Source: an uncultured Armatimonadetes bacterium (GTDB lineage Bacteria; Armatimonadota; Hebobacteria; Hebobacterales; Hebobacteraceae). Taken from it: a stretch of DNA of 64,000 nt. The stretch lies in assembly GCA_963716175.1 (NCBI GenBank), contig OY970296.1, positions 2,752,001 through 2,816,000 of the forward strand, read 5' to 3'. Below the pieces are notes generated by a model, which had not been told where the DNA came from, made no database searches, and saw only the letters and a program-made list of their open reading frames with translations. Made by a program: the position numbers and the translations under genes. This document shows positions 1 through 64,000 of this stretch, piece after piece. Numbering within the stretch: the stretch's first letter is position 1; each line of letters starts with the position of its first letter.

Positions 1-2
1 CG

Positions 3-1013
3 GTGCGGGTGCCGATGACTCAACTGGAGGCGGAGGCCCCCACCGCACTCGCCGTGAGCGAGCTGCTGTCCACGGATTGCTGCGAAGTGGTGCTGTTGGA
101 CGGCGCGGCCGGAGGGAAGAAGCCGGTCTCTCTGGATGAGCGGGCGGCCGAGATCACCCAGGCCCAGGTGGGTGCGCAGGGCAGTTCTTTCCTCAATATC
201 AGCTTGGAGGTTCGCGCGCCTGCAGAGCGCTTGGCTGCTACGCCTCAGGATCGGCGGCAGATAGCGACGCCGGAAGTAGTGGAAGTCGAGAGACGGCCGG
301 CCGCGGAATTGCCATCGGTCCCCGGGGGAGAAGAGCGCCGCCAGGTGCAGCTCCCCGAGCTAGTGGAGGCATCCGTCGAGTCCGAGGAGTATGACGCCGA
401 TCTGCCTCTTGTGGTGGAGGCAGATTTGTTCGCGCCGGAGGAACCGGTGCCAGCCGCGGAGGCCGAGGGGAGCGGGCCGGAGGCATCTGAGCCCGTCACC
501 GAAGGGGGCATCATCGCGATCGTGGCAAAGCCGGTGCCCAGGGAGAAGCGGCCCCCGGAGTCTCAGGCTCGCAAGGAGTACATCCGCAAGGGCGACTGGC
601 TCCGCGCTCAGTTTCTCCCGGAGGTTCAGAATCTGGATTTCAGTGGGCTGTTCGTGGGCAATCTCGGGCTTGGCATCCGCGAGGAGCACGGGCGGAGGAC
701 CGTGGTGCTGGCCGATCCCGCCCGGATCACCGATATCCTGCTGCGGGGCAACAGCTACCGGCGCAGCGGCGATCATGCCAAGGCTCTGATCTGCTACCAG
801 GAGCTGGTGGATATGGACCCCGGCAACCCTGATTTCCGCTTCCTGTTGGGCAAGACGCTGCTGGCGCTCGGACAGCAGCCTGAGGCAATAGAAGCGTTTG
901 GGCGCGCCAGAGAGCTGGGCCACGAAGGGGCGCGGAAGGAACTCGAAGATCTCAAGGCCGCAGCTCCCCGGGCGCGCAAGCCGCTGGGCTTTCTCCGTTT
1001 CTGGAAGCAGTAG
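3..1013 (+). CDS. TPR-repeat protein with acidic low-complexity N-terminal region (5' end may lie outside window)
   Basis: C-terminal TPR-like helices (LLRGNSYRRSGDHAKALICYQELVDMDPGNPDFRFLLGKTLLALGQ). Confidence 0.7.
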   Translation: MRVPMTQLEAEAPTALAVSELLSTDCCEVVLLDGAAGGKKPVSLDERAAEITQAQVGAQGSSFLNISLEVRAPAERLAATPQDRRQIATPEVVEVERRPAAELPSVPGGEERRQVQLPELVEASVESEEYDADLPLVVEADLFAPEEPVPAAEAEGSGPEASEPVTEGGIIAIVAKPVPREKRPPESQARKEYIRKGDWLRAQFLPEVQNLDFSGLFVGNLGLGIREEHGRRTVVLADPARITDILLRGNSYRRSGDHAKALICYQELVDMDPGNPDFRFLLGKTLLALGQQPEAIEAFGRARELGHEGARKELEDLKAAAPRARKPLGFLRFWKQ

Positions 1014-1137
1014 GCCGACGGCGCATCATCCCCACCCATTCCACCCCGGGCCGAGGGGGGCCCGGGGTGGTGTTTTGGCCATTCCTCCGCGCCCCGGGGC
1101 AGGACTGGTAGGCCGCCATTAGCGAATATAGCCGACC

Positions 1138-1854
1138 ATGAGACCAGGATCGGTAGTCATCGTCTTCGCCCGCGCTCCGGTCCCTGGGGAGGCCAAGACT
1201 CGCCTGATTCCGGCGCTGGGAGCGTGGGGCGCGTCCGAGCTCTACCGGTGCTTCGTGCTCGATACTCTCGCCCGCAGCTCCGAACTCTCGGTGGACGTGA
1301 TGCTGGCCGCGGCCGAGGCCGATCAGGTTGAGGCCCTACGCTCGTTGGCCCAAGAGGCCTGCCCACGCGCGGAGATCATCGTCCAGACCGGCTCCGATCT
1401 GGGCGAACGGATGAGCGGCGCGTTCCAGGAGGCCCTTGGCCGGGGGTACCCCGGCGCGGTGTTGATCGGAACTGACGCCCCGAGCCTGCCGTTCGATCGT
1501 GTGGATCGCGCCCTCTCTCTGCTGCGGCACGGCAACCTGCAGCGGGGCCGTCAGTACGAGGCGGTGCTGGGCCCCTGCCTGGACGGCGGATACTACCTGA
1601 TCGGCCTGCGCGCGCCCATGCCTCAGCTCTTCCAGCACATGGTCTGGGGCACGCGCAGCGTGCTGGTTGACACGCTGCGGCGGGCACAATCGCTCAAGGC
1701 CTCGGTCTCCCTGCTCGAGCCCTGGTACGATGTTGACACCCCCGAAGACCTGGAGCTGCTCCGGTCCCACCTCACGGCCCTGTTCCTCGCCGGGGAGACG
1801 ATCCCTTGCCCTGCGACCTGGCACTACCTCCAGGAGCAACTGGCGGAGCAGTGA
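1138..1854 (+). CDS. DUF2064/TIGR04282-family glycosyltransferase-like protein
   Basis: FARAPVPGEAKTRL, QTGSDLGERM, IGTDAP, GPCLDGGYYLIG, WYDVDTPEDL motifs. Confidence 0.88.
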   Translation: MRPGSVVIVFARAPVPGEAKTRLIPALGAWGASELYRCFVLDTLARSSELSVDVMLAAAEADQVEALRSLAQEACPRAEIIVQTGSDLGERMSGAFQEALGRGYPGAVLIGTDAPSLPFDRVDRALSLLRHGNLQRGRQYEAVLGPCLDGGYYLIGLRAPMPQLFQHMVWGTRSVLVDTLRRAQSLKASVSLLEPWYDVDTPEDLELLRSHLTALFLAGETIPCPATWHYLQEQLAEQ

Positions 1855-1857
1855 CCC

Positions 1858-2574
1858 ATGCCGCGGGACCCGGCCCGGCTTGCGGTCATCATCCCGGCCC
1901 TGAATGAGGAGCAGTCCGTCGGGCAGGTAATCGCGGCCATCCCTCGCGAGCTGGCCTGCGAGATTATCGTGGTGGACAATGGCTCCACCGACCGTACCGC
2001 GGAAATCGCCTCCCAGCACGGGGCCCGCGTGATCGGTGAGCCCCAGCGCGGCTATGGCGCCGCCTGCCTGGCCGGGATCGCCGCCGTCTCGCAGGCGGAG
2101 GTGGTCGCCTTTCTCGACGCCGACTTCAGCGATGACCCGGCTCTGCTCACCCAACTGGTGGAGCCGATCCTGGGGGGCCGCGCCGACCTCGTGATCGGGT
2201 CTCGGATGCTGGGCGCGCGCGAGCCGGGCGCGATGCCGCCTCATGCCCGCTTCGGCAACCGGCTGGCCGGCCTCATCCTCACCCACCTCTACTGCCAGCC
2301 CACCACTGACCTGGGCCCCTTCCGCGCCATCCGCTATTCCGCCTTGCAGCGCCTCTGCATGAGAGACCGCGGCTACGGTTGGACCATGGAGATGCAGGCG
2401 AAGGCCGCGCGGTTGCGCCTCCGCACCCTGGAGGTCCCGGTTCCCTATCGGAGGCGAGTGGGCCGCTCCAAGATCAGCGGCTCCCTCTGGCCCTCGCTCC
2501 AGGCCGCGGCGATCATCATCGGCACGGCGGTGCGGCTACTGTGGTGGTGGCCGCCCTCCGCCTCAGGCCGATAG
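1858..2574 (+). CDS. Glycosyltransferase family 2
   Basis: IIPALNEE, VVDNGSTD, FLDAD, TDLGPFRAIR motifs. Confidence 0.92.
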   Translation: MPRDPARLAVIIPALNEEQSVGQVIAAIPRELACEIIVVDNGSTDRTAEIASQHGARVIGEPQRGYGAACLAGIAAVSQAEVVAFLDADFSDDPALLTQLVEPILGGRADLVIGSRMLGAREPGAMPPHARFGNRLAGLILTHLYCQPTTDLGPFRAIRYSALQRLCMRDRGYGWTMEMQAKAARLRLRTLEVPVPYRRRVGRSKISGSLWPSLQAAAIIIGTAVRLLWWWPPSASGR

Positions 2575-2598
2575 GCACCTCTGCCATCTGTGCTCAGT

Positions 2599-3012
2599 TC
2601 AAGGCCTCTTCCGCCGGCCACCAGCCAGTCGGTGTTTCTTCGTCTCCCCTTGCCCGCCGAGCGCGCGACTGAGCGTGGTCACGACGAACTGGTTCAGGCT
2701 GGCCCGTTCGGCTCGCGCCCGCCGAACAAGATCGCGGTGCAGACTCCTGGGGGTCCGCACCAGGAAGCGACCACTGTACTCCGGCTCGGCTGCTGGCGCC
2801 GGAATTGGGAGACCCTCGGACAGAGCCACCTCAATCCAGCCGGCCATCGCATCCCTGATCATCTCCACGGCCTCTTCCGCGGTGTCCGCCTCCGTCATGC
2901 ACCCCGGCAGCTCGGCTACCTCAGCGAAGAACGTCCCGTCCTCATACTGGCGGAGCTGTATCGTGTAAGGCAGGCGCAGGTACTCCTCAACTGTCTTAGC
3001 CACGGTCTTCAT
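2599..3012 (-). CDS. hicB: HicB-family antitoxin with C-terminal RHH domain
   Basis: FFAEVAELPGCMTEADT..EA and YSGRFLVRTPRSLHRDL; ATG at 3012 with GGAGG upstream. Confidence 0.9.
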   Translation of the reverse strand: MKTVAKTVEEYLRLPYTIQLRQYEDGTFFAEVAELPGCMTEADTAEEAVEMIRDAMAGWIEVALSEGLPIPAPAAEPEYSGRFLVRTPRSLHRDLVRRARAERASLNQFVVTTLSRALGGQGETKKHRLAGGRRKRP

Positions 3013-3283
3013 CAGCGCTGGCCTCCTCTGTATCAGTCTCCTGGAGCATAGCAAGCGCCCGCCGCACCACGTACTCCTTCAGATGCGGGCGCCTTCTGGG
3101 CACACTGAGCAGGTGGGGGCCACGATAGTAGAAGTAGTGGCTGCCGCCTCGCTTGGGCTTCCGCACCTGAAAACCATAGGCCCGCAGCAGCGCGTCCAGG
3201 TCCTCGAAGCGCACCTGCCTTGGGCTCTGCTCGACCTTCTGCCGCCTCTTCTGCCGAGTACTCAGCGCCACCCTCCTGCTCAT
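2996..3283 (-). CDS. hicA: HicA-family toxin
   Basis: FEDLDALLRAYGF..GGSHYFY..LSVP; overlaps hicB start; exact start uncertain. Confidence 0.85.
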   Translation of the reverse strand: MSRRVALSTRQKRRQKVEQSPRQVRFEDLDALLRAYGFQVRKPKRGGSHYFYYRGPHLLSVPRRRPHLKEYVVRRALAMLQETDTEEASADEDRG

Positions 3284-3311
3284 ATGATACCACATATGAT
3301 AGCATCGTCAA
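3281..3311 (-). promoter_or_regulatory. hicAB promoter/operator
   Basis: Minus strand TTGACG-16-TATCAT; CATATGAT occurs twice over the -10 region. Confidence 0.55.
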
Positions 3312-3373
3312 TGCCGGAACAGCACACCTGCGGCACCCGGCGCAGCGAGAGCTTTAGCTAAGGCCCCGCAGCA

Positions 3374-4756
3374 TCAAGCCGCAGAAGAGTCTACCCGAGA
3401 CCGCGTCACCCGCCACCAGACCGCCTGTCCGATGAGCAGGGCGAAGACCGGCGTGTAGCCGGCCCACAGCAGTGTGCGGTAGGCCTCGGGGTAGATCCAG
3501 CGCAGGTAATACTGGGCTGAGACGGTGAGGGTGAACAGGACCCAGCCCGGGATCGCCCACCAGCAGAGCAAGGGCAGGGACCAGATCACGTACCAGGGCA
3601 GGGTCGGCGCCCCCAGCACCAGACTGGCGGCAAGCACAGCGAAGGTGGCGGCGATCAGCCCTTCCAGGCCTGCCCGCAGTCGCCAGGTCAGCCACGCGGT
3701 GAGCGCGAGTGTTGCCAGCGTGCTGGCCGCGCGAGTGATCCCATAGTGCCACTCCACGTCCAGCGCGTTCAGTGTCCAGTTAGACAGGAAGAAAAGGCCT
3801 GAGTTGACCTCCCAGTGTCCGAAGTACTCGCTCAGACCGCTGAACAGGTGCCGGCCTGCCCCGGCAAAGGGGGCGAGCATGATCGCACAGGCAGCAGAGA
3901 AGACGGCCGCGGTCTTCCATCCGCCGCGGCGGACGAAGAAAGGCAGAGCGAGAACCGCGAATCCCTTGGCCAGCACCGCGGCAGCCAGCGCCACCGCGGC
4001 GCCGGGGCCTGGCCGGCCCTGCCTCCGCGCCGCCAGGACCAAGGCAGTCAGCAACAGGAAGAGCCCCAGCGCATCCACATGCACCCCGCCGGTCACCTCG
4101 GTCACGGCCAGCGGACACCAGGCATACCAGATCACCCGCTCCGCCGGCCGCCCCGTGCGCCTGAGCAGCGCGATCAGCGCCAGTACGCTTGCCATGTCGA
4201 AGACGACGAACAGCCACCTGAACAGCTCTGCGTCCCGGGCCCTCACCCGCGTCACCGCGGCGAAGAATAGCTCCGCGGCCGGCGGATAGACGGTGGGGAT
4301 GTTGCGGAAGTTCATCTTCCGCCAGTTGGGGTCGCGGAGGTATCTGACCTCCGGCGCGTCGGGCCGGTGAAGATAGGGATTCACACCGGCGTTGATGCAG
4401 CGCCCGTCCCAGACATAGCGCCAGTAGTCGGTGGATAGGGGAGGAGTGCGCTCGAGGGCGACGATCCGCATCCCAAGGGCGGCCAAAACCAGCCATAGCA
4501 GCACCCACCGGGGCAGTCGGCCGGCCCGCATCGCCAGCAAGGCCGCCGCCAGGTAGCAGAACCAGGCCACCGAGTACCCCCGCACGAAGCGCGCCGCCCC
4601 ACCCGGCGCGCTCAGCTCGGGGCCGGCAGACCCGAGGGCCGCACCCGCCGCCAGGCCCAGCAGGAGCATCAGCCAAGGGGTTGCGCGTTGGAGCATGTTC
4701 GACTTGGTCTGCGCGGGCGCCGCAGCCACTTGACCGCTCCTGCGGGTCGGACTCAT
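3374..4756 (-). CDS. GT87/DUF2029-like membrane glycosyltransferase
   Basis: LSTDYWRYVWDG, GVNPY, YPPAAE, GHVD-like and PWY motifs; many TM helices. Confidence 0.8.
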   Translation of the reverse strand: MSPTRRSGQVAAAPAQTKSNMLQRATPWLMLLLGLAAGAALGSAGPELSAPGGAARFVRGYSVAWFCYLAAALLAMRAGRLPRWVLLWLVLAALGMRIVALERTPPLSTDYWRYVWDGRCINAGVNPYLHRPDAPEVRYLRDPNWRKMNFRNIPTVYPPAAELFFAAVTRVRARDAELFRWLFVVFDMASVLALIALLRRTGRPAERVIWYAWCPLAVTEVTGGVHVDALGLFLLLTALVLAARRQGRPGPGAAVALAAAVLAKGFAVLALPFFVRRGGWKTAAVFSAACAIMLAPFAGAGRHLFSGLSEYFGHWEVNSGLFFLSNWTLNALDVEWHYGITRAASTLATLALTAWLTWRLRAGLEGLIAATFAVLAASLVLGAPTLPWYVIWSLPLLCWWAIPGWVLFTLTVSAQYYLRWIYPEAYRTLLWAGYTPVFALLIGQAVWWRVTRSRVDSSAA

Positions 4757-5610
4757 CTCTGCCGCGGTCTTGGCCTGCTGCTCCTGAGTGGCTCCGCCGA
4801 CCGAGAGAAGAACTCATCTTGCAGCTTCCTGGTGACGCGGTCCTGCTTCACCGCCCGCACCACCTCCACCAGGCCGCGGATCCCCGCCTCCAGTATCAGC
4901 GCGCCCAAGTCTGCGTTCGACGCGGAGGGCTCGCCCGCGAAGTGATTGGGGTAGTCGGCATACCACCACATACCGCTATAGGCCTCCAGGCCGCGCAACC
5001 GCTTCTGCGGCAGGCCGCTCTCGTCTCCCGCTTCCTCCAGCTGCACCAGCTCCGGGCGGATCGCCATCATCCGGCTGGTCTCCCCCTCATCAGCATGGCC
5101 GCCCCAGTCTGTCTTGCGCATGGCCTTAATCCGTTTCTCCATCTCGAGATCCCTGGGACGGCCCGCCACATACACCACGTACTCGCGAGGCCGGGCGAGC
5201 TGGGTCTGGCAGAAGTAGTTGAGCCAATCGTTGTTCCCTCCATGGCCATTGACGATGAGGACTTTGCCGAAGCCATTGCGCCCGATGGCGTCGCACACGT
5301 CCTGCAGCAGCGCGGTCAGGAGCTCGGGCGAGATGGTGACGCATCCGGGCTGATGTCTGGCCTCATAGATCTGCCCGAAGTAGTAATAAGGGAAGACCAC
5401 CGCGTACTCGCGCTGCGCGGCGCCGATGGCCTGCGCCCGGGCAGCGATCACATCGGTCCCCAGGGGCAGATGGGGCCCATGCTTCTCGATCACGCCGATT
5501 GGGAGCAGGCACACGCCCTGCGCCTGCTTCACCGCCTTCGGGAAATCGGCGGCGGTCAACTCCTCCCACTGCACTGGCAGGTGACGCGTTCGTTGCGCTC
5601 GCACGGTCAT
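4753..5610 (-). CDS. Creatininase family amidohydrolase
   Basis: PIGVIEKHGPHLPLGTD, NGHGGN, HADEGETS. Confidence 0.92.
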   Translation of the reverse strand: MTVRAQRTRHLPVQWEELTAADFPKAVKQAQGVCLLPIGVIEKHGPHLPLGTDVIAARAQAIGAAQREYAVVFPYYYFGQIYEARHQPGCVTISPELLTALLQDVCDAIGRNGFGKVLIVNGHGGNNDWLNYFCQTQLARPREYVVYVAGRPRDLEMEKRIKAMRKTDWGGHADEGETSRMMAIRPELVQLEEAGDESGLPQKRLRGLEAYSGMWWYADYPNHFAGEPSASNADLGALILEAGIRGLVEVVRAVKQDRVTRKLQDEFFSRSAEPLRSSRPRPRQR

Positions 5611-6078
5611 CTCAGCCTCCTACTGATGTTGGCATGTCGAAGTGAGCCCAGGCTTGCCCTCGGACTGTGCTCGACTTGAGAGTTTGCGGAAGCGGCTCCC
5701 GACTCCTTCCCGCCTTGCCTCCCTGAGCCCCTTGGAGGGCCTCTTGCTGGTCGCAGGGGCGTTTTGCGCCGCTTGGGGCCCCCCCAGGGGCGCGGGAGCG
5801 GCCCCATCGGCTGGCTTGAGAATGCCCTTTCAGGATGGGGTATATCTGCCTGGGTGTCTCCGTGTACCGGGGCGCCCGGAGTAGCTGGCTCGGCAAACAG
5901 CCCGAGCCTTTGGGGACCGCAACCCCCCACCACCCATAGGCGCCCCGGCGTCCGCCTCCGCCGGGGCGCCAGCCCTTCCAGGCGCAGGATAGCCAGCCGC
6001 AGGCGCAGAAGCCCAGGTGCGCCCTGGGAGCCTGCGACAAGGCCCGCGGGATCTTGGTACACCGCCCAAGGAGCTGCC

Positions 6079-6832
6079 GTGGAGATACAGGTCTCATTCC
6101 CGTCGGAGGGCGAAGCGATCTTCGGTGTCCTTCACCTGCCCGCGACCGCCGCGGCGCCAGGCCTCATAATGTGCCACGGCTTCACCGGCCACCGCGCCGA
6201 GTCCCATCGCCTGTTCGTGGTGGCGGCCCGGGACTTCTGCCAGCACGGTCTGGCGGTTCTGAGGTTCGATTTCCGCGGCTCTGGCGACAGCGCCGGCGAG
6301 TTCCGTGAGATGACCGTCTCGCGGGAGACCACTGATGCCGCTGCCGCCCTCGCGTGATCTCGCCTCCCGGCCCGAGGTGAACCCCGACCGCGTCGGGGTG
6401 CTCGGGCTCAGCTTGGGCGGGTGTGTCGCTGCCTGCCTGGCGGGCCGCGAGCCGAGGGTGCGGGCCCTGGTGCTGTGGTCGGCAGCAGCTCACCCGGAGC
6501 GCATCCGCGAGCATCTCCAGTCGCAGTGGGGGGAGAGTGAAGTGCTGGACTTCAACGGATGGGGCCTGGGGCGTGGGTTCCTGGAGGATCTTCCCCGCAT
6601 TCATCCCCTGGCGGAGGCGCGGCGCTACCTGGGGCCGAGCCTGATCGTCCACGGCGAGCAAGACGAGGTGGTGCCGCCCTCGGACGCATCTGACTTCCAG
6701 CAAGCGCTCGGCGGCCCCAGCGAACTGCACCTGGTGAAGGGCGCCGACCACGTGTTCTCCGGTCTCACCTGGCAGGCGGAAGCGATCACGAAGTCGCGCC
6801 AGTTCCTGTTGGCCAGTCTCGTCGGCGGCTGA
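6079..6832 (+). pseudogene. Alpha/beta hydrolase split by a frameshift near 6355 (real or sequencing error)
   Basis: CHGFTG and RFDFRGSGDS in one frame; GLSLGG, HGEQDEVV and GADHVF in the next. Confidence 0.8.
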
Positions 6833-6854
6833 ACGGCCGGAGCCCTTTCAGGAG

Positions 6855-7256
6855 GTGGCACTGGTGACCCGATTGCGCAACATGGAGGAGCTGATCGCCA
6901 AGCTGCGGGCGCGGCAGATCCGGGAAGTGAGGCTAACGGGCAAAGTGGCCACTACGACTCCTCCCGGGGGCAGGCAGATCCTGTTCCGCGGTCGCCTCGT
7001 TCTGTCCGCTGATCTGGGCGGGGGCGACGAGATGCAGTACGCGGAGACCGTGAGGCCCTATGCCGCAGAGACCAAAGCCTCGGAGCTGCCGGTCAGCCGG
7101 AGACGGGCAACCGATCTCCAACGCTCGCAGTCGGCGCTGATGCGCCAGCTCCAGGCCTACCGCAGCGAATACCAGCAGGTGATGGAGGCGGCTCGCGCGA
7201 GCCTCACGCAGAAGCTGAAGCAGGCCGGCATCACCGTGGTCGAGCCGGAGGAGTAG
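6855..7256 (+). CDS. Hypothetical protein
   Basis: AGGAGG upstream, operon-like spacing. Confidence 0.6.
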   Translation: MALVTRLRNMEELIAKLRARQIREVRLTGKVATTTPPGGRQILFRGRLVLSADLGGGDEMQYAETVRPYAAETKASELPVSRRRATDLQRSQSALMRQLQAYRSEYQQVMEAARASLTQKLKQAGITVVEPEE

Positions 7257-7261
7257 GCCCG

Positions 7262-7534
7262 ATGCGCATCACCATTGCCGTCCGCGGCCACTTCCGGAAC
7301 ACCTCGGCCCTGGGGAAGGACGAGATGACCGTCACCATCCCTGATACCGGCAGCCTGCACATCCGGGATTTGCTCGAGACCCTGAATATCCTGGAGGAGG
7401 AGGTCGGGCGGATCACCGTCAACGGCCGGCCCGGTCGTCTCACCGAGGGTCTGCGCCACCGCGCGGTTGGAGTTCTTCCCGCGGGAGCGATCCAGGTGAC
7501 GGGGCTGAGACCGGCCCCTCGCACTCTCGGCTAG
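7262..7534 (+). CDS. Small MoaD/ThiS-like (beta-grasp) protein lacking C-terminal GG
   Basis: IRDLLETLNI..EV..ITVNGR pattern. Confidence 0.5.
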   Translation: MRITIAVRGHFRNTSALGKDEMTVTIPDTGSLHIRDLLETLNILEEEVGRITVNGRPGRLTEGLRHRAVGVLPAGAIQVTGLRPAPRTLG

Positions 7535-8283
7535 CTCACCTCTCCCGCCAGATAGGCCTGCGTCCTGCGGTCGCGGGGCCGGGCGAAAAACTCAGCCGCG
7601 GGACCGTGCTCCACCAGTTCTCCCAGATAGAGGAAGACCACGTAGTCGGCAAGGCGTTTCGCCTGTCTCAGGATATGGGTGACCACGGCGATGGTGTAGC
7701 TGCCCTTGAGCTCGATCAACCGTCTCTCCACCTGCTGGGCCGACTGGGGGTCCAGCGCGGAGGTGGGCTCATCTCCCAGCAGCACCTCGGGCTCCACCGC
7801 CAGGGCCCGCGCCAGGCATAGCCGCTGCTGCTGCCCCACCGACAGCTTGGAGGCCGGGGCCCGCAACCGGTCCTTCACCTCCCCCCAGAGGCTGGCGGTC
7901 CGCAGGCACTGCTCCACTATCTGGTCGAGATGGCGCCGATCCCTCATCCCATGGATCCTGGGCCCGTAGGCCACGTTGTCGTAGATGGACATGGGCAGCG
8001 GGCAGGGCTTCTGAGCCAGCAGCCCCATCTTCTTGCGCAGCGGGATCACATCCACGCCCGGGTCCAGGATGTTGACTCCATCAATCAGCACCTCCCCCTG
8101 CACCCGTACCCCATCGGTCTCGTCAATCAGCCGGTTGCAGGTCTTGAGCAGCGTGGTCTTGCCGCAGCCGGAGGGCCCGATGATGGCTGTGATCTGGCCG
8201 TCTGGGATATCCACGGTGACATCCCGCAGGGCCTGATGCCCATCGTAGAAGACGTTCAGGTTGCGGATGCTGATGTGCGGCAT
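7531..8283 (-). CDS. pstB: Phosphate ABC transporter ATPase
   Basis: GPSGCGKTT, SIYDNVAYG, LSVGQQQRLC, DEPTSALD. Confidence 0.95.
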   Translation of the reverse strand: MPHISIRNLNVFYDGHQALRDVTVDIPDGQITAIIGPSGCGKTTLLKTCNRLIDETDGVRVQGEVLIDGVNILDPGVDVIPLRKKMGLLAQKPCPLPMSIYDNVAYGPRIHGMRDRRHLDQIVEQCLRTASLWGEVKDRLRAPASKLSVGQQQRLCLARALAVEPEVLLGDEPTSALDPQSAQQVERRLIELKGSYTIAVVTHILRQAKRLADYVVFLYLGELVEHGPAAEFFARPRDRRTQAYLAGEVS

Positions 8284-8296
8284 ATGCTACCTCCGA

Positions 8297-9148
8297 TCAC
8301 CGGACCACGTGCTGCTCGTATCTCTTCGCCAGCAGGCGGGAGACCACGCTGACGGCCAACACCAGGGCTAGCAGAATCGCCCCGGAAGCATACCCCCGCT
8401 GCTTCACCTCCTCGAAGGGGGCCTGCGTCTGGAAGAACACCGCCAGGGGGAGAGAGGCCACGGGCTCGGCCAGCGAGGAGGGCAGCCGATCCGTATAGCC
8501 GGCGGTGAAGAGCACCGAAGCCGCATCCCCAATCCCCCGGCCGAAGGCGAGCAGAACCGCGGTCAGCACCCCAGGCAGCGCCTGGCGCCAAACCACCTTG
8601 AGCGTGGTCTCGAGCCGGGTGGCGCCCAGGGTGTAGGAGGCCTCCTTCAGGTCTGCGGGCACCAGCCTCACCACCTCATCCATCGCTCGCGCCATGATGG
8701 GCAACTCCACTAAGGTGAGCGCAATGATGCCGCCCAGGAGGCAGGCCCGCAGGCCCAGGTAAAGCATGAGGATGAAGCCGAAGGCGCCGTAGACGATGGA
8801 GGGAATCCCCCACAGCACATCCAGGGCCAGCCGGGTGGCTCTCGCCAGCCAGCTCCGGCCGCCGAAGTCTCGCTGCAGGTAGCCCGTTACCGGGAGGCTG
8901 AGGGCGAACGCGGCAGTGGTGGCCCCGAAGGCCAGGCAGAGCGACCCCACGATCGCGTTCAGCACCCCGCCCTCCTTGCCCAGGTAGTAGCCGCCCCGTG
9001 GCACCTGGGTGATCATGGCCAGGTTCAGTGCCGGCAGTCCGCGCACCAGCACCACCGCCAGCACCGCACCCAGGCCACCTGCCACCAGCAGGGCCGAGGC
9101 CACCATCAGCACCCGGAACAGGGCCTCCTCCAGCCGCCTCGCCTTCAT
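8297..9148 (-). CDS. pstA: Phosphate ABC transporter permease
   Basis: GIPSIVYG, EASYTLGAT loop; pst order. Confidence 0.9.
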   Translation of the reverse strand: MKARRLEEALFRVLMVASALLVAGGLGAVLAVVLVRGLPALNLAMITQVPRGGYYLGKEGGVLNAIVGSLCLAFGATTAAFALSLPVTGYLQRDFGGRSWLARATRLALDVLWGIPSIVYGAFGFILMLYLGLRACLLGGIIALTLVELPIMARAMDEVVRLVPADLKEASYTLGATRLETTLKVVWRQALPGVLTAVLLAFGRGIGDAASVLFTAGYTDRLPSSLAEPVASLPLAVFFQTQAPFEEVKQRGYASGAILLALVLAVSVVSRLLAKRYEQHVVR

Positions 9149-10032
9149 CTCACTGCTGCCCTCGTTACCCCCCGCAGCATCACGGCGGTGGCCAGGTTGA
9201 AGGTGAGCACCAGGGTCAGCAGCACCAGGGCGGCCAGCAAGAGCGCGGAGTCATAGAGCGGAATGCTCATCATCTCCCCGTAGTTGTTCGCGATCAAGGC
9301 CGGCAACGGGTAAGCCGGATCGAACACCGAGTGGGGCGGCTTCGGCACGTTCCCCACCACCATCAACACCGCCATCGTCTCCCCGAGGGCGCGGGAGAAA
9401 CCCAGCACCACCGCCGCCGCCAGCCCCGGGACCACGCTCCGGAGCGTGACGTGCTTGACGGTTTGCCACTTGCTGGCGCCGAGGGCCAGAGAAGCCTCTC
9501 TGGTGGCCAGCGGAACTGACCTCAGCACCTCCTGAGCCACCGCGATCATGATGGGAGAGACCATGATCGCCAACACGATGCCCCCGGCCAAGACACTGTA
9601 GCCCATGCTGCTGGAGCCGAACTGGGTGCCGACCTTGCCCACGAAAGGGACGACCGCCAGCATCCCCCACAGGCCGAAGACTACCGGAGGGATGCCGGCC
9701 AGCAGATCCATGAGCGGCTGCGCCAGCGCCCGCACCCGCCGGCCGGCGTATTCCGCCAGATAGATGGCCGTGAGCAGGCAGACCGGAACGCTGAGCGCCA
9801 TCGCCAGGCCGCTCACCCACAGTGTGCCGAGCAGGAACGGGTAGAGGCCGAACTCGCCTCTCAGCGGGTGCCAGGAGGAGGAGAACAGAAGATGAGAGAG
9901 CGGCTTGGTGGCCAGAATGGGCCGCGATTTCTGCAGCAGGCCCAGCGCCACAGCGAACACGAGCACCAGGCAGATGGCCGCTGCTGCGCTCATCACCGTC
10001 GCCGCCACCCAGTCCTTCCACTTCCTCGGCAT
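9145..10032 (-). CDS. pstC: Phosphate ABC transporter permease
   Basis: LLAGIPPVVFG, EASLALGA, RALGETMAV. Confidence 0.92.
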   Translation of the reverse strand: MPRKWKDWVAATVMSAAAAICLVLVFAVALGLLQKSRPILATKPLSHLLFSSSWHPLRGEFGLYPFLLGTLWVSGLAMALSVPVCLLTAIYLAEYAGRRVRALAQPLMDLLAGIPPVVFGLWGMLAVVPFVGKVGTQFGSSSMGYSVLAGGIVLAIMVSPIMIAVAQEVLRSVPLATREASLALGASKWQTVKHVTLRSVVPGLAAAVVLGFSRALGETMAVLMVVGNVPKPPHSVFDPAYPLPALIANNYGEMMSIPLYDSALLLAALVLLTLVLTFNLATAVMLRGVTRAAVR

Positions 10033-10071
10033 GCGCCGCTGTCTCCGTCGCCAGGGGTAATACGGACCCCG

Positions 10072-11052
10072 TTACTGCAGCTTCCTCAGGCCCTCCGCCA
10101 GCTTCTGCTTGGGGAGTTCGATGTAGCCGGCTTCGTCCACGTATCTCTGCCCCTCCCGCAAGATCCAGAGCAGAAACTCTCGGGTGAGGCCGGTCGGCTT
10201 GCCCCGGGTCAGCAGGTTGAGGTCCCGGGCCGGGGGCGAGGGATAGCGGCCGGCGGCGATCGCCCGTTTCACCTCGGCCTTGGTGCGGTAGAAGCTCTCG
10301 GAGGCGTCGAGTCTGCCATCGCCATTGATGTCAATGGGCACCACCATGACGCCGGCCACCGGCCTGCCTGTCTTGGTGTCGTAGGCGTAGTTGAGGTTGT
10401 TGTAGCCGAGGCCCAGGCGGTCTTTTCTCACCGCCTCCGCTACACCAGGGTCGCCGTAGACGGCCACCCCCTGGAGGTCCTCCTGCCGCTTGCCCAGGTA
10501 GATGGCCCAGGTCTCGCCCGCGCCGCAGGCGTCCGACCGGGTGTAGACATGCACTTTGTCCTTCACCTGGGGGCTGCCCACGAGCTCTCCCCAGGTGAGG
10601 GGCTTGCCCGCGATCCAGAGAGACACGAAACGGTCGCGCCTGACTCCGCGGCGCGAGAGCTCCTTCGCCACTGGGTTGGCGGCATTGGCCGTCGGAAGGA
10701 CCGCGTCCTTCACCACCGCAAGCCAGAAACCGCCCTTTTTCACCTCGTCCGGATGGATGTCGCGCGAGACCATGCCGATGTCCACCAGGCCGCCCAGCGC
10801 GTCGGCCGCGCCCTTCCCGGCCCCGCCGGCCGAGACATCAAGGCGCACCTTGGGATTGGCTTTCTGGAATTCCTCCGCCCACCTCACCATCATCGGATAG
10901 AGAGCCCAGGCGCCGGAGACCCGGACGGTGCCGCTGAGCTGCTGCTTTCGCGCACTTGCCTCCCGCGCCGAGGCCGGCGATCCCAGGCCCAGGACCGCCG
11001 CCGCGAGCACCGCGGCCCAGCTCACCATCCTTGTGCGGAGCGGTGCTGCCAT
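10072..11052 (-). CDS. pstS: Phosphate-binding periplasmic protein
   Basis: Signal peptide, SGAWALYP, GGAGKG, DIGMVSR, YTRSDACG. Confidence 0.9.
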   Translation of the reverse strand: MAAPLRTRMVSWAAVLAAAVLGLGSPASAREASARKQQLSGTVRVSGAWALYPMMVRWAEEFQKANPKVRLDVSAGGAGKGAADALGGLVDIGMVSRDIHPDEVKKGGFWLAVVKDAVLPTANAANPVAKELSRRGVRRDRFVSLWIAGKPLTWGELVGSPQVKDKVHVYTRSDACGAGETWAIYLGKRQEDLQGVAVYGDPGVAEAVRKDRLGLGYNNLNYAYDTKTGRPVAGVMVVPIDINGDGRLDASESFYRTKAEVKRAIAAGRYPSPPARDLNLLTRGKPTGLTREFLLWILREGQRYVDEAGYIELPKQKLAEGLRKLQ

Positions 11053-11164
11053 CTCTCGATCTCTCCTTTCCTGCCGGCCTTGTAGGGCGGGTATCCGCCG
11101 CAGCCCCGGCGAAGGCGGATGCCCGCCGGTGCTGCGCTGGGATGGTTCGGAGGTGCTGCCTGCT

Positions 11165-11623
11165 TCAGATCTCGTAGCTGACCGCGGATGCCTCTCTGAG
11201 CACGCGCGCTCTGGCCACCACCTCTTCCAGCGTGAGTTTCTCCAGCACCCCGACCATCGCGTCTCTGGCTTCCTGCCAGACGGTGCGGAGGGCACAGGTT
11301 GCCTCAACGGCGCAAGTGCAGGGTGCGTACGCGGTCTGGCTGACACACCGGACAGGAGCGAGGGGGCCGTCCATCGCTCGCACCACTTCCGCCATCGTGA
11401 TCTCGCCCGGATGCTTCCCCAGAAAGTAGCCGCCGTTCGGCCCCGGCTTGCTCCCGACGATGCCTCTCCGCTTGAACACCAACAGGATCTGCTCCAGGTA
11501 CTTCTTGGGGATGCTCTGCTCTCTGGCGATGTCGGCCGTCCTCACCGGCGTGCCTTCCTCGAAGGCCGTGGCCAGATGCAGCAGGGCGCGTGCGGCGTAC
11601 TCACCTTTTGCGGAAACGGGCAT
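11165..11623 (-). CDS. Rrf2-family transcriptional regulator with Cys cluster
   Basis: EYAARAL, YLEQIL, GPNGGY, CVSQTAYAPCTCAVEATC. Confidence 0.92.
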   Translation of the reverse strand: MPVSAKGEYAARALLHLATAFEEGTPVRTADIAREQSIPKKYLEQILLVFKRRGIVGSKPGPNGGYFLGKHPGEITMAEVVRAMDGPLAPVRCVSQTAYAPCTCAVEATCALRTVWQEARDAMVGVLEKLTLEEVVARARVLREASAVSYEI

Positions 11624-11628
11624 TGTGC

Positions 11629-11681
11629 CAAATCTCTACCTAGGTTTAGGAGAATATAGCAGCCCCGAACCTGGCTGTCAA
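11629..11681 (-). promoter_or_regulatory. Sigma70 promoter with downstream palindromic operator
   Basis: TTGACA(11681-11676)-17-TATATT(11658-11653), then imperfect palindrome TCTCCTAAACCTAGGTAGAGA. Confidence 0.7.
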
Positions 11682-11718
11682 GAGCCGGGTTCGGGGCTGT
11701 TCTGCGAAGGCGCTGCAT

Positions 11719-11794
11719 GTTGGGCAGGAGCCCCTAGGCACGCTGCGCGGGCCGGGGCGGCGGTCCGCAGGACCTAGCCGCTTGCCTCCTGCCA
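11719..11794. repeat. REP-like palindrome with an inserted TA-bulge hairpin doublet
   Basis: Removing 11731-11780 gives GTTGGGCAGGAGCTTGCCTCCTGCCA, identical to revcomp of 16118-16143. Confidence 0.8.
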
Positions 11795-11802
11795 GATCGC
11801 GG

Positions 11803-13548
11803 TTACCAGCCCAGAGCGTAGCTCGCGCCTCGCGGCGAGGCCGCGCCTGAGATCACGCCGCTGTCGGCGTCGAACCTGATGGCAAGGGCCTGGCCGTGCT
11901 GCCAGTCGCCCGACACGTGCACGATGTGGCCGCGCGCCTCCAGGGCCTTCCGGACTTCCTGGGGAATGCGCCCTTCCACCGCCACCGCACCTGGCTCCCC
12001 CTCTCGGGGGTAGAAGGAGCTGCGGAAGTGCGCGCTGTGGAAGCTGGGCGCATCCACCGCCTCCTGCAAGTTCATCCCGAACTCCACGTGGTTGAGGAAG
12101 ACCTGCAGTGTCCACTGGTCCTGCATGTCTCCGCCGGGAGTTCCAAAGACCATCCAGGGCCGGCCCTCCTTGGTCACGAGGGAAGGGGTGAGCGTGGAGC
12201 GAGGCCGCTTGCCCGGCGCCAGGCAGTTGGGATGCTCCGGGTCGAGCCAGAACATCTGCCCTCGCGTCCCGAGGGGGAACCCGAGTCCCCGCACCACCGG
12301 AGAGGAGGAGAACCAGCCGCCGCTGGGTGTGATGGAGATCATATTGCCGAAGCGGTCAATGGCATCCAGTTGAGTGGTGTCGCCGACATGCGTGACCGGC
12401 CAGTCTGCGGAAGGCCTGGGAGGTTCTCGCCGGGGGCTGGTCATCCCCAGGCCCGGCCTGTCCTCCATTGATGCCCGCTCGCCGATCAGCCGCCTGCGCT
12501 CGGCCGCATACTCCTTTGAGAGCAGGCGCTCCAGTGGCACCTTGACGAACTCCGGGTCGCCGTAGTAAGCCTCCCGGTCGGCGAAGGCCAGCTTCGCGGC
12601 CTCGATCACGGTGTGGATGTAGTCCGGGTTGTTGTGGCCCATTGCCGCCAGCTCGAATCCCTCCAACAGGGTGAGCTGCTGCAGGAACACCGGCCCCTGG
12701 CACCAGGTGCTGCATTTGTGTACGGTCAGGCCGCGGTAGTCCACCGCCACCGGGTCTTCCACACGCGCGCTGTAGTCGGAGAAATCCTGCTCTGTGAACA
12801 GGCCCGCGTGGGGCTTGCCGCTGGCGTCCATCACCTCGGTCGCGCGGGCGAACTTGACAATCGCGCGCGCGATCTCGCCTTTGTAGAAGACGTCGCGCGC
12901 CGCTCGCAGACCGGCGACGCGGCCCTTGCGCGCCGCCTTCCGCTCGGCCTCCACCAGCAGGCTCAGCGCATCTGCCCAGTCGGGCTGCGCGAACACCTGG
13001 CCGATCTCCGGCGCCTTGCCCCCGGGCGCGAAGACCTCCACGCTGCTGGGGTAGTGCTTCTGCCAGCGCGGGAGGTTGCCCGCGATCGCGCCGTGCAGCT
13101 CAGGAAACATGGGGAATCCCTCCCCGGCCAGCTCCAGCGCGGGTGCGATCACCTCTTGCAGCGGCATGGTCCCGAAGACCGCGAGCGCGGTGATATAGGC
13201 ATCCACCGCCGCCGGCACCCCCGCGGGCAGAAAGCCATCACCCGGGATCAGCTCGATGCCCATCTGTCGGAAGCGCTCGATGGTGGCCTCGCGGGGCGCC
13301 ACGCCATGGCCGTTCACGGCATAGGCGCGGCCCCGGTCGGCAGAGTAGATCAGGGTGGGCGCCTCACCCGCGATGCCGTTCTGGTGCGGGAGCAGAACGG
13401 CCAGCGCGAACCCCGTGGCCACGCCCGCATCCACCGCGTTGCCGCCCGCCTGCAGCATCTCCAGCCCCGCCTGGGCCGCAAGATAATGCCCCGCCGCCAC
13501 CACGCCATGAGTCCCCAGAATTACCGGTCGCGTCGTGAATCCAGCCAC
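11803..13548 (-). CDS. ggt: Gamma-glutamyltransferase family protein
   Basis: GGNAVDA, AFADREAYYGDP, GDTT, PGKRPRSTLTP, FGTPGGD. Confidence 0.92.
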   Translation of the reverse strand: MAGFTTRPVILGTHGVVAAGHYLAAQAGLEMLQAGGNAVDAGVATGFALAVLLPHQNGIAGEAPTLIYSADRGRAYAVNGHGVAPREATIERFRQMGIELIPGDGFLPAGVPAAVDAYITALAVFGTMPLQEVIAPALELAGEGFPMFPELHGAIAGNLPRWQKHYPSSVEVFAPGGKAPEIGQVFAQPDWADALSLLVEAERKAARKGRVAGLRAARDVFYKGEIARAIVKFARATEVMDASGKPHAGLFTEQDFSDYSARVEDPVAVDYRGLTVHKCSTWCQGPVFLQQLTLLEGFELAAMGHNNPDYIHTVIEAAKLAFADREAYYGDPEFVKVPLERLLSKEYAAERRRLIGERASMEDRPGLGMTSPRREPPRPSADWPVTHVGDTTQLDAIDRFGNMISITPSGGWFSSSPVVRGLGFPLGTRGQMFWLDPEHPNCLAPGKRPRSTLTPSLVTKEGRPWMVFGTPGGDMQDQWTLQVFLNHVEFGMNLQEAVDAPSFHSAHFRSSFYPREGEPGAVAVEGRIPQEVRKALEARGHIVHVSGDWQHGQALAIRFDADSGVISGAASPRGASYALGW

Positions 13549-13595
13549 TTGCTCCTCTCCTGACTCTGCGAAGTACCTTCGGTACGCAGCACGAG

Positions 13596-14702
13596 CTATC
13601 CCAACCGTTTCTGAAATCGCAAGGCGCTGAGCGCGAAGATGGTGCCGCCGAGCACGATCAGGGCCAGCACCTGCGGCCACAGCACTGAGATTCCAGCTCC
13701 GCGCAGGAAAATCCCGCGCACGATTTCCACGAAGTACCGCAGCGGGATGGCATAGGTGATCCACTGCACCAGCCGCGGCATGTTCTCGATGGGGAACATG
13801 AACCCGGAGAGAATCACCGATGGCATGAGTACGAAGAACGCGGTCAGCATGGCCTGCTGCTGGGTGCGCGAGACCGTGGAGATGAACAGCCCCAGGCCTA
13901 GCGTGGTGAGCAGGAAGGCGACGCTCAGGAGCAAGAGCAGAGGGCCGCTGCCCGCGATCCGCACCCCGAACCAGAAGCGAGCGAAGAAGATGATGAGGAC
14001 TACGTCCAGCAGACCGATGGCGGCGAAGGGCAGGGTTTTTCCCAGCATCAGCTCCATCGGTCTCAGCGGGGTCACGATCAACTGCTCCAGGGTGCCGGTC
14101 TCCCGCTCCCGCACGATCGCCATCGCCGTCATGGCCGTCATCACCGTGCCCAGGATCATGCAGATCACGCCGGGCACCATGTAGTTCACACTCCGCAGGT
14201 CGGGATTGTAGAATACGCGCGGCTGGTTCTCCACGGGTGGGCGCGCCAGCATCGCGGGCATACGATTGCGGGCGAACTGGGCGATCAGGGCGCCGGTGTA
14301 CCCTCCGGCGACGCCGGCGGAGTTCATGTCAGTGCCGTCGAGGATCACCTGGAGCTGGGCGGTCTCGCCTCGCGCCAATCGCTTGGAAAAGCCCTTGGGT
14401 AGGTACAGCCCCATCAGCGCCTGCCCGGCGATGATGGGCGCGTCCATATCGTCCGGGGAATCCACCCAGCCTTGCAGCTCGAAGTACCCCGAGCGCGCGA
14501 AGCTGTTCACCAGCTCCCGGCTGTCGGCCTGGCGGTCGCGGTCGCAGACCACCACGCGGATGTGCTTGATGTCCAGAGTCACGGCGTAGCCGAAGAGAAA
14601 GAGCTGGAACAGCGGTGCGAAAACCAGCACGAACAGCATGCGCCGGTCGCGCCGCAGTTGCAGCAGCTCCTTTCGCATCAGCACCGCCAGCCGTCTGCGC
14701 AC
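13596..14702 (-). CDS. ABC-2 exporter permease
   Basis: KELLQLRRD, VRERETGTLEQLIVTP, PIENMP. Confidence 0.92.
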   Translation of the reverse strand: MRRRLAVLMRKELLQLRRDRRMLFVLVFAPLFQLFLFGYAVTLDIKHIRVVVCDRDRQADSRELVNSFARSGYFELQGWVDSPDDMDAPIIAGQALMGLYLPKGFSKRLARGETAQLQVILDGTDMNSAGVAGGYTGALIAQFARNRMPAMLARPPVENQPRVFYNPDLRSVNYMVPGVICMILGTVMTAMTAMAIVRERETGTLEQLIVTPLRPMELMLGKTLPFAAIGLLDVVLIIFFARFWFGVRIAGSGPLLLLLSVAFLLTTLGLGLFISTVSRTQQQAMLTAFFVLMPSVILSGFMFPIENMPRLVQWITYAIPLRYFVEIVRGIFLRGAGISVLWPQVLALIVLGGTIFALSALRFQKRLG

Positions 14703-14713
14703 CGTCTCTCCCG

Positions 14714-15844
14714 CTAGAGCGTTTTCCTGAACTTCTTGATGCTCCCGAGCACCAGCGTCGCCGCGATCGCGGTCAGCGCCAGCGCCCGGGGCCAGAGGGC
14801 GTGCCATCCCGCGCCCTTCAGCATCATGGCGCGCGCGATCACCATGAAATGAGTGGCCGGGTGGAGCTGCACGATCATCTGCAAGACCCGCGGCATACTG
14901 CTCAGAGGAAACACGAATCCCGTGAGCAACATGGTGGGGAGCAGAGTCGCGATCAGTGCCACCATGTAGGCCAGCTGCTGGCTCCGTGTGCTCACCGAGA
15001 TCAGCAGCCCCGCGCCGAGGGCGGCGAGCAGGTAGACGAAGGTGAGCGTCAGGAACAGCGCGGGCTGGCCCCGCATGGGGACATGGAAGAGCAGGCTTCC
15101 GGCGCCGGCGATCAGCGCCACATCGGCCCAGGCGATCCCCACATAGGGGAGCAGCTTGCCTGCGATCAGCTCGCCCGCGGTCACCGGCGATACCACCAAA
15201 CCCTCGATCGTGCCCTGCTCGCGCTCCCGCACGATGGTCTGCGAGGTGAGCAAGGCGGCTAGCATCATCAGGATCACCACCAGCAGTCCAGGGATGATGA
15301 AGTTCGTGCTCGACAGGTCTTCGTTGTACCAGATCCGCACCTGCGGCTCGATCAAGACGGGGGAGGAGCCGCGCCGCGATTGCGTGGCTAGGCCCGCCGC
15401 CCGCCGCAGCCACCAGTCCTGGATCATCGCCTCCAGGTAGGAGAGCGAGATGCTGGCGGTGAGGGAGTCCGAGCCATCTATCAGGGTCTGCACCGAGGTG
15501 GGCCGTCCCGCCGCCAGGTCGGCCCCAAACCTGACGGGCAGGATCAACACCACGCGCGCGGCTCTAGTCTGCAGTGAGCGCTCGGCCCCATCCGATCGCG
15601 GCAGCACCTTCACCAACCGGAAGTACCCGGTGCGGGTCAGGGCTGCCACCAGGTCGCGGCTGGCCTCGGTGGGATCGGGATCGTAGAGGGCGAGCCCGAT
15701 TCCCTTAACGTCGAAGTTGATGGCGTAGCCGTAGAGGACGAGCAAGACCAGGGGCAGGAGCAGGGCCACCCCGAGGCTGCGCGGATCGCGCAGGATGAAG
15801 CGCACCTCCTTTGCCGCCACCGCCCAGGTGCGGCCCCGGCTCAC
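14714..15844 (-). CDS. ABC-2 exporter permease
   Basis: KEVRFILRD, VREREQGTIEGL. Confidence 0.92.
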   Translation of the reverse strand: MSRGRTWAVAAKEVRFILRDPRSLGVALLLPLVLLVLYGYAINFDVKGIGLALYDPDPTEASRDLVAALTRTGYFRLVKVLPRSDGAERSLQTRAARVVLILPVRFGADLAAGRPTSVQTLIDGSDSLTASISLSYLEAMIQDWWLRRAAGLATQSRRGSSPVLIEPQVRIWYNEDLSSTNFIIPGLLVVILMMLAALLTSQTIVREREQGTIEGLVVSPVTAGELIAGKLLPYVGIAWADVALIAGAGSLLFHVPMRGQPALFLTLTFVYLLAALGAGLLISVSTRSQQLAYMVALIATLLPTMLLTGFVFPLSSMPRVLQMIVQLHPATHFMVIARAMMLKGAGWHALWPRALALTAIAATLVLGSIKKFRKTL

Positions 15845-16863
15845 TTGACTCCTCCGGATTCAGCGTTCTCCACCTGGCGGATGAGCGCGATGAACACATC
15901 CTCCAGCGAGGGCCTTACCACCTGGGCCCTCGCCATGCGCAGGCCGCGCGCCTCCAGCGCGGCCGCCACTCGGTCGGCGGGCATGGGCATGTCCGCCCTA
16001 CATGGATCGAACGAGACCCGGAGGCGTGCCCCGTGCAACCGCGCGAACCGCACGCCCTCCATCTCCTGCAGGGCCTGGAGGGCAGTGGCAGGGGCAGTAG
16101 CACAGGCTCCCAGCCTGTGGCAGGAGGCAAGCTCCTGCCCAACGGGGAACTCGACCTCGATCAGTGTGCCGGCTTGCGCGCTCTTCAGTCCGTCCGGGCT
16201 GTCCAGCGCGATCATCTTGCCCCCGAAAACCAGCCCCACGCGATCGCAGCGCTCGGCTTCATCCAGGTAGTGGGTGGTGACCAGGCAAGTGACCCCGGCC
16301 GCCGCCAGGCCATAGATCACGGCCCAGAACTGCCGCCGCGAGATCGGGTCCACTCCCACGGTGGGCTCATCGAGGAAGACCACTTCCGGCTGATGCAGCA
16401 GCGCGCAGCCCAGGGCCAACCGCTGCCGCCAGCCGGCGGAAAGCTCACCGGTGAGGCGATGCTGCTGCCGCTCCAGGCCGGCCATCTCGATCGCCCAGGC
16501 CTGCCGCTCTGGCAAACGCGCCGGCGGGACGCCGTAGATGCCGCCAAAGAACTGGAGGTTCTCGGCCACGGTCAAGTCCAGGTAGAGCGAGAAGCGCTGG
16601 GACATGTACCCGATGCGGGCGCGCACGGCCTCCGGCTCCCGGGTGATGTCGTGGCCCGCCACCATCCCCTGGCCCGCGGTCGGCCCGAGGATGCCGCAGA
16701 GCATGCGAATGGTGGTGGACTTGCCCGCGCCGTTAGGCCCCAGCAGGCCGAAGACCTCGCCCTTCTCGACCGCGAACGAAACCCGGTCAACTGCGGTGAA
16801 GTCGCCGAAGCGCTTGGTCAGGCCGGTGACCTCAATCGCCAGGGCGGGTGGGGTGGCGGGCAT
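15841..16863 (-). CDS. ABC transporter ATP-binding protein with in-frame REP insertions
   Basis: GPNGAGKST, LSAGWRQR, DEPTVGVDP. Confidence 0.93.
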   Translation of the reverse strand: MPATPPALAIEVTGLTKRFGDFTAVDRVSFAVEKGEVFGLLGPNGAGKSTTIRMLCGILGPTAGQGMVAGHDITREPEAVRARIGYMSQRFSLYLDLTVAENLQFFGGIYGVPPARLPERQAWAIEMAGLERQQHRLTGELSAGWRQRLALGCALLHQPEVVFLDEPTVGVDPISRRQFWAVIYGLAAAGVTCLVTTHYLDEAERCDRVGLVFGGKMIALDSPDGLKSAQAGTLIEVEFPVGQELASCHRLGACATAPATALQALQEMEGVRFARLHGARLRVSFDPCRADMPMPADRVAAALEARGLRMARAQVVRPSLEDVFIALIRQVENAESGGVK

Positions 16864-16865
16864 GG

Positions 16866-16923
16866 GTCCCTAGGCCCCCCTTCGGCGGGCCGGGATGGCG
16901 GTCGCCGAATGGCGGCCTAGCCA
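16866..16923. repeat. TA-bulge hairpin doublet
   Basis: GTCCC-TA-GGCC..GGCC-GGGAT-GGC-GGTCGCC..GGCGGCC-TA-GCCA. Confidence 0.8.
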
Positions 16924-16946
16924 TATGCCCACCCTATAGGCCGCGC

Positions 16947-17972
16947 TCATGCCGGCTCCTCGCGCTTGCCACTCTGCGAAGCAGTCGGACTCCGCGGCCT
17001 GGCACGAGCTCGCTGCACCAGCTCGAAGAACGCGTCCTCCAGGCCGGGCGCCATCCGGCTGACGGCCGTGACCTGGACGCCAGCCTGTCGCAGCGTCTCC
17101 CGCAGCGGCTCCTCAATGTGGGCGGCAGAAGGAGCCGCAACATGGACCCGGTCGCCGAATATCTCCGCCCATGTGACACCGGCCGCTCCCCGCGCCGCCG
17201 CCTGGGCTGGCAGGAGCTGCCGCTGCTGCCCAACGCGGACCTCGAGCAACTCCAGGCCGGCCCGCTGGCGCACCTGCTCGGGCGTCCCTCCGGCCAACAG
17301 CCGTCCTTCGTAGATCAGCCCCACCTGCGCGCACCGCTCCGCCTCGTCCATGTATGGGGTGCTGGTGAGAATGGCGATGCCCTGGTTTGCCAGGCCTAGC
17401 AGCAGCTCCCAGAACTCAGCCCGGGACACTGGGTCAACTCCGGTAGTGGGCTCATCCAGCAGCAGCACCTCCGGCTCGTGAATCAAGGTACAAGCTAGCG
17501 CCAGCTTCTGCCTCATGCCGCCAGAGAGATCGCGGGTGAGCCGGCCCTTGAACCTCCCCAGGCGACTGAAGATGAGCAGCCGCTCTCGCCGCGCTGCAAA
17601 GGTCTCGCCCTTGACGCCGTGCACACGGGCCTGAAACAGGAGGTTCTCCTCGACGGTCAACTCGCCGTAGAGGCTGGATCGCTGAGGCACGTAGCCGAGG
17701 CGGCGCTTCGCTTCCTCTCCCTGCGTCACCACATCGAAGCCGGCCACCCGCGCGGCTCCGCTGTCCGGCGGCATGGCACCGCAGAGGAGGCGGATGGTGG
17801 TGGTCTTGCCCGCGCCGTCCGGCCCCACCAGGCCGAAGATCTCGCCGGGCGCGACAGTGAGATCGAGGCCGTCCACGGCTGTCACCGGGCCGAAGTGCTT
17901 GCGCAGGCCCCGCGCTTCAATCGCTGGGGCGGGCAGTGAAGGGCTTGGAGCTTGTGGCGCTAGTGGGGGCAT
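16947..17972 (-). CDS. ABC transporter ATP-binding protein
   Basis: GPDGAGKTT, LSGGMRQK, DEPTTGVDP. Confidence 0.93.
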   Translation of the reverse strand: MPPLAPQAPSPSLPAPAIEARGLRKHFGPVTAVDGLDLTVAPGEIFGLVGPDGAGKTTTIRLLCGAMPPDSGAARVAGFDVVTQGEEAKRRLGYVPQRSSLYGELTVEENLLFQARVHGVKGETFAARRERLLIFSRLGRFKGRLTRDLSGGMRQKLALACTLIHEPEVLLLDEPTTGVDPVSRAEFWELLLGLANQGIAILTSTPYMDEAERCAQVGLIYEGRLLAGGTPEQVRQRAGLELLEVRVGQQRQLLPAQAAARGAAGVTWAEIFGDRVHVAAPSAAHIEEPLRETLRQAGVQVTAVSRMAPGLEDAFFELVQRARARPRSPTASQSGKREEPA

Positions 17973-17999
17973 CTTCGCCTGGGATGGCAGGAGCCAAGT

Positions 18000-19316
18000 T
18001 TACCCGCCTCGGGCGGGCTCCGGCCGCACGCTGATGCGGGCGTCCGCGGGCATGCCTGGCTTCAGCTCGTGGTTCGGGTTTTCTACCTCTACCTTGACGC
18101 CGAACACCAGCTTCTCCCGCTGCTCCCGCGTCTGCACGTTCTTGGGCGTGAACTCCGCCTGCTGCGCGATCTCCGTCACCCGGCCCCGGTAGGCCTTGCC
18201 CGGGTTGGCGTCGGCTCTCACCTCAGCCTTCTGCCCCAGCTTCACCCGGTCCAACTGGGTCACTGGGACGTAGACTCGCAGCCACATGTGGTCGAGATCG
18301 GCGAGCCGGACTATCGCCTGGTTAGGCGCCACGGTTTCGCCTGCCTCCCGGACCTTGATGGTCACAGCGCCATCGAGGGGAGAGGTCACCTTCGCATCGC
18401 GCAGTCGTTTCTCGGCCGCAGCCAGCCCCCCCCTCGCGTTCTCGACCTGCCCCGCGGCCGCAACTTGCGCCTGCTGGGCGGCGCGCTGCTGCGCCCCCGC
18501 GGCATCGAGCTGCTGCTTCAGGGCCAGCTTATCGGCATACAGCTCCTGGGCGGTGGCGAGTGAGCGCGCGGCCGCCTCGGCATTTGCCTGCGCCTGGGCG
18601 AACCCGGCCTCGGCCTGCCTTCTCTCCTGGCTCCTCGCGCCCGCCTCCGCCTCGGCCAACCGCGCCCGGGCCGCCTCCAGAGCGGCCTTCGCGGCGTCCC
18701 GCGCAGTCCTTTGCAGATCCGCCTGCTGTTGCGACACCGCGCCCTGGGCCAGCAGCTTCTCCAATCGCTCCAGCTCCCGCTGCGCGTTCTCGGAGTTCGC
18801 CTGCGCGCTCGCCACTGCCGCCCGCGCCTGCTCTATCTCCTCCGATCGCACCCCTGCCCGCACCAGGTCGAGGGCCGCCTTCGCCTGATCGCGCGCGGCT
18901 ATCGCCGCCTGATGGCGCGCCCGGGCGGTCTCGAACCCGCCCTTCAGCTCTGTGCTCTTGGTATAGGCTTCCCCCGCGTTGGCCGCGGCCAGCCGGGCCC
19001 CGGCCAGCACGGCCTCTGCCTGCGCCAGTTGCCCCTTCGCCGCCGCCAGCGCGCCCCGCGCCTGCGTCACCTGGGGTTCCACGTCCCTGCGGTCTATCTC
19101 CGCCACCAGCTCCCCTCGCTTCACCCAATCGCCTTCGTCCACCAGCAGCCGCGCCAGCTTGCCGCCGCTGAGGGAGCTCACATCCACCTCGGTCGCCTCC
19201 ATCACCCCGCTGGCCTCGATCCAACCTGTGGGCCTCGGGGGCCGATGGGCGACCAGGTAGCCGGCGATCGCCACCAATGCAAGCAGCCCCGCCACCAGGC
19301 CGATCCGCCGCTTCAT
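18000..19316 (-). CDS. HlyD-family membrane fusion protein
   Basis: N-terminal TM, VDEGDWVKRG, long coiled coil, AEFTPKNVQT, LKPGMPAD. Confidence 0.92.
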   Translation of the reverse strand: MKRRIGLVAGLLALVAIAGYLVAHRPPRPTGWIEASGVMEATEVDVSSLSGGKLARLLVDEGDWVKRGELVAEIDRRDVEPQVTQARGALAAAKGQLAQAEAVLAGARLAAANAGEAYTKSTELKGGFETARARHQAAIAARDQAKAALDLVRAGVRSEEIEQARAAVASAQANSENAQRELERLEKLLAQGAVSQQQADLQRTARDAAKAALEAARARLAEAEAGARSQERRQAEAGFAQAQANAEAAARSLATAQELYADKLALKQQLDAAGAQQRAAQQAQVAAAGQVENARGGLAAAEKRLRDAKVTSPLDGAVTIKVREAGETVAPNQAIVRLADLDHMWLRVYVPVTQLDRVKLGQKAEVRADANPGKAYRGRVTEIAQQAEFTPKNVQTREQREKLVFGVKVEVENPNHELKPGMPADARISVRPEPARGG

Positions 19317-19461
19317 GTTTCCGCTTTCTCGCCTGCCCGCCTGAGACAGGCAAGGTTGCCACTTCAACCTCGGGCGCGCCACTACCTGTTGGCGGCGAGT
19401 CGCCTCGGCGACTGGACTCCTACACGGCGGTAGGCCGGCAGCCACCTTCGCCTTTACATTC

Positions 19462-19490
19462 TTGACACGTCCCATGCCAGCGGTTATGCT
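19462..19490 (+). promoter_or_regulatory. Sigma70 promoter
   Basis: TTGACA-17-TATGCT. Confidence 0.75.
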
Positions 19491-19650
19491 GGGTGTGGAA
19501 TACTAAGGGCGATGGACACGTCGTCACGTAACCAGGCAGGGACCAAGGCCAATCCGGCGCAACGTAGACTCAGCCGGTTCGGCCAGCCGCGTGTGCGCGG
19601 AGCGGCTTTAGGGCGCGCGGGGCCGGCATAGGCCCGCGGCGAGCCCTGTC

Positions 19651-19680
19651 AAAGCCTTCCCTGTCCGGGAAGGCTTTTTT
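19651..19680 (+). terminator. Intrinsic terminator in the leader of the MgtE/NRAMP operon
   Basis: AAAGCCTTCCC-TGTCC-GGGAAGGC-TTTTTT. Confidence 0.85.
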
Positions 19681-19686
19681 GTTGGT

Positions 19687-19781
19687 GGTTAGGCCTGCGG
19701 CCGCCGTGGTCCCTAGGCCTGAAGCCGGGATGGCGGCCTGCGAAGCAGGCCTAGCCACGGTCGGCTCTGCCGACCTAGCCG
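19687..19781. repeat. Cluster of four TA-bulge hairpins
   Basis: Doublet at 19709-19757 plus single units on each side. Confidence 0.75.
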
Positions 19782-19828
19782 CCGGGCGGCGTGGCGCATT
19801 GACCGGGGCGAAGCCGAGGAGATAGGGG

Positions 19829-21106
19829 ATGATCTTTTTCGCGGAGGCCTATCTGAGTGATCTGATGCGCATGAATGTGCTGGACCGCGACGGCGCTGTG
19901 GTCGGCCGGCTGCGGGATGTGGCGGTGCGGCTGGGTGAAGCCTTCCCTCCGGTGACCAAGCTCGTCCTCCGCCGCCGCGGCCAGCGCCAGCCCTTGGTCA
20001 TCCCTTGGGACGCAGTGCGCAGTGTCTCCGCTGAGTCCATCACTCTGCTCCACCGTAGCAGCGAGCTTCGCTCCGTGCAACTGGAACCCGAAGACACGCT
20101 GCTCGGGGCGTCCCTGCTGGATCGCCAGATTGTGGACGTGCAGGGCCGGCGCGTGGTCCGGGTGAACGACCTGAAGCTGGGGTCTGTGCAAGGGCAGGTG
20201 CGGCTGGTGGCGGCCGGGGTAGGGACGCGCAGCCTGCTGCGCCGCCTCAATCTGGAGGGCCTGGCGCTGCGGGTGTGGAGCTGGTTTGGCCGGCGCCTAC
20301 ACGAGCATCTCATCAGTTGGGAGCACGTGCACGCGGTGGAGCCCGCCTCCCAACAGCTGCAGCTCGGACTGGAGCAGGAGAAGCTCCAGCGCCTGAATCC
20401 CGCCGACTTGGCCGACATCCTGGGCGAACTCAGCACCAGCGATCGCGCGGCGGTGGTGTCCTCGCTAGATGAGGAGACCGCCGCGGCGGCGATGGAAGAG
20501 ATGGACTTCGATCTCCAGAAGTCAGTGCTCGACTCGGTAGAGGACGAAAGGGCGGCCGACATCCTGGAGGAGATCGCCCCGGACGCCGCGGCCGACCTGA
20601 TGGGCGATCTGCCCAGGGAACGGGCCGACGAGCTGCTCAGCCTGATGGAGCCGGAGGAGGCCTCGGACGTCAAGGAGCTGCTCAAATACCCGGAGGAATC
20701 GGCCGGCGGGCTCATGACCATGGACTACGTGACCGTCCCAGCCGGGATCACCGCCCAGGAGGCAATCGAGCATCTGCGGAGGGTGGGGGAAGAGGCCGAG
20801 ACCATCTACTACTGCTATGTCGTGAAGGATGGCAATCGCCTGGTGGGCGTGCTCTCCTTGCGCGACCTTATCGTGGCCCCGCCCGACCAGCGGATTGACG
20901 ATATCATGGCGAGGGACGTGATCTCGGTGCAGCCCCTCACCCCCCAGGAGGAGACCGCCCGCTTCATCTCCCGGTACAATCTGCTGGCCATCCCGGTCGT
21001 GGATGACGATCAGCAGTTGCTGGGCATTGTCACCGTGGATGACGCCATCGACGCGGTGCTGCCCACGCGGTGGAAGAAGCGGCTGCCCAAAGTGTTCTCC
21101 AGCTGA
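19829..21106 (+). CDS. Soluble MgtE-like protein (PRC barrels, MgtE_N, CBS pair; no membrane domain)
   Basis: LLDRQIVDVQGRRVVRVNDL, PADLADIL, ESAGGLM, GIVTVDD. Confidence 0.9.
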   Translation: MIFFAEAYLSDLMRMNVLDRDGAVVGRLRDVAVRLGEAFPPVTKLVLRRRGQRQPLVIPWDAVRSVSAESITLLHRSSELRSVQLEPEDTLLGASLLDRQIVDVQGRRVVRVNDLKLGSVQGQVRLVAAGVGTRSLLRRLNLEGLALRVWSWFGRRLHEHLISWEHVHAVEPASQQLQLGLEQEKLQRLNPADLADILGELSTSDRAAVVSSLDEETAAAAMEEMDFDLQKSVLDSVEDERAADILEEIAPDAAADLMGDLPRERADELLSLMEPEEASDVKELLKYPEESAGGLMTMDYVTVPAGITAQEAIEHLRRVGEEAETIYYCYVVKDGNRLVGVLSLRDLIVAPPDQRIDDIMARDVISVQPLTPQEETARFISRYNLLAIPVVDDDQQLLGIVTVDDAIDAVLPTRWKKRLPKVFSS

Positions 21107-21124
21107 TGCCAAGAGCGAAGCCCC

Positions 21125-22369
21125 GTGTTCCAGCTTCTCCGCAGGCGCCTACTGCTCCCCATCTTCGCCTTCTTCTCCGTGGTGGGCCCGGCCTTCATCA
21201 CGGCCAATGTGGACAATGACGCGCCCGGCATCGCCACCTACTCGGTGGCCGGTGCCCACTTCGGCTACACCCTGCTCTGGCTGCTCTGGCCCACCCTGGT
21301 TATGCTTATCGTGGTCCAGGAGATCTGCGCCCGCATGGGAGTGGCCACCACCAAGGGCCTCGCCGACCTGATCCGGGAGGAGTTCGGCGTCAAAGTCACG
21401 CTGGTGCTGATGGCGGCGCTGCTGGTCACCAACCTGGCCAACACCGCGGGGGAATTCGCCGGTTTGGCTGCGGGCGCTCGCATCTTCGGGCTCCCCCCCT
21501 ACCTCTCTGTGCCCGTTGGGGCCTTTCTCATCTGGCTGCTAGTGGTGCGCGGCAGCTACAGCAGCGTCGAGCGCATCTTCCTCGCCGCCTGCCTGGTCTA
21601 CATGGCCTATCCCATCTCCGGGATTCTGGCTCATCCGGACTGGGAGTACGTGCTCAAGCAATCCCTGGTGCCGCGGCTGACGCCCGATCTGCCCACAGTG
21701 ACCATGGCGATGGGGATCGTGGGCACCACCATCGCGCCCTGGATGCAGTTCTACCTACAGGCTGCCGTGGTCGAGAAGGGAACTCCCGCCGGCCGCTACC
21801 AGCTCGCCAAGTGGGACGTGATCATCGGCGGCATCTTTGCCATCATCGTCGTCTTCTTCATCACCGTCGCCTGCGCCGCCACCATTCACCCCAGGGGCAT
21901 CCACATCACTGATGCCGCCCAGGCCGCCGCCGCCCTCCGGCCCCTGGCCGGGCGCTATGCCTCCGCCCTCTTCGCCGTCGGGCTGCTCAACGCCGCGCTG
22001 TTCGCCGCCTCCATCCTGCCGCTGAGCACGGCCTACAGCGTGTGCGAGGGCATTGGCTGGGAGCGGGGGGTGAACCGGCCCTTCCGCAGCGCCCCTCAGT
22101 TCTACCTCCTTTACACCGGCCTCATCGTGGTCGGCGGAGGCATCGTGCTCCTGCCCGGCGCCCCGCTGCTTCGGATCATGCTGATCTCCCAGGTGATGAA
22201 CGGAGTGCTGCTGCCGGTTATCTTGGTCCTGATGCTGCTGCTGGCTACTCGCCGGCGCTTGATGGGAAAGCTGGCGCTCTCCCACGGCTACGCTGGTTTC
22301 TGCTGGGTGCTGGCGTTCCTGCTGATCGCGCTAGACCTGTTCTTACTGGTAACCGCTTTCATGGGCTGA
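21125..22369 (+). CDS. NRAMP-related divalent metal (likely Mg2+) transporter
   Basis: GPAFITANVDNDAPG, QEICARMG, GTTIAPWMQF. Confidence 0.9.
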   Translation: MFQLLRRRLLLPIFAFFSVVGPAFITANVDNDAPGIATYSVAGAHFGYTLLWLLWPTLVMLIVVQEICARMGVATTKGLADLIREEFGVKVTLVLMAALLVTNLANTAGEFAGLAAGARIFGLPPYLSVPVGAFLIWLLVVRGSYSSVERIFLAACLVYMAYPISGILAHPDWEYVLKQSLVPRLTPDLPTVTMAMGIVGTTIAPWMQFYLQAAVVEKGTPAGRYQLAKWDVIIGGIFAIIVVFFITVACAATIHPRGIHITDAAQAAAALRPLAGRYASALFAVGLLNAALFAASILPLSTAYSVCEGIGWERGVNRPFRSAPQFYLLYTGLIVVGGGIVLLPGAPLLRIMLISQVMNGVLLPVILVLMLLLATRRRLMGKLALSHGYAGFCWVLAFLLIALDLFLLVTAFMG

Positions 22370-22440
22370 GGGCAGCAGGCGCGCTCTCGGCCTCTGTCGA
22401 ACTCGCCTTTACACCATCCTAGAGAGGCGAGGTAACCGAC

Positions 22441-23460
22441 ATGGACCGCTTCGAGCTCTGGAAATCGGGCGCCCTGAGGGGTGCGAACGCGTTTCCCCGG
22501 CACACGGTTGAGGATCTGTCGGCGCTGCGCAGTTGGGGCGCGAACCTGGTCACCTTCGGTGTCAAGAGCGTGCTCGAACTCGGGGAGCCGTTCCCGCTGG
22601 CCGCCGACGCCTTCGCCGACATTGACTCTGCCCTCGACCGCGCCCGGCAGGCCGGCCTGTTCGCGGTGATCAACTTCCGCTCCATCCCGGGGCGGAAGGA
22701 GTTCGACCACGATCTCGACCACTTCCGCGACTTCAAGTACCACGACGCTTTCGTGCGCCTTTGGGGGGAGACTGCGCGCCACCTGCGGGATCGCCAGATC
22801 GCCGGATACGATCTGATGTGCGAGCCGCATCCGGAGGATGTGTTTGAGGGGGAGGATCGTTTGCCGGCCGTCTTCCCGAAGAAAGCGAAGGGCACCCCCG
22901 CCGATTGGAACCTGCTAGTGCGCCGCACCGTCGAGGCGATCCGGGAGGAGGATGCGGATACCCCCATCATCGTCAACTCCACGGGCTGGGCCTATCCCCA
23001 TACCTTCGATTACCTCGACCTGGTCGCAGACTCGCGGACGGTCTACAGCGTGCATTTCTATGCGCCGCACTACTACACGCATCAGAAGCCGGGAGATAAC
23101 CGCGCTTACCCCGGGTTCGTGGACCCGGCCGAGCCGGGGCCGCCCTGGGATAAGCGCGTGGTGGAGGAGAAGCTGAGCCCGGTGCGGCGCTACCAACAGC
23201 AGCACCATGTGCCCATCTTCTCCGGCGAGTACGGCTGCGCCCGCTATGCGCCCGGCGCGCTGCAATGGTTCCGCGACCAGATGGATCTCTACGACCAGTG
23301 GGGCTGGTCCTCGGCCTACTGGGATCTGCGGGGCTGGGAGGTGATGGACATCGAGATGACGGCCGACCCCAATGATAAGCAGCGACACGCGGACACGCCG
23401 CTCCTGGGTGTCTTCAAATCCTACTTCGCGAAGGACAGGGTCTTCCCGTCTAGCCCTTGA
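22441..23460 (+). CDS. Glycoside hydrolase family 5-like protein
   Basis: YDLMCEP acid/base motif, YSVHFYAP, FSGEYG nucleophile. Confidence 0.85.
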   Translation: MDRFELWKSGALRGANAFPRHTVEDLSALRSWGANLVTFGVKSVLELGEPFPLAADAFADIDSALDRARQAGLFAVINFRSIPGRKEFDHDLDHFRDFKYHDAFVRLWGETARHLRDRQIAGYDLMCEPHPEDVFEGEDRLPAVFPKKAKGTPADWNLLVRRTVEAIREEDADTPIIVNSTGWAYPHTFDYLDLVADSRTVYSVHFYAPHYYTHQKPGDNRAYPGFVDPAEPGPPWDKRVVEEKLSPVRRYQQQHHVPIFSGEYGCARYAPGALQWFRDQMDLYDQWGWSSAYWDLRGWEVMDIEMTADPNDKQRHADTPLLGVFKSYFAKDRVFPSSP

Positions 23461-24762
23461 GGCCATCGAGCAGCTTGAACGACTCCTCCACCAGCACCAG
23501 CCCGGCGTTGTCGGCGAGGTGGGCGGCCGTTTCCGCCTCGTAGCCGCCCTCCTCGAAGGCCTCCGGGGTTGGCACGTAGCCAATGGAGCCGTTGGCGTAG
23601 CCGATCACATAGGTGGGGTGGAAAGGCGAGTTGTGCTTGATCTCCATGCCGAAGTCGCAGAAGATCTCGCCCGGCCAGGCCAGGAAAGTCACCGCGCCCA
23701 GCGAGATCGCCTGAATCTCGCACTCCACCGGTGCGTCGCCCTGCTGCTTCAGGTCTGCTAGACGCTTCCGCGCTCGCTCGGGATTCGGCGGCGCGTACCA
23801 CGTCATGTAGGGATTGCGCTCCTCGCGAGGGCGAGCGGCCCCGCGCTCGGCCGCCCTGAGCGCCTCCTCGGCCGCCTTGATCGCCCGTGGCCGGTTGGTT
23901 GGAAGCGCGATCTTGCGATTCGCGTATCGGAGGCGGACCTGGTCTGTCGTCTCGACCTTGGCCCACACCCGCGCCGCCTCTCGCGCCAGGTCTTCCCCGG
24001 CCCGCGCGGCGATGTTGAAGCTCCCGCCGCTGGCATACCCGTGATCAACCGCGGCCTCCCGCGGATTCACGTTGCCGCATGCACCCTGGAGAAACATCCC
24101 CATCGCGCCTGGGACCCTCTGCTCCAGGTAGTGCGCCGCGTAGCCCGGATAGTCTGCGCTGGTCAGGTAGTTGTCCGCCATCAGGCAGACCGCGTGGCAG
24201 GCGTAGTTCATCAACGCAGCCATCGCCTTGCCATCGGCGTGGTCAACGCGGATCAGACCCAGCTCCGTGTCGAACTTGCCGAAATGGTTGCGGCCCAGCA
24301 CCACCCGCCCCCCGGGGACGAACTCGCGCCGGTTGATCCCGATGGCAGACCAGCCGCTGGACGCGCCCAGGCGTGCCGCCGTGAGGTTACCGACCGCCTG
24401 GTTGAGCACCTCGATCAGTTTCGCTGGCAGCGCTTCCCAGTATGTCTTCTCTTGGTCTGTGGCATCATCTCCCGCCACGTCGGGCCGGAGTGGGTATGGG
24501 TTCCGGCGATCAGCAGCGCCTCCGGCGCGATGCCGGCTGAAGACCCGGCCGCCTTCCGCACCTCGGCCACAGTCTGGTCCGAGATGCCGATCAGGTCCAA
24601 CCCCACCAGCGCCGCTCTCCGGCCGCCGTCATTCAGCACCAGCGCGCGCGCCCGGAGCGGGTCATGGACTGCGAGGGAAGGGAAAACACGGCCGGCGAAA
24701 CCGGCCATCCGCACTCCCACGGGCGGCGTGATATCGAGCTTCGCCACTCCTGCCTTGAGCAT
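23450..24762 (-). pseudogene. Neutral/alkaline ceramidase-like hydrolase, frameshifted near 24475
   Basis: DITPP, HDPLRARAL, THTHSGP in one frame; NYACH, SADYPG, PGEIF, GYANG in the next. Confidence 0.8.
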
Positions 24763-24813
24763 GAGCTTACCTCCTTGGAAACGGTGTGACAGGCTGGGAG
24801 CCCGCCCTACAGG

Positions 24814-26103
24814 TTACCGCGCGAACTGCGGCAGGTACTCGGCGTGCGCCTCCAGCAAGTCGCCCAGCAGCGCCTTCGCCACCCGCACGGAGGGCACCAG
24901 AGGGTTCGCCACCAGCGCCTGCAAGGCCGCGCCTCGATCCCCGGTTACTGCCGCCTCGACCGTGAGTTCCTCGTAGGCTTTCACCTGCTGCAGCAGCCCC
25001 CGCAGCTGGGGGCGCAGCCGCCCCACCGTCAGCGGAACCGGCCCTTGGGCGCCAATGACGCAGTTCACCTCCACCACCGACTCGGGGGCCAGGTCGGCGA
25101 GCGCCCCCCGGTTCGTGGTGTCCACGCACTGGATATCCCGGCGATCATTGTGGATGGAGGAGATCAGGCGGAGGGCCGCATCGGAGTACCCGCCACCCCC
25201 GCGCTTGGAGAGCGCGGCTGGCTTCTGCTTGAGCTCGGGATCGCGATACTGGTCGAACAGCTCCTTCTCGATGCCAAGTACCGCCTCTCCCCGGGTCGGC
25301 TTGCCCTCGGCGTCGGCCTTCTGCAGCCGCGCCAGCGCCTCATCCTTGTGGTAGTAGTAATGGTGGTAGCCGCACGGGATGGCGTGCAGCGATTCCAGCA
25401 GCTCGGCCGACCAGTCGCCGTTCTTCCCCAGCCTGGCGATCAGATCATCCGTGACATCCGCGCCGCGCACCAGCACGCGGGTCACCCACACCAGGTGGTT
25501 GCAGCCTGCGAACTCGATGAAGATCTCGTCCGGCTTGGCCTGGAAGTCCCGCTGCAGCCAGCGCTCGGTGCCAATCGGCAGATTGCAGAGGCCCACAATG
25601 CTGGTCTTGGTGTGGCGGCTCACCGCTTCCGTCACGACCCCGCTGGGGTTGGTGAAGTTGACCAGCCAGGCTCCGGGCGCCAGCTCCTCGATGTCCCGGC
25701 AGATCGCCAGCATCGCGGGGATGGTGCGAAGCGCCTTGGCGAACCCGCCCGGCCCCGTGGTCTCCTGGCCGATCACCCCATGGCGCAGCGGGATGCGCTC
25801 GTCCTTGATCCGCGCGGGAATCCCGCCGACGCGTATCTGTGTCACCACGAAACTCGCGCCGGGCAGCGCCTCTCGCCGGTCCAGGGTCAGGTTCACCTGG
25901 AAGGGATTGCCCGCCCGCTCCACCATGCGCCTGGCCAGCCCGCCCACTATCTCCAGCTTCTCCCTGCCCGCCGGGATGTCCACCAGCCACACCTCGCGCA
26001 GCGACAGGTCCGCGCGGTGGGAGATCAGCCCCTCCATGATCTCAGGGGTGTAGCTGCTGCCTCCGCCAATCACCACGACTTTGATGACTTGCTCTTCAGT
26101 CAC
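24814..26103 (-). CDS. GH4 6-phospho-beta-glucosidase
   Basis: IGGGSSYTPE, GQETTGPGG, NFTNP, GLCN. Confidence 0.93.
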   Translation of the reverse strand: MTEEQVIKVVVIGGGSSYTPEIMEGLISHRADLSLREVWLVDIPAGREKLEIVGGLARRMVERAGNPFQVNLTLDRREALPGASFVVTQIRVGGIPARIKDERIPLRHGVIGQETTGPGGFAKALRTIPAMLAICRDIEELAPGAWLVNFTNPSGVVTEAVSRHTKTSIVGLCNLPIGTERWLQRDFQAKPDEIFIEFAGCNHLVWVTRVLVRGADVTDDLIARLGKNGDWSAELLESLHAIPCGYHHYYYHKDEALARLQKADAEGKPTRGEAVLGIEKELFDQYRDPELKQKPAALSKRGGGGYSDAALRLISSIHNDRRDIQCVDTTNRGALADLAPESVVEVNCVIGAQGPVPLTVGRLRPQLRGLLQQVKAYEELTVEAAVTGDRGAALQALVANPLVPSVRVAKALLGDLLEAHAEYLPQFAR

Positions 26104-26152
26104 TGCCTTCTCCTCTCAGTGCGGTTCCAGCGGCTGGGCCTTCGACCACCCT

Positions 26153-26204
26153 GTCCCTAGGCCTGAAGGCCGGGATGGCGGCCCGCCGAAGGCGGGCCTA
26201 GCCA
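26153..26204. repeat. TA-bulge hairpin doublet
   Basis: GTCCCTAGGCCTGAAGGCCGGGATGGCGGCCCGCCGAAGGCGGGCCTAGCCA; supplies the kinase stop codon. Confidence 0.8.
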
Positions 26205-27214
26205 GCGGCCGGCTGAGCCGACCCAGCCACATCCGCGCGCAGCCAGCCCTGCTGCGAAACTCTCCGTCTCAGTTCCTCCCACACCTCCGGCGCATCCCGG
26301 CTGGCGGCTGCGAGCGCACCCCGCACCGCGCCCATCACGGGCGGCTGGTCAGATAGGACCATGCGGGCCCTCGGCGCCGCAGCCAGCACCTCCCGGCAGA
26401 AGATATCGAATAGCAGGGGGCCGGTCTTCATGAACAGGGAACCGGACGCTATCACCGCGGGATCCTGTCTCGCTAGACCGTAGCGCAGGATGAGATTGGT
26501 GGCGCACAAGGCCAGCTCGCCCCCGAAGCGGGTAACGATCTCCACTGCCACCGGGTCGCCCTTCGCCGCGGTGGCGAAAAGCACTGGATCCAGGATCGTT
26601 CTGGGGATGTGCCTCCCCTCCCGGTGCAGATCTCTCACCAGGGCGGTGACAGTGGGATAGCCGGTTGCCTCCAGCAGAGCCGGAGCAAGGGCGGTGGGAC
26701 GACCTCGCCCGTCCTCGGTGCGGATCACCGCCCGGAGGCCCTGGGCCGCGGCGTCAATGCCACCGCCCAGGTCGGTGAACGCGCCGTAGAAGTACTTCTC
26801 GCCATCCGGCCGGATGATGGCCGAGGCCACGCCCGTCCCCGCGGTAACGCCGATGCCGTGACCCTCCGGCGCAGAGGCCCTGATCGCGGCAAAGGAGTCG
26901 TTCTCCAGCCCGAGCGGGCATTCCCAGCCCGACTCCCTGAGCGCGGTCTCCATGCGGGGCACGTCATCTGGCCAGTCCACCCCGGCCAACGTCATGTGTA
27001 GGCAGAGCACGTCCTTGCGCTGCCTTCCAGCCATGGCGAGCGCTTGCTCGACAATGTCGGTGATCACGGCCGCGGCTCTCGGCGCCCCCAGCATCTCCCA
27101 GTTGCTGCTGCCGCCGCGGCCGATCCCAACCGCCCGGCCCGTCAAGTCGCAGGCCAGCGCTACGGTCTTGGTGTTTCCGCCATCAACCCCAACGACCAGC
27201 CTCCCAGCCTCCAT
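26198..27214 (-). CDS. BadF/BadG-type sugar (N-acetylglucosamine-like) kinase
   Basis: GVDGGNTKT, ENDS, AGTG. Confidence 0.88.
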   Translation of the reverse strand: MEAGRLVVGVDGGNTKTVALACDLTGRAVGIGRGGSSNWEMLGAPRAAAVITDIVEQALAMAGRQRKDVLCLHMTLAGVDWPDDVPRMETALRESGWECPLGLENDSFAAIRASAPEGHGIGVTAGTGVASAIIRPDGEKYFYGAFTDLGGGIDAAAQGLRAVIRTEDGRGRPTALAPALLEATGYPTVTALVRDLHREGRHIPRTILDPVLFATAAKGDPVAVEIVTRFGGELALCATNLILRYGLARQDPAVIASGSLFMKTGPLLFDIFCREVLAAAPRARMVLSDQPPVMGAVRGALAAASRDAPEVWEELRRRVSQQGWLRADVAGSAQPAAG

Positions 27215-27263
27215 CTCCCTCCGGCCTCTTGCTCGGGTTGGCGACCGCCGCCTCCGATAGTTC

Positions 27264-28490
27264 TCAAGGCGCGGGCATGTCTCCTGCCCGCTGCCGAGTG
27301 ACCTCACTCACCTTTCTGCCTGTGGCGTCATATATCCCCGCCACCCTTGGCCTGCCGCGAGCTACACCTCGGATCACCGCCACATGGGCGCGCGTCACGA
27401 AGGCCTGCGCGCGGAAGCCAAACACCACGGAATCGCCGATCTCCACCTCGGCCGAGCGACGGTCGAGGAGCGCGTAGTAGTCAATCCCACCCAATGGCAT
27501 CAGCTCAGCATCCGCGCGGGCAGCGAGGGCTTTCTCCCCGTCGCTGCCCACCAAGGCGCGCAGTTGGTAGGGCGGGATGACGGGGTCCACATAGAGGCCT
27601 CCGCCCAGCACGTAGGCCTGGTTGCCGTGCAGGTCGGATACCTCTGTCAGGTAGCAGATCGCTGGCGCCTCCGGCAGGTCCACGTAGGCGTGCCACGGGG
27701 TGGTGCCGGTGAAGCCGTGTCCTGGCTCGACATGTGTCGCCCCGGCCTCGCCCAGCAGGTTCATGGTGGCGGCCGAGGTGGTGCCAGGGGCATTGACCTG
27801 GGTGATCTCCAGGCCCGCCTGATGGCGGAGGCGTTCTGCCGCCCGCAGGATGGTCTGCATGTTGGGGGTGAGCGCCACCGTCCCCTTCTCCGGGTAGAAG
27901 AGCAGCGTGGGGAAGCTCGTGACGCCCGCCACCCGCACCCCGGGCAGCCTCGCGATCTCACGCCCGGCCGAGACCGCCTGCTCGAGATCGAAACCGCCAT
28001 CGTGAGTGGGGTAGAAGGTGTCTCCGGGCGCCACCACCCGCAGCAGCAGCTCCTGTGTTCTGCCCAGGCTCTGGGCCGCCTCCGATACCTCGCGCGCTTT
28101 CTCCAGGTTGAACACGGTCCACACCTCTGGCCCCAGGGCGCAGATGCGGCTGGCCTCGCCGCGCGGTATCTGCACCAGATGGCCCACGTGGCCGATCTGC
28201 GCTTTGTGGCGGGCCAGCAGATACGCGCCCATCCAGTCCACGCACACGAACTTCGGCATCCCTGCGCGCGTCACCGCGCGCAGGAAGTGCGGATTCCGGC
28301 CCACCTGCTTGGCCATCGGATACACTCGTAGGCCAGCCGCCTCCGCGGCCGCTTTGATCAGGCGGGCGTTACGCCGGATGGCGTCGAGATCCAGCACATA
28401 GCTATTCGGCGGTATCTCCCCGGCCTGGTGCAGTGCGACCGCGCTTCGGATGAGGCCGGGATTGCGACGCGCTAAGGTCTCCAGGAACAT
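27264..28490 (-). CDS. YhfX-family PLP-dependent alanine-racemase-like enzyme
   Basis: MAKQVGRNP, GHVGHLVQIP, NAPGTTS, EPGHG. Confidence 0.85.
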   Translation of the reverse strand: MFLETLARRNPGLIRSAVALHQAGEIPPNSYVLDLDAIRRNARLIKAAAEAAGLRVYPMAKQVGRNPHFLRAVTRAGMPKFVCVDWMGAYLLARHKAQIGHVGHLVQIPRGEASRICALGPEVWTVFNLEKAREVSEAAQSLGRTQELLLRVVAPGDTFYPTHDGGFDLEQAVSAGREIARLPGVRVAGVTSFPTLLFYPEKGTVALTPNMQTILRAAERLRHQAGLEITQVNAPGTTSAATMNLLGEAGATHVEPGHGFTGTTPWHAYVDLPEAPAICYLTEVSDLHGNQAYVLGGGLYVDPVIPPYQLRALVGSDGEKALAARADAELMPLGGIDYYALLDRRSAEVEIGDSVVFGFRAQAFVTRAHVAVIRGVARGRPRVAGIYDATGRKVSEVTRQRAGDMPAP

Positions 28491-28626
28491 CTGCCCCTCC
28501 CTCCCAACTGGTTGGGAAGTTACACCTGCTCCGGGGCAGGACCTGCCACCGGCCTCGCAGGCCAGGATGAACTACCGCTGGAGCGTGGAAAGAGATGATA
28601 GCGGCAGCGGAGAAATCATCATAACC

Positions 28627-29946
28627 ATGGACCAGGAAGAGCGGGCGGCGGGCATGGGCATGCCCGCCCCACAGCGCCACGACGGCGATCCCCGCTGGCG
28701 CGTCACCCTCTACACCATGTGGGTGGCGCAGTTGTTCGCCATGATCGGTTTCGCCTTTGTCATGCCCTTCATGCCGTTCTACATCCGCGAGCTGGGGGTG
28801 ACTGACCCGCGCCTTGTTCCGATCTGGGCCGGGCTGCTGGTGACCGGCAGCGGGGTGATGATGAGCCTGGCGGCGCCCGTGTGGGGTTGGGTGGCTGACC
28901 GCCACGGCCGCAAGCTGATGGTGCAGCGGGCGATGTTCGGAGGCGCGCTGATCCTGTCGCTGATGGCCGGGGTGCACAACGTCCGGCAACTGCTGGTGCT
29001 CCGTACCCTGCAGGGCGCGGTCACTGGCACCGTGGCCGCCACTGTGGCGCTGATCTCCACCGTCGTCCCGCGCGCCTACATGGGGTTCAGTCTGGGCTTG
29101 ATACAGATGTCGGTGTTCGTGGGCGGCTCCTTGGGCCCCCTTCTAGGCGGCGCGGCTGCGGAGAAGCTGGGCTATCGCCTGCCATTCGTGATCACGGGAG
29201 GCATGCTGTTCATCGGGGGTCTGCTGGTCTTGTTTGGGGCGAAGGAGCGCTTCACCCGGCCCAGTAGGGACGAGCAAGCGAAAGCCGGCTCCATCCGGGA
29301 GGTGCTCCGGGCTCCCGGAGTGGCGATGCTGCTCTCGGTTTTCACGTTGATGAACCTGAGCGGCTCCTTCGTCGGTCCCATCTTCCCTCTGTTCGTGGAG
29401 AAGGTTGTGGGCCAGCCGGGCCGTGCGGCCTCGGCCACCGGCCTCATCCTGGCCGTCACCGGGGTCACCTCTGCGCTCGCCGCGCTGGTGGTGGGGAGGA
29501 TGAGCGATCGCCTGGGGCACAAGCCGGTGCTGGTGCTGTGCACCGCCTTCACGGGCCTGATGTGCCTGCCGCAGGCTGCCGCCCAGAGTGTGGGTCAGCT
29601 CCTGGTGATGAGGGCGATTTTCGGGCTTGGCGCAGGTGGCATGGTGCCGGCGATGAACGCCATGGTGACGACCCTGGTCCCGAGAACCAGGCTCGGCCAG
29701 GCCTACGGCATCACCACCACCGCCTCTTCTCTGGGCTGGTCGGTCGGGCCTATCATCGGAGGATGGGCGGCCTCCGCCCTGGGGCTGCGGGTTCCGTTTG
29801 TGCTCATGGGTGTCAGTCTGCTGGTGCTGGCGGCGATTGCACAGAAAGGCGTGAGGAGCGCGGAGGCCGTGGAGACCCCCCAGGCCCAGGTGGTTCCGGT
29901 CGGGAGCTGGCTCCAGGAGACCAGTGATGCCATGGAAACCGAGTAA
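28627..29946 (+). CDS. MFS transporter (DHA1/MdtG-like)
   Basis: WGWVADRHGRK, GRMSDRLGHK, 12 TM pattern; start uncertain. Confidence 0.9.
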   Translation: MDQEERAAGMGMPAPQRHDGDPRWRVTLYTMWVAQLFAMIGFAFVMPFMPFYIRELGVTDPRLVPIWAGLLVTGSGVMMSLAAPVWGWVADRHGRKLMVQRAMFGGALILSLMAGVHNVRQLLVLRTLQGAVTGTVAATVALISTVVPRAYMGFSLGLIQMSVFVGGSLGPLLGGAAAEKLGYRLPFVITGGMLFIGGLLVLFGAKERFTRPSRDEQAKAGSIREVLRAPGVAMLLSVFTLMNLSGSFVGPIFPLFVEKVVGQPGRAASATGLILAVTGVTSALAALVVGRMSDRLGHKPVLVLCTAFTGLMCLPQAAAQSVGQLLVMRAIFGLGAGGMVPAMNAMVTTLVPRTRLGQAYGITTTASSLGWSVGPIIGGWAASALGLRVPFVLMGVSLLVLAAIAQKGVRSAEAVETPQAQVVPVGSWLQETSDAMETE

Positions 29947-30769
29947 GCCCGCCAGGCCGGCGGCGTGGCCGTTCTCCCTTCCCCAGTCTTGGGCCGCGGA
30001 GCAGGTAGAGCAGGTGCGCCGCCGCGTGGACGAGCTCGGGGGTCAGGCCCAATACGGGTGGGGACACACCATCAGCTTCGGTCCCTTTGTCAAAGAGGGA
30101 GTGTTGAAGGACAACTTCCTTCACCTGGTCGGCTACTGGGACGAGTGGCAGTGGTGGCCGGATAGCCTGCGGGGTCTGCGGGTGGCGGACATCGGCTGCC
30201 TCACGGGCGGCATCTCCTTGCTGATGGCGCACCGCGGCGCCGGCGAGGTGTTGGCGGTGGACGAGATCCCCGAGCACATCGCCCAGTGCGCCTATCTCTG
30301 CGAGCTGTTCGGGGTCAGGAATGTGCGGCCCCTCACGGCCTCCCTCTACCGCCTGCCGCAGCTGGTCGAGCCAGGGACCTTCGACCTGGTGGTGTTGAGC
30401 GGTGTGCTCTATCACCTGAGCGATATGCTGGTGGGCCTGCTGATCATGCGGGAGCTGCTCAAGGTGGGAGGGCTGTTGCTGATGGAGAGCTCTGCGGTCA
30501 ACGATGATGAGCACTCCTACGCCAACTTCGGTCGTTTTGCCCAGGGCATGTGGTGGCAGCCCTCCACCCTCTGCATCAAGGATATGTGCGAGTTCGTGGG
30601 GCTCTCGCAGGTGGAGGTGAGGGCGCACCTGCCCGATCGCTGTCTGGCTCGCGCCCGCAAGAGCAGCGATCAGCCGATCGCCTTCCGCCGCGGCCTGAAC
30701 TATGCTTTCGAGGATCTCCGCGACCGGGTGCCGCGCACCATGGACACCAGCACCATGGCGCCCAGGTAG
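29924..30769 (+). CDS. Class I SAM methyltransferase (CmoB-like)
   Basis: VADIGCLTG, FDLVVLSGVLYHL. Confidence 0.8.
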   Translation: MMPWKPSKPARPAAWPFSLPQSWAAEQVEQVRRRVDELGGQAQYGWGHTISFGPFVKEGVLKDNFLHLVGYWDEWQWWPDSLRGLRVADIGCLTGGISLLMAHRGAGEVLAVDEIPEHIAQCAYLCELFGVRNVRPLTASLYRLPQLVEPGTFDLVVLSGVLYHLSDMLVGLLIMRELLKVGGLLLMESSAVNDDEHSYANFGRFAQGMWWQPSTLCIKDMCEFVGLSQVEVRAHLPDRCLARARKSSDQPIAFRRGLNYAFEDLRDRVPRTMDTSTMAPR

Positions 30770-31107
30770 CCGGCCAGGAGAGCAGGGCGCGTGGCGAGCT
30801 GACCACGCGCCCTCCGTGACCAGATCCGACCGAGAGGAGTGCAAGATGGCGAAGACCGTGAGGCTGGCAACTACCCAGCGGTGCTGGCAGGAGACGCCGC
30901 CCACTATGACTGCATCACGGTGCGGGGAGGCCGCGTCGCACAATTCGGCGTTGTCCCTAACGTCGGGCTTGCCCTCGTGAGGGTGGACCGGGGCCGGAGA
31001 TAGACGGTTGCGCGCAGATGGGAGCGAGGGGAATGAGCAGAGGCAAGTGGGCGGTGGTGTTGGCGGTGCTCGCGGCGGCGCTGGCGGCCGCGATGGCACT
31101 GGACCCG

Positions 31108-31825
31108 AGGCTCTACCCGGTCCGCTGCTGCCTGGGCAGACGTCTTCGGCCGGGGCCGGAGCAGGATGTCCCGCACCGTAGTCGCTGAGACGAAGACGCT
31201 CAGCGCCCAAAGGGCCATGGCGATGCGATGGCGGCCCCACATTGGGTTCTGGCGGAAGATGTCCCAGATCAGCTGAGCGATCTTCCGAGGCGTCTTGTTG
31301 ACGGGCCCAATGTGCTCTCGGCGACCCCCGAGCTTGCCTGCCTGGAAGGCCTTGAGCCAGCGGTGAACGCTCGATCGCGCCACCCCGAAGGTGTCCTTCA
31401 CCCGCCGCTTCGGGATCTGGTAGTACGCGATCAGCCAGAGCAGGCGCAGCCGCTCCACCAGGGGATAGGGCCGTCTCGGTCGTTCCTCCCCGAGGCGTCT
31501 CTCCAACAACTCCAGGCGCGCATCCCGGAACGCCACGGCGTCCTCCAGCATCACGACGCGCGCCTCCAGCTCAGCGACCCGTCCAGCCTCCGCATTCGTG
31601 CACGCCTGCTCCAAGCAAAGCCGACGCTTGCGGCTAGCCCAGCGGGCACTGACCACCAGCGCCCTTACGATCAGCGACACCGACGCCTCGTAGATCTCCA
31701 CAGTGCTGACTCCCAAAGAGAATGCGGCGCCCAACGGCGCCGCACGGCAGTCTCAGATCATACGGGAAGGGGTCAATCGAGGCAAGGCCAGAACGCTCTC
31801 ACAGCGGTCTCATCGGCCCTCGACA
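31108..31825 (-). mobile_element. Truncated rve-type transposase element (paralog of 60278-61670), inserted in an IS3
   Basis: N-terminal ~200 aa close to the 60342-61556 protein; DDE core missing; 100-bp end module 31726-31825. Confidence 0.8.
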
Positions 31826-32184
31826 CCTACAACAGGCGTCAGGCTTTTTTTCGCAGCACCTCCTGCAGCATCGCCTTGTCCAGCGTCAGGTCAGCCACCA
31901 GCTGTCGCAGCCTGCGGTTCTCGTCTTCCACCTGCCGCAGCCGCCGGATCTCCGATACCCCCAGTCCCGCATACCGCCGCTTCCATCGGTAGAACGTCTG
32001 CTCCGCCACCCCCATCTTCCGGCAGATCTCCCCCACCCCCGTGCCCGCCTCCGCCTGCTGCAAGGCGAACACGATCTGGGGCTCCGTGTACCGTTTCCGC
32101 TTCATCTCAACATCCTCCCGGAATGAGTTTCCTTACGCTTGCTTCCTCTCATTCTGGGTGGATCAGGAAATGGGGTGCAGGCCC
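31826..32184 (-). mobile_element. IS3-family remnant: orfA (31839-32105), A7G frameshift motif, orfB lost
   Basis: MKRKRYTEPQI..ICRKMGVAEQTFYRWK..LRQVEDENRRL; T7 at 31845-31851; IR-like CCTGCACCCCATTT. Confidence 0.88.
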
Positions 32185-32657
32185 CCTACCTGGGGGTCGG
32201 GTACACCCAGGCGGAGGGTCAGTTCGGCGGCAGCATCGGCGTGGAGGAAGGCAACGACGTGGGCGTCAAGACTGCCCAGATCAACAATGCGGCCAACTTC
32301 GTGGTCTGCGGTGACAGCGCCAGCATGCAGATGTGGACGGCACGTCTGGATGTCTGGCAGGTGTGCGCGGTGCAGTCGGGCTGCGCCGACTGGGTGAACT
32401 GCTCGTGGACGCAGCAGTGCGGCATCGACCAGGCGCACGTCAAGCAGTTCTGGCACGACCCGTCGTACCGCACGAAATTCACCCGTCACCTCGGCGGCAG
32501 CAACATCGGGTTTGCGGATGGTCACGCCGCCTGGTGGAACGCCGAAGCCTACATCGCCGCTGTGCCCCACAGGATCTGCCCCAACTGCGAGGTCATCCAG
32601 CCAGGAGCGACGCTGGAGGGCACCTGCACCAACATCGTAGATTGCCCTGACTGGTGA
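32185..32657 (+). pseudogene. 3' fragment of a prepilin/DUF1559 H-X9-DG gene
   Basis: RHLGGSNIGFADGH, Cys-rich; 5' half replaced by IS3. Confidence 0.8.
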
Positions 32658-32697
32658 CATCGGCGCGCTTCGTCTGCTCGTGAGCTCGGTGGGGTAA

Positions 32698-32734
32698 GTG
32701 AAGACGGGCCGCTTCCTGGGCGGCCCGTCTTCAC
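32698..32734. terminator. Strong hairpin after prepilin fragment
   Basis: GTGAAGACGGGCCGC..GCGGCCCGTCTTCAC. Confidence 0.6.
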
Positions 32735-32769
32735 CCTGTGGCCGCGTTCCTCTGTGGTAGCCGACGGAG

Positions 32770-34466
32770 GTGGCTTTGCCGAGAGCTCGAAGGGCCGAGG
32801 CACCCACGGCCGCGCCCCGGCCACTCGCCGCCCAGGCGGTGACGGCCAGGGCCGTCCTGCTGGGTGCACTGGCCGCGGCCGGCTTCGCTACCACCGCCCC
32901 ATACCTGTCGTTTCGGATGGGCGTGTGGCTCCCCGGCAGCGACTCTCTGATGGCAGGCCCGCTGCTCGTGCTCCTCGCGCTGGTCCTCATCAACGGCCCG
33001 TTGGTGCGGCGCTGGCCTTCGCGCGCGTTCTCCCGCACCGAACTGCTGGTGATCTATGCGATGCTGATTGTCTCGCTGGGGTGGCTCACGAGGGGTGGCC
33101 TTCCCTTCCTGGTATCGCTGGTCACCTACCCGTTCTACCGGGCGACCCCGGCCAATGACTGGCAGAACCTGATCTGGCCCTACATCCCGTCCTGGCTCCG
33201 GGTCAGCAGTCCTGAGGCGGTCGTCTGGTTCTGGGAAGGCCGTCCCGAGCACGCGGCTGTGCCGTGGTCGGCCTGGCGGCAACCGGCACTGGTCTGGTCG
33301 GCCTTCACCTGCGCTTTGATGGTGGCGATGCTCTGCGCGGCCTCGCTGCTGCGCCGGGACTGGATCGAGCGCCAGCGGCTGACCTTCCCCCTGGCGGATA
33401 TCGCGCTAGCCATCGCCGGAGAGCGGGAGGCGCCCACGCTCGCCACGAGCCTGACGCGCCGCCGTGTGTTCCTTCTCGGCTTCGCCGTTCCGACCGTGCT
33501 CGGTCTCTGCCAGTGGCTGCACCGGTTCTTCCCGGCTACGCCCGCGTTGGATATGTACATGATGCCGGTGGGGCGGGCCTTCTCAGGCCTCGGGCTCCCG
33601 TGGAGTGCGCTCTCCGATGTAACCCTTACCATCTCCTGGTCGGTGCTGGGCATCATGTGCCTGATCCCCAGCGAGGTGGCATTGAGCCTGGGGCTCTTCT
33701 ATGTGCTAAACAAGTTGCAGTTGCTGGGATGGGCCGCGGCCGGGCTGAGCCGAGGACCGGCCACCTCGTCCATCGACCCGGGAATGTTCACCGCGTTCGA
33801 GCAGGCCGGCGGTCTCATCGCCCTGGCCGGGATTGTGCTGTACGAGTCCCGGCATTCGTTCGCGGCGGCCTGGCGCGGATTGTGGCACCGGCCGGGCGAT
33901 GACACTGACCCCACGACCCCGATGTCCGGGCGGGCGGCCGTCCTAGGGTTCCTCGCGGCGAACACCTTCATGCTGTGGTGCGGGCTCCGCCTGGGCATAT
34001 CCTGGTGGTCGCCGTCGGACTGCCCGCAATGCTGAGCATGGTCTACCGCTACGGCGCCAGTGCACTGGAGCCATGGCCATTCACCATCGTGGGGGACGGA
34101 GCATTCGGGGACATCGATGCTGCGCTTCGCAACCCTAGCCCAGTAGTGACCTGGAAGTGGCTGGCGCTCTCCATCGGCGCCGGTCTCATGGTGGCCCTCG
34201 CCTGGCTCCAGCTGCACGTCTCCTGGTGGGCCGTGAGCCCGCTCGGCTTCGTGATCGCCAGCGGCTGGGCGACCGAGAATGAGCTGTGGGCGTGCGCCCT
34301 GATCGGCTGGCTGCTGACAACTCTGATCAAGCGGTATGGCGGACTGCGCCTGTACCGCACCCTCCGGCCGGCGTTCCTGGGGTTGGTGCTCGGCGACCTC
34401 CTCACGAGCACCGCCACCGGCATCCTCAACGTGATCTTGGACTACCGACGGCTGGTGGGCCAGTGA
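32770..34466 (+). pseudogene. DUF6785/DUF6784-like multi-TM putative transporter, broken near 34015
   Basis: ELLVIY, W..ERQRLTFPL, WWAVSPLGF, RYGGLRLYR..PAFLGLVLGD; frame switch and probable deletion. Confidence 0.7.
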
Positions 34467-34913
34467 GGTGCAAGGATGTGACCAGTTTTCTCTGGTGAGG
34501 CGTCCTGTGTGTGTCGAGATCCCACGACACAGCACTGGTAGAGTAGGGCCTTGGCCGTCGGGCGGAGCTCTCCTTGCGGCATCGCAGATCGCGCAGCATC
34601 AGGTGGCCTTCCTGCGGTGACCCGGGAGGCCGCCAGCGACCGGCCCTCGCCAGCATGCCGATCATCAGGCCCCGTCCTGCATGTGAGCCACGACCCAGTG
34701 GGCCGAGAACGGCACCTACGGAGTCAGTCCTAGCGGTCTCACTGCCCGGCGACAAAGCCAGCAGGTAACAGGGACAAAGGCGTCATCCCGGGCCAGCTCC
34801 ATGTGACCTCTGGGTAGTCCCGTGGGCGCTCAGCACACGCACGCGACTTCAGCAGCCTGGTCGGGCTGCCGAAGTGTACTCCATTGCTGTGGTGAGCACG
34901 TTGGCTCGGCGGC

Positions 34914-35953
34914 TCATCTCGCCCCGCTCAGGTCCCAGGTGAAGCGACGGCCCTCGTCGCTCTGCTGAACCGAGAACTGCTTGACGGTGCTGCCGGACGG
35001 GATCAGGAAGTAGTACCGCGCCTTCGCTTCCTGCCCCGGTTCCACGTCCATGCTCACTGTCTCATCCCGGCTCGCGTACAGCAACTCCTGGTTCCAGTCC
35101 AGGTTCTCGCCCTCCGTGGTCCGCACTTTCGGTGCAAGGGCACTCCACCCCAGCGACTGCGTGTCCTTTGTCGGGTTCCGAAGAGTCATGTTGAGGACCA
35201 GGTAGCGCGCGCCCCCTCCGGGGCTTCTTCCTTGATGGCCCCGGTGGTATAGCTCGTAGAGTCGAGTCGCGCGTCCCACATCCCGACCGGGCAATACGTG
35301 CCTACCACCGCGGGCACATCCGCCAGCGCGGTCGCTCCACTCTTGTCCGCCGGGTCGCCGAATGGCGCCGCGAGCCCCTTCACCTTCTTGCGCAGATCAT
35401 AGCGGATCACCAGCTGGTCCTGTGCCTTCACGATCAGCTTGGGCACTTCGCCCCGCGCTGGAACGGTGATGATCGTGTAGGCGTCGAGCTTCTGCGCTGG
35501 CTTCAGGTCGAGGCTGAGCGCTTCCTGGGTCGACTCCACCCCGATGTTCTGCGGGTACTCGCGGTTTGTGTCAGTTGCGTCCACAGCGGTGAAGGAGCAT
35601 ACACTCCATCCGACCCCGCGCTCACTCGGCTGCGGGTTCTGTAAGGTGAAGTGCACTACCAGCAGCTTCTCCTCCGCCGTCGGCACGTAGTAGTCGGCCC
35701 CAATCCGCTTGCGCTCCGCTAGGTACTCGCAGCTCTTGAGAGTGAAGTTGATCGGGCTCTCTTTGCCCAGCGTGTAGGTCAGACCCAACTCCCCCTGGTC
35801 GCCCTTGAGTTGACTCGTCCCCTGCACGACCCGCTTCTGCGGCGCGGGCGGCTTCTTCTTCGCAGCCCCCGCCGCCACGCCGCCCATCACCGCCGCCAGC
35901 GTCGCCAGGCCCAGCACCAACGCCGCCGTCGTCCTCGCTATTTTCCCTACCAT
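34914..35953 (-). pseudogene. Secreted protein with two DUF4352-like Ig domains; frameshift near 35215
   Basis: Signal peptide; repeated VVHFTLQNP/VLNMTLRNP..LKPAQ/VEPGQ pattern. Confidence 0.6.
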
Positions 35954-35975
35954 CTCAGCCTCCTATAATGCTGCA

Positions 35976-36170
35976 ACTTGGATATCCGTACTGGTTTCAC
36001 CAGTATGGAGTGGGTTATAGTCTCCGGGCCGGGGCGTCGGGCGCGAGGTCTTCATTTCAGTTACGGCGCGACCGAGAAGAGGAGAATGACCCCTCGGCAA
36101 CCGGTCCGGAGCTTGGATTGCAACCTGCGGCACGACCGCGCAATTCAGGAGTCGAAGCGGGACCGGAGGC
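35976..36170 (+). ncRNA. Predicted IS110 bridge RNA
   Basis: 5' hairpin 35985-36009 plus two internal loops (36044-36096, 36101-36166), each with an apical CGG-C(G/A)CGA-CCG hairpin and a 3' AGGAG complementary to the core. Confidence 0.75.
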
Positions 36171-36220
36171 GACGAGGAGCTCCCGCGCTGGCGGCAGATC
36201 CATTGCCGAGGAGGTGGTGT

Positions 36221-37648
36221 ATGGCGGAAGCGAGGTTGTTGTGCGTGGGCATCGATGTCTCGTCGCGCTCCCTGGAGGTCGGCTTCTGCGATGGCAGCGG
36301 AGCGCCCATCGGCGGCGTGCAGTCCTTCCCCAACGACGCAACCGGCGCGGCCGCGCTCGGCGAGGCCGTGATGGTGATCGCACGCGCGTGCGGTCGCGGC
36401 ACCCAGGTGATGGCGGCGGTGGAGTCCACCGGCGAATATCATCGGGTGGCGGCGAAGGCGCTGCGGGCAGAGACGCGTCGGACGATCCAGGTGCACGTGC
36501 TCAATCCCCGCGAGGTCAAGTGGTTCCGCAAGCTGGAGCTCAAGGACACCAAGACCGACCGGGTGGATGCCGAGCTGATCGCCCGATTCCTGGCGAAGAT
36601 CCGCCCCCAGCCCCGCGCCCCCATGCCCGAGGGATTCGAAGCGCTCCAGGATGCCACTCGCACCCGGCGCCGCTGCGTGGAGGATCGCACCTCGCTCAAG
36701 AATCGGCTCCACCGGCTGCTGCGCACTCACTTCCCCGGCTATCGGGAAACGCTGGGTGCCAAGTTCAGCGTCCGCACCCTGGTGGCGCTGGCCGCCTGCC
36801 CCTCGCCCCAGGAGCTGCTCCGGCGGGGTGAGGCTCGCCTGAGTGAGTTGCGCAACTCCGACGGCAAGCGTGTCGGAGCCGCCTTCGCCCGGAAACTGAT
36901 CGCCCTGGCGAAAGCTGCCCCCGCGCGCCAACTGCCGATGATGGCGCGTCTCTCCATCCAGGACGCGGCCGTCCGCATCCTGCAACTGAATCGTTTCCTT
37001 CACGGCATGGACGCAGCCGTCGCCCAGGAGCTGGAGCGGCTCTTCCCAGATACGGTTCTGGCTTCGGTGCCGGGCCTGGGCCCGGTCTCGGTGGCTTCCA
37101 TCCTGGCCGAGACAGCCGACATCCGTCGCTTCCCGCACAAAGAGACTTTCGTGGGCTACTGTGGGCTCTATCCCATTGCCTGGGAGAGCGGAGACACCAA
37201 GCTGCGCTTCCGCATGACCCGCAAGGGCAACCGCATGCTGAAGATGACTCTGCTGGTGGCCTCGGCCGCCGCCCGCCAATACAACCCGGCGATCCGCCAC
37301 TTCTACGCCCGCCTGCGAGCCCGAGGCAAATCCAAGAAAGCAGCCGGAGGTGCCATCGCCCGAAAGATGGCTGAGATCGTCTGGGCCGTGCTCACCTTCA
37401 ATCAACCTTGGTCGGAAGAGATCGCCCTGCGCGGAATCGCTCGGGGAGAAGAGATGGCCCAGACACCGAAGGGGGAGCGACGCCTCACTGGAGATGCCGC
37501 GGGTCAAGCCCCGATGCAATCGGGACGACCACTCAAGGCGGCGTCGAGGTCTCGCGCTCCCCAGCGTAATTCTACCATCAGCGCTGGGAAAAACAAGCCG
37601 CCACATCTCCAACTTACTCGCTATGCCAGAGGCACGATTACCCCTTGA
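36221..37648 (+). CDS. IS110 DEDD recombinase/transposase
   Basis: VGIDVS, ESTG, KTDRVDA, SVPGLG, WESG, KGNRMLK; GAGGAGG RBS. Confidence 0.95.
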   Translation: MAEARLLCVGIDVSSRSLEVGFCDGSGAPIGGVQSFPNDATGAAALGEAVMVIARACGRGTQVMAAVESTGEYHRVAAKALRAETRRTIQVHVLNPREVKWFRKLELKDTKTDRVDAELIARFLAKIRPQPRAPMPEGFEALQDATRTRRRCVEDRTSLKNRLHRLLRTHFPGYRETLGAKFSVRTLVALAACPSPQELLRRGEARLSELRNSDGKRVGAAFARKLIALAKAAPARQLPMMARLSIQDAAVRILQLNRFLHGMDAAVAQELERLFPDTVLASVPGLGPVSVASILAETADIRRFPHKETFVGYCGLYPIAWESGDTKLRFRMTRKGNRMLKMTLLVASAAARQYNPAIRHFYARLRARGKSKKAAGGAIARKMAEIVWAVLTFNQPWSEEIALRGIARGEEMAQTPKGERRLTGDAAGQAPMQSGRPLKAASRSRAPQRNSTISAGKNKPPHLQLTRYARGTITP

Positions 37649-37889
37649 CATCAGTTATTGCATCTCCTCACCCGCCGCGTGCTCCTGGGCACTCCCGTTG
37701 CCCAGCCGTAAGTCGCCCGAAGCGCAGGCACAACCCCGGCCGCGATCTGCTTCCCACTACCGCGGCTGGGGGGCAATCACCTCCCCGCTCGGAGTTGCCA
37801 CGCGTCATCTCCGTGTAACAAGCTATCTGCATCGGGCGACGGTGCGATCGCCGTCGTAATCCGATATCGGCACGTCTGGAGCGATTCCG

Positions 37890-38054
37890 GCCGGTTCCAC
37901 GAGCCCCTGACAGCGGCAGGTGGACCCAGTCTACTCCCCGCTCAGCATCGCCTTCCGTCCTCGGTGGCCTCCCGCCTTAGGGGTGTCAGCGAGTGCAGAG
38001 AATACCGCGACTGCGGCTCACGAGCATCCTGGAAGCCAGATGGATTTCTGGACA
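37890..38054. repeat. Dispersed ~250-bp repeat R, 3' part
   Basis: Aligns with 40961-41203 and 42221-42475; ends GATGGATTTCTGGACA. Confidence 0.7.
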
Positions 38055-38467
38055 GCGCGGGTTGAGCGCCACGTCTTCCCGGACGTCCGCATCACCGCGT
38101 ACCGCTTGGTCACCTGAGAGCTTGGCCCCTTTCCGGCTGGGGCCGGCCGTCGCACGCCTCGACGCGGGAGGGCGTCTCTGTGCCACAACTCGAGTAGCCC
38201 TGCCCGTCGCGCCGCGAGCGCCGTTCGGACTGCGTCGAAGGGAGCGCCATCAAGCCATCAGGAATCTGCCCTCTTCCTGGCCCACCAGGTGTCCCAAGCT
38301 CATGTGACAACCGCATGGTGTTCGCTCTGACCTGCAGCTAGCTCTGGTAGCAGGGGCCCGCTTTGTGGTATGGCCCTCCCGGCGAGGGCAGCAGGGACCG
38401 AGCGCGAGGAGATGGGCAGAGCCGGCGGGTCTGGCGCCAGCGATGCCGGATGCGAGGAGGGCAGGGA

Positions 38468-38965
38468 ATGGGGAAGGGCACGTCGGAGCGGTCAGCACGC
38501 GACGCTGTCTGGGTGGTGTTGGTCTGGGGTCGAGTAGCAGTGGGCCTGGTATTGGTTGCCACTGGCGGAGTCGCGTTCGGGCACGCCTGGACGCGGGAGT
38601 ACGTGTCCCTGTGGTGGGTGGGAGCGATCACACTCCTGGTCGGGATTCTGCTGGTCGTTTCTGGACTCTGTGCACGCAGCCGGCCCGCTGACATCACCCC
38701 GCAGGCTGCGATGCCAGGGGAAGCTCCGCCGCCGCAAGAGCCGCTGGTTCCGCTGTTGGGAGCGTTGCTGGTCTACAAGTACCAGCGGATCACCCACAAG
38801 CAGCTCAACGAAGCCCTGGCGCAGCAGCGCAAGGAGCAGAAAAACAGGCGGCGGCTGGGTGAGATACTCCTGGAGATGGGAGCAATCACTGAGCCGCAGC
38901 TGGAGGAAGCGTTGGCGCAACAGCGTTTGGTCCTGGACGAAAGGGCCCCAGGGCAGGAGAGCTAG
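38468..38965 (+). CDS. Two-TM membrane protein with C-terminal MshEN domain
   Basis: PLLGALLV..LNEALAQQ and RLGEILLEMGAITEPQLEEALAQQ. Confidence 0.8.
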   Translation: MGKGTSERSARDAVWVVLVWGRVAVGLVLVATGGVAFGHAWTREYVSLWWVGAITLLVGILLVVSGLCARSRPADITPQAAMPGEAPPPQEPLVPLLGALLVYKYQRITHKQLNEALAQQRKEQKNRRRLGEILLEMGAITEPQLEEALAQQRLVLDERAPGQES

Positions 38966-39007
38966 AACCCGGGTTCCGAGCATGCGCGCTGGCGAAGTCT
39001 CACCGCC

Positions 39008-39085
39008 GACGGCCCCGGGCACCCCCGACTCCCGCTACCCCCTCGGCGAGGAGTCAGTGGCCGGGGTTCCGTCGCGTGGGGCGAG
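39008..39085. repeat. Repeat R, 5' part
   Basis: GACGGCCCCGGGCACCCCCGACTCCCGCTACCCC..GGAGTCAGTGGCCGGGG. Confidence 0.65.
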
Positions 39086-39495
39086 TCGAGGCAAGTCTAG
39101 TACCGGCGCTGGCTGCAGCTGTCCGTTCGCGGGCCTCACTTGGAACCTCATGAGCCGCGGCCAGCAACACGCCGCCCACCAAGGGGGGTGGCGGAGATGC
39201 GAAGTGTGACGACGCGTTACATCGCGCCCTTCCGCCGCCTAAAGCGCGCCCGACCGGGAGCCGGGCTCGCCAAACCGACCATCTGGAGGCGCGGCGAAGG
39301 CGGACGCCCCTAGGCACTGACACGACACGGTCCCAGCCGCGGGAGCGAGCCAAGCCGTACGTTCGTTCCCATTCAGTCGTGTGAAGTGGGCGTCCGGGCT
39401 TCCTCCGCATTTCCGACGCGCTCGCACCAGCGGTACTCAACGATCCCGCTGGTCGCCGACACCCAGCACCCGCCTCGCGGGAATTCGCCATCGGG

Positions 39496-39972
39496 CTATA
39501 CGACCCACTCGACCCGCGGCGCGCTGGCGCTGTGCTCGGAATCGGTACTCGTGCCGGCCCTGCGCGGCGCGCGAGCCTGGCAGTGTCGCCGGGAGAGCTG
39601 TTCCTCAAGTACGTCGGCCAGCTGTGCGCTTGTAACCAGCCCCATTCTCACCAGCACGCGGCCCAGGCGTTCCCCGCTTTTCTCCTGATGCTCGAGGGCG
39701 GCGGCCAGGTCCGCCTCCGAGATGAGGCGATAGTTGATCAGCATCTGCCCCAGCAGCGGCGCGGCCTCCAAGTCCGAGTCCGCCACCGTGCCGGGCCGGA
39801 TGTGGATGCGGTGCCACCGGCGGGCCGCGTGGAGCACAGTCAGAACTCCCAGGATGAGCACCAGAGCGCCGACAAGCAGGAGGAGGGCGTCCCCGTCCTC
39901 CCACGTTTCGCCGAGGACGATGCCGCCCATGAGTCCGAGTGCGCAGGCCAGGCCCAGTTGGTGCCGCTTCAT
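39496..39972 (-). CDS. Two-TM membrane protein with MshEN domain
   Basis: PLLGQMLINYRLISEADLAAALEHQ-EKSGE-RLGRVLVRMGLVTSAQLADVLEEQ. Confidence 0.82.
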   Translation of the reverse strand: MKRHQLGLACALGLMGGIVLGETWEDGDALLLLVGALVLILGVLTVLHAARRWHRIHIRPGTVADSDLEAAPLLGQMLINYRLISEADLAAALEHQEKSGERLGRVLVRMGLVTSAQLADVLEEQLSRRHCQARAPRRAGTSTDSEHSASAPRVEWVV

Positions 39973-40089
39973 CTGCCGCCTCCATGGCGAGCAGGACTCA
40001 TTGCAGTACTCTCTTCCCCTTCTGCGCTGTTCGCTGTGCCAGTGCGCGACTTACCGGCACCGCCGCCGCGCGTGCCGACGCTGCTCTCA

Positions 40090-40518
40090 TCAGCCACGCG
40101 CCGCGGGCTCCCGTCTCGTCTGGCCACGCTGCTCCTGTATGACCTGGGCCAGCTGGTCTGCAGTGATAAGGCGTATGCCTATGAGCACGTCGCCGAGTCG
40201 TTTCGTCGTCCCTCGCTGCAAGGCGAGGGCCTCGCCAAGGCCTACAGGAGAGACCAGGCCATGGCGAACCAGCAGGTCCCCCAGCAATGGCGCCGGCGAC
40301 TCGGCCTCCACGTCGCACGACGTCGTCTCCAGGCGCCCTGTCGCCGTGATCGGACGCTGCCAACAGCACATATCCGCGATCACCATTAACGCCCCTGCCA
40401 GAACAGCAAGGGCTCCCGCTGACCACAGTGCCCGGCCGCCACCCCTCCAGGCATCGCCGAACAACACAGCGGAGAACAGGCACAGGGCTATCCCTATGCC
40501 AGACCCAACGTGTTTCAT
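40090..40518 (-). CDS. Two-TM membrane protein with MshEN domain
   Basis: PLLGDLLVRHGLVSPVGLGEALALQ-RGTTK-RLGDVLIGIRLITADQLAQVIQEQ. Confidence 0.82.
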   Translation of the reverse strand: MKHVGSGIGIALCLFSAVLFGDAWRGGGRALWSAGALAVLAGALMVIADMCCWQRPITATGRLETTSCDVEAESPAPLLGDLLVRHGLVSPVGLGEALALQRGTTKRLGDVLIGIRLITADQLAQVIQEQRGQTRREPAARG

Positions 40519-40960
40519 TGTCCCGCTCCGGAGCGAGGCGCGGAGCCGACTGCTTCCTCCATAGCCTCACCGCCAGACCAGCACCGCTCGCGTCCGGTGA
40601 GACCACCAGTGTGGTCCCTCGAACTGGGGGTCACTGCCATCTCCTACCATCGCAGTCGAAAGCCGCTCCGCTCGCCTCCTCAAAAGGATACGCCGACCCT
40701 CCGTCACCACTGGCGGAAGCGCCGGCGCTGTATGTGAGCCCTGCTTCTACCGCGGTTATTCCACAGTGGGCGGCTGGTTCGAGGGCCCCCCGACAGGCGA
40801 AGGGGCGACCCTCACACGGAGCGCTCACTCCCGTCGCACGTACCAGCAGGCTGGTGTCAGATCGCAGCCGGGCCTTCCCTCCGCGGGCAGACTAGTCGCC
40901 TCAGCGAAGACGACATCCTGCAGCTGTTTGTGCCGGCTGTCCATGTCAGCCGCCCGTGGA

Positions 40961-41203
40961 GCCGGCCCCGGGCCCCCCGACTCCGCTACCCCCTCGGCTT
41001 GGGGTCGCTGTTCGGGGTTTCGTCGCGTGTGGGGGCAGCAGCCGGGCCACGGTGGCGATCACCGGCAGCCCCACCCAGTCCAATCTCAGTTCAGCATCGC
41101 CGCCCAACTTCGCCGCCTCCCGAAACAGGAGCATCAGCGATCGCCGAGAATGCCAGGTTCTGCGCCCCAGTGAGGCTCTGGCGGGCGGATGAGTATTTGG
41201 ACA
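40961..41203. repeat. Repeat R, full copy
   Basis: Direct repeat of 42221-42475; ends CGGATGAGTATTTGGACA. Confidence 0.8.
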
Positions 41204-41296
41204 GGAGGGGGGCATCGCCGCTTGATACAGGCAGAATGCCCGGATAGAGTTCCGGGGGTGCACACCGGTGAAGACATCATCCCCGGGAGGGAAGCC

Positions 41297-42016
41297 ATGG
41301 ATAAGATCCGGACGCTCATTCTGACCGGACAGAACATGCACGAATGGAAGCGGTCGGCTCCGTTCTGCTGGCTTCTTCTTCAGAACACCGGCCGGTTCGA
41401 TGTGACGCTGACGACGAACCCGTCGGAGACGCTGGAAGACGCCGGAAAGATCAAGGAGTTCTCGCTGCTGTTCTCCGATTACGCAGGCCCGGATTGGAGT
41501 CCGGCGGCGAAGGAGAACATGGAGGCGTTCGTTGCCGGCGGGGGAGGACTGGCGCTGTTTCACGCAGCCTGTATTCCTTTCAAGGGGTGGAAGGCGTTCG
41601 AGACGATGGTACCGTTTCTGTGGCGCGAGGAGGGGGGACACGGCACGTTTCACGAGTTCCTGGTCACGATCACCGACAGGGATCATCCGATCACGAGGGG
41701 TCTGAGCGATGCGCGCACGACCGATGAGCTGTACCATCGGATGGCGCACCTGTACGACAATCCTTACCGGGTGCTGGCAACCGCATTCGCCTCGCTGGCG
41801 GAGAAGGGCACCGGCCGGGACGAGCCGATGATCATCGTGTCGGAGTTCGGCAAAGGGCGGGTATTTCAGCAGATGCTCGGTCACGTCTGGGAGCGGGACC
41901 CGGAGAAGCCGGACGACGTCGCGCTGAGCATGATCTCACTGGAGAACCCGTTCTTCCAGCGGACGCTGATTCGAGGCTGCGAGTGGGCGGCGACTGGCAC
42001 CGTTACGGTCGAGTGA
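41297..42016 (+). CDS. ThuA-like (class I glutamine amidotransferase-like) domain protein
   Basis: LILTGQNMHEW, GGGGLALFHAA, HPIT, DELY, GKGRVFQQMLGH, RGCEWAATG. Confidence 0.9.
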   Translation: MDKIRTLILTGQNMHEWKRSAPFCWLLLQNTGRFDVTLTTNPSETLEDAGKIKEFSLLFSDYAGPDWSPAAKENMEAFVAGGGGLALFHAACIPFKGWKAFETMVPFLWREEGGHGTFHEFLVTITDRDHPITRGLSDARTTDELYHRMAHLYDNPYRVLATAFASLAEKGTGRDEPMIIVSEFGKGRVFQQMLGHVWERDPEKPDDVALSMISLENPFFQRTLIRGCEWAATGTVTVE

Positions 42017-42220
42017 GTCCTTCGAGGGGCGGAGAGGATACCGCACGGCGCAGGCGCACAGGGTCGGCATGGTTGTGCACCCTCGAAACTCTATCCCGAG
42101 GGGAGTCCTCTCTATCAGAGACTGTATCCTGGCGCCGCGATCGGCGGCGCGGGTCCATGACAGCGCGGGATGCGGGCGTTGAGTAGGGTTGATGCCTAAT
42201 CCGCCGGACCATCCTGGAAC

Positions 42221-42475
42221 GACGGCCCCGGACACCCTCGACTCCGGCTACCCCTCGTCTGGAGTCACTGGCCGGGGTCTCGTCGCGGATGGGTCCGGCA
42301 TGGCACAGCAGCCGCGCCACGGTGGCAATGACCGGCAGCCCTACCCAGTCCAGTCTCAACTCGGTATCCTCGCCCATCCTCGGCGCCTCCCAGCACAGGG
42401 GTGTCAGCGATCGCCGAGAGTACCACGATGGGGGCTGCAGGAGCGCCCTGGGGGGCAGATGAGTTTCTGGAGACA
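42221..42475. repeat. Repeat R, full copy
   Basis: Ends CAGATGAGTTTCTGGAGACA. Confidence 0.8.
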
Positions 42476-42528
42476 GCACGGCCCCGGCACTCCCCTTCGC
42501 GAGCTCTGCTTGGCCGGCGCGGCCCCGA

Positions 42529-43656
42529 TCACGCCGGACTCGGCCGATCGCGCCTCATCGGGCTCTCTGTGAGCCGCCGCATCACGCCGGCGGGAGTCAG
42601 CGCGACGATGGTGTCCACTGCGTTGGTGTCAGCCGGGGCCAGGTGGTCAGCGCGAATCAGGTTCACGTTCAGGTAGCCCGCTGGCACCTCGCCCCAGATC
42701 TCGTCCTGCCTCTCGTAAAGGTACAGCCTAGCGCCATCCGTGAGCAGGATCTTCTGGCACTCGGTGAGTCCGAGTCTCGCCACATAGTCGCTGGCCTGCG
42801 AGAACACATCCTGCAGGCCATGCCCGATGCCCTTGGCCTCGCACACGAGGACACAGCGCTCCTTGACCGTGGGCGCACCCCAGAAGGCAGCCAGATCGAT
42901 CTTGTGCCACTCCACTGCGAGCAGCTGCTCTGACCAGCCCAACGAGAGGAGCAGAGGCAGAATCATGTGGGCGACCACCTCATGTTCCGTGGGCCGGCCG
43001 CTGCGCTCGCCGTGGGCGAGGTACCACTGGGAGAGACGCCGCTGGCGCTGGATCGCGACGAGGACTGTGTCTACGGATTCGTTGGGGACGCCCCGGGAGA
43101 AGAGCTCGTGGCCGAGGGCGTCCATGCTGAGCGGCGGCGGGGGCGGCGGCGGCAGAGGCCGCAGGGGACGCGAGCGCAGCTGAGCAAAGAGCGCTTCCAC
43201 TCTGTCGAGCACGGCGCGGTCATTGAGGGCGGTGAAGGTGGGGATCTGCTTCCTTTGGGCAAACAACTCCTGGGATGGAGTCGGCTGCAGTCGCTGCAGC
43301 TCCCCCTCCAGGTGCCCCTGCCAGATCACACGGCGCGTGTGCTGCAAGTCCCACCCATAGACGTCGTCGAAGGTCTCGCTCCAGGCGTAGCCGTCCTCGA
43401 CCGCCAGCCCGATCGCCACGACCCGATAGCCCGAACGCAGCAGGATGATGTCACCGGCCTTCACATCCTCTGCGAAGCGCCGGACCTGGCCGACCTTGTT
43501 GGCCGTTTCCTCACCACTGAGGACGCGCGCGTAGTAGACGGCCTTTTCATAGGGTCCGTACCTTCCGGGCCCCATGAACATGAGGTCGTGGTTGAGGAAG
43601 AGCTGCGCGTAGTTGCGCCGTGGCTCACCTGCGGCGATCTGCCAAACGTTCGGCAC
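42529..43656 (-). CDS. Putative restriction-like nuclease (N-terminal recognition domain plus HsdR_N-like PD-(D/E)xK)
   Basis: VKAGDIILL..VVAIG..HTRRVIW; TEHEVVAHMILPLLLSLGW..KIDLA..VCEAK. Confidence 0.65.
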   Translation of the reverse strand: MPNVWQIAAGEPRRNYAQLFLNHDLMFMGPGRYGPYEKAVYYARVLSGEETANKVGQVRRFAEDVKAGDIILLRSGYRVVAIGLAVEDGYAWSETFDDVYGWDLQHTRRVIWQGHLEGELQRLQPTPSQELFAQRKQIPTFTALNDRAVLDRVEALFAQLRSRPLRPLPPPPPPPLSMDALGHELFSRGVPNESVDTVLVAIQRQRRLSQWYLAHGERSGRPTEHEVVAHMILPLLLSLGWSEQLLAVEWHKIDLAAFWGAPTVKERCVLVCEAKGIGHGLQDVFSQASDYVARLGLTECQKILLTDGARLYLYERQDEIWGEVPAGYLNVNLIRADHLAPADTNAVDTIVALTPAGVMRRLTESPMRRDRPSPA

Positions 43657-44098
43657 AGCGGCCTCCAAGAGCACCTGCTGATGGCCCTTTCTGTGGGAAG
43701 CCAGGTGGTTCCTATACCGCGCCACTCCCGGCGGCCACGACTCTGCCGGCCGAGGTCGCAGCCATGCAGGGCGGCCATGCGCGCTACAGCCCCCACCAAG
43801 TCGGCGCCGATCAGGGCCCCGCAAGATGGCGCGCCGCGCGACCCGGCGGCCCCCGCCCTAGACCGGGATCACCGCGGCTGAAGGTGTCCGGCGCTCATAG
43901 CACCGTTGGAGCAGACGATCTGTGACCGATGGATCGCCTTCTCTTACCGCTGGGCGAGTCCGCTCCAAGGCACGCATACTGAGCACCTGCTCCTCGCACT
44001 ACACCAGAAAGGGGATGCGGAGCCCGAAGGCGCCGCCCACTGTTCCACCAGAGGCCCTCGACGCCGCCACCTGCTAGCACGCAGCCACTAGGCCTCGC

Positions 44099-44506
44099 TC
44101 ACCGAGCCGCGAACCAGGCCAGGAGAGCAGCGGGATCTACGATCGCAATCCCCCGGAACTCCCCCAGGCCCAGCAGGTGCCGGTCCCCGGAGACGATCAT
44201 CTCCGCCTCTGCCGTCACCGCGCATTCCAGGAACCTGTTATCCTCCGGGTCAGCCTCGACCTCCCCGATGCGCTCCCGGGGGGTCACGAAGGCTACCCTC
44301 TCACCCTCGCTCACCATCGCCAGGAACTCCTGTGCCTCCTGCTTCGCGTGACCGAACCGGGCCAACACCTCCAGGTACTCGGCCACGATTTCGTCGGAGA
44401 GACAGAGCACGAACTGCCCGTCTCGCCACAGCTCCATCACCTCGCGTGGTTTGCCGCCGAAGAAGCTGGACGCCAGCACGTTCGTGTCGACGACGATCCT
44501 AGGCAC
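44099..44506 (-). CDS. PIN-domain putative toxin (TIGR00305-like)
   Basis: VVDTNVLAS, DPEDNRFLECA, IVSGDRHLL. Confidence 0.92.
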   Translation of the reverse strand: MPRIVVDTNVLASSFFGGKPREVMELWRDGQFVLCLSDEIVAEYLEVLARFGHAKQEAQEFLAMVSEGERVAFVTPRERIGEVEADPEDNRFLECAVTAEAEMIVSGDRHLLGLGEFRGIAIVDPAALLAWFAAR

Positions 44507-44840
44507 GCGAGGCGGCCCGCCTTGTCCGTCTCGCCTCACGCACCTCCCGCACCAGCCGCGGGATATCCTCCGCCCCGTAGCCGTACCGCTCCGCTCGCTG
44601 GCGCAGCCGCTCCCACAGCTGGTCGAAGCGTTTGGCGAAGGCATCATCTCCCTGCCGCCGCTGCTCCAGCCAGCCTCTGATGTCATCCGCCCGGAAGCGC
44701 CACTCCCGGCCCACCTTGAACCCAGGCAGCTTCCCCTCTCGGGCGAAGCTGAGCACTGTGACTTCGTGCAGTTTCAGGTACGACGCAACCTGCTTCACAT
44801 CAAGCAGTTCCGGCAGTCCCCGCGGCGCTTGCTCACTCAT
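44499..44840 (-). CDS. Excisionase-type HTH protein, probable antitoxin
   Basis: LLDVKQVASYLKLH..GKLPGFKVGREWRF; overlaps PIN gene start. Confidence 0.85.
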   Translation of the reverse strand: MSEQAPRGLPELLDVKQVASYLKLHEVTVLSFAREGKLPGFKVGREWRFRADDIRGWLEQRRQGDDAFAKRFDQLWERLRQRAERYGYGAEDIPRLVREVREARRTRRAASRA

Positions 44841-45300
44841 CAGTCCGCCTCCTCCGGCCCATGGGTATTGCCATATTATACCACATCTAACAAAGCGCAG
44901 GAAAATATTCCAGAGCACTACCGTTTGACCGGCCCCTCGTTTTCCCGAAACCGGACATCGGCCTCTGTCGATCGCTCGTGAACCAGGCACGGCAACCTTG
45001 CGGGACCCCAGCAACTGGCGACATGGGGATATCTGCTCCGGCCTTGACATCCGTCCAAAGCCGACACGCGTCTGGCGGGAACTGACGGGGACGATCAGGC
45101 GGAAGATGGGGCGCGGCCGCCAACCAATCAGAGCGCGGGCGCTACTGATCCGCTACTGGACCGGCACGCTTGGGCTGCGCGAACCGCGCCCGATCCGACA
45201 CCCCGTGCAGCGTCGCCAGGAGCATGCATCGCAGGCTCGGCCGGAACAGTTTCGCCAATAAGCATGCGGACAAATCGCCGATCACCCACACCTGCCAATG

Positions 45301-45960
45301 GGGCGGGGAAATGCGCGAAAACCCTGGGAACCCCCGGGATTCCGCTACCAAACCGCTACCATTCCGCTACCCCAGTCAATCGCGGCCTCGGCTTGCGGGC
45401 CGCTGCGTTCGCCGCCTCCTAGTGGGTGATCGCGTTCCGGGGTTCCGGCCAGATAACAGATGTTGTGCTGCCTTGTTCCCCCGTAGGCACCTGCTCGTTA
45501 TCTCAATTCTGTGAAACCGGACATTGCTGGACATTGAGGCCGTATCCAAGCGTCACCAACACACGCGCCACCCCAGAAGGCGCGGGAGTGCCATCGCTAC
45601 CGATCACCCGCCACCCCGAATTCGCGAACGAGCGCCCCGCTGGCTGGCAGCGGTACACTCGGACCGGGCCAGAAAGGGCACGCGGTATACCCTCGGTACA
45701 CCTCGCGGTATACGCCTGGTACACCTTTCATGCACTCTGGGGCTCCCGTTGGTATACCGGAAGTACACCCCCCTGGGGCAGGCCTTACGAGCGGCGGAGA
45801 CGCGCTTTTTCCAGCGATTACCTAGCCTTTTCGCCAGTCCAATCGCGGACAGGACGGCCCAAGGCGGGGCGATCTCTCCAGAAACACCCCGATTCAGTAC
45901 ACTTTCGGTATACGCTTGCGCTACCGAGCCAATCGCGACGTCCGCTTACCGGCCGACCTG
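45301..45960. repeat. Helically phased heptamer/octamer repeats
   Basis: CCGCTACC x3 at 11-bp period; (G/A)GTAYAC x9, mostly at 11-12-bp period. Confidence 0.7.
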
Positions 45961-46696
45961 AGGCCCCGGGCCATAGCGGTGCGAGATGATGCTAGGCCTC
46001 ATGAGCGAATCTGTGCCGCCGTGTCCAGCTGACGGCGATACAGCCACTCTGGCAGTATTGACCTGGATCACCTGCCGTACCGACTCGGATTCGCCATTCC
46101 CATGCTGGTCTTGGCATACCGTCGTGCCCGTAGTGTACCAGAATTCATCCGCAGCCCCAAGGTGTCCAGAAACCGTCTGTGGATGTCGAGCGCCTGTGAG
46201 GTCAGTCGGCCGGCCTCGGAGTGGCCTGGTCTTCCGGTGGCGACAGAGGTCCTTGTTGAGGATCGCTGAGGCCATCCAGACTGGGTCGCGAAGTCGGATG
46301 CTGTGGCCACACGGACAGCACACCCCGACCATCCGGAATGGCCCGGCCTCTGAAGGCAGTGCCTCACGATCTCGCAGACTCTACATAGCGGCACAGAGTT
46401 GAGCGCTTGGTCGGAGGTGTCTGCTGTCCTCCGGGCACGACAAGAAGCTCTGAGAGGGTCTTGACAAGGCCCTGCGGGGTGATACAGTCGGGCCATCGCA
46501 GCAAGGCCCGCGGCCTGGTGGCTCCCCTGCTTGTAGCAGAGCGAAGGCCCTCGGTAGGGGGGACGATGGGGAGCTGAGGGGCGGGCAAGAATAAAGCTGG
46601 CAGCGACCTGGAGGTGGCGCCTGCTTCGTCCTATCAGACGAAGGGGCGCCTTTGTCTTTTTGGGCCTGGCGGGAGAGCGAGAAAGGGGGTGAACAG

Positions 46697-46954
46697 ATGA
46701 CGTTCGTCACTTTGGCGAAAGTGGTGCCGGGAAGAACGAAGGAGGCGATGGACAGCCTGAGGGGGTTCTCATCGCTTCCAGGAGGGGCAAAGGTCCTGAG
46801 CTGCTATGTGACCTTCGGGCGCTATGATGCGGTCTGCATCCGGGAGGCTCCGGATCTGGCCAGCGCCAGCCGGGCTATGCGGGCCCTCGTGGAGAGAGGA
46901 CCGATCACCACGGAGACCATGGTAGCCCAGTCTCCGGAGGAGTTCCTGAAGTAG
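46697..46954 (+). CDS. GYD-domain protein
   Basis: YVTFGRYDAVCIREAPD..TTETMVA. Confidence 0.85.
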   Translation: MTFVTLAKVVPGRTKEAMDSLRGFSSLPGGAKVLSCYVTFGRYDAVCIREAPDLASASRAMRALVERGPITTETMVAQSPEEFLK

Positions 46955-46964
46955 GGGATAGCTC

Positions 46965-47363
46965 ATGGTCACAGCCCGGGAGATCATGACCAAGGAGGTG
47001 ATAAGCACTCGGCCCCACTGCAGGGTGGCGGAGGTGATCCGGGTCCTCTACCACCAGGGGATCAGCGGCCTGCCGGTGCTGGACGAGGAGAAGCAAGTGA
47101 TCGGGATGGTGACGGAAGCGGATATTCTGGGCCTGAAGAGCGGGCAGGAGCTAGTCCGAGATATCATGTCGGCGCCGGTCTGCGCGGTATGCGAGGAGAC
47201 GCCGCTGGAGGAGATCGCGGCCCTGCTCAGGGAGAAGAAGATCAAGCGGGTCCCGGTGGTGAGGGAGGGCAAGCTGGTGGGCATCGTCTCCCGGGCGGAT
47301 GTGGTGAGAGCGCTGGCGATGGTGAAGTGGGGAGAGCATGGTGGGCGGGGAGATGTGAGATAG
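46965..47363 (+). CDS. CBS-domain protein
   Basis: AREIMT, ISGLPV, IKRVPVV..GIVSRAD. Confidence 0.92.
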   Translation: MVTAREIMTKEVISTRPHCRVAEVIRVLYHQGISGLPVLDEEKQVIGMVTEADILGLKSGQELVRDIMSAPVCAVCEETPLEEIAALLREKKIKRVPVVREGKLVGIVSRADVVRALAMVKWGEHGGRGDVR

Positions 47364-47373
47364 GAGACGGGGG

Positions 47374-47487
47374 ATGGCGCCAAGGGCGAGAGACATCATG
47401 GCCAAGGGGGTGCCTGTGCTCCGGGAGGGCAAGCTGGTGGGCATCGTCTCCCGGGCGGATGTGGTGAGGGTGATCGCGGGCGGCTGA
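47374..47487 (+). pseudogene. Internally deleted CBS paralog
   Basis: MAPRARDIMAKGVPVLREGKLVGIVSRADVVRVIAGG. Confidence 0.7.
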
Positions 47488-47673
47488 ACCCCAGGCCTGG
47501 TCTGTCTGGCCCAGGGCTCGGCACCCGACAGCAGTTGAGTCCCGGGGCCGGGCACGGGGCGGGGACCGGCAGAGGCAAGAAGAGTTGTGGCCACAGCTTC
47601 TCGAGCAGGACAGCGCCCCGAGCTGTGGTTCGGTCCCCGCCCTCTTGTCTTAGGTCCGCCCATCCGCTGGTAG

Positions 47674-48141
47674 GTGGGGGAGGACTACCCCTACTATGTT
47701 ACCCGCGGCTTCGGCCCTGACTTCGTGCGGCAGGAGGGGTGGCTGTGCGACCGGGATGCGGGTGGGCAGATCCTGCGGCACCCAGACGGCCGGCCCCGCC
47801 TCGCGTGCCTGTGCGGGGCGGTGGTCGAGGGGAAGCCAGATTGGACGCAGCCCTGCTTCACGGAGGGTGGCAGCTTCTGGACCAATGACATGACAGAACT
47901 GCTGCGCAGCACGCCTCCCCGCGCCGCCGGGATGACGATGCGCAGCCACTGTCACCGGGAAGGTTATGAGTCGCTGGGGTTGGTGCCCTTGCGGGCCCAG
48001 GGGCAGAGCTACGGACTGCTGCAGTTGAACAGCCGGACCCCAGGGCGGTTCACGGCAGCGCAGATCGCCTCCTATGAGGGGCTGGCGGGACAAGTGGCGG
48101 CTGCCGCGGCGGCGCGGATCGGGCAGTTGCCGGCAGCGTGA
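47674..48141 (+). CDS. GAF-domain protein or fragment
   Basis: EGYESLGLVPLR..GLLQLNSRTPGRFT. Confidence 0.65.
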   Translation: MGEDYPYYVTRGFGPDFVRQEGWLCDRDAGGQILRHPDGRPRLACLCGAVVEGKPDWTQPCFTEGGSFWTNDMTELLRSTPPRAAGMTMRSHCHREGYESLGLVPLRAQGQSYGLLQLNSRTPGRFTAAQIASYEGLAGQVAAAAAARIGQLPAA

Positions 48142-48382
48142 GGCGGGCGGAGAGGATCCGACTGAGCAGCGCGGTACGCTCTAGTGTTCAAGCTCCGGAC
48201 TGTACCCCGGTCGCGCCAGGAGAAGGGCGGAGGGGGAAGGGCAATGCACCTCAACATCTGGGTGTTAGTGCTTGCGGTCCTCTGTGCGCTGCTGGTGGGA
48301 GGGGCCGTGGTCTATGTCGCGTGCTGCCTCAGGAAGTAGCTCGGGTCCGGGAAGATCGGGCCTGGGCGGAGAGGAGAGAGCG

Positions 48383-48676
48383 GTGACGGAGCCAGTGGCA
48401 GAGGTGGTCAGGGGGAAGCGGTTTGAGCTGGTAGACGGCGAAGGAAGAGTGCGGGCCGCCTTGGTGCTTCACGAAGACGGGACCCCTGGACTGGACCTGT
48501 GGGATGACAATGGGAATGTGCGCGCTACCTTAGTACTGAGCAGAGACGGGATACCGCGTTTGAACCTGCTGGGGAAGACGGGGGAGGTCCGGGCTGCTTT
48601 GGGATTCGGTACTGACTGGAGGGTAGGGCTTGTGCTCAGTGACCCGCACGGGCAGGTGCTCTGGTCGGCGCCGTAG
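48383..48676 (+). CDS. Hypothetical beta-repeat protein
   Basis: Repeated G.VRA.L.L..DG.P.L.L.D units; GGAG RBS. Confidence 0.6.
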   Translation: MTEPVAEVVRGKRFELVDGEGRVRAALVLHEDGTPGLDLWDDNGNVRATLVLSRDGIPRLNLLGKTGEVRAALGFGTDWRVGLVLSDPHGQVLWSAP

Positions 48677-48931
48677 GGGGCGCTCCGGCACTTGTGGTGA
48701 GGTGGTGACCAAGTCTCTTGGGCGGCGAGAAGGAACTGGCGAGAGGTGAAGAACTGGGGCAATAGCGGGCTGCTACTAGCCGCAGCTCTTGCCTAGTGCA
48801 TTGCAGAAGTCCCCGATCTGAGTGCTGCGCACTGTCGGCTCGTCACAGAGCGCGGGCCGGTTTGGCTGGATGACCTGCCTCCCCAGCGTTATCACGCGCT
48901 ATGTCAGTCCTGAGGCGTACAGAGGCATTAG

Positions 48932-49087
48932 CTCCAGGCTCTGCGGCGTGAGGGATTCGGGTATCGCACGATCGCTGCGACCTTGGAGGCCGAGGGATAC
49001 CCCACAAAGCGCGGCGGCAAGTTGCAGGCGAACACGGTGCGCCGGCTGCTGCGATCAGCGCAGGTGCAAGGGCGAGTGCGCTATGGC
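48932..49087 (+). pseudogene. Serine recombinase (recombinase-domain) remnant
   Basis: LRREGFGYRTIAATLEAEGYPTKRGGKLQANTVRRLL. Confidence 0.65.
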
Positions 49088-49725
49088 GAGAGCGCGAAGG
49101 GGGTTCATCAGGCGCTCATTCTGGGGATGCGATGATGCTGTGGCTAATCAGCGCGGCGCTGATAGTGACAAGCTTTCTGTGGCTTGCCGTCGTGGTGAGC
49201 TTGATAGGTGTACTCGGCAAGCAAATGTCACTTTGGATTGTAGCGGGCACGGTAGTCTTGGTGATCGCTTGGCCCTGGTTAGGAGTGCGCGTCAACGACT
49301 GGCTTGTAGACCGCGGGTGCCATGATGACGCAGGGCGAGCTGACAACCTGGTGGGAGGCGCTGCGGGTGTGGTGGCAGTCGCAGGACCCCGAGGAGCTGG
49401 GGGCCGCGCTGTTGGGTGTGAGGGCGGCAGATCGGGAGGCGGTGCTGGCCGAGGTTTCCTACGATGGTTTGCGCGCTCGAGGTGAGGCAGCTCCTGGCGC
49501 GAATGGAGGCGCTGGCGCGGGCGGCGGAAGCTCGAAGACTGACGTGATTTCGGCGGCATAAGTATTCATCTGCAGGGAGAGAGACTGATGCGAGCAGGGG
49601 ATCGGAAACGGAAGCGGATGCGGAGACAGCGCCGGAAGCAGATCGCAAAGTCGGCGCGGAGCATCCGGCAGCGGTTAGGGGCGAGGGATCGGTGCCGAAT
49701 GTGATGCGCAAGGAGCGAGAAAGAG

Positions 49726-50094
49726 ATGAAGCACTTCGTCGGATGCCGGCAGGAATCATTGCACTGCGTGGTCACCATCCAGGAAGAGGGACAGGAACCC
49801 CGGCCCCTTCCTCACATCGTGCGGCATTCGCCAAGGGGCTTCGAATGGTCTTATGGCGGCTCGGGGCCAGCCGATCTGGCGCTCTCCCTGCTGACCGAGG
49901 TGGCCGGCAGGGAAGTGGCCGATCGCTGGTACCAGATGTTCAAGCACGATGTGATCTCTCAGCTGCCGCCCCCGGGTTGGCGGATCGCCGCAGCGGATAT
50001 CGAAGCATGGCTGCCAGCGGCCCGGGCCGGCCTGCACGATAGGTCAGTGCGGGCGGCCCTGGTCCATGTCTTACCCCTGGAGCCAGCGCAGTGA
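49726..50094 (+). CDS. DUF6166-like protein
   Basis: HSPRGFEWSYGGSGPADLALSLL..YQMFK. Confidence 0.75.
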   Translation: MKHFVGCRQESLHCVVTIQEEGQEPRPLPHIVRHSPRGFEWSYGGSGPADLALSLLTEVAGREVADRWYQMFKHDVISQLPPPGWRIAAADIEAWLPAARAGLHDRSVRAALVHVLPLEPAQ

Positions 50095-50356
50095 ATGGGG
50101 TGGTGGGGCGGGCCAATCGGCGGTTGCATCCGACCTCGGCCCCCGGCTCACCCCCGCTCGAGCGTCCCTCCGTGACCGGCTGTGGTGGTGAACATGAGCG
50201 TTGTGGATCGCAACCCCGGGCTTCCTGCTGGGGGTGGCGGCGGCGTTTCTCTCGTAGGCGGCGTCGCGCTAGCTATTGGTGAAGGCAGTAGGCTACTCGT
50301 AACAATCGGCGCAGCAGGGGCGGCGCCAAAGGAGCGAGGGGAATGAGTAGGAGCAG

Positions 50357-50611
50357 ATGGGCAGTATAAGATCAGGGTCTCGGGACAGGAGTGGCAGACA
50401 GACGGATGTGATAGACAGACTGGCGAAGAGATTCGGGAAGTATGCGCTGGTGGTGGCCGTGGGCAGGCGGGCCGAGGATCTGCTGGAACGGACCGGCGCT
50501 TCGGGGGGGCCAAGCGGGGGCCGGCTGATCGATCGGGCAATCACCGAGATCGCCCGCGGCGACGTTCGCATCAGGGGCGGGAAGCCTGGGGAAGAAGAGG
50601 ATTTGGCGTAG
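50357..50611 (+). CDS. RNA polymerase omega-like protein
   Basis: IDRLAKRFGKYALVVAVGRRAEDL..AITEIARGDV matches the RpoZ pattern. Confidence 0.65.
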   Translation: MGSIRSGSRDRSGRQTDVIDRLAKRFGKYALVVAVGRRAEDLLERTGASGGPSGGRLIDRAITEIARGDVRIRGGKPGEEEDLA

Positions 50612-50999
50612 CCGGACCCCAACACTCGCGCGCTACGCTCGCCTTTGGTGAATGGCATAAGCAACAGTACCTCAGCAGAGGGACGCCCCGCTGCGCGCAG
50701 CTGTGCCGGCGGGATGGCGAGTACTTCTTGCATGTGAGCTTCGAGTTCCAAATCGAGGCGATGGCTCGGGGCGAGGAGTAGGCGTACCTAGGGATCGACT
50801 GGGGCGTGACGAAGCAGGCGGCGCCCGGCGGTCGCCCGGATTCGGGATCTTAGCAGCGGGGTTCTGTGCAGAATACGTATCTACAAATCAGCACGGGGGG
50901 CGCGCCCCGCCTGAGATCGTCGCCCTGCATGCCCTGAGGGGCTCGCAGAACCGGCAATCGCAGTTGCCGGTTGCAGGTCACAACCGAAAGGACAGAGGA

Positions 51000-51362
51000 A
51001 TGAGCATGGCGAGGGATGAGCAATACCGGCGGCGGCGCAAGGCGGAGGCGGAGAGGCTAAGGCTGACCGGCAAGGTTGGCGCGCTCGAGCTGGAATTGCA
51101 GGATCTGGCGGCGGACCTGGCCGAGGCCGAGGCGGCCGCCAAGGCTGACCTAGATCAGCGGCGCCGCCGATTGCAGGAGCCGGACGCCAGCATCCGCCGG
51201 CTGCGAGTGCTGGGTGAAGAACTGCCCTCGCCCCTGGGAAGGGTGCTGACCTGCCATGACCGGAAACACCACACCCTGGAGAGGACCCGGCAGCGGTTGG
51301 CCGGAGTGGAAGAGCAACTCGGCGAGATAGCCCGGGCTGACCAGGCGGGAAGGGAGCAGTAG
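51000..51362 (+). CDS. Coiled-coil hypothetical protein
   Basis: AGAGGA RBS, heptad pattern. Confidence 0.5.
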   Translation: MSMARDEQYRRRRKAEAERLRLTGKVGALELELQDLAADLAEAEAAAKADLDQRRRRLQEPDASIRRLRVLGEELPSPLGRVLTCHDRKHHTLERTRQRLAGVEEQLGEIARADQAGREQ

Positions 51363-51643
51363 TGATGCTGCGTGATGGGGACGAAGAGGAATGAGAATAC
51401 GATGCATCCGGTTGTGGTGGTCATCTTGCCCTGAGACCGTTGCACCCTTGCTCTGAACATATCTCCTGGTGTAGTGTGGGCACTCCATTGCGCCGGAGGA
51501 TGAACCCACGTGTGGTGGCCAGACTGCGACGGGGCTGTTCACAGTGGAGCGGCAAGATGCTGTCGCCCCAGGGCTTCTGGCCCGTTCTGACGGTGCAGAT
51601 CAGTTTCGGAACACTGCCTGCACATCCTTGCGCTCTGACCCCC

Positions 51644-51955
51644 TCAGAGCAACTCCCGCGCCGGAAGGCTGAACACCTTCAGGCCCAGAGTGTGTTGCTG
51701 CCGGCTGCTATGCAGCGCCGTCAGCGTCTCCAGTACGGGCCCGACCTGCACTTGGTGAACGCACGCGTAGATCATGGTGCAGTCCCCTGGCCAGACCGGT
51801 GTCCCTTCGTGCCGTCCGGTCTCGCCGCACCCGGTGACCCCCCGGTGGATCGTATAGCGGTCCACGCCCGCAGCCTGGATGCGTCGGAGCACTTCATTGC
51901 ACGTTCCGCTCTCGCAGATGATGATCAGGAACTCCCTGTCTCTATCCTCTGGCAT
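51644..51955 (-). CDS. PII-like (PG0541-type) protein
   Basis: YTIHRGVTGCGETGRHEGTPVWPG. Confidence 0.75.
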   Translation of the reverse strand: MPEDRDREFLIIICESGTCNEVLRRIQAAGVDRYTIHRGVTGCGETGRHEGTPVWPGDCTMIYACVHQVQVGPVLETLTALHSSRQQHTLGLKVFSLPARELL

Positions 51956-52191
51956 CTTCTCTCGCCTCCCTGGCGTCGGCGCTGCCGGCCAGCCGCTCTT
52001 TCCCAGACTGAAGCGCGAGCCGCCAAGCAATGCGACGCTCAGTGGCCGTACCGTCTGAAGTGCCCAAGAGCCGCTGAGACCGTGCTTCTGGGCCCCCAGC
52101 ATTCGTCTCGGCGATTCTGCGGCAGGAACGCGGCCGCTTTCGACTCCGGATCACAGCATGAAGAGCGACGTGCCCTTCGGCCCCCGCCGGC

Positions 52192-52431
52192 CTAAGCGGG
52201 CGGGGGATTGGCGGGCGCGTAGCTGCGGCAATAGGTGCTTGCGGATGCGTAGGTCGGGTAGTGAGATTCGCCCGGCGCGATGGGCCGGTTGACGGCTTTG
52301 CAGAGCGAGACCCTAACGTCGTAATGGGCGCAGTCCGTGCAACGCCGCAGCACCGTCCGACAGCTGGAGCAGGTGGCAGTCTTCTCGTCCGCGCTCTGCA
52401 CCTCTTTGCACTTCGGGCAGGTGATCCTCAT
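52192..52431 (-). CDS. Small Cys-rich zinc-binding protein
   Basis: CPKC, CSSC, CTDC plus two further Cys; GAGAGG RBS. Confidence 0.65.
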   Translation of the reverse strand: MRITCPKCKEVQSADEKTATCSSCRTVLRRCTDCAHYDVRVSLCKAVNRPIAPGESHYPTYASASTYCRSYAPANPPPA

Positions 52432-52853
52432 CTGCTCTCACCTCTCTCTCATCGCATGGGCTGGTTACATCGAATCGGCACTGTCATTCTCCCAGGCCTT
52501 AAGCAGAGACTCGGTCCTTACCATGCCATGCCAGCAGTCCAGGAAGGCGGGTTCCCGCAGCCGAGCGACGAGTGTGCCAGTACCTCGCTATTGAGCCGCC
52601 CAGAGGCGACTCCGTTGCTGACGAGCCTTGGGGGACGGCGGCCACCGTGGCGGCAGGAAAGGCCACATGGGCCACGAGCCGGATGAGAAGACGAAACCAA
52701 CGCAAGAGATCATGGGGCCGACGGGACTGAAGAAGGTCGACGCGTCTCTGACCCGGCTGCCGTGCAGGTCTCATGCCACGTCTCCAAGGATCGGCTGGCC
52801 TGCTCAGCGGGGTGACTCAGAGGTACCACAGAACGACGTGCATCCGCCCTTAG

Positions 52854-52999
52854 TGTACCAGAAATAGGCCGTGGCACAAGCGGCATTCCCTGGTGTAGCG
52901 TCGGCTTCGGTTCCGCACTAGGGTGAGCCCGCGTGCGGGTGTCGAGCGCGCGTGAGACCGCTTTGAGGGCACTCTGGGGCACGGATGAGTTTCTGGACA
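52854..52999. mobile_element. MITE-like unit with R-type ends
   Basis: TGTACCAGAAA ... TTTCTGGACA imperfect terminal IR; no clear TSD. Confidence 0.5.
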
Positions 53000-53190
53000 C
53001 CACGCGTTTTCATAGATGCCGTTCCGGGCCCATCAGAACAGGGGCGGAACAGTCCTGTGGCGCTCGGTCCGTGTCAGGCGGGCCAGCATAGGCTGGCGCT
53101 GGCAGATCGGCGACTCCTCGGCTGGAGGAGCCTGTCCCTGGGGTGAGTGCTGAGCATGGGCTGGCAACTGCGCCCGCGGCCTGATTCCTG

Positions 53191-53523
53191 AACTGGCCCC
53201 AGGGGCCTCGCGCCAGGCGGTAGGGGCCTGGGCAAGCGAATCGGGCTTGACAGGCGCGGGTGCAGGTAGTAGCGTGAGTCTGGCCTGATGCAGGCAGGTT
53301 GGCGGCCCATGGGTGAGTCGGCGGCCTTGCTGGTTGTGTTTGCGAGGGCCTCTTTGGCAGAAGAAGGCGCGCGTGAGCGCGCCTTTTTGCATGGCCGGAC
53401 GAAATCGGATCTGCTCAAGAGACATAGCGATGAGCGGGGAGGAGGTGTAGCAGGGAGAGGAGAGGATTGGCCTTGATCGTCTGACCTGGCTGGGAAGGTA
53501 CGAGACCTTTTGCAGGGAGGAGT
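53191..53523 (+). promoter_or_regulatory. Conserved prepilin promoter/leader, copy 1
   Basis: TTGACA(53247)-17-TAGCGT; terminator-like hairpin 53364-53388; 15 mismatches to 61676-62008. Confidence 0.8.
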
Positions 53524-53526
53524 GTG

Positions 53527-54558
53527 ATGACAGGAAGAGGGAGAGGATTCACGCTGATCGAGTTGCTGGTCGTGATCGCGATCATTGCGATCCTCGCAGC
53601 CATGCTGTTCCCAGTGTTTGCGCGAGCGCGCGAGTCGGCTCGCAAGATCCAGTGCTTATCGAACGTGAAGAACATCGCCATGGCGTTCCAGATGTACCTC
53701 ACCGACTTCGAGCGGCTGCCGCCCAGTGAGCACAGTGCCGAGGCTAGAGCGTGGGTCGACGACTATTGCAGCCCAGACTGTGACCAGGCTTTGCTGTGCC
53801 GCATGACCGCGGCAAACCCTTATCTGCGGATGCCGGTGATCCTGGACGAGTACGTCAAGAACCGCGACGTATGGCGGTGCTCGAGCGCGAAGTTTGTGAA
53901 CAGCACAATCGCTATCAATACCGGCATGCCTACTTGGATGGCGTACTTCGCCAGGGGCATGGCCGACGACATGTGCCCCAGGCCCAGGCCGTGCACGAAT
54001 GTGTTCCCCCCTGGATGGGGTGGTCTCGCCACCGACACCCTCGCGCAGGGCTGGGACAACGGCTGTGGACTCGGCAGCGGGGCCTTTGACCAGAGCCTCG
54101 CCACTCCGTACTACGACCGCGACCTGAAGATGAATCAGATCGATGACGTGACGAAGCGGGTGGTCGTCGGGGACGGAGGCGTGGACCTCGAACCCTGGCG
54201 CACCTCCGGGTTCGCCTATCCCGATTACTCTCGATTTGATCAGCTCCTCCCCGCCTGCGGCAGCAGCGGCAACTGCTCGACTGACCCGTCCTGTGGCAAC
54301 GCCGCGGTGGCCGCGACCTGTAGCCCCCTGAGCCTGTGTTTTGACGGCGATGGAAAATTCGGATGGGATGCAAACTACAGACAGACCTTTGCCCGCCACA
54401 TGGGCGGCTCCAACCTCGGCTTCGCCGATGGCCACGCCGGGTGGTTCCCCGCTGAGAAGATCCTCTTCGGCGGCTGGAACAACTCGGGCTATGCCACGGT
54501 GCCGTTGGTGTTCGAGGGTTTGGAGTGCTGCTTCTTCCCGACCGACCAGCCCAGATAA
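53527..54558 (+). CDS. Prepilin N-methylation / DUF1559 / H-X9-DG protein
   Basis: [33 protein letters not shown]; [14 protein letters not shown]. Confidence 0.95.
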
Positions 54559-54702
54559 CATTCGCGGTCGGAGCGCCCCCGGGCGCTCCGACGTGATGAA
54601 GGACCCTGCCGTGGAGACGCACTACCCATCAGTGCGCCGTGCCCGCCTTTGCCAAGGCGGGTAAGCTTGTCGGCCGGGGATGGACATGAGCAAAGCTGCG
54701 GG

Positions 54703-56284
54703 TGTCAAATGGCGATGGGACATCCCTGAGCGGCTTCTGGGCTTGCGTGGTAGGCGGGGTCGGTCTATGGTGTGGGACCTTTCAGCACCTCTTCGGGCGG
54801 AACGGACGGCGCTGTGCCGCTACGCGTCGGGCTGCTACTTCCCGCTTGTCGCGATAGGACAGCCGTTTCTCGCGTCATAACATTGGTTCGCGCGCGGCGA
54901 GTCTCAGTGTCGGACAGGCACGCAGCCAGCTCATCCTCCCATACGGCGAAAGCGTTCTTTGGGCCGACTACCAGAAGGCGTGTACTGCGGATGGGCTGCC
55001 CTACGGTCTTCAGCACTCGGAGTCGAATGCCCGAAATATCTGTAGGCGTTCGCCAAGCTCACGTATCTCTTGGTCGAGCTGGATATCGAAGGCACTGCCA
55101 ATCGTCCCAAGATGCACGAGCAGGAGGGCACACGCGGTTCCCACGGCGCGGAATGCAGCTTGCCAACTCGGTCCAAACCACACGGCAACCGGCGCGGTGT
55201 CAGTCGGCGACGCCTTGACCAGGTAACGCGCTAGTGCTATGGGAGCTGCATGAACGCCTGGGCAGAGCTTCCGATAGACACCGTACCAGATGTCCGCCTC
55301 AAGCTCGGACAGTTTCACACGCTCCTCCATCTTGATATCTCTCCAGTACCTACGCTTGCCCCTATGCTTGCCACGCTGCTGCCATGCGAGGGGGTCATCC
55401 GGAGTGGGCACGCCCACAATGTCGGTCGGCCGTAGTGGCAGTTCCCCACGACCCTGTTTCTTCTCTTCGGGCATGTCTATCTGCCGCTCGATCTCTTCGA
55501 TGTAAAGGTATAACGCCGTGCGGTTGTTCCTGACTGCACGCGCGTTCACAACCGCCTCCATCATTTGACGCAATAGGACATCCGCCTCCAAACCCCATCC
55601 CTCGCGGCAAAGAACAACCGCCCCCTCGAAGGAGCCATGGATCACTGAAGTCAAGTTCTGCAGAATCACACCGAGGATTGCATCCATGCTTCCGGGCGGG
55701 AACTGCTGCGGCATGGCATCGATGGCAAAGCGCAGCACGGCGCGGGATTCAGTCGCGACCGCGAGCGCGCTGTCGATCTCCGCCGAGTCTCTTGCTTCGT
55801 CAGGAGCATTCTGCGACATGCGAGTGCCCAGGTGAGTACCTGCATTCCGTGGAGCAAGAGCCTGCCCCTGCCAGCGCGCATCCCTGCGCCCTGCTGGCCT
55901 TCCGAGATCTCCAGCGCCAGAGCCAGGCGGCGCGATTCACCTGTCTTGACCTTCGCTCTCTGCGCCTCCCCCCGGGGCAGTCACAATCACCGCAGCCGCT
56001 TTCGGTTCCCTGCCGTCCTCACCGCGGAGCAGGATGCGGCTATCAAGTGCGCTTGGGACACAGGCGGGGGGACCAAGCCAACGCTCTCCATCTGATCGAC
56101 GGTGGCACAACACCGGGGATGGCCGGGACGGGAACGGCCCCGGCTCACAGGATTGCCAAGCAGACACACTCTCCACCGTAGACAGGCGCCCGAAGGCGCC
56201 GCCCAAAGGTCTCATATGGTAGAATGATCCTCGCCCGCGCACAAGCTCAGGAGCCCCTCAGGGGTGTCCCATCGCTACTTGACA
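54703..56284. mobile_element. Non-autonomous unit bounded by ~100-bp inverted end modules
   Basis: TGTCAAATGGCGATGGGACATCCCTGAG.. versus revcomp TGTCAAGTAGCGATGGGACACCCCTGAG.. Confidence 0.6.
55010..55819 (-). CDS. DUF5677-like helical protein
   Basis: LLRQMMEAVVN, W, YRKLCPGVH pattern; lower GC. Confidence 0.6.
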   Translation of the reverse strand: MSQNAPDEARDSAEIDSALAVATESRAVLRFAIDAMPQQFPPGSMDAILGVILQNLTSVIHGSFEGAVVLCREGWGLEADVLLRQMMEAVVNARAVRNNRTALYLYIEEIERQIDMPEEKKQGRGELPLRPTDIVGVPTPDDPLAWQQRGKHRGKRRYWRDIKMEERVKLSELEADIWYGVYRKLCPGVHAAPIALARYLVKASPTDTAPVAVWFGPSWQAAFRAVGTACALLLVHLGTIGSAFDIQLDQEIRELGERLQIFRAFDSEC

Positions 56285-56419
56285 CCGACACGGTGGGCCG
56301 CGATCGCTCCTTCCGGGTACACGACGGCCCAGCGTCGATGGCGGCAGTATGACCGCCACTCCTGTGAACCAATGTCCTAAGCCAGGTCGGCCGTCCGAAA
56401 CAGCCTAGGACGTTCTCGG

Positions 56420-59094
56420 TCACTGGTTCTGCAGATCGTCCCGCAGCAGCTGAAGCGCGCGTGAGAAGACGCTACGGGTGATGTGCCAGACCCTGGGCCA
56501 CTCCCCAGGTCCGACTGGATATGGGAAGCCCAGACGCTTAAGCTCTGCGATTGCACGCGAGCCGCCCTCATCTGGTGGGTGCGTAGGTGGCAGATTGCGC
56601 AGATGCTGCACTCTCCGCATTGCGGCCACCGCCTCAGTGCCGTGCGAGTACCCCAGGTGCTGGACATAGGCCTCCAGAATACTGAGGGTGTGTCCGGCCT
56701 TGATGACATCAGCCACGTCGCTCGGCAGCTCCGCCCGCATCGCTCGCTCGTTGAGCTTCGCCATCAACTCCGCGATTCCCATCACTCGGCTGTGGTAGTC
56801 AGGATGGTGTCCCGTTCATAGTTGAAGGTTGAGGCGGCTCTCTCCAGCCCGGTTCTGATAGAATCGGGTAACCCAAAGCTTGAAAAGGAGAGAACCGCCG
56901 TGAGAAGAGAGTATCAGGTTGTGGGTCGCAAGGGTAGTGCCGCGCTGCGCCAGTTTCTGGCGAGGGAGGGGGCGGCGCTGGTGCCGATGATGGAACTGCT
57001 GGAGGCGGGGCAACTCGCCGTGGAAGAGCTAGTGGGGGAGATGGGAAAGGCGGCGCTGGAGGCGGTGCTGCTGATCTCAGCCGAAGAGGTGGCGGGGCCG
57101 GCGCATCCGGGCCGGCCGGGCGGGGTGATCCGGCGCCATGGCGAGCAAGGCGGGATAGTCGCGCTGGGGGGCCAGAAGGTGCGGGTGAGCAAGCCGCGGT
57201 TGCGCCGGAAGGGCGGCGGGGAGGGGGCTGAGGTGGCGGTGCCGGCTTATGCCGCGATGCAGTCCGATGAGAGGCTGCGGGAGCGGATGCTGTCGATTGT
57301 GATGCGAGGGGTGAGCACGCGCCATTACCAGGAGGTGGTGCCGGAGCTGGCGGAGCGCTGCGGGGTATCGCGCTCGGCGGTGAGCCGGCAGCTGCAAGAG
57401 GCGAGTGCGGAGGCGCTGCGGGAGCTGTGCGAGCGGCGCTTCGATGACCTTGACCTGTTGGTGATCTACCTGGACGGCAAGCACTTCGGGGGCCACCAGG
57501 TGGTGAGTGCCATCGGAGTGGACGCAGCGGGCTGCAAACACGTCCTGGGCCTCACCGAGGGGGCCACGGAGAACGCGGTGGTAGTGAAGGGACTGCTGGA
57601 GGAGCTGGTGGAGCGAGGGGTGCGCCCGGAGCGCAGACGGCTGTTGGTGATTGATGGCTCGAAGGCGTTGCGCAAGGCGATTGATGATGTCTTCGGCAAG
57701 CAGCATCCGGTGCAGCGCTGCCAGGCGCACAAGCGCCGGAACGTGCTGGGCTACCTGCCCAAAGAGATGCAGGGGCAGGTGGCGGCGGCGCTGCGGGCGG
57801 CGTGGAAGCTGGAGCCCAAGGAAGGGATGGCGCGGCTGCACACCCAGATCGAGTGGCTGGAGCGAACTCATCCCAAGGCCGCGGCCAGCCTGCGGGAGGG
57901 CTTGGAGGAGACCTTCACCATCGCCCGACTGGGGCTGTCGCCGATGCTGCGCACCTGCCTGACCACCACCAACATCATCGAGAGCTCGCTCTCGGGGGTG
58001 GAGGGTCGCACCGGCCGCGTCACCCGCTGGCGCTCGGGAGAGATGGCCTTGCGCTGGGCCGGGGCGGCCGCGCTGGAGACCGAGCGCAGCTTCCGCAAGA
58101 TCATGGGGCACAAGGGCCTCTGGATGCTGAAGGCCGTGCTGGACGAAGGCCAGTCGCTTAGCGACCGGTCGCAGATCTCAGTTGACGAGGGCCGTGTCGC
58201 GGCCTAAGATACGCGAGAGGGACCGCCCAACCTTACACTACGGGCGGGACATAATCGGTAGTCAGCGCCGTCGGTGCAGTCCCCGCGCAGGCGTTTTAGA
58301 GGCCCAAATGAGACCAAGTCGAACAGCCTGAACCGGTGCACCCTCTCCCACTCGACGTTCAGCGCCGACAGCAGATCCTCCACATCGATGTCTCCCGTCG
58401 CCTGTCTCGACGTCGGGCTCTCGATCAGCTGGGGCTCAAAGCATATCGGAGCACCTGGTCCCGCGCGGCATCGGTAGGGAATGAGTGCACCCGGATCCTT
58501 TCCCAGTTCACAGAGGCCGCTACACTCACGCCGGTGAAGGCCTGCCTGGTCCGTCGCGATAGGGTGGGTCTTGAGGTGACGAACGTGAGCGCACCTCTCC
58601 CAAGGGTCAGGTACAGCGCATGTGCCGCAGACAGCCAGGGTCGTCTCGGGCGTCCCCTTCGAGTCCAACGGGCAGATGAGATCGCCATTGGACTGCTTGC
58701 GGAAATCACATGTTCGCGGTAGGCACCCGACGAGCAGCTCTCCCTTATCGGAGGTGATCATGCAATCGCTGTCTGAGACGGAGCCGGAGTCGAGTTCGAG
58801 TATTGTCTGCTTCACAGCGTATTGTCGAAGCGCGCGGGACCACTTCACACTAAGTGTCTCATCCTCAGGCTGTGACCCAGCCTTCAGGCTCTCACCCAGT
58901 TCCCAACTAGTCAGGAACCACTTCGTGGCCAACCCCTGGGAAGCTGCCGGTGAACTTACTTCCAGGACGAAGCTGAGCCAGAGAAGTTTCCGTAGATGTC
59001 GCGGCTGATCGACCTGGCCTCGAACGGAGTACTCGCGGCCGTCTGCCGTCAGGTATCTGAACTCAACTGCACAGGAAAGGCTCGCCGGATTCAT
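56420..59094 (-). pseudogene. Cys-rich hypothetical gene (403 aa when rejoined) interrupted by IS256
   Basis: Removing the IS and one TSD restores ..CTDGADY-HSRVMGIAELM.. in frame. Confidence 0.8.
56803..58256 (+). mobile_element. IS256-family element with 9-bp TSD GGTAGTCAG (transposase ~56899-58207)
   Basis: GVSTR, IYLDG, VIDGSK, QRCQAHK, TTNIIES; IR GATGGTGTCCCG/GATTATGTCCCG; TSD 56794-56802 and 58257-58265. Confidence 0.95.
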
Positions 59095-59178
59095 ATCGCC
59101 CTAAGCTAGGCTTCTGTTCTGGTGATGTCAGTTCGTTAGGTCACGGTCGCCTCCTTCCCTCATCACTGGGATCACGGC

Positions 59179-60277
59179 TGTCAGTGTCGGCCGCCGGGCT
59201 AGACTGTACCACGCGTAGTCGCCCCATGTGTACCACCTGATCGCCGGGGGTGGGTACCACCTCACAGTCGGGGGGTGGGTACCACCCCGCCGGCGCCAGC
59301 TGGGTCGTTGCCACAAGGCATTCCCTCCTGACCGATTCCTCGGTCGGGAGGAGATATGGAGCGACTCAGCGTGCATCTCATCGTGGACATCCCACGGCCG
59401 GCTCCGAAGGAACGGCCGGAGCCGGTATGTATCGGTTGCGCGCCGGCCAGTCGGTGCGCGCCATCTGTCGGGACCTGAGACATTCGCGTCGTACGGTCCG
59501 CCGCTACCGGAAGCTGGCGGCGGCGAAAGGCTATCTGGACCCTTCCCGGCCCTTGCCGGAGGCCGCGGAGGTGCTCGCTGGCCTGGGGCCGGTCTGCTCG
59601 CCGCCGAGCAGTAATGTCTCGAGTGTGGAGCCCTATCGAGAGGTGGTGCAGAGCCTGCTGGATCAGGGGATCGAGATGGTGGCGATCCACCAGCGGTTAG
59701 TGCGCCACCACGGCTACTGCGGCTCGTACAGCTCGGTGCGCGGCTTCGTGCATCACCTCCGGCCCCGCGGCAAGGAGGCGGTGGTGCGCCTGGAGATGCC
59801 CCCAGGCCAGTGCGCCCAGGTGGACTTCGGGGGCGCGGGCAAGCTGCGAGACCCCGCCACGGGGCGGCTGCGGCAAGCCTACTGCTTCGTGATGACGCTG
59901 TGCTACTCCCGGCACCAGTACGTGGAGTTCGTCTTCGATCAGAGGATGGAGACCTGGATCGGCTGCCATCAGCGCGCCTTCGAGAGTTTCGGAGGCGTGC
60001 CCAGGGAGCTGGTCATCGACAATGCGCCGGAGGCGCACAAGTCTCAAGGCCGCGGTGCTGCGGGCGGCGCTGGAGGACCAGAAGCTGGCCGAGCCCTACC
60101 GGAAGCTGGCTCAGCACTACGGCCTCCTGGTGCACCCCTGCCGCCCGCGCTCGCCCCAGCACAAGGGGATCGCGGAGAATGGCGTGCATTACGTGCAGCG
60201 GAATCTGCTCGCCACGGAGCAGCCCGGGGATCTCGCCGAAGCGAATCGCGCCGCGCGCAGCTGGGTCATGGTGCCTG
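59179..60277 (+). mobile_element. istA: Truncated IS21 (left end plus damaged istA)
   Basis: TGTCAG end, four GTACCAC repeats; PGQCAQVDFG, FGGVP, DN/LKAAV, KGIAEN. Confidence 0.88.
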
Positions 60278-61670
60278 TGTCGGGGCCCTATAATACCGCC
60301 ACGACAGGGGTTTCCTCAAGTGCCCATGCCGTAGCCTTTCCTCAGGCAGCTAGCTCATAGACGGTGATCCGCTGCTCAGGGAAGTGCCGCAGCCGGATCG
60401 GGTGCCGTAGCGTTTTCGCCGAGCGGTCGGGCTTCTGCCAGTTGCCTGCTTCGTAGATCATCGAAGGAGTCGCACCGCCCAACCGCCGATGGCATCGGTG
60501 TTGGTTGTAGTACACCTCGAAGTCCATCAGCAGTTCGCCCAGGTGATCCAATCCCCGGATGAGGGGCACCCGCGCCAGCCACTCCCGCTTGAGGGTCCAG
60601 ATGAGACGTTCCGTCACCGCGATAGAACCATGCTTGCCCACTGCGCCGAGGCGGTGCTTGATGTCCCAGTCCCGGAGCAGCTTGGCGAATCCCTCGGCTG
60701 TGAAGATGCCCTCCTGGTCGCTGACCAGATGCTTAGGGGGCCCGTGGTGCAGGAAGGCCTCTTCCAGCACCTCAACCACCCAGCTGGCATTGGAACCTTC
60801 AAGCGGGACGACGGCCATCACCGCCCGGGAGAAGTGATCAATGGCTACCAATACCCAGGTGGGCCAGACCCCCCAGAGCCACACCCGGGTGCGGTCCACC
60901 GACCATACGTGGTTGGGATAGCGGGCGATGGTCTGCCTGGGCTCTCCAGGTTCCTTCGCCTGGGCCGGCGTTGGAGTCGAGGCCTCGGGCCTGGGACGGA
61001 GGAGGATGTCCCGAACAGTGGTCGCCGAGATGAACACTCCCAGCGCCCACAGCGTCATCGCCGTCCGATGCCGGCCCCACATGGGGTTGCGCGTGAAGAT
61101 GTCCCAGATGAGCTCTGCGATCTCCCTGGGCGTCTTGGTGACGGGTTCGGCAGCCCTAATGCGACCTCCAACCTTGCCTTCTTGGAATGCCTTGAGCCAG
61201 CGCTGAACGCTTGAGGGCGCTACCCCGAAGGTCTCCTTCACCCTCCGCTTCGGGATCTGGTAATACTCGATCAGCCAGAGCAGGCGCAGCCGGTCCACAA
61301 GAGGATAGGGCCGTCGGGGCCTTTCTTCCCCCAGCCGCTTCGCCATTGCCTCCAGACGTGCATCCCGAAACGCCACCGCATCCTCCAGCACCATCACGCG
61401 TGCCTCCAGCTGTGCCACTCGTCCCGCCTCCCCGCGGGCGCAGGCCCGTTCCAGGCTGAGACCTCTACTGCGGGCCGCCCACCGGGCGCTTACCACCAGA
61501 GCACGCACGATCAACGACACCGACGCCTCATAGATCTCCGCCGAGCTGACTCCCACAGAAAGAGAGAACGGCGCCCGAAGGCGCCGCCCACCGGTCCCAG
61601 ATCATACTGGAAGGAAGTCAACCGAGACAAGCCCGAGACGCTCTCAGGGCGGTCCTAAGGGCCGCCAACA
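60278..61670 (-). mobile_element. Unclassified rve/DDE transposase element (CDS 60342-61556)
   Basis: PNHVWSVD, IDHFSR, SDQEG, ERLIWTLKRE, YNQHRCH; TGT..ACA ends with imperfect IR. Confidence 0.85.
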
Positions 61671-61675
61671 CCCGC

Positions 61676-62008
61676 AACTGGCCCCAGGGTCCTCGCGCCA
61701 GGCGGTAGGGGCTTGGGCAAGCGGATTGGTCTTGACAGGCGCGGGTGCAGATAGTAGCGTGAGTCTGGCCTGATGCAGGCAGGTTGGCGGCCCATGGGTG
61801 AGTCGGTGGCCTCGCTGGTTGTGTTTGCCAGGGCCTCTTTGGCAGAAGAAGGCGCGCGTGAGCGCGCCTTTTTGCATGGCCGGACGAAACCGCATCTGCT
61901 CAAGAGACATAGCGATGAGCCGGGAGGAGGTGTAGCAGGGAGAGGAGAGGATTGGCCTTAATCGTCTGACCTGGCCGGGAAGGTACGAGACCCTTTGCAG
62001 GGAGGAGT
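61676..62008 (+). promoter_or_regulatory. Conserved prepilin promoter/leader, copy 2
   Basis: Colinear with 53191-53523, no indels. Confidence 0.8.
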
Positions 62009-62011
62009 GTG

Positions 62012-63106
62012 ATGACAGGAAGAGGGAGAGGATTCACGCTGATCGAGTTGTTGGTGGTGATCGCGATTATTGCGATTCTGGCAGCGATGCTGTTCCCCGT
62101 GTTTGCGCGAGCGCGTGAATCGGCGCGCAAGATTCAATGCCTGTCGAACATCAAGAACCTCGCCATGGCCGTGCAGATGTACCTGACGGACTACGACCGG
62201 CTGTGGCCAAAGGAGCACCGTCCGGAGGTGATCGCCGGGTCGCATCCGGATAACCCCGATTCGACCAACGGTTGCGCGATGTCGGCCGGCACCAGGATGA
62301 ACCCGTACCTGCAGCCGCCGGTGATCCTGGATGAGTACATCAAGAACCGGGACGTGTGGAGTTGTCCGTCCGCTCGCGCCAGCGCCTCCTGGTCCATCCT
62401 GAATCCGCTGGGGATGGACTGGTGGGTACGGGTCAACACGGTGGACCCACTCAGCTGGGGCGAGGTGGGTGTGGGGCAGTGCGGTGGCGGCAACTTCCCT
62501 CCGGGTTGGGGCGGCGACGTGACCGACACCATTGCTCAGGGAAGGAGCAGCGGGGATAGTCCGGGTGCCTTCCACAACTCGCTCAACGTGATCGCCCTGC
62601 GCGAGGTCAAGACCGCCGAGATAGGCGATCCGGCGAAGTACGTGATCGCGGGCGAGTGCCAGATCGGCCAGCCCGTCTGGGGCCCCCTGGACGTGGCCTA
62701 CCCGGATGCCTCTGCCATGTGCGGGGCCAACCCGGGCTCGCTTGCTTGCTGCGGCGGCAACTGGGTGGACTGGGCAAACTGCTCCTGGAGCGTGGACTGC
62801 GGCGCCGCACACGACCTCAATTACGCCGACACCGAGATCCGGAAGGAGTACGGGAGGCCGCGGCACATGGGCGGCAGCAATGTGGGCTTTGCCGACGGCC
62901 ACGCCTCCTGGTACAACTCTGAAGACATCCTCGCCAACTACGCGCCGGACCAAGGCGTCGTCGACGGCGGAGCCTTCCGTTACCAGTGCTACGGCGTCCC
63001 GGGGGCCGGCGCGGCGCGGGCAAAGCGGGACACCTGGGGCGGCTTCCAAGGCGGCATCTGCGGGATGTGGGGCGCCTTCGGGCTTGTACCACAGGGCTGC
63101 GGCTAG
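62012..63106 (+). CDS. Prepilin N-methylation / DUF1559 / H-X9-DG protein
   Basis: [10 protein letters not shown]..; [14 protein letters not shown]. Confidence 0.95.
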
Positions 63107-63143
63107 CCAGCCGCCACCGCATGAGGCCGGATTGAGACACCGG

Positions 63144-63171
63144 ACGGCCCCGGAGATGTTTCCGGGGCCGT
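63144..63171. terminator. Hairpin after prepilin gene
   Basis: GACGGCCCCGGA-GATGTT-TCCGGGGCCGTC. Confidence 0.55.
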
Positions 63172-63250
63172 CTCTCCGTGAGGTGACCTCTTCCACCGAG
63201 GTCGCCCGCGGTCTCGCGACCGGAGGGCGGCGACCGAGGAGGTGAGTGCG

Positions 63251-64000
63251 ATGGAGGGACCGCGGGCGCCCCGGCGAGGTGAGCTAGCCCAGGTGGCGCA
63301 ACTGCACCAGGCAGTATTCGGCGTGATCCGGCGGCCGGAACCAGAACAATCCCCTCCGCCGGCCCGCCTCCGCGCGGTACGGGGGAAGCGGGTGCTGATC
63401 GTGGCCGAGGAGGGCCGACCCGTGAGCCGCGCCGCGGTGTACTACGATACCGCCTCCATGTTCGGTTGCCGGGTGAGGACGGCCAGTATCAGTGGGGTGT
63501 GCACCCATCCCGAGTGCCGGGGGCGCGGCTATGCCAGTCGCATCCTCGAGCGCTGTCTCTCGGACGCCGTTGCTCGCCGAGCGCGCGTGTTCATTGTTTC
63601 CGGCGATCGCGGTCTCTACCAGCGCGTTGGGTGCCGCGCGGTAGGTGCAATGCGGAGCATGACGCTCCGGGCAGCGCAGACATGGCCGGCCGCGGATAGG
63701 GTCTCTGTAAGGAAGGCCGGGCTCGGGGACCGGCCCATGGTGCGCGCGCTCTACGACCGGGAGCCGCTGCGCTTCTGCCGGTGCGCGGATGGCTGGGCGG
63801 AGTTGGAGGCGGAGTGGCAACGAGGGTGGCCCGAGACCTGGATCGTCGAACGGCGCGGCGTTGCCCTTGCCTATCTGTGGCTTGGGCCCCTGTGGAGCCC
63901 GCCTCGCCAGGGCGTGCGTGAGGTCTACGAGTACGCGGGGTCTCGCCTCGCCCTCGTGGAGGCGCTGCCACGGCTGATGGCAGTGATGAACCTTCGTGAG
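63251..64000 (+). CDS. GNAT acetyltransferase (Eis-like), runs off window
   Basis: Own translation: ISGVCTHPECRGRGYASRIL..SGDRGLYQRVG. Confidence 0.8.
   Translation, partial: MEGPRAPRRGELAQVAQLHQAVFGVIRRPEPEQSPPPARLRAVRGKRVLIVAEEGRPVSRAAVYYDTASMFGCRVRTASISGVCTHPECRGRGYASRILERCLSDAVARRARVFIVSGDRGLYQRVGCRAVGAMRSMTLRAAQTWPAADRVSVRKAGLGDRPMVRALYDREPLRFCRCADGWAELEAEWQRGWPETWIVERRGVALAYLWLGPLWSPPRQGVREVYEYAGSRLALVEALPRLMAVMNLRE

Follow-up and report, generated by a model that had tools for sequence, protein, structure and literature searches.

The IS110-family element at 35960–37668 of the window (the whole 64,000-nt stretch of DNA that was analyzed) lies between the Shine–Dalgarno (SD) sequence and the start codon of a host gene, and the question raised by this locus is how an insertion sequence comes to be placed there. 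A sequence-only reading of the same DNA had proposed that the left end encodes a bridge RNA laid out like that of IS621 and programmed to an SD target, in a variant form with a 5-nt shared core and short left guides.

The element, its copies and its targets

The element is 1.7 kb long and is present in four copies in the genome. The body (35965–37663; 1699 bp) is 100% identical among copies 1–3 and shorter by 2 bp in copy 4. The flanks of the four copies diverge directly beyond CTCCT, so that the boundaries are set independently by the copies. At the left junction, CAT (35951–35953) is followed by CTCAGC, CTCCT (35960–35964) and ATAATGC; at the right junction, TTATTGCAT (37655–37663) is followed by CTCCT (37664–37668) and CACC. 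All strings quoted in the sequence-only reading were found where it had placed them. The two ends, ATAATGC... and ...TTATTGCAT, showed no inverted-copy relation when judged by eye. The non-coding left end measures 256 nt from the junction to the recombinase ATG (35965–36220), and the right non-coding end extends 15 nt past the stop codon. The empty site was inferred from the four copies; the best relatives of the host gene are 47–48% identical, with no alignable orthologous empty site. The coordinates of the features are collected in Table 1.

The recombinase matched PF01548 (DEDD_Tnp_IS110) over residues 9–172 (5.3e-29) and PF02371 (Transposase_20) over residues 278–362 (2.1e-20), which places a DEDD (RuvC-like) domain at the N-terminus and a Tnp domain at the C-terminus and bears out the assignment to the IS110 family. 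Among PDB entries, it matched the transposase chains of IS621 (5.7e-16) and ISCro4 (1.4e-17). A protein search of 61 relatives (E ≤ 1e-40) gave matches in three genomes, the own genome included, as did a search of 401 genomes of the phylum (E ≤ 1e-70). The two other matching genomes hold one copy cut by a contig end (L023), a right-end fragment (L025) and a decayed copy (L022). A single-protein scan of genome contigs returned 16 distant loci at 23–30% identity, mostly from Treponema, which were left out of the analysis. No plasmid matched by tblastn at E ≤ 1e-30, and the donor-loop pattern was absent from the viral contigs searched.

All four own copies share one orientation, and each separates an SD pentamer from the ATG of a gene, with CAT-N6/8/6/7-CTCCT on the left and CTCC(T/C) on the right. 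The open reading frames (ORFs) behind them encode 255, 434, 180 and 301 aa, two of them a DNA methylase and an isochorismatase; the host gene in the window had no Pfam family. Among the metagenome relatives with usable flanks, 14 of 24 lie at an SD and start codon, always with the left end beside the ATG. The proposed SD target was thus upheld in the own genome and in most of these relatives, and copies at non-SD sites, which had been named beforehand as counting against it, were not among the own copies. Donor and target both contain CT-CCT, so that each junction retains AGGAG; on the minus strand, the left pentamer regenerates this sequence 6 nt ahead of the host ATG.

Table 1. Features of the element and its surroundings (positions in the window).
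Feature	Position	Strand	Remarks
Host gene	35186..35953	-	insertion parts it from its promoter; N-terminus signal-peptide-like; 255 aa; ATG = CAT 35951–35953 on +
Insertion sequence	35960..37663	+	one CT core, then body; boundaries from four same-genome copies
Left junction pentamer CTCCT	35960..35964	+	CT core (35960–61) + first three donor bases CCT
Antisense ORF	35963..37651	-	562 codons, whole element; ATG 12 nt past right-junction AGGAG; stop TAG overlaps the host gene's regenerated SD
TATAAT -10 box	35964..35969	+	left end; conserved in compared loci
Inferred bridge RNA	35976..36178	+	5' end guessed from -10 box; 3' end = limit of conserved paired region
5' hairpin, CGUACUGG-UUUCA-CCAGUAUG	35987..36007	+	predicted fold
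Left target guide TTCATTTCAGTTA	36051..36063	+	target loop 5' strand; same sense as left-flank top strand
Target-binding loop inner hairpin CGG CGCGA CCG	36064..36074	+	helix 3; compensatory change in 3/4 pairs
Right target guide AGAGGAG	36078..36084	+	7 nt; complementary to CTCCTCT = CT core + CCTCT, the SD
Donor-binding loop 5' strand	36114..36126	+	left donor guide ATTGCA (36117–22) matches right end TTATTGCAT
Donor-binding loop inner hairpin GCGG CACGA CCGC	36127..36139	+	helix 8
Right donor guide AGGAG	36147..36151	+	complementary to left-end CTCCT
IS110-family recombinase	36221..37648	+	475 aa; Pfam, PDB matches; stop TGA within -35 box
TTGACA -35 box	37645..37650	+	right end
Right end of element (left donor), TTATTGCAT	37655..37663	+	
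Right junction	37664..37670	+	CT core + right target CCTCA; 6/7 bases match right target guide

A predicted RNA with target and donor loops

Two loops can be drawn in the non-coding left end. Loop 1 comprises TTCATTTCAGTTA (36051–63), the hairpin CGG-CGCGA-CCG (36064–74) and AGAAGAGGAGAAT (36075–87); loop 2 comprises TGGATTGCAACCT (36114–26), the hairpin GCGG-CACGA-CCGC (36127–39) and GCAATTCAGGAGTCG (36140–54). Folded alone, 35965–36220 was mildly better than shuffled sequences (z −2.3), with 3 of 200 shuffles equally good. A comparative fold of 33 homologous left ends gave eight helices; of their 29 pairs, 20 showed compensatory changes. In these left ends, 95.5% of cells were paired, compared with 32–48% when the partners were slid, and none of 500 shuffles attained any of five measures; since the compared elements share descent, this and the other shuffle counts overstate independence. 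The main support for the predicted structure is therefore comparative, rather than from single-sequence folding. Homologs carry a hairpin at the place of the 5' hairpin, with a different sequence. In the IS621 study, the RNA reportedly likewise begins with a 5' hairpin, followed by a target loop and then a donor loop. The Rfam 15 covariance models returned no match at E ≤ 1 over 35500–38000.

The donor loop was compared with the ends of each element. The left donor guide agreed with the right end in 27/27 cases at six positions, with the variants ATTACA and ATTACTG covarying. Directly after ATTGCA there is a conserved mismatch, followed by a C opposite the core C; two positions in all are conserved mismatches, the core T among them. 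The right donor guide agreed with the left end in 29–30 of 30 cases at positions 1–5, and its variants CTCTT, CTCCA and CTTCT also covaried. Farther out, the right donor loop resembles the left end (GCAAT.. and GCATTAT), but this likeness was dropped, as conservation reached only to position 5.

The right target guide gave the cleanest signal. It agreed with the right flank in 26/26 cases at positions 1–5, in 24/26 at position 6 and in 18/26 at position 7, falling to background at positions 8–10 (7, 5 and 4 of 26); the agreement at positions 3–7 was reached by none of 20000 shuffles. The non-SD targets CTACGCT, CTACGTC, CTCCGTT and CTCCGGC were matched by corresponding guides. CT was present in all 26 right and all 30 left junctions, and only CT is both invariant and common to donor and target. 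The pentamers at the left and right junctions differ in six elements: in five of these (metagenome loci L034, L056, L057, L059 and L063) each pentamer fits its own guide, and in the sixth, own copy 3, the right pentamer CTCCC is mismatched to the right target guide (4/7). The idea of a 5-nt shared core had to be abandoned: the core is CT, as in IS621, and target positions 3–7 and donor positions 3–5 follow separate guides. By eye, there was no convincing match to the right end for a 'handshake' guide 3' of the right target guide (AAT before the stem).

In IS621, left guides have the sense of the top strand and right guides are complementary to it (available text of PMC11208160). Both loops match target and donor in this strand sense, as had been proposed, and the covariation of guides with targets in homologs, a comparison set beforehand, was present for target and donor guides alike. 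Because its loops covary with the flanks and with the ends of the element, the RNA predicted at the left end is, on this comparative evidence, a bridge RNA. At the sequence level, joining the ends in a circle brings TTGACA, 13 nt + CT + CC and TATAAT together, giving a 17-nt spacer, with the same pattern in relatives; no consensus promoter was found in the integrated state.

The left target guide and the antisense frame

The left target guide consists of CAT followed by about 7 nt, with raised agreement at the seven bases following CAT. The suggestion of short left guides thus held for the donor guide, with its 6 contiguous nt, and failed for the target guide. When guides were anchored on CAT, the mean agreement was 3.9/7 with the own flank and 2.0 with other flanks, a difference reached by 0/20000 shuffles, and likewise by 0/20000 when each guide was represented by a single row (n = 13). 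Scored in the canonical, core-anchored register, the 17 SD-type sites, with the four own sites among them, reached 45 against a shuffled mean of 42.3, with 5715 of 20000 shuffles as high, and the four own sites fell in the middle of the distribution. The 11 non-SD relatives scored 59 against 37.8 in the same register (3/20000 shuffles). A spacer of element DNA between the left-guide match and CTCCT would restore the register; this was excluded, as the spacer bases differ among the four copies. These comparisons indicate that the IS621 geometry is not kept by the left target guide at SD-type sites and that the pairing is real and anchored on CAT. In SD-type elements the match appears to track the start codon and not the crossover, lying 0–5 nt farther from the CT core than in the canonical register, which is apparently new.

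Genomic background was assessed in two ways. Among 6232 genomic CTCCTC sites scored for loop 1 pairing in the register of the sequence-only reading, two were better than the window site and one tied. Occupied sites ranked 3rd–4th, 2nd–3rd and 14th–28th of the 6232 at shifts of 1, 3 and 2, respectively. Among 1197 genomic CAT-N5-9-CTCCT sites, the window site was within the top 14. Its match thus exceeds what chance would give. Own copies 3 and 4 had a moderate left-guide match, with 150 of the 1197 SD-start sites scoring higher, and the genome holds better-matching sites without an element.

One might suppose that the right guide alone selects CTCCTYN by a 'half match', that the start codon is a by-product, that the shifted left matches are near-cognate or accidental, and that the true register is canonical. 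The strength of the right-guide signal fits this explanation, as do the unremarkable left-flank matches of own copies 3 and 4 and the canonical register seen in relatives: L051 matches at 10/12, L033–L038, L056, L057 and L062 fit, and the 11 non-SD loci score above their shuffled mean, as given above. Half-match insertion has also been reported for IS621, according to the available text of 10.64898/2026.08.31.748434. We nevertheless consider this unlikely, since the CAT-anchored covariation was still reached by 0/20000 shuffles when other SD–ATG spacers served as the null. Moreover, some shifted matches are long, with 11 contiguous bases in L032 (shifted by 4 nt), 10 plus one wobble in own copy 2 (3 nt) and 9 in L030 (2 nt). 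Own copies 1, 2 and 4 lie in the extreme tail of the 6232 CTCCTC sites, each at one non-zero shift, whereas the two best genomic sites in the canonical register carry no element. A left guide anchored on the start codon accordingly remains our preferred reading of the SD-type sites.

The complementary strand carries an ORF spanning the whole element, whose product had no Pfam family. This antisense frame is open over 97–99% of the length in each of the 14 elements that have a TCAT left guide and lie on their contig with both ends; in all 10 other elements, it contains 5–23 stops or is open over only 26–85%. L034 lies at an SD–ATG site, yet its antisense frame is broken. The start codon is 9–12 nt past AGGAG in 13/14 (12 nt in 12 elements, 9 nt in L052), the stop is the TAG in TATAGGAG in 13/14, and 13/14 have a core-to-core length divisible by 3. 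For efficient initiation, the 12-nt distance between SD and ATG is long. The recombinases of TCAT-guide elements contain no TTA, CTA or TCA in 6245 codons, against 140 control A-ending codons. Those of the remaining elements contain 56 in 4253 codons, and the host uses such codons at 6.0 per 1000.

Such a frame could be a functionless 'shadow' of G+C-rich codon usage. It shares the register of the recombinase codons (258 = 3 × 86 nt separate 35963 from 36221), stops in it require the rare codons TTA, CTA and TCA, the G+C content of these elements is 58–68%, and the lack of a Pfam family for the product points the same way. At either the host ratio or that of the other elements, however, about 38 stop-giving codons would be expected where none occurs. 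The frame is also open through the non-coding left and right ends, which vary in length, and its start and stop keep a constant position with respect to the two AGGAG copies. The sister clade, with 61–63% G+C, has 7–11 stops. A by-product of codon usage is thus quite improbable. Rather, the antisense ORF appears to be held open by selection, and only where the target is the SD, which again is apparently new.

It is scarcely credible that the SD/start region is recognized by the recombinase protein and that the structured left end is only a leader regulating recombinase expression. Across relatives, loop bases change together with those of the flanks and ends, yet the stems remain paired, and relatives at 36–48% protein identity are inserted at CTACGCT, CTACGTC or CTTCG, as their loops read.

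Proposed mechanism and relation to known systems

The explanation that we favor, with a probability of roughly 0.85, is a bridge-RNA-targeted IS110 insertion sequence with a left guide anchored on the start codon and a selected antisense ORF that would hand ribosomes to the host gene. The element would be excised as a circle, whose junction, TTATTGCAT-CT-CCTATAAT, would create a TTGACA-N17-TATAAT promoter driving an RNA of roughly 200 nt and the recombinase. On the evidence of covariation, the donor loop reads the ends of the element, one strand through ATTGCA and the other, at CTCCT, through AGGAG. The right guide of the target loop, AGAGGAG, pairs with CT-CCTCT on the top strand, the complement of the SD. 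The left guide of this loop, UCAU with about 7 nt more, pairs with the bottom strand, at the start-codon complement and the SD–ATG spacer, and crossover falls at the CT dinucleotide. The 7-nt right guide may fix the top-strand crossover, so that the left guide need only hold the bottom strand nearby. With this guide geometry, insertion is always between the SD and the ATG, with the left end beside the ATG. Host read-through transcripts might then be translated across the element via the antisense ORF, and ribosomes passed to the displaced gene, as in the 'hed' arrangement of IS900.

A further elaboration is possible, though we think it somewhat more likely to be wrong than right. The target code might be elastic and bipartite, with the left guide up to 5 nt off and bottom-strand bases looped out, and the element might be near-harmless by design, carrying its own SD copy and an antisense frame that takes ribosomes over 1.7 kb and releases them at the TAG in the regenerated SD. 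An elastic code would be workable only if top-strand chemistry alone commits insertion. The word 'bulge' does not occur in the available text of PMC11208160, and bulged or gapped pairing is not known to have an experimental precedent, which also counts against the start-codon anchoring in the explanation that we favor. If true, the displaced gene would still be translated and Rho-dependent polarity avoided, and the elastic code and pass-through frame would together account for the targeting of IS900-type elements and for the role of 'hed'.

With IS621, the element shares a DEDD + Tnp recombinase, a long non-coding left end with a target-loop/donor-loop RNA, the CT core dinucleotide and a promoter rebuilt across the circle junction (Durrant et al. 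2024, PMC11208160, available text). The two differ in several respects. The proteins are distantly similar, within the Tnp domain alone (E 5.7e-16). The native right target guide has 7 nt here, and 4 nt, extendable to 7, in IS621 according to the same text. In SD-type members, the left target guide is out of register with the core. The target is an SD and start codon instead of REP elements, and donor and target share CT-CCT, so that a target is almost restored at the left junction. The element further differs by an antisense ORF along its whole length. A natural 7-nt right guide is of practical interest for the engineering of bridge recombinases. The same would hold, if real, for the apparent freedom of the left-guide duplex to lie at varying distances from the core. 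Both properties matter for predicting off-target insertion and for the question of one-strand versus two-strand insertion, which is under debate.

The seekRNA elements (IS1111 group, IS110 type; Siddiquee et al. 2024, available text of PMC11187229) likewise have an element-derived non-coding RNA that pairs with the target and the ends. According to that text, IS1111-group elements have subterminal inverted repeats and encode the RNA downstream of the transposase, whereas the RNA here lies upstream. A survey of 32,190 bridge RNAs with 86 covariance models describes guide lengths that vary widely (10.64898/2026.10.21.760802, available text), and the RNA family described here probably lies inside that diversity. 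The available text of the survey contains a single mention of Shine–Dalgarno and does not describe SD/start-codon targets, out-of-register left guides or antisense ORFs.

Targeting of SD and start codon as such is not new: in the Mycobacterium avium complex, IS900 and IS901 insert between the SD and the start codon, a habit on record for IS900-type elements since 1997 (PMC8141618; PMC2942039, citing Doran 1997 and Inglis 2003; available text of both). IS900 has the target motif CATGNNNNNNTCTCCTT, and its hed ORF spans the entire element on the complementary strand (PMC8141618, as available). By description, therefore, our element has in common with IS900/IS901 the SD–start insertion, at CAT-N5-10-CTCCT(C/T)N in the same strand relation, and with IS900 a whole-element complementary-strand ORF comparable to hed. 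It differs from IS900 in host lineage and in length (1.7 kb, compared with 1451 bp), and hed is described as having no ribosome-binding site or start codon of its own, whereas the ORF here has a start codon 12 nt past the captured AGGAG (PMC8141618, as available). We found no paper linking an IS900-type site to a bridge RNA, although supplements (e.g., PMC11208160 Supplementary Data 2, PMC8141618 and 10.64898/2026.10.21.760802) may already show SD-like targets or the RNA family. The locus and its relatives show 'SD' and 'start codon' written in the bases of the guides, with relatives reprogrammed to other sites. They would offer an explanation, at the level of RNA, for a targeting habit first seen in mycobacterial IS900 in the 1990s.

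The element, its copies and their insertion sites

The element, an IS110-family insertion sequence of ≈1.7 kb, is bounded on both sides by CTCCT. A DNA search of its own 4.56-Mb genome found four copies at 100% identity, with a body of 1699 bp in three of them and 2 bp less in copy 4 (L004, G000:C1:782977–784690). In this copy the recombinase frame is split in two, the pieces corresponding to residues 1–236 and 232–475; it is probably inactive, yet could still be moved in trans. PDB chains of the IS621 and ISCro4 transposases matched the recombinase distantly (E = 5.7e-16 and 1.4e-17, respectively), mainly in the Tnp domain.

Features of the element and of a related site in the window
Feature	Position	Strand	Remarks
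Left CTCCT	35960–35964
Right CTCCT	37664–37668
Right target guide	36078–36084
Right donor guide	36147–36151
Recombinase's own RBS	36206–36223		On the minus strand reads CAT-N7-CTCCTC, the format of a target; poor left-guide match
Recombinase ORF	36221–37648	+	Single large forward ORF; domains DEDD_Tnp_IS110 and Transposase_20
Antisense ORF	35963–37651	−	562 codons; runs the length of the element
Conserved block	37500–37600		Within the 475-aa recombinase, in its C-terminal extension
Empty twin of copy 1 site	5608–5621	+	Same 14 nt, CATCTCAGCCTCCT

Divergence between the flanks of the copies starts directly beyond the pentamer. Read up to the junction, the four left flanks are CCATCTCAGC, TCATCTCAGTGA, CCATTGCTGA and CCATACCCGTA; the right flanks are CTCCTCACCC, CTCCTCTCTC, CTCCCTCTTG and CTCCTCTCCC. 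On the minus strand, the left flanks read AGGAG-N6-8-ATG, and the displaced host ORFs, 255, 434, 180 and 301 codons long, come next; they include one DNA methylase and one isochorismatase-family protein. The flanks and this layout confirm the empty site and donor junction deduced in the sequence-only reading, as well as its claim that the target is the Shine-Dalgarno (SD) sequence plus start codon of a gene.

The conserved block listed in the table (≈..ACTCGAGGTCC..CTCCCGC..) was recognized by eye. The same block was seen by eye in L041–L054, homologous loci at ≈50% identity, where it lies in the right non-coding ends, 3' of shorter recombinases. The block might encode another RNA or serve as a binding site for a protein.

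A predicted two-loop RNA and what its guides read

Rfam gave no match at the element (35500–38000, E ≤ 1), and the single-sequence fold of the left end was modestly better than shuffles (z = −2.3). Among 8000 candidates scored, there were 128 metagenome protein relatives at E ≤ 1e-30; an alignment of 39 of these (A1), used to scan metagenome contigs, yielded 35 loci at 36–91% identity. The left ends of the window element, L023 and 31 of the metagenome loci were then aligned (A2; 33 sequences, 176 columns), omitting L037, L060 and L061, which were too short upstream of the match, L046, and L022, whose left end is without the donor hairpin. RNAalifold on A2 predicted 29 pairs, and compensatory changes occur in 20. 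Paired cells made up 95.5% in the predicted structure, compared with 32–48% when the partners were slid by 1–3 columns, and 0/500 shuffles attained any of five structure measures. Two internal loops emerge from the helices, and the inner hairpin of each has 4 bp and an NNNGA cap. The stems are conserved across homologs; the target-binding loop (loop 1) has a hypervariable 5' strand and a 3' strand with four variable bases. L022 (G013:C193, 67% identity) also has no right donor guide and its left junction is unrecognisable; it is a decayed copy.

In the donor-binding loop (loop 2), six positions of the 5' strand TGGATTGCAACCT agree with the right end, ..TTATTGCAT-CT, in 27/27 loci, and the left donor guide variants ATTACA (three loci) and ATTACTG (L063) track the right end. 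After these six positions comes a mismatch, itself conserved, then C against core C and, mismatched again, C against core T. On the 3' strand, the reverse complement equals the left end at positions 1–5 in 29–30 of 30, the one exception among the 30 right donor guides being an alignment slip in L063. The left ends CTCTT (L034), CTCCA (L059) and CTTCT (L062) are each mirrored by the right donor guide.

Covariation across homologs likewise bears out the pairing of the right target guide with its flank. The reverse complement of the loop 1 3' strand agrees with the right flank at positions 1–5 in 26/26, at position 6 in 24/26 and at position 7 in 18/26, dropping thereafter to 7, 5 and 4 of 26; for positions 3–7, none of 20,000 guide shuffles attained the observed agreement (17 distinct guide–flank pairs). 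Most relatives' right target guides read CT-CCT(T/C)N, the SD complement, and the flanks follow the variant readings CT-CCG.. (L048, L056), CT-CCC.. (L057), CT-ACG.. (L058, L063) and CT-TCG.. (L059). The left and right junction pentamers are unlike in L034, L056, L057, L059 and L063, each fitting its own guide. They are also unlike in our genome's copy 3 (CTCCT left, CTCCC right), where the right one mismatches the guide (4/7). The shared core is therefore CT and not the 5 nt proposed earlier; the other three bases merely coincide in donor and target, and AGGAG is therefore kept at both junctions.

Both right guides present AGGAG in single-stranded loops of the predicted RNA, which therefore carries two SD-like sequences; that the 16S rRNA anti-SD could in principle bind them is pure speculation. 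The empty twin of the copy 1 site differs only at right-target positions 6–7, with AC in place of CA/CT. The twin provides SD and start for a different minus-strand gene, whose protein begins MTVRAQRTRHLPVQWEEL..., and lends itself as a natural test of how much guide positions 6–7 count. CG occurs at positions 8–9 past the core in 9/28 distinct insertion-site right flanks (37671–37674 in the window, and homologs), and at that position in 10.7% of the 1197 SD-start sites of the same genome; three of its four copies have CG at positions 10–11. These positions fall beyond the 7-nt right target guide.

The register of the left target guide

The canonical register, which places positions 11–12 of the 13-nt strand opposite the CT core, was set from donor-loop homology and the relatives L033–L038, L051, L056, L057 and L062. 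In this register, covariation of left guides with flanks is seen at 11 non-SD loci (59 matches vs. 37.8 expected; 3/20,000 shuffles) and is absent at 17 SD-type sites, inserted between SD and start codon (45 vs. 42.3; 5715/20,000). When guides and flanks are aligned on CAT, the start codon on the other strand, the next seven bases agree with their own flank at 3.9/7 vs. 2.0 for other flanks (0/20,000 shuffles), with raised agreement at all seven positions. The agreement persists when each distinct guide is counted once (n = 13), the null being other SD–ATG spacers. This shift analysis comprises 17 sites; throughout, the insertion sites are one-time snapshots from metagenomes, and the elements share descent. 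The CAT-to-core distance is 5 nt at one site, 6 at eight, 7 at four, 8 at two, 9 at two and 10 at one, and only the 5-nt spacing satisfies the canonical register. In older work on the mycobacterial element IS900, the spacing was reportedly given as variable (N4–6). Matches off register include 11 contiguous in L032 (by 4 nt), 10 and one wobble in copy 2 (3 nt), and 9 in L030 (2 nt).

When all 6232 CTCCTC sites of the genome were scored, the occupied sites fell in the middle of the distribution at shift 0. Their ranks at a single non-zero shift apiece were 3rd–4th for copy 1 (shift 1), 2nd–3rd for copy 2 (shift 3), 14th–28th for copy 4 (shift 2) and ≈108th–230th for copy 3 (shift 1). Evidence against a shifted left guide is that copies 3 and 4 are unremarkable, 150 of the 1197 SD-start sites scoring above them, and that better-scoring sites in the genome are unoccupied. 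Judged by the agreement after CAT, the left target guide of SD-type elements apparently departs from the IS621 register and is aligned on CAT instead. Of the IS621 layout, the guides and the CT crossover are found here; contiguity of the left target guide with the core is not seen at the 17 SD-type sites.

The clade of L033, L035, L036, L038, L039 and L025 (≈65% identity) has a canonical-register left guide ending in CT, insertion sites away from gene starts and a broken antisense frame. Its flanks are alike, with ..GTGGGCT.GTA.CG to the left of the junction and CTCCTTC(C/T)GG.CCCAC.. to the right; those of L036 lie within a longer inverted repeat, CTAGAAATGCT.. / ..AGCATTTCTAG. The target resembles a palindrome of the REP or MITE kind, and this clade evidently represents the same RNA family reprogrammed off start codons.

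Sequence comparison establishes which guides there are and which sequences they read, as well as the CT crossover and the fixed orientation. By analogy with the family, as described in the available part of PMC11208160, the excised element would form a circle, its junction would create a promoter (TTGACA-N17-TATAAT, from coordinates), and recombination would proceed via a serine of the Tnp domain. With a shifted left guide, exchange on the top strand would be positioned by the right guide, and all that the left guide would need to do is keep the bottom strand near. For an IS110 element, one preprint abstract gives integration as ‘predominantly through top-strand insertion’ (10.1101/2025.10.25.684509), and another abstract reports half-match recombination (10.64898/2026.08.31.748434).

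The antisense frame and relation to known systems

In all 14 elements that have a left guide beginning (T/G)TCAT and both ends on the contig, the antisense frame is open over 97–99% of the element, and the remaining two antisense frames contain 11–23 stops. It is broken in 10/10 other elements, including a sister clade at 61–63% G+C. Because the frame shares its register with the recombinase codons, any stop in it would require TTA, CTA or TCA. These number 0 in the 6245 codons of the 14 elements, vs. 140 control A-ending codons, and 56 in 4253 codons of the other elements; host long ORFs have 6.0 per 1000 codons. In 13/14, the frame opens after a TAA placed 9 nt beyond the right-junction AGGAG, the first ATG/TTG lying 12 nt beyond it in 12 of those 13 and 9 nt in L052. 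Also in 13/14, it ends at the TAG of TATAGGAG, within the SD that the insertion restores to the host gene. The product matched no Pfam family. This arrangement may reflect either passage of host ribosomes across the element with re-initiation on the displaced gene, or a host-expressed protein.

Literature joining IS900 with a bridge RNA was not found, nor, judged by title and abstract, was a bridge recombinase aimed at a ribosome binding site. A lone mention of Shine-Dalgarno in 10.64898/2026.10.21.760802 aside, no link between IS110 bridge RNA and such sequences was found, and term searches within the accessible text of papers returned none connecting the bridge RNA field with IS900-type targeting. 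Because that 2026 survey, by its available part, spans 32,190 bridge RNAs, the RNA family described here is likely already catalogued in it, not described in SD/start-codon terms.

According to the parts of the published descriptions available, IS900 and IS901 insert between SD and start codon (PMC2942039), which is the same biology as here, and IS900 has the target motif CATGNNNNNNTCTCCTT and an antisense ORF, hed, whose layout is that of the frame described here (PMC8141618). The element appears to work like IS621 and shares most features of membership; it departs in the left target guide, whose contiguity with the core is seen at the non-SD loci and not at the SD-type sites.

What the first reader, a model, noticed from the sequence alone, without database searches (positions are those of the whole stretch)
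35963..37651. Antisense ORF spans the IS110 end to end and could relay host translation
Seen: a 562-codon minus-strand ORF starts at ATG 37651, about 12 nt after the GAGGAG at the right junction. It stays open through the bridge-RNA region. Its TAG (35965-35963) overlaps the regenerated AGGAGG of the host gene. Known: IS900 inserts near host RBSs and has an antisense hed ORF. Inference: ribosomes cross the insert and reinitiate, reducing polarity, so SD targeting is tolerated. Caveat: same-register shadow ORFs are common at high GC.
Basis: partly seen in the sequence, partly recalled or inferred. Interest (0 to 1): 0.75.

Follow-up and report, generated by a model that had tools for sequence, protein, structure and literature searches.

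The report
Conserved product-less antisense ORF across IS110
A mobile element that inserts into ribosome-binding sites carries a full-length reverse-strand reading frame that evolution keeps open even in AT-rich relatives, although its protein is not conserved, which suggests it lets ribosomes cross the insert so the displaced host gene still works.

Summary
A 562-codon minus-strand ORF (35963..37651) spans a 1.7-kb IS110-family element. It starts 12 nt after GAGGAG at the right junction. Its TAG overlaps the regenerated AGGAGG, 9 nt before the host ATG.

It is not a GC shadow ORF. In 26 of 41 distinct clade members with a complete transposase gene (36-100% identity), the same-register antisense frame has no stop in 11,684 codons, against about 123 expected after calibration. 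This includes elements with GC3 of 0.33-0.52.

The frame also stays open and in register through both untranslated regions, whose lengths differ by multiples of three.

The antisense product is not conserved. Its identity falls to 14-17%, its pI ranges from 4.8 to 10.8, and synonymous sites of the transposase vary freely.

All 4 genomic copies, and 20 of 21 scorable insertions of zero-stop elements (three are this genome's copies), sit on a Shine-Dalgarno sequence 10-15 nt before a host ATG. A sister clade aimed at a different target has 6-7 antisense stops.

Best reading: selection for translation itself, a hed-like ribosome conduit that limits polarity. Translation and reinitiation remain inferred; no RNA data were available.

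The parts
35186..35953 (-). Host gene (255 aa, signal-peptide-like N-terminus, no Pfam or NCBIfam hit) whose SD was the insertion target
   Evidence: Gene-like GC3 of 0.83.
35959..35964 (-). Regenerated host Shine-Dalgarno AGGAGG. Bases 35961-35964 (TCCT on +) are the left copy of the core.
   Evidence: Read. All four copies share TCCT next to the left end.
35963..35965 (-). Antisense ORF stop TAG: T from the first IS base plus AG of the core/SD
   Evidence: The triplet (CTA on +) at the left-end junction is the actual terminator in 15 of 22 zero-stop homologs with a recognisable left end.
35965..37664 (+). IS110-family element (1700 bp), bounded by TCCT at 35961-35964 and 37665-37668
   Evidence: Four near-identical copies in the genome with different flanks.
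35964..35969 (+). TATAAT: the -10 half of the promoter that would form on circularisation
   Evidence: Read. With TTGACA at 37645-37650 the circle junction gives TTGACA, 17 nt, TATAAT. The principle is stated in PMC11208160.
35965..36220 (+). 5' untranslated region encoding a conserved structured RNA (bridge-RNA-like)
   Evidence: RNAalifold on 23 homologs: 41 predicted pairs, 19 with compensatory changes. No Rfam hit.
36221..37648 (+). IS110 RNA-guided transposase CDS (475 aa plus TGA)
35963..37651 (-). Antisense ORF, 562 codons, same register as the transposase
   Evidence: Conserved openness shown.
37645..37650 (+). TTGACA: the -35 half of the junction promoter. Its complement plus T37651 forms the antisense ATG.
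   Evidence: Read. An in-frame ATG or TTG at this place in 17 of 19 homologs.
37655..37663 (-). Mini-ORF ATG CAA TAA in the frame of the long ORF. Its TAA (37657-37655) is the upstream boundary of the open frame.
   Evidence: Read. The right-end sequence TTATTGCATCTCC is conserved across the clade.
37664..37669 (-). GAGGAG at the right junction (core TCCT 37665-37668 plus flanks): the host-derived SD in front of the antisense ORF

Best explanation
The element is an IS900-like member of the IS110 (bridge-RNA) family, and its guide is aimed at strong Shine-Dalgarno sequences (consensus R-A-GGAG-G on the host strand). It integrates in one orientation, antisense to the host gene, and puts 1.7 kb between that gene's promoter and its SD and start codon. 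The core is present on both sides, so an SD remains at each junction. At the right junction the SD is followed by ATG CAA TAA and then, 12 nt after GGAG, by an in-frame ATG that overlaps the -35 hexamer. From there one reading frame runs without a stop through the transposase 3' region, the transposase gene (read backwards) and the bridge-RNA region. It ends in a TAG made of the first IS base plus the core, 9 nt before the host ATG here. Proposed mechanism: host read-through transcripts are translated along this frame. The translating ribosomes keep the long leader from Rho-type premature termination, melt the structured antisense bridge-RNA region, and terminate on the host SD. The host gene is then still transcribed and translated, by coupling or by fresh initiation on the exposed SD. 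Insertions into SDs would then cost the host little and persist. Shown here: the anatomy, SD targeting, conservation of openness and frame, and non-conservation of the product. Inferred: antisense transcription, use of this ATG, relief of polarity, reinitiation. My confidence that openness is under selection is about 0.9. My confidence in the anti-polarity relay as the reason is about 0.5-0.55.
For: (1) Stop depletion. 26 of 41 distinct ingroup elements with a complete CDS have 0 TTA/CTA/TCA codons in 11,684 codons. The raw expectation is 224, from A-usage at other 4-fold sites of the same gene. That model runs at observed/expected 0.54 on 2,988 gene-like ORFs of this genome and 0.57 on 22 IS110 elements with stops, so about 123 are expected.
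(2) Low-GC members. L067 (GC3 0.33), L064 (0.35), L062 (0.42), L066 (0.49) and L068 (0.52) have 0 stops. Flanking ORFs of L064 use these codons at 37 of 580, which predicts 27.6. L066 predicts 14.0 and L068 12.6. The ORF listing independently reports antisense ORFs of 562, 562 and 544 aa. The other antisense frames carry 7-52 stops.
(3) Frame kept through non-coding parts. The frame is open across 5'UTRs and 3'UTRs. In 18 of 22 zero-stop elements with a left-end motif, the distance from left end to start codon is a multiple of 3, although lengths differ (246, 252, 255, 258, 261, 273, 285). 3' distances of 9-369 nt are also in frame. The sense frame is closed in the 5'UTR of most homologs.
(4) Product unconstrained. 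Sense identity of 91, 77, 54 and 45% corresponds to antisense identity of 78, 57, 34 and 14-17%. The ratio of 4-fold-site divergence to amino-acid divergence is 1.6-3.2 in open pairs and 0.7-2.2 in broken pairs. 3'UTR differences are even over antisense codon positions: 25/28/30, 27/31/26, 39/39/37. pI runs from 4.8 to 10.8 and composition follows GC.
(5) Ends. A start codon lies within 6 nt of the right-end in-frame stop in 17 of 19 (15 ATG, 2 TTG). The terminator is TAG at the left-end junction in 13 of 19, and otherwise lies roughly 12-50 nt inside the left end.
(6) Targeting. 4 of 4 copies here and 20 of 21 scorable zero-stop insertions (three are this genome's copies) have an ATG 10-15 nt after the A of AGGAG on the host strand.
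(7) Natural loss. The sister clade (65-68% identity) has 6-7 stops and frame-breaking UTR lengths in 3 of 5 loci. It has a different left-flank motif with no nearby start codon in 5 of 5 loci.
(8) Copy L002 sits in an operon junction. Before insertion the upstream ORF ended in a TGA 1 nt before the downstream ATG. After insertion it ends in a TGA that overlaps the antisense ATG, as cTGATG.
Against: There is no expression evidence of any kind. No RNA run was listed and no proteomic or Ribo-seq data were available. The SD-to-ATG spacing of 12 nt is long for efficient initiation (recalled knowledge, not tested). A conserved in-frame TAA sits between the junction SD and the ATG. The consensus scan found no sigma-70-like promoter upstream on the minus strand, although the scan is crude. 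Both ends of the ORF coincide with the promoter hexamers, which are conserved for other reasons, so the stop/SD overlap may partly be a by-product. In 6 of 19 elements the ORF stops before the left end rather than on the SD. The open state is one shared ancestral trait. The support comes from its maintenance along long branches, not from repeated origins. The link between loss of the ORF and loss of SD targeting rests on about two independent events (the sister clade and L070). An IS-centred benefit of antisense translation predicts most of the same patterns.
Confidence: 0.52

Rival explanations
1. IS-centred antisense translation. The ORF is kept open so that host read-through transcription, protected by ribosomes, crosses the whole element. 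This silences the promoter-less transposase and bridge RNA in the integrated state, by transcriptional interference or antisense pairing, or it stabilises the antisense RNA. Host gene expression is only a by-product.
For: It makes the same predictions for openness, frame maintenance and an unconstrained product. The integrated copy lacks its own promoter, because the -35 and -10 halves are at opposite ends. The ORF decays in the clade that is no longer placed behind a host SD. That would also follow if initiation depends on the host.
Against: It does not explain why the frame must stay open through the last roughly 250 nt (bridge-RNA region) up to within about 0-50 nt of the left end in every zero-stop element. 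It also does not explain why the usual terminator lies on the host SD. No regulatory data exist.
Confidence: 0.22
2. A real hed-type protein. The antisense ORF encodes a product expressed from host signals (the 1997 proposal for IS900), and its function tolerates almost any sequence, for example a disordered or composition-dependent protein.
For: Precedent in name: the hed ORF of IS900 spans that element and depends on host signals (PMC8141618, passages). A start codon is conserved in 17 of 19.
Against: No Pfam or NCBIfam match. Identity falls to 14-17% while the transposase stays at 44-45%. There is no synonymous constraint and no codon-position bias in the UTR-encoded parts. pI ranges from 4.8 to 10.8 and composition shifts from G/A/R/L-rich to S/F/I/K-rich.
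Confidence: 0.12
3. Chance shadow ORF. A high-GC gene with few TTA, CTA or TCA codons leaves its same-register antisense frame open for no functional reason.
For: 13 of 312 comparable ORFs in this 66%-GC genome are equally open. The sister clade and several single elements have stops. The ORF ends coincide with the only AT-rich patches of the element.
Against: There are zero stops in elements with GC3 of 0.33-0.52, where 12-28 are expected. Frame and openness are kept through UTRs of differing length. About 123 calibrated stops are expected in 26 elements and 0 are seen.
Confidence: 0.03

Closest known systems
IS900 and its hed ORF (Mycobacterium avium subsp. paratuberculosis; Doran et al. 1997, known to me only through citations and passages in PMC8141618 and PMC2942039)
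   Same: An IS110-family element, with an ORF on the strand opposite the transposase that spans the whole element and depends on host expression signals. It inserts in intergenic sites next to the RBS and start codon. The published target motif, CATGNNNNNNTCTCCTT, is of the same class as CAT-N(5-10)-CTCCT found here.
   Different: Per PMC8141618, IS900 hed has no RBS or start codon of its own. Here an in-frame ATG lies inside the element. IS900 was studied in one high-GC genus, where a shadow ORF could not be excluded. Here openness holds across a clade that includes AT-rich members, and the product is shown to be unconstrained. Sequence relatedness to the IS900 transposase could not be tested, because no IS900 sequence was reachable with the tools.
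IS621 / IS110 bridge-RNA recombinases (PMC11208160; solved chains 8wt6 and 9t56)
   Same: DEDD plus Tnp domains. A long non-coding left end encodes a structured RNA. A promoter is reconstituted across right end, core and left end. A short core sits at both junctions.
   Different: Only 23-30% identity to other IS110 groups sampled. The main text of PMC11208160 has none of the words antisense, ribosome or IS900. Distant IS110 elements sampled here carry 2-34 antisense stops, apart from L024 with 0.
Translational coupling at operon junctions, and engineered non-polar insertion cassettes (recalled textbook knowledge; no call)
   Same: An upstream ORF ends on or next to the SD of the next gene a few nucleotides before its start codon. 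Non-polar cassettes carry their own start and end with an SD, so that the downstream gene stays expressed.
   Different: Here the 'cassette' is a natural transposon, and the translated spacer is a roughly 560-codon frame with no conserved product that lies antisense to the element's own gene.
Shadow ORFs antisense to GC-rich genes
   Same: Same register as the sense gene. Stops are possible only at TTA, CTA or TCA.
   Different: Openness persists at GC3 of 0.33 and through non-coding flanks.

Membership tests
IS110 family (RNA-guided transposase elements) | Transposase with an N-terminal DEDD domain (PF01548) and a C-terminal Transposase_20 domain (PF02371) | tested here: met
   101 and 72.9 bits, both over the cut-offs. 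NF033542 at 225 bits (cut-off 140); matches the IS621 and ISCro4 chains.
IS110 family (RNA-guided transposase elements) | No terminal inverted repeats; the same short core at both junctions; multiple copies with different flanks | tested here: met
   four copies. TCCT flanks both ends in three of them; in copy L003 the right junction reads TCCC. Inverted repeats were not searched for specifically.
IS110 family (RNA-guided transposase elements) | Promoter reconstituted across the right end, core and left end of the circle | tested here: met
   At sequence level only: TTGACA (37645-37650), 17 nt, TATAAT (35964-35969) once the ends are joined. No circle junction was seen in the DNA contigs laid.
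IS110 family (RNA-guided transposase elements) | Structured bridge RNA encoded in the non-coding left end | tested here: inconclusive
   A conserved structure with 19 of 41 covarying pairs supports a structured RNA. No Rfam family matched. Guide-to-target pairing was only examined by eye.
IS900-type hed arrangement | ORF on the complementary strand spanning the element | tested here: met
   563 codons open between stops in three copies.
IS900-type hed arrangement | Orientation-specific insertion at the RBS and start codon of a host gene | tested here: met
   4 of 4 copies. 20 of 21 scorable zero-stop insertions, three of them this genome's copies.
IS900-type hed arrangement | The ORF lacks its own RBS and start codon | tested here: not met
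   The RBS is at the junction and partly host-derived, but an in-frame ATG lies inside the element (37651). An ATG or TTG is at that place in 17 of 19.
IS900-type hed arrangement | Transposase closely related to that of IS900, IS901 or IS902 | not testable with these tools
   No IS900 sequence was reachable.
Translationally coupled gene pair | Upstream stop within a few nt of the downstream SD and start | tested here: met
   TAG overlaps AGGAGG, 9 nt before the host ATG. TAG is the terminator in 13 of 19 homologs.
Translationally coupled gene pair | Downstream translation depends on upstream translation | not testable with these tools
   Needs reporters or Ribo-seq.
GC shadow ORF | Openness explained by codon usage or GC3 alone, and lost in AT-rich relatives | tested here: not met

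The most novel reading that the evidence does not exclude
A whole clade of RNA-guided IS110 elements uses the near-universal Shine-Dalgarno sequence as its landing site and pays for this with a built-in 'non-polar cassette'. This is a roughly 560-codon antisense reading frame with no conserved product, kept open over deep divergence and a GC3 range of 0.33-0.95. Its only function is to carry ribosomes from the host SD at one junction to the regenerated SD at the other. That would make it an ORF selected for translation itself across an entire mobile element, and it would explain the unexplained hed ORF of IS900.
Probability: 0.5. Interest if true: 0.9.

Novelty: new variant of a known kind. 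Interest (0 to 1): 0.8.

Why it matters
The hed ORF of IS900 has been in print since 1997, and PMC8141618 still calls its function unknown. In a GC-rich genus it could always be dismissed as a shadow ORF. The comparative data here show that the equivalent frame is under strong selection to stay open in a broad environmental clade, while its product is not.

This turns "what does Hed do?" into a directly testable idea: does translation across the insert keep the host gene alive? If so, it is a natural solution to insertional polarity. It would explain how an element can afford to target ribosome-binding sites. It would also be an unusual case of an ORF conserved for the act of translation. In addition, it bears on the design of bridge-recombinase insertions that should not disturb neighbouring genes.

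Tried and rejected
Rfam search of 35500-38400 at E up to 1: no family.

First genome-contig scan with the single transposase: only 23-30% identical Treponema and Fibrobacteraceae IS110 elements. These were used only as low-GC outgroup controls.

Plasmid collection: only 26-29% relatives, such as ISBth13. Not followed.

Family and phylum searches of 401 and 15 genomes: close relatives in only two other genomes.

Sequencing runs: no RNA holder listed. The four DNA runs laid gave only short contigs, with no empty site and no circle junction; the loose ends match another genomic copy.

Promoter and terminator consensus scan: 0 promoter-like sites, and two weak minus-strand terminator-like sites, one of them inside the IS (37299-37287). 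Uninformative.

Doran et al. 1997 is not held, so IS900 statements rest on passages of PMC8141618 and PMC2942039. The supplementary figures of PMC8141618 that show hed and the target motif were not seen; supplements are closed.

Literature searches for a wider description found nothing relevant: 'IS900' + 'hed', 'IS110' + 'complementary strand' + 'open reading frame', 'bridge RNA' + 'IS110' + 'Shine-Dalgarno', 'host expression dependent', and IS110/antisense/polarity. This covers only the held library.

Considered and rejected:
- An N-terminally extended transposase starting at TTG 35978. The sense frame is closed in the 5'UTR of most homologs.
- In-frame fusion with host ORFs. Stops bound the frame at both ends.
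- General avoidance of NTA or NCA codons. A is used at 24-31% of other 4-fold sites in three of the five low-GC members (L064, L067, L068) and at 14-15% in L062 and L066.

Rows dropped before counts. Loci with a CDS truncated by a contig end or a partial match were left out. Among them, L045 has 0 stops in 356 codons, L023 has 7, L031 7, L076 8, L078 10, L077 3 and L079 1; L033/L034 are the frameshifted copy; the rest are most of the Treponema loci. L030 and L032 were dropped as duplicates of L021. L044 (one sense stop) was left out of the tree.
Full report
OBSERVATION. The minus-strand ORF is real: 35963..37651, 562 aa, ATG start. Read:
- its ATG (37651-37649) lies 12 nt after GAGGAG (minus strand, 37669-37664);
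- its TAG (35965-35963) overlaps AGGAGG (35964-35959);
- the ATG of a 255-aa host ORF follows at 35953.

The plus strand encodes an IS110 transposase: PF01548 and PF02371, NF033542 at 225 bits, with local similarity to the solved IS621 and ISCro4 transposases. Its probable start is ATG 36221, behind GGAGG. The two ORFs share one codon register, so antisense stops can arise only from sense TTA, CTA or TCA codons. The transposase has none in 475 codons.

THE ELEMENT. The genome (4.56 Mb, one contig, 66% GC) has four copies that differ by 0-3 bases. One copy has a 2-nt deletion that frameshifts both the transposase and the antisense ORF.
- The flanks define a 1700-bp element, 35965-37664. TCCT lies on both sides in three copies; in copy L003 the right junction reads TCCC.
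- Joining the ends gives TTGACA, 17 nt, TATAAT. This is the circle-junction promoter described for IS110 elements (PMC11208160, passages).
- The 256-nt leader is a conserved structured RNA. In 23 homologs, 19 of 41 predicted pairs show compensatory changes. No Rfam model matched.
- The antisense ATG is the complement of the base after the -35 hexamer plus its last two bases. The antisense TAG is the complement of the first two -10 bases plus one core base. An in-frame TAA, part of a mini-ORF ATG CAA TAA, lies just upstream of the ATG.

TARGET. In all four copies the left flank carries CAT (a host ATG on the other strand) a few bases from the core. The host ORFs are gene-like. Reconstructed targets of 17 elements give R-A-GGAG-G on the host strand (the four window-genome rows in that output are offset by one base through a slicing slip of mine). 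Copy L002 lies in an operon junction. Before insertion the upstream ORF stopped 1 nt before the downstream ATG. After insertion it stops at a TGA that overlaps the antisense ATG.

IS IT CHANCE? Within this genome, 13 of 312 GC3-matched gene-like ORFs of 400-560 aa have an equally open antisense register, and P(0) from synonymous usage is 0.044. The 85-codon leader stays open in 9.5% of shuffles. That is suggestive only, so I collected relatives:
- two other genomes of the family;
- 48 metagenome loci found with an alignment of 46 homologs;
- distant IS110 elements as controls.

COMPARATIVE RESULT. For loci with a complete CDS (51 rows; truncated rows are listed under Tried and rejected), 26 of 41 distinct ingroup elements (36-100% identity) have no TTA, CTA or TCA codon. 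That is 0 in 11,684 codons.
- An internal model uses A-usage at the other 4-fold and 2-fold sites of the same gene and expects 224.
- The model overshoots by a known factor: observed/expected is 0.54 on 2,988 gene-like ORFs of this genome and 0.57 on 22 IS110 elements that do have stops. About 123 stops are therefore expected.
- The decisive cases are AT-rich: GC3 of 0.33, 0.35, 0.42, 0.49 and 0.52 with 0 stops.
- In L064 the flanking ORFs use these codons at 37 of 580, which predicts 27.6 in the transposase. TTA is 0 of 39 Leu codons there, against 16 of 39 in the flanks.
- The ORF listing confirms antisense ORFs of 562, 544 and 562 aa in L064, L068 and L066. Locus GC for these is 35-45%.
- The other two antisense frames hold 7-52 stops.

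FRAME THROUGH NON-CODING PARTS. The open frame continues through the 5'UTR and through 3'UTRs of 9-369 nt, giving open spans of 538-625 codons wherever both bounding stops were found.
- In 18 of 22 zero-stop elements with a recognisable left end, the distance from left end to start codon is a multiple of three, across seven different lengths. The four exceptions stop roughly 16-50 nt inside the left end, or run off the contig.
- The sense frame is not open in the leader of most homologs. Its openness in this element is incidental.

PRODUCT NOT CONSERVED.
- Antisense identity is 78, 57, 34 and 14-17% where sense identity is 91, 77, 54 and 45%.
- Four-fold sites diverge as fast in open pairs as in broken pairs, relative to amino-acid change.
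- UTR-encoded parts show no codon-position bias.
- pI spans 4.8-10.8 and composition follows GC.
- No Pfam or NCBIfam match.
Selection therefore acts on openness and frame, not on the peptide.

ENDS AND CONTEXT IN RELATIVES.
- A start codon lies within 6 nt of the right-end in-frame stop in 17 of 19 elements (15 ATG, 2 TTG). The terminator is TAG in 13 of 19.
- 20 of 21 scorable zero-stop insertions, three of them this genome's own copies, have an ATG 10-15 nt after the A of AGGAG. L058 is the exception.
- On a quick ML tree (47 rows; 40 ingroup rows, SH-aLRT 99), the open state is widespread and the broken state is scattered, with a minimum of 7 changes.
- The sister clade of this element (7 rows) has 6 stops in each member.
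- In that sister clade, UTR lengths break the frame in 3 of 5 loci.
- In that sister clade, the left flanks share a different motif, and none of the 5 loci with a left end has a nearby start codon.
- This fits loss of the ORF once the element no longer lands in front of a gene. It is essentially one event, plus L070.

MECHANISM. The data require triplet-periodic selection against stops on the antisense strand, which I can explain only by translation. The product is free to vary, and the frame must reach the left end, where the host SD sits. This would protect the transcript from premature termination and expose or couple the host start.

An IS-centred role (silencing of the integrated transposase) and a sequence-tolerant Hed-like protein remain possible. 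A plain shadow ORF does not. Nothing here shows transcription, initiation at this ATG, or reinitiation. The 12-nt spacing and the TAA in between are weak points.

RELATION TO WHAT IS KNOWN. PMC8141618 (passages) describes IS900 hed as an ORF of unknown function that spans IS900 on the complementary strand and has no RBS or start codon. It gives the target motif CATGNNNNNNTCTCCTT. PMC2942039 (passages) cites IS900 and IS901 as inserting between SD and start codon. The present element is the same kind of arrangement. I could not test sequence relatedness to IS900.

In the held library I found no report that such a frame is conserved outside GC-rich mycobacteria, that its product is unconstrained, or that it might serve against polarity (searches; the word check of PMC11208160).

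VERDICT. The shadow-ORF caveat is rejected by comparative evidence. The relay interpretation is favoured but unproven. Novelty: a new variant of a known kind. Interest: 0.8.

Noticed in passing
G000:C1 about 782977-784690 (L004; also L033/L034): The fourth copy of the element is 1698 bp. A 2-nt deletion splits the transposase (residues 1-236 and 232-475) and cuts the antisense open frame to 344 codons.
   Followed up: partly
G000:C1 about 815733-817453 (L002/L032): This copy sits in an operon junction between a 193-aa ORF and a 434-aa ORF. The insertion replaced the last codons of the upstream ORF, which now ends at a TGA overlapping the antisense ATG (cTGATG).
   Followed up: partly
window 37655-37663 (minus strand): A conserved mini-ORF, ATG CAA TAA, directly abuts the junction GGAG and is in frame with the long antisense ORF. 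It is part of the right-end sequence TTATTGCATCTCC conserved across the clade. Its role (donor recognition only, or also ribosome loading) is unexplained.
   Followed up: partly
window 37440-37648: The transposase here is 475 aa, whereas many 50-56% identical homologs are 416-417 aa followed by 200-370 nt of 3'UTR. The C-terminal tail of about 60 residues may be a read-on into former UTR, which would be possible because that region is kept stop-poor.
   Followed up: no
window 36072-36090; alignment A4 columns about 155-170: The bridge-RNA-like leader has an invariant AAGGAG/GAGGAG in an apparently unpaired stretch. It is complementary to the CTCCT target and core strand, so it is a likely target or donor guide that resembles an SD itself.
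   Followed up: no
L041, L042, L043, L044, L046 (left flanks): The sister clade (65-68% identity) shares a left-flank motif of the form GGTGGGC..GTA.CG directly before CTCC. This suggests a reprogrammed target that is not next to a start codon.
   Followed up: partly
G000:C1 45070-46215, 2848895-2850052, 124857-125333, 2891220-2891651 (L035, L036, L091, L092): The same genome holds other IS110-family transposases, about 30% identical for the two compared. L035 and L036 each have 3 antisense-register stops. They serve as in-genome controls with the same codon usage.
   Followed up: partly
L024 and L025 (distant IS110 elements, 26-27% identity): L024 (GC3 0.59) has 0 antisense-register stops in 394 codons. 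L025 has a 638-codon antisense open frame. Other IS110 clades may carry similar frames.
   Followed up: no
window 36099 and 36340: A/G differences between the window copy and two other genomic copies also appear in contigs of the DNA runs laid.
   Followed up: no
window 34914-35294 and 35186-35953 (minus strand): The host ORF and the next ORF downstream overlap by about 109 nt and encode similar-looking beta-rich sequences with no family match. This may be a tandem pair or a frameshifted gene.
   Followed up: no
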